Virus record (IMG/VR): IMGVR_UViG_2751185969_000006
Reading direction: 5' to 3' (one strand)
From: a virus
Taxonomy: Duplodnaviria > Heunggongvirae > Uroviricota > Caudoviricetes
DNA length: 7,380 nt
A program made the translations under genes and the position numbers. The notes beneath the pieces were generated by a model, which ran no database searches, had not been told where the DNA came from, and saw nothing but the letters and a program-made list of their open reading frames with translations. Positions 1 to 7,380 of this stretch are shown here, in pieces; position 1 is the first letter of the stretch; every line of letters starts with the position of its first letter.

Positions 1-140
1 CGCTGGCGATCATGGACGTTAACCAAAACGCGGTGGTCAGTGCGATGGAAAAACATCAGGTGCAATGGCTGATCCACGGACATACCCATCGCCCGGCGGA
101 CTTCCGGTACCGGCAGATGGAAAAGTATCACACCGGATGA
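1..140 (+). CDS. lpxH: 3' end of an LpxH-like (UDP-2,3-diacylglucosamine hydrolase) gene entering from upstream of the window; host-like only to about nt 99, then 13 unrelated codons and a TGA stop
   Basis: Codons starting at nt 3 translate to [32 protein letters not shown], which matches my recollection of the E. coli LpxH C-terminal region including the GHTH metallophosphoesterase motif. From nt 99 the frame reads [13 protein letters not shown] and stops at TGA 138-140, where native LpxH would continue for about 40 more residues. Identification is from memory, not a search. Confidence 0.5.
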
Positions 141-141
141 T

Positions 142-708
142 GTGCGTCCGATGCTCGAGCAGATGGTGACGGATGCCGTGAGTCATATCCCCGTTCCGCG
201 CGACGGTCGTGACTACGATCCGGAAGTTCTGCAGAAGGCGGTTCTGGATGCGGTGAGTGCCCTGCCGGCTCCACAGGACGGGCGTGATGCCACGGCACTG
301 GAAATATTCCCGGCGATTGATGAGCAAAAATCCTTTCCCCGGGGCACGTATGCCACACACCAGGGCGGACTCTGGCGGGCGTATGAAAAAACGCACGGGA
401 TGCGGGGATGGGAATGCCTGGTTGACGGGGTGGCCGATATTGACGTCAGCATGACCGGCGAACGGTCGTTCACTGTGGTGGTCCGGCAGAGCAGTGGCCA
501 GTGTACGGAAAAAACATTTTCCCTGCCGGTGATGCTCTATCGCGGTGTATTCAGAACCGGCGAAACCTACCACCCCGGCGATACGGTGACGTGGGGGGGC
601 TCGTTGTGGCACTGCAACAGCATGACCGGTGATAAACCCGGAGAAGCTCATTCATCAGGCTGGACCCTGGCTGCAAAACGAGGGCGGGATGCAGGAGGTG
701 GAAAGTGA
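142..708 (+). CDS. Phage structural-module protein of unknown function, probably a 5'-truncated remnant; start is uncertain
   Basis: Long + strand ORF directly upstream of, and 4 nt overlapping, the head-tail connector gene. Its frame is open back to nt 73 with no ATG, and neither GTG 142 nor ATG 151 has a Shine-Dalgarno sequence, so the true N-terminus is likely missing. Protein-like composition with a duplicated P-x-P-x-DGRD motif. Family not recognised. Confidence 0.45.
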   Translation: MRPMLEQMVTDAVSHIPVPRDGRDYDPEVLQKAVLDAVSALPAPQDGRDATALEIFPAIDEQKSFPRGTYATHQGGLWRAYEKTHGMRGWECLVDGVADIDVSMTGERSFTVVVRQSSGQCTEKTFSLPVMLYRGVFRTGETYHPGDTVTWGGSLWHCNSMTGDKPGEAHSSGWTLAAKRGRDAGGGK

Positions 709-1031
709 CAGCATTACTGACACTGGAAGAAATCAAGGCTCATCTGCGTGTTGACCATGACGCGGATGATGACATGCTGATGGACAAGGTTCGTCAGGCT
801 ACAGCTGTGCTGCTGGCCTACATTCAGGGCAGCCGGGATAAGGTAATCCGTGAGGACGGTGAACTGATCCCGGGCGAGGCATTAACCCGGATGAAGGGGG
901 CTGCCATGCGCCTGACCGGGATGTTGTACCGGAATCCGGATCTTGCTGAGCGGGAAGACCTCGTGCAGGGGGAACTGCCGTTTTCTGTGTCCGTGCTGAT
1001 TTACGATTTGCGTTGTCCGACGGTGTTATGA
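705..1031 (+). CDS. Head-tail connector protein (gp6-like / Phage_connect_1 type, 108 aa)
   Basis: GTG start at 705 preceded by AGGAGG (693-698) at 6 nt spacing, overlapping the upstream stop (GTGA). Size, acidic N-terminal region and position immediately before the head-closure gene fit HK97 gp6 / SPP1 gp15-type connectors. Stop TGA 1029-1031. Confidence 0.75.
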   Translation: MTALLTLEEIKAHLRVDHDADDDMLMDKVRQATAVLLAYIQGSRDKVIREDGELIPGEALTRMKGAAMRLTGMLYRNPDLAEREDLVQGELPFSVSVLIYDLRCPTVL

Positions 1032-1042
1032 GGAGGGGGGGG

Positions 1043-1393
1043 ATGGCAATATCTGCAGGTCGTCTGACACAGATGATAAGTGTTCTGAACCCGGTGTTAA
1101 CCCGTAATGCTGCCGGAGAAATGACGGAAGAGTGGGTGTCATGCGGGAAAATTCATGCGGATATCCGGGGCAGGAGCAGCCGGGAGCGGATGCAGTCCGG
1201 TGCGGAAATGGCGCAGGCGGAAATCCGCATCTGGGTGCGCGGTCCGTCAGGACGGAAAATCACGGCGGCGTCACGACTGCATGTGCTGAGCGGCCCGTGG
1301 CGTGACCGAATTCTGAATGTTGTCGGGGGGCCGGTGCCGGATGCGACCGGCGGGCGTCTGGAAATTCTCTGTCGGCTGGGAGGGGAAAAATGA
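1043..1393 (+). CDS. Head closure / head-tail joining protein (Phage_H_T_join type, 116 aa)
   Basis: ATG 1043 preceded by AGGAGG (1031-1036) at 6 nt spacing. The upstream in-frame TTG 1013 and ATG 1028 lack an RBS. Size and gene order match SPP1 gp16 / HK97-type head closure proteins. Stop overlaps the next start (ATGA). Confidence 0.7.
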   Translation: MAISAGRLTQMISVLNPVLTRNAAGEMTEEWVSCGKIHADIRGRSSRERMQSGAEMAQAEIRIWVRGPSGRKITAASRLHVLSGPWRDRILNVVGGPVPDATGGRLEILCRLGGEK

Positions 1394-1836
1394 TCGAAAC
1401 CCTGCTGGATTTTTCGGGGCTTGAGGATATCAGTCGCGATTTGCAGCTTCTGAGTGGTGCGGAAAACAACCGGGTGTTGCGTGAGGCAACCCGTGCGGGG
1501 GCGAATGTACTGAAGAACGAAGTGGTGTCACGGGCACCGGTGCGCAGGGGAAAACTGCGCCGCAATGTGGTGGTTCTTTCCCGGCGTTCCCGCGATGGCG
1601 GGATGGAATCCGGTGTGCATATCCGTGGTGTTAATCCGGACACCGGCAACAGTGATAACACCATGAAGGCGGATAATCCCCGCAATGCCTTCTACTGGCG
1701 GTTTGTGGAAATGGGTACCGTGAATATGCCACCACACCCGTTTGTGCGCCCGGCGTTTGATGTGCGCAGTGAACAGGCAGCCCGGGTGGCGATTGCGCGG
1801 ATGAACCGGGCAATTGATGAGGTACTGAGACGATGA
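1390..1836 (+). CDS. Tail completion protein, HK97 gp10 family (148 aa)
   Basis: ATG 1390 overlaps the upstream stop, with a GGGAGGGG SD-like run just upstream. Basic protein with the conserved C-terminal segment typical of HK97 gp10-like tail components (NMPPHPFVRPAFD). Position between head closure and tail terminator. Confidence 0.75.
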   Translation: MIETLLDFSGLEDISRDLQLLSGAENNRVLREATRAGANVLKNEVVSRAPVRRGKLRRNVVVLSRRSRDGGMESGVHIRGVNPDTGNSDNTMKADNPRNAFYWRFVEMGTVNMPPHPFVRPAFDVRSEQAARVAIARMNRAIDEVLRR

Positions 1837-2177
1837 CGGAGACGGATTTGTACCCACATCTGGCGCATCTTGCGGGAGGGCAGGCGTATCCGTATGTGGT
1901 TCCCCTGCAGGATGGCAGACCCTCTGTATCGTTACCGTGGGTGGTTTTCAGCCTGATTTCATCGGTGTCTGCGGACGTGATGGGCGGACAGGCAGAGTCA
2001 TCGGTGTCGGTGCAGATTGACGTTTATGCGGTGACGGTCACACAGGCGCGTCAGATACGTCAGCAGGCCCGTGAGTCCATCATGTCGCTGGCCCCGGAAT
2101 CGGTCAGTGAAATGCAGGACTATATTCCGGAAAACCGCTGTTACCGTGCAACCCTGGAGTTTCAGGTCACGGTGTGA
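1833..2177 (+). CDS. Tail terminator-like protein (DUF3168 / gpU-analogue position, 114 aa)
   Basis: ATG 1833 overlaps the upstream stop (ATGA). It is the last small gene before the major tail protein gene, which is the canonical tail-terminator position in siphovirus operons. Family assignment is by order and size plus weak sequence recollection. Confidence 0.6.
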   Translation: MTETDLYPHLAHLAGGQAYPYVVPLQDGRPSVSLPWVVFSLISSVSADVMGGQAESSVSVQIDVYAVTVTQARQIRQQARESIMSLAPESVSEMQDYIPENRCYRATLEFQVTV

Positions 2178-2206
2178 CTTTTTCTTTTTTTCTACAAAAC
2201 CCATAC

Positions 2207-2227
2207 CCCGCCGCGTGCGGGTTTTTT
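2207..2227 (+). terminator. Intrinsic-terminator-like hairpin plus T-tract between the tail terminator and major tail genes
   Basis: CCCGC (2207-2211) pairs perfectly with GCGGG (2217-2221) around the loop CGCGT, followed by TTTTTT (2222-2227). An A-rich run lies just upstream (2194-2200). It sits 30 nt after the stop at 2177 and before the SD of the major tail gene. Confidence 0.45.
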
Positions 2228-2243
2228 ATTATCAGGAGGCAGA

Positions 2244-2957
2244 ATGTCTGCTTTGTATGAACGCTCACAGCTGACGCAGGTGATGATTTCATCTGCCCCG
2301 GCGACTGCTGAAACTATGGATAAGGCGGAATATCTGCGCCTGGACTGCACCATCAAGGAAGTCCAGTTCACCGCCGGTCAGAAACAGGATATTGATGTGA
2401 CCACGCTCTGCTCCACAGAGCAGGAGAACATCAACGGTCTGGGGGCGTCGTCTGAGATTTCCATGTCGGGTAATTTTTATCTGAATCAGGCCCAGAACGC
2501 CCTGCGTGATGCCTATGACAATGACTCGTTGTATGCGTTTAAGGTGCAGTTTCCGTCCGGTAAGGGCTTTAAGTTCCTGGCGGAAGTGCGTCAGCACACC
2601 TGGTCATCCGGTACCAACGGCGTGGTGGCAGCAACGTTTTCACTGCGTCTGAAAGGCAAACCGGTGTCCTATGTGGTACCGCTGGCGTTTGTTAAAAAGC
2701 CGGAGGCGAAGCTTACCGTGAATACCGGTGCGCTGCTGACAATGTCAGTCAGTGTCAACGGGGGAACGCCGCCTTATAAATACGCCTGGAAGAAGGATGG
2801 TCAGCCGGTCGAGGGACAGACTACTGACACTTTCAGTAAAGCCAATACGCAGTCAGGTGATAAGGGGGCTTATACCTGCATGGTAACGGATTCTGCAGAA
2901 CAGCCGCAGAGAATTACCTCTGACGCGTGCACGGTAACGGTAAATGGCGCAGGTTGA
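2244..2957 (+). CDS. Major tail protein, lambda gpV-like, with C-terminal Ig-like domain (237 aa)
   Basis: ATG 2244 preceded by AGGAGG (2234-2239). The N-terminal part contains YAFKVQFPSGKGFKF, resembling the lambda gpV YKIRFPNG region. The C-terminal ~85 aa (YKYAWKKDGQPV...GAYTCMVTD...CTVTV) has an Ig-like strand pattern. Lies directly upstream of the G/GT chaperone genes. Confidence 0.85.
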   Translation: MSALYERSQLTQVMISSAPATAETMDKAEYLRLDCTIKEVQFTAGQKQDIDVTTLCSTEQENINGLGASSEISMSGNFYLNQAQNALRDAYDNDSLYAFKVQFPSGKGFKFLAEVRQHTWSSGTNGVVAATFSLRLKGKPVSYVVPLAFVKKPEAKLTVNTGALLTMSVSVNGGTPPYKYAWKKDGQPVEGQTTDTFSKANTQSGDKGAYTCMVTDSAEQPQRITSDACTVTVNGAG

Positions 2958-2970
2958 TAAGGATAATCCG

Positions 2971-3345
2971 ATGGCAAAAGATCTGAAAACACTGGCGCTG
3001 GCCAGACTGTCCGGATTTCGTCATAAAACGGTGAAGGTGCCGGAATGGGGGAATGTCAGCGTGGTGCTGCGCGAGCCTTCGGCAGAGGCCTGGTATCTTT
3101 GGCGGGAAGTTCTTAATGGCGATGATGCGGGTGACGATACCCTGTCGGTGGTGGCAAAAACCCGCCGTAACCTGGAGGCGGATGTGACGTTGTTCTGTGA
3201 TGTTCTGTGTGATAAGGACATGAAACGTGTGTTCACCGCAGATGATCGCGAGCAGGTGCTGGCTGTCTATGGTCCGGTGCATGCCCGGTTGCTGCGTCAG
3301 GCACTGGAACTGATCACCGATGCTGAGTCGGCAAGAAAAAAGTAG
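2971..3345 (+). CDS. Tail assembly chaperone (lambda gpG analogue, 124 aa)
   Basis: ATG 2971 preceded by AAGGA (2959-2963) at 7 nt spacing. The alternative ATG 2944 overlaps the major tail gene and lacks an SD. The ORF ends in the slippery heptamer A AAA AAG immediately followed by TAG (3343-3345), the hallmark of G-type chaperone genes. Confidence 0.75.
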   Translation: MAKDLKTLALARLSGFRHKTVKVPEWGNVSVVLREPSAEAWYLWREVLNGDDAGDDTLSVVAKTRRNLEADVTLFCDVLCDKDMKRVFTADDREQVLAVYGPVHARLLRQALELITDAESARKK

Positions 3346-3650
3346 CCCGCCCGGAAATTCGCTTTCTGATGCGACTTGCGCTCCGTCTGGGGCGCACCTT
3401 ATCCGAACTGCGCCACAGTCTGAGTGCGAGCGAGGCGATGATGTGGATGGAGTTCGACAGGGTGTCCCCGCTGGGCGATGAGCGCGGGGATATCCGTAAT
3501 GCGCAGATCGTGAAAGCGGTTTTCGGGGCGCAGGGGATGAATGTTTCACTGAAGGACGCCATGCTCTGCTGGGGCGAGGATGAGGACAAGCCGGAAGCGG
3601 ATCCTTTTGCGGGACTGGAAGACGCGCTGAGCCTTGCTGCACAGTCATAA
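2971..3650 (+). CDS. Tail assembly chaperone frameshift fusion (gpGT analogue), produced by a -1 shift at 3336-3342 (~226 aa)
   Basis: After a -1 slip on A AAA AAG, reading continues from 3342 in frame 3 with no stop (VARPEIRFLMRLALRL...) to TAA 3648-3650. The downstream ORF has no independent RBS or plausible start context. This is the conserved G/GT arrangement of long-tailed phages. Confidence 0.65.
3336..3342 (+). promoter_or_regulatory. Programmed -1 ribosomal frameshift slippery heptamer A AAA AAG
   Basis: In the zero frame the sequence reads aga AAA AAG tag. The heptamer is identical to the classic dnaX-type slippery site and sits at the penultimate codons of the G-like ORF, directly before its stop. 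Confidence 0.7.
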
Positions 3651-3658
3651 ATGATGAG

Positions 3659-3680
3659 AACCGCTGAGGCGGTTTTTTTT
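3659..3680 (+). terminator. Intrinsic-terminator-like hairpin plus T8 tract between the GT and tape measure genes
   Basis: AACCGC (3659-3664) pairs with GCGGTT (3669-3674) around the tetraloop TGAG, with a run of eight T at 3673-3680. It sits 9 nt after the GT stop and about 18 nt before the tape measure start codon. Confidence 0.5.
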
Positions 3681-3697
3681 CGTCCGGAGAAAGGTGA

Positions 3698-6600
3698 ATG
3701 GCGACGTTACGTGAACTGATTATCAAAATTTCGGCAAATTCGCAGTCATTCCAGTCGGAGATCCAGCGGGCTTCCCGCATGGGCAGTGAATATTACCGGA
3801 CCCTGTAGAATGGCGGGCGTCAGGCTGCCGCAGTCGCCCGGGAGCAGCGACGCGCCCTGGCTGAGCTGAACAGCCAGTTGACGGAAATTCGCGGTTCTGC
3901 TGTCGGAGTGGCTGGCGCATTTGCCGGTGCCTTTGCCACCGGACACCTGATTTCACTGGCGGATGAGTGGAGTTCCGTAAATGCCCGTCTAAAACAGGCG
4001 TCGCAGTCATCCGATGAATTTTCGTCATCACAGAAAGTGCTGATGGATATCAGTCAGCGGACAGGTACCGCGTTTTCGGATAATGCGGCCCTGTTTGCCC
4101 GTTCGGCTGCCTCGATGCGTGAATATGGTTACAGTGCTGATGATGTGCTGAAGGTGACGGAGGCCATTTCGACAGGACTGAAACTGTCAGGGGCTGGAGT
4201 TGCGGAATCCGGTTCGGTGATCACCCAGTTCAGCCAGGCACTGGCACAGGGTGTACTGCGTGGCGAAGAATTTAATGCTGTTAACGAAAATGGCGACCGG
4301 GTGATCCGCGCGCTTGCTGCGGGGATGGGGGTGGCCCGTAAAGATCTGAAGGCAATGGCGGATGACGGAAAACTGACAGCGGATAAAGTGGTCCCCGCGT
4401 TAATCAGCCAGCTGGGGATATTACGTGATGAATATGCGGCCATGCCGGAAACGGTTTCCGGTAGTATCACAAAGGTGGAAAACGCCTTTATGGCCTGGGT
4501 GGGCGGTGTGAATGAGGCCAGCGGCTCGACGAAAACGCTCTCCGGCGTGCTGAATGGTGTGGCCGGACATATTGATAATGTGGCCGCGGCGGCGGGCGTG
4601 CTGGTTGCTGTCGGGGTGGCCCGGTACTTTGGCAATATGGCCGCAGGCGTGGGAAAGGCCACCACAGAGCTGATCGCGGCGAAGTCCGGGACGGTTGCCC
4701 TGGCAGCCGCACAGGCAGATGCGTCTGTTCAGGTGCAGCGTAAGGCGGCAGCTGACGCGCTGGCGGCAGAACGTGCCTGGCAACTGGCACAGGCTGAACT
4801 TGCACTGGCCAGAAACACCAGTGCGGAGGCGCTGGCCACACAGAATGCCGTCGCAAAACGCCGGGCCATGATTGTGGCCAATGCCGCACTGGTACAGTCG
4901 AATCAGGCGGTGGCGGCCTCGAGGAAGGCGCTGGAGAATGCCACGTCGGTTACGGGAATGCTGAAAAGTGGCGCGGCATCCCTGCTTTCGCTTGTCGGCG
5001 GGATACCCGGTTTACTGATGCTGGGAGCCGGTGCCTGGTACACGGTGTACCAGAATCAGGAACAGGCCAGGGAGTCCGCCCGTCAGTATGCATCGACGAT
5101 TGATGAAATCCGGGCAAAGGTACCGGGAATGACCCTTCCGGAACTGGCTGATAATGAGGGTAAAACCCGCGAGGCACTGGAAGAGCAGAATCGTCTGATT
5201 GCTGAGCAGGAAAGTAAAGTCCGGGGACTGAAAACACAGATTGCTGACTATCAGCGCTGGCTGCAGGAAAATCCACAGGGTGGTTCAGGTGCGGAGATTA
5301 TAACCCACGGCCTTGCGGAGGCAACCGGCAGGCTGGCGGTCGAGCAGTCACGCCTGACACAGATACAGGAAAAGGCGAAGTCTGTACAGGAAACGCTGGC
5401 GTCACTGGAATACAACCGTGTGGCGAGGATACGTGAGGAGGCGGCAGAGCAGAACAGGGCATACCAGGCATTACTGCAGACGAATGTTCAGCATACGGAA
5501 TTCAACCGTCTGCTGGGGCTGGGGAATGAACTGCTTCAGCAGCGGCAGGGACTGGTGAATGTGCCGTTACGGCTGCCACAGGCCACTCTGGATGATAAAC
5601 AGCAGAGTGCCCTGACAAAAACAGAGCGTGAGCTGGCCCTGTCCAGACTGAAAGGGGAAGAAAAAGAGCGTGTCCGACTGGGGTATGCGGCGGATGACCT
5701 CGGTTTTGTGGGTGATCCGTATCAGGAGGCGAGACAACGTTATATCAGTAATGCCCTGGAAGCCTGGCGCAATAACGAGGCGAATAAAACCAAATCCCGG
5801 GGTGGAAAATCAGAGACGGAAAAAGCGGAAGACAGTTTTTCCCGGCTACTGAAGCAGCAGAAAGAGCAACTGGCACTGGCGGGTCAGAATACAGAGCTGG
5901 CGAAGCTGAAGTACCAGACAGCGCAGGGCGAACTGAAAACCCTGACGGAGATACAGAAGCAGGAACTGCTGCGCAATGCGGCCCTGATTGACCAGCAAAA
6001 AATCCGGGAACAGTTGCGATCCCGGGAAGAGACCCTGAAGAATGATAATGTGGCTGCGCGTGCATCAAATGAAGCCGAACTGCTGGGGTACGGGCAGGGA
6101 GAACGAGCCAGGGAACGCATGCGGGAGTTGCAGCAGATCCGCGACAGCTTCCGCCAGAAGGATGCGGACCTTCAGTCTCAGTATCAGACCGGGGATATCA
6201 GTGAGGATTTTTACAGACAGGCACGGGCACAGAACGCGCAGTATCTGAGCGAACGCCTTAAGGACCAGGCAGCCTTTTATGCCGAATCGGATGCGCAGCG
6301 TGCGGACTGGCAGAAAGGCTTGCAGGAGGGGCTCAGTAACTGGGTGGACAATGCATCCGATTACGCCTCTCAGGCAGCACAGCTGGCAACGGAGGGGATT
6401 TCAGGACTGGTGAATAACATCACGGAGATGCTGAACGGAAACAAAGTGGAATGGCGCAACTGGGCCTCATCCGTACTGCAGGAAATCTCAAAAGTTCTTA
6501 TGAATGCCGCGATTGTCAACGGAATTAAGACGGCGGCAAACGGTATGTCCGGTGCGGGAGGATTTATTGGCAGCATTGGTGACTGGCTGGGCGGTGCGGT

Positions 6601-6964
6601 GGCCAATGCAAAAGGCGGCGTGTATACCTCGGCAAACCTGAGTGCGTACAGCAACAGCATTGTGGACACGCCCACGTACTTTGCGTTTGCAAAAGGGGCC
6701 GGGCTGATGGGGGAAGCCGGACCTGAAGCCATTATGCCCCTGACCCGGGCGGCGGATGGCTCGCTGGGCGTACGCGCGGTGGGCAGTATGAACGGCAGTG
6801 CCGGTCTGGTGTATTCCCCGGTCTACCACATCGCCATTCAGAATGACGGGGCTAACGGACAGATAGGGCCGGAGGCGGCAGGCAGTCTTGTGCAGCTGAT
6901 TGACCAGCGGGTGCAGGCGGTGATGCTGTCCATGCGACGTGACGGAGGAATGCTGAGTGGCTGA
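3698..6964 (+). CDS. Tail tape measure protein (lambda gpH-like C-terminus), interrupted by an in-frame amber codon at 3806-3808; the longest uninterrupted part is 3809-6964
   Basis: ATG 3698 with a GAGAAAGG SD-like sequence upstream. The N-terminus MATLRELIIKISANSQSFQSEIQRASRMGSEYYRTL is the typical start of enterobacterial prophage tape measure proteins. A TAG follows, then the same frame continues as NGGRQAAAVAREQ... for more than 1000 codons. The protein has a long Ala/Gln/Glu-rich helical middle. The C-terminus (IQNDGANGQIGPEAA...MRRDGGMLSG) resembles the lambda gpH C-terminus (INNDGTNGQIGPAA...MRDGGLFSG). Confidence 0.85.
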
Positions 6965-7298
6965 GATAAAAACGCTGCATCTGGTCCCGCGTGAAGGGAT
7001 GCAGGTGAGTGAGAAACCGTCGGTGGTGAGGGTTCGGTTTGGTGACGGTTATGAACAGCGCCGACCGACGGGACTTAATGCCAGACTGAAGACGTTTCAG
7101 GCGGTGTTCCGGGTGACGGATGAGTCAACCCGGCGCTGGCTGGATGAATTTTTATCCTGGCATGGTGGTTACCGTGCCTTTTTGTGGCGACCGCCGAAAC
7201 ATAACCGGACGGTGAGGGTGGTGTGTCGGGAGTGGAGCGTCACGGATAACGCCCGGTACAGTGATTTCAGCTGTACGATTGAGCAGGTGGTGAACTGA
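6957..7298 (+). CDS. Minor tail protein M (lambda gpM-like, 113 aa)
   Basis: GTG 6957 with GGAGG (6944-6948) upstream, overlapping the tape measure stop. VRVRFGDGYEQRRPTGLNARLKT and the C-terminal EQVVN closely parallel lambda gpM (VRKVRFGDGYSQRAPAGLNANLKT ... EFEQVVN). Confidence 0.85.
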   Translation: MAEIKTLHLVPREGMQVSEKPSVVRVRFGDGYEQRRPTGLNARLKTFQAVFRVTDESTRRWLDEFLSWHGGYRAFLWRPPKHNRTVRVVCREWSVTDNARYSDFSCTIEQVVN

Positions 7299-7380
7299 TG
7301 CAGGATATTCACGAAGAAAGTCTGAACGAGTCGGTTAAGTCAGAGCAGTCACCGCGGGTGGTACTCTGGGAAATCGACCT
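7298..7380 (+). CDS. Minor tail protein L (lambda gpL-like), 5' part only; continues beyond the window
   Basis: ATG 7298 overlaps the M stop (TGATG). MQDIHEESLNESVKSEQSPRVVLWEID matches the lambda gpL N-terminus (MQDIRQETLNECTRAEQSARVVLWEID) as I recall it. Confidence 0.85.
   Translation, partial: MQDIHEESLNESVKSEQSPRVVLWEID

Follow-up and report, generated by a model that had tools for sequence, protein, structure and literature searches.

The junction between lpxH and a prophage gene at positions 99/100 of the window, by which we mean the whole stretch of 7,380 nucleotides analysed here, is most likely not a biological feature. It probably arose as an assembly or library artefact, a contig assembled with k = 99 having been linked to lpxH through one or more chimeric library molecules. 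An earlier note on this DNA had proposed either a rearrangement or a misassembly or chimeric construct, and the evidence favours the misassembly or chimera, on grounds that include the arithmetic of the contig ends, the uniqueness of the junction and a one-nucleotide deletion in a run of A.

The first 99 nt of the window (1..99, plus strand) correspond to codons ~168–200 of the 240 codons of lpxH and end with HGHTHRPA, as stated in the earlier note; they are identical to annotated lpxH at 99/99 positions. The identity is 100% with lpxH of 31 complete E. coli genomes (including CFSAN061771) and 95–99% with that of nearly all other complete E. coli genomes. Exactly one copy of this stretch is present in each of the 5,425 complete genomes that carry it. 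The lpxH frame opens at nt 3, the N-terminal 167 codons fall outside the window, and the HGHTH metal-binding motif is present in the translated fragment. The break is located after A200. Beyond it the frame reads 13 foreign residues and stops at TGA (138–140), whereas the native gene encodes 40 more residues, which are thus absent from the protein as written; both points had been made in the earlier note. The window thus does not carry the LpxH frame through to its native end at 240 aa. Full-length structures of LpxH have been solved (for instance PDB 8qjz, with these 240 aa), and the protein is described as belonging to an essential pathway. The lpxH frame, together with its 13 codons of phage DNA and the TGA, forms a chimeric ORF of 42 aa (12..140, plus strand).

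The joint itself (99..100, plus strand) is blunt. Comparison of the window with native lpxH and with the native phage revealed 0 nt of microhomology: native lpxH continues past the break as GGCGG|TACATGAACT, the native phage reads GTCGGAAA|ACTTCC, and no base is shared with lpxH on either side (lpxH ...GGCGG|TACATG vs phage ...GGAAA|ACTTCC, 0 nt in common). A 3-nt homology (CGG) appears only if a further deletion of AAA is assumed. The junction resembles the attL or attR boundary of a prophage in that host DNA abuts phage DNA, but it differs by the lack of an integrase and of an att core repeat, by a break lying within coding sequence on both sides, and by the integration site of a relative, which is at btsS/yehV. 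No integrase was found within the window among either the ORFs or the PHROG matches. We thus rejected an att junction (no integrase, no repeat at the joint), in agreement with the earlier note, as well as an IS-mediated junction (no IS end seen) and an engineered construct (no vector-like sequence seen).

The remainder of the window (nt 100–7380) produced a single collinear alignment to a lambdoid/HK97-like prophage, beginning within the portal C-terminal extension and ending just inside tail gene L. Its identity was 99.8% to AR_0013 and 99.96% to CP049609.1, and the best match, contig MDES01000359.1, exhibited 0 mismatches and one gap (a single A). The latter contig continues upstream into intact phage. 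Phage genes were identified from PHROG profile matches and from the annotation of the relatives; all are on the plus strand. The junction falls, as the earlier note had perceived, in the interior of a phage structural gene, that of the portal C-terminal extension, whose 3′ 609 nt occupy 100..708 (phrog_1289 and phrog_2271; “phage portal protein” in RefSeq). The match to phrog_2271 covers profile positions 675–859 of 859, and the extension measures 407 aa when called alone and is part of a fused portal of 861 aa in some phages. It is followed by genes for a head-tail adaptor, or connector (705..1031; phrog_40 and annotation), a head closure protein (1043..1393; phrog_25 and annotation), an HK97 gp10-like neck or tail completion protein (1390..1836; phrog_5 and annotation), a gp17-like tail terminator (1833..2177; phrog_347 and annotation) and a major tail protein with an Ig-like domain (2244..2957; phrog_158 and Pfam matches). 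Further downstream are the tail assembly chaperones (2971..3650; G-like 2971–3345 and T-like 3369–3650; phrog_344, phrog_337 and annotation), a tape measure gene interrupted by a nonsense codon (3698..6964; Q37*, TAG 3806–3808) and the minor tail protein M (6957..7298; phrog_14). The terminal 99 nt (7282..7380) cover the final 17 nt of gene M and then enter tail gene L, of which the first 83 nt lie in the window.

The single gap corresponds to a run of four A at 121..124 (plus strand) that is a run of five in every relative, this 1-nt deletion being private to the window. Five A were present in 29/29 comparison loci carrying this phage stretch, all of which have phage sequence upstream. A window-derived 35-mer from downstream located 8 viral contigs, all with five A. 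A 34-mer containing the four-A run had no match in metagenome_contigs or viral_contigs, and the best complete-genome matches over nt 100–220 were all at 99.2%, which represents the one gap. The deletion is the sole indel in 7.28 kb and is situated 21 nt beyond the junction; judged by position alone, an indel would fall so near the junction with a chance of ~25/7281 (~0.3%). Frame 1 is open over nt 73–708, as expected from the earlier description of a second frame running into an ORF that ends at 708, but the phage's own frame over 100–120 is frame 2 (LPVPADGK). The phage frame moves from frame 2 to frame 1 because one A is missing at 121–124, so that the deletion and the junction together leave the phage gene both truncated and frameshifted. 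The reading of five A as four, privately to one record, recalls the homopolymer undercalls typical of Ion Torrent sequencing; the window presumably comes from this platform, the Ion PGM having been used for its identical relative. FC21 and CP049609.1 exhibit no homopolymer indels between them in this region. We rejected a noisy assembly with private substitutions, FC21 being identical to the window at every base but one A.

We did not recover the junction in any other record. It was present in 0/5,426 complete E. coli genomes, and exact searches gave 0 matches for a junction 40-mer in genome_contigs and viral_contigs and for a junction 30-mer in metagenome_contigs. None of ten plausible junction-spanning chimeric products occurred among ~15 billion proteins in an exact look-up; the 42-aa chimera, a 45-aa form starting from the contig edge and the modelled full-length chimera of 213 aa were all absent. 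Protein matches of 185, 180 and 151 aa were rejected as chimeras and correspond to ordinary fragments of the normal phage gene; the contigs behind the 185-aa match begin inside that gene.

The positions of the contig ends provided a second line of evidence. In unrelated assemblies, the contigs that cover this phage region all stop at 7281 + k in window-equivalent coordinates: k141_39220 (k = 141, from the contig name) at 7422, k127_1282 (k = 127, also from the name) at 7408, two metagenome scaffolds (k = 55, assumed as the metaSPAdes default) at 7336, and a Logan contig, for which we take k to be 31 with an overlap of k-1, at 7311. The window and the FC21 contig MDES01000359.1 both end at 7380; since 7380 = 7281 + 99, we deduced k = 99 for these two. 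The NCTC genome UFZP01000004.1 contains two prophages (L021 and L022) that are identical across the boundary between genes M and L (window 6857–7380), and this accounts for the break of short-read contigs at window-equivalent 7281. The foreign lpxH segment at the other terminus is 99 nt long, equal to the k fixed from the right end. From the same set of other contigs, unique sequence starts on the left at window-equivalent 72, so that with k = 99 a contig would normally be expected to start in phage sequence, 127 nt before position 100; what the window has there is exactly 99 nt of lpxH. The terminal k-mers of a SPAdes- or MEGAHIT-style contig are those of the graph nodes to which it is attached. 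The coincidences at both ends thus suggest that the window represents a complete contig of a de Bruijn graph, that nt 7282–7380 would be the k-mer overlap of its right end, and that nt 1–99 would be the k-mer overlap tying it to an lpxH node of the assembly graph. On this reading the contig stops at this node, which must then branch, and the native continuation of lpxH should therefore be in the reads. The obvious second continuation of the lpxH 99-mer is native lpxH itself, with T instead of A at position 100.

The best match comes from isolate FC21 (MDES00000000; E. coli ST6199), which belongs to a study on non-serotypeable Shigella (PMC5674244). Its reads were generated from a ligation-based fragment library on an Ion Torrent PGM (400-bp chemistry) and assembled with AssemblerSPAdes. 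The k list of AssemblerSPAdes is not stated in the literature searched. FC22 (MDDJ00000000), a sibling isolate, shares the sequence type of FC21 and differs little from it in gene profile.

The scenario that we favour would start from a complete contig of a de Bruijn graph with a final k of 99, probably produced when SPAdes assembled the Ion Torrent reads of a sibling isolate of FC21, also E. coli ST6199. Nucleotides 1–99 would not be the chromosome physically preceding the prophage; they would be the 99-mer node attaching the contig to lpxH. Two unrelated fragments would most likely have been joined by blunt ligation in the library, yielding one or a few chimeric molecules that created the attachment, and the same read or reads would also bear the homopolymer undercall, from five A to four, 21 nt past the join. 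The native continuation of lpxH would be present in the same read set but assembled into another contig, and LpxH would not be truncated in the organism. In this chain, the origin of the window as a whole contig from that pipeline, the branching of the node and the in vitro origin of the link are what we infer. The distance from the lpxH 99-mer (1–99) to the first error-free phage 99-mer (125–223) is 223 nt, so that a single chimeric read of 400 nt could bridge the two, and a blunt joint without microhomology is what blunt ligation in vitro would give. The window shares several traits with the chimeric links known at the ends of de Bruijn contigs: its foreign part is terminal and measures exactly k nt, its opposite end also stops at a repeat boundary + k, and the remainder matches a clonal relative at every other base. 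The junction was moreover not reproduced in independent assemblies, FC21 having native phage sequence there.

One observation speaks against the artefact. If the intact prophage had been sequenced at normal coverage, the contig should have been split at node 100–198 or 125–223, or the true path should have been preferred, yet the window runs unbroken through both nodes. It follows that the graph either lacked the true upstream path or was dominated here by junction reads. Chimeric links usually form a separate short edge of low coverage that is removed, whereas here the link is fused to an edge of 7.3 kb, which requires unusual read support or, again, a missing true path. On this reasoning, the unbroken contig is easier to reconcile with a real junction than with a rare chimeric read.

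Some information on where such prophages reside is helpful to evaluate a real junction. In AR_0013, the closest relative among complete genomes, the prophage adjoins btsS/yehU (site btsS/yehV) and not lpxH; its order is terminase, capsid, portal, tail genes, J, tail fibre gene and DinI beside btsS. The distance from btsS/yehU to lpxH on the K-12 map is presumably ~1.65 Mb. Related prophages with other boundaries were also observed: in CE10 (L008) the tape measure gene is cut beside btsS/btsR, in L011 a tuf fragment, together with coaA-birA-murB, borders the region that follows tail gene M, and in L014 tail gene M abuts yejM-yejL. These joints could be due to real prophage decay or, in draft records, to assembly problems.

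A genuine structural variant of the sequenced culture, with an intact lpxH retained, is the alternative that we consider most seriously, although we regard it as unlikely. For example, a second copy of part of the chromosome, ending within lpxH, could have been joined by illegitimate recombination to a defective prophage that had already lost its head-gene arm, the nearby 1-nt deletion being then a by-product of repair. Such a variant would explain the unbroken contig, which passes from the lpxH node into 7.3 kb of phage as it would if there were no competing upstream path; it also agrees with the defective state of the prophage (tape measure Q37*) and with the related prophages cut against host genes (CE10 at btsS, L011 at the tuf fragment, L014 at yejM). 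The junction in the window also invites comparison with the joints produced by aberrant excision or illegitimate recombination (lambda gal/bio, decayed cryptic prophages): a break inside a host gene meets one inside a phage late gene, and real truncated relatives of this prophage do exist. It differs in that the host gene is essential and away from the integration site seen in AR_0013, and in that the junction is without microhomology and unique to the record. In E. coli, spontaneous illegitimate recombination typically relies on a few bases of microhomology, and there are 0 at this joint. Other points against a structural variant are that the lpxH region is never duplicated in the 5,425 complete genomes, that the junction occurs in no other record, that in FC21, a clonal relative, the phage gene is intact and carries five A, and that a second, unseen junction would be required. 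A quite improbable possibility is an event restricted to part of the culture, in which a large tandem duplication, or an excised circle, from the prophage to lpxH would supply the joint. The two pieces would be co-oriented on the K-12 map if the prophage were at btsS/yehV as in AR_0013, and lpxH would stay intact, but the coexisting native upstream path should then break the contig within 100–223 and the segment involved would presumably measure about the ~1.65 Mb given above. Considering all its forms, we would give a genuine structural variant with an intact lpxH elsewhere an appreciable but clearly minor chance.

The evidence makes a real junction without a second copy of lpxH very unlikely. 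The deletion or rearrangement envisaged in the earlier note, which would have removed the left arm of the prophage together with the 3′ end of the only lpxH copy and left an LpxH of 213 aa with a foreign tail, is not supported and is the least probable of the readings considered here, even if the sequence as written encodes exactly that. A contig end lying exactly k nt from the junction implies a branching node and thus the presence of the native continuation in the data. lpxH itself is essential in E. coli, as is, by description, its pathway. The prophage and lpxH are not neighbours in AR_0013, and as the two pieces are co-oriented, gene order suggests that a simple deletion would remove the arc containing oriC. 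Close relatives carry the phage gene intact, and the modelled 213-aa product is, as mentioned, absent among ~15 billion proteins.

If the junction is an artefact, it has no biological meaning in itself, and it illustrates how a foreign tag of one k-mer at a contig end can mimic a truncated essential gene or an odd prophage boundary. A practical check is to compare the distance between a junction and the contig end with the k of the assembler. If the junction were real and lpxH present in no other copy, it would bear on the structure-function relationships of LpxH and on LpxH as an antibiotic target: E. coli would survive with an LpxH cut after residue 200 and extended by a phage-derived tail of 13 residues, and either the last 40 residues would be dispensable or another enzyme would cover the step.

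The nonsense codon of the tape measure gene turned out to have a wider distribution than the junction. Q37* results from a change of CAG to TAG at 3806 and splits the gene into pieces of 36 aa and 1028 aa, the downstream piece occupying window 3878–6964. Exact protein look-ups identified the same 36-aa + 1028-aa split in CP049609.1, KE136710.1, two NCTC assemblies and several metagenome contigs (gut), in which the portal-extension gene is intact; Q37* was found in 0/659 RefSeq complete genomes carrying this stretch of the tape measure gene. The occurrence of Q37* across several records therefore indicates that a defective prophage lineage is in circulation. We rejected private decay or manipulation of the sequence as an explanation for Q37*, the lesion being common to the whole lineage.

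Variation was also observed in the portal region of the relatives. The portal C-terminal extension contains a tandem repeat of 162 nt (54 aa) in ~4.3 copies with 94% identity (locus L001, 7450–8144), which ends at window-equivalent ~243. The extension protein is 299, 353 or 407 aa long across genomes, in steps of one repeat unit, and the short-read assembly of FC21 is one unit shorter here than CP049609.1, which could reflect a collapsed repeat. Upstream of the window, a run of G in the portal gene (locus L017, ~2510–2535, compared with L019) is associated with two forms: with G5, the portal (454 aa) and the 407-aa extension are two overlapping ORFs, and with G6 they are a fused ORF of 861 aa. 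The split form is present in most genomes examined and is marked by RefSeq as a frameshifted pseudogene; the run could be a slippery site for programmed frameshifting or a phase-variable site. Finally, an ORF of 204 aa is located on the minus strand at window 37–651, antisense to the junction region and the portal-extension gene, and most likely arose by chance, the coding sequence here being GC-rich.

Follow-up and report, generated by a model that had tools for sequence, protein, structure and literature searches.

Tail assembly requires the tape-measure protein, known as gpH in phage lambda, and the amber (sus) mutants of lambda gene H are among the described systems closest to the locus reported here. 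Defective lambdoid prophages offer a second parallel, a pool of them having reportedly been described in E. coli O157:H7 Sakai by Asadulghani and colleagues in 2009. Translational restarts after early amber codons are said to have been observed in lacI by Files, Weber and Miller in 1974 and by Steege in 1977. Finally, certain gut phages carry late genes in which TAG is recoded to Gln (bioRxiv 10.1101/2021.08.26.457843).

The locus described here is a lambdoid E. coli prophage tape-measure gene whose codon 37 is an in-frame amber codon. It lies in a window, the whole stretch of DNA that was analysed, of 7,380 nucleotides. We consider it very probable that the codon is a natural CAG-to-TAG nonsense allele, inherited with the prophage, which inactivates the tape-measure gene and marks a small lineage. 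As in the defective prophages of O157:H7 Sakai, one morphogenesis gene has a point lesion in a prophage that otherwise looks complete and is carried and passed on by the host. Unlike in the Sakai-type pseudogenes, the amber codon falls very early in the tape-measure gene, the lineage is seen in multiple samples and the other late genes are intact. The locus also resembles the lambda H sus mutants, in that the tape-measure gene sits between G/T and M, the mutation is of the same type, and the ancestral codon is Gln, which a supE suppressor would restore exactly. However, the allele comes from clinical and culture-collection isolates and from gut metagenomes rather than from mutagenised stocks, and no suppressor host is implied.

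Gene content of the window

The window covers the head-completion and tail module of the prophage (Table 1), which combines an HK97-type head/connector module with a lambda-type tail module (G/GT, H, M, L, K, I, J). The tape measure of an intact relative contains the Pfam domains TMP_3 (aa 83-273, E-value 7e-56), Phage_HK97_TLTM (aa 411-694, E-value 1e-74) and Tape_meas_lam_C (aa 870-941, E-value 2e-17), and records of the 1028-aa product, for which gene callers choose TTG 3878 as the start, list the same three domains. Both the three domains and the position between G/GT and M/L are those of a lambda-type tape measure. The one departure is that the frame from the conserved Met1 is broken by TAG at codon 37, whereas it is uninterrupted in the relatives.

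Table 1. Coordinates of the features in the window
Feature	Position	Strand	Remarks
Internal lpxH fragment, joined to phage at 99/100	1-99	+	Roughly codons 168-200 of 240
3' part of repeat-containing ORF after portal gene	100-708	+	1-base deletion at about 121
Connector	705-1031
Head closure	1043-1393
HK97 gp10-like	1390-1836
gp17-like tail completion	1833-2177
Major tail protein	2244-2957
Tail assembly chaperone G (Phage_TAC_1)	2971-3345	+	Ends in genuine TAG
T segment of putative G-T frameshift product (Phage_tail_T)	3369-3650	+
Tape measure	3698-6964	+
Tape measure, first 36 codons	3698-3805	+	Native start ATG 3698, SD GGAGAAAGG, pairing -6.6 kcal/mol
Amber codon TAG, codon 37	3806-3808	+	CAG (Gln) in relatives; C-to-T at 3806
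Rest of tape-measure frame, codons 38-1088 and stop TGA	3809-6964	+	Same frame open
Nearest in-frame restart candidates, TTG 3878 and GTG 3908	3878-3910	+	72 and 102 nt after the stop (start to start)
Minor tail protein M homologue	6957-7298	+	PF05939; overlaps tape-measure stop
L			Start of gene only, after M

Upstream of the tape-measure gene, a slippery heptamer A AAA AAG (3336-3342) is located directly 5' of the TAG stop of G, and the sequence read in the -1 frame from this heptamer leads into the T ORF. The ATG of T itself has only weak Shine-Dalgarno (SD) pairing (-3.5 kcal/mol), which fits expression of T by frameshifting. Taken together, these features resemble an intact programmed frameshift of the lambda G/GT type. 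A terminator-like hairpin (3656-3680, GAGAACCGC-TGAG-GCGGTTTTT followed by more T's) is found between T and the tape-measure ribosome-binding site; the fold z-score of its 61-nt segment is only -1.6, and it is absent from the list produced by a simple terminator scan.

The segment 3300-4300 is matched in 1,247 of 5,426 complete RefSeq E. coli genomes, at up to 7 places in each, and in 92 phage records, mostly of Stx-converting phages, at 92-94% identity.

The amber codon and the ancestral codon

The tape-measure frame opens at ATG 3698-3700, preceded by GGAGAAAGGTGA, and runs through 36 sense codons (MATLRELIIKISANSQSFQSEIQRASRMGSEYYRTL) to TAG 3806-3808. Beyond this codon the same frame stays open for another 1051 sense codons up to TGA 6962-6964. 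A frame of 1088 codons with one stop cannot be explained by chance, and this TAG is the sole internal stop across the nine complete genes of the window. An earlier sequence-only reading of this DNA had placed an amber codon 36 codons into the gene with more than 1000 codons following in frame, which is confirmed by reading the sequence. It had further taken the interruption for a single nonsense codon, neither a frameshift nor a gene boundary, and the relatives bear this out by starting at the same ATG and having CAG at codon 37.

Those relatives are SCU-125, CE10, MCJCHV-1, AR_0013 and AF57. All five carry CAG (Gln) at codon 37, and in all five the homologous ATG is the tape-measure start annotated by PGAP. 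The tape measure of the phage record ON470597.1 (vB_EcoS-569R3) begins at the same ATG as well. Since close relatives have CAG at this codon, the lesion is a single C-to-T transition at 3806, in line with the earlier remark that TAG lies one transition from CAG. The sequence context, CTGCAG (a PstI site), is not the CCWGG of a Dcm deamination hotspot.

More distant homologues (60-78% identity over 110 residues) from Klebsiella, Salmonella, Cronobacter and Enterobacter show which part of the protein is cut off. Residues 1-33 are 90% or more conserved among them, more so than residues 38-80, and form the most conserved part of the N-terminus. As to the residue at position 37, about which the sequence-only reading had asked, it is Gln in the close relatives and Q in most of the distant homologues, with E, R or K in the others. 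The segment upstream of the stop is therefore coding and under constraint in relatives. The possibility, raised at the same time, that tape measures of this family begin 3' of 3808 fails, because residues 1-33 are nearly invariant in these homologues. A gene boundary or a true start downstream of the stop is ruled out by the annotation of the relatives together with this N-terminal conservation.

Distribution of the amber allele

The identical TAG is present in at least 16 other assemblies that are 99.9% or more identical to the window. Carriers include E. coli KTE24, CP049609.1, two NCTC assemblies, MDES01000359.1 and the Logan run SRR7133522, and further ones are gut-metagenome contigs from several studies. 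The loci in which this TAG was read are L007-L015, L084-L092 and L097. An exact copy of the 36-aa product is found in 116 indexed blocks of the assembly collection and on 45 contigs, one record being named 'hypothetical protein WEG_01727 [Escherichia coli KTE24]', and the 1028-aa downstream product is indexed in 38 blocks. Of the ten loci retrieved by the 36-aa product, nine have TAG and match window 100-7380 at 99.92-99.96% identity, the tenth being a CAG contig that happens to end at that point.

Among complete genomes, a 71-base query centred on codon 37 found 769 copies in 659 RefSeq E. coli genomes, none of them with TAG, and the best of these matches are one base off the window. The same query found the TAG allele in 0 of 31 phage records. 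A 38-mer with TAG was not found in IMG/VR or in GTDB representatives; the corresponding CAG 38-mer occurs in 67 IMG/VR contigs. The amber allele is reproducible in independent data, is not private to the genome of the window, and marks a small, minor lineage. Its occurrence in clinical and culture-collection isolates and in gut metagenomes lends no support to the suggestion of the sequence-only reading that it might be a suppressible laboratory allele.

State and diversity of the sister prophages

Comparison of 16 other late-gene products with those of AF57 revealed no frameshift or stop in KTE24, CP049609.1 or an ENA contig; the products compared extend from TerS, covered only in part, and the capsid through to J and Lom, J being partial in the ENA contig. 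TerL is full length (553 aa) in the gene calls of TAG loci, including L084 and L085. With these late genes intact and TerL full length, there is no second sign of decay in the lineage. The proposal that the amber codon is an inactivating mutation in a decaying prophage is thus the best fit as far as 'inactivating' is concerned, but with the other late genes intact in the sister assemblies, 'decaying' has no support beyond this one lesion. The closest CAG relatives, AR_0013 and AF57, have a TerL annotated by PGAP as frameshifted (L004 1989-3651 and L005 2151-3813), so that each sub-lineage appears to carry a different single lesion.

From the head genes to the tape measure, members of the TAG lineage show 0-2 differences in about 13 kb. 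What does vary is how many copies of a 162-bp repeat they have, with a resulting ORF of either 353 or 407 aa. In the TAG prophages L087 and L011, parts of the region at ~15-18.5 kb (I/J) show 35-46 substitutions per kb in a mosaic pattern. These substitutions, in prophages that are identical from head to tape measure, indicate recombination at the tail tip around the time when the amber allele arose, or later, and the diversification in repeat number and in I/J indicates that the allele is not of very recent date. Within the lineage, five polymorphisms lie in the tape-measure gene 3' of the stop, four of them synonymous, which is too few to judge selection. The flanks of the carrier loci (±10 kb) are all still inside the prophage.

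Left end of the window

lpxH is essential in E. coli, and a fragment of it occupies the left end of the window. Window 1-99 is 100% identical to lpxH in at least 12 complete E. coli genomes, with 31 records at 99% or more. The junction with phage DNA at 99/100 has no microhomology, and on its phage side lies the final 162-bp repeat unit of the post-portal ORF. It is in precisely this repeat that other assemblies break, and MDES01000359.1 ends exactly at the equivalent of window 7380. A run of five A's at about 121 is reduced to four in the window; this deletion is unique to the window and is its only difference from MDES01000359.1. A 40-mer spanning the junction was not found in GTDB representatives or JGI metagenomes, and neither the lpxH-phage fusion ORF nor the GTG-start portal remnant is on record. 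For the product starting at ATG 151, all contigs retrieved start within the 162-bp repeat and lack lpxH. Given that lpxH is essential, we read the window as a short-read contig with a chimeric end, or as two abutted contigs, rather than as a deletion. The junction is probably an assembly chimera or abutted contig end of this sort, and it should not be taken to show disruption of an essential gene.

In the sister locus L085, the post-portal ORF (5608-6831) contains 3.3 copies of the 162-bp tandem repeat (array 5833-6365). The copy number varies among otherwise near-identical prophages, and the C-terminus of the product gives a sub-threshold match to CBM_5_12. PGAP merges the portal gene and this ORF into a 'frameshifted' pseudogene in every relative, despite an overlap of 4 nt only.

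Probable consequence of the amber codon and alternative explanations

From the analysis we infer an end of translation at codon 37, a loss of function and an effect on tails. A C-to-T transition has turned the Gln codon 37 (CAG) into amber (TAG), and translation from the native start would stop after 36 residues. The most conserved N-terminal motif would then be severed from the remaining tape measure, little or no functional tape measure would be made, and tail assembly would be blocked or strongly reduced. The allele is inherited within near-identical prophages, which are seen in several isolates and gut metagenomes. Since tail assembly needs the tape measure, the prophage should be tail-defective unless the codon is suppressed, complemented or leaky.

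Leakiness, or complementation in trans by a co-resident prophage, is the main live rival, although we regard it as rather unlikely. It holds that UAG is occasionally read through by a near-cognate Gln tRNA, or that a tape measure is supplied by another lambdoid prophage in the same cell, so that some infectious particles could still form and the prophage would be transmissible with reduced efficiency. Several observations agree with this. Sister assemblies show an otherwise intact late region, samples with the allele are many and come from different collections and cohorts, and members of the lineage differ by I/J recombination and repeat number. Assemblies are broken at repeats to the left and right of the segment, a sign that related prophages may share these genomes, and complete E. 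coli genomes that match window 3300-4300 do so at up to 7 places each. Since position 37 tolerates Q, E and R, any residue inserted there would probably be accepted. On the other hand, IMG/VR and the sequenced phage records hold CAG copies but no TAG copy, and the near-clonality of the lineage is equally well explained by vertical inheritance in one host clone. Moreover, the sequence has no feature favouring readthrough, and the stop is not conserved beyond the lineage. The stronger proposal that the amber lineage persists and diversifies through low-level readthrough or a borrowed tape measure, with tails that are conditional and host-dependent, is in our view improbable.

Less probable again is a lacI-like restart, in which ribosomes would reinitiate at TTG 3878 or GTG 3908 and make an N-terminally shortened but functional tape measure. 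The 36-residue peptide would in this case be dispensable or would act in trans. As in the lacI restarts, an early amber codon is followed by in-frame GUG or UUG codons. A product restarted there would keep all three Pfam domains, which lie 3' of residue 83, and the 1028-aa product annotated by gene callers begins at this very TTG. In contrast to the lacI restarts, however, the candidates here are at least 72 nt downstream of the stop and lack an SD, and the lost N-terminal motif is strongly conserved. The list of in-frame starts given in the sequence-only reading (TTG 3878, GTG 3908, GTG 4037 and ATG 4043) is correct, with predicted anti-SD pairing of -1.9, -2.4, +0.4 and -0.4 kcal/mol, respectively. 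The native start reaches -6.6 kcal/mol against a gene-internal background mean of -3.8 kcal/mol, and six other scored genes with their own start range from -6 to -11.6 kcal/mol. The pairing of TTG 3878 and GTG 3908 is thus weaker than the background within the gene, as expected from the claim that they lack an SD, and no nearby in-frame start has ribosome-binding potential. What a restart would lose is residues 1-33, the best-conserved N-terminal part, and no compensating change near the stop separates the TAG lineage from its CAG relatives. In the distantly related phage TP901-1, infectivity is lost when the tape measure has N-terminal deletions, and its first 154 residues are needed (PMC5099701).

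It is highly implausible that TAG is decoded as an amino acid here, whether by phage recoding of TAG to Gln, by a suppressor tRNA of phage or host, or by programmed readthrough. What the locus shares with the recoded gut phages is that a late structural gene has TAG, in frame, where the ancestral residue is Gln, and such recoding of late genes is described for gut phages in the preprint cited above. A recoded phage would be expected to have many in-frame TAGs in late genes and to avoid TAG as a true stop. The locus, by contrast, has one in-frame TAG only among nine genes, and gene G ends in a genuine TAG, which shows that TAG serves as a stop within the same module. A scan that covered the window and 23 kb of three sister loci (L084-L086) turned up no tRNA gene, suppressor or other, and the host, E. 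coli, uses the standard code. Programmed readthrough, for which the stop should be conserved across diverged relatives, is contradicted: the stop is confined to one lineage of 99.9% or more identity and is missing from all divergent relatives, which have Q, E, R or K in its place.

A sequencing or assembly error at 3806 has next to no probability: the window does bear marks of a contig end of low quality, namely the chimeric lpxH stretch at 1-99 and the unique 1-base deletion at 121, but the recurrence of the identical TAG in at least 16 other, independent assemblies, made with different technologies by different groups, excludes the base-call error that the sequence-only reading had allowed for.

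Implications for the prophage family

The amber allele is an ordinary prophage gene inactivation and not a new mechanism. For annotation, it means that a single gene, divided by an amber codon, has been called as two, a 36-aa 'hypothetical protein' and a 1028-aa 'tape measure protein', and that a prophage with the TAG allele should be scored as tail-defective. If low-level readthrough or a borrowed tape measure did sustain the lineage, the allele would represent a natural 'conditional-lethal' state that tunes virion output or makes spread dependent on a helper prophage. Should carriers release infectious particles, they would provide a natural case of helper- or readthrough-dependent phage morphogenesis.
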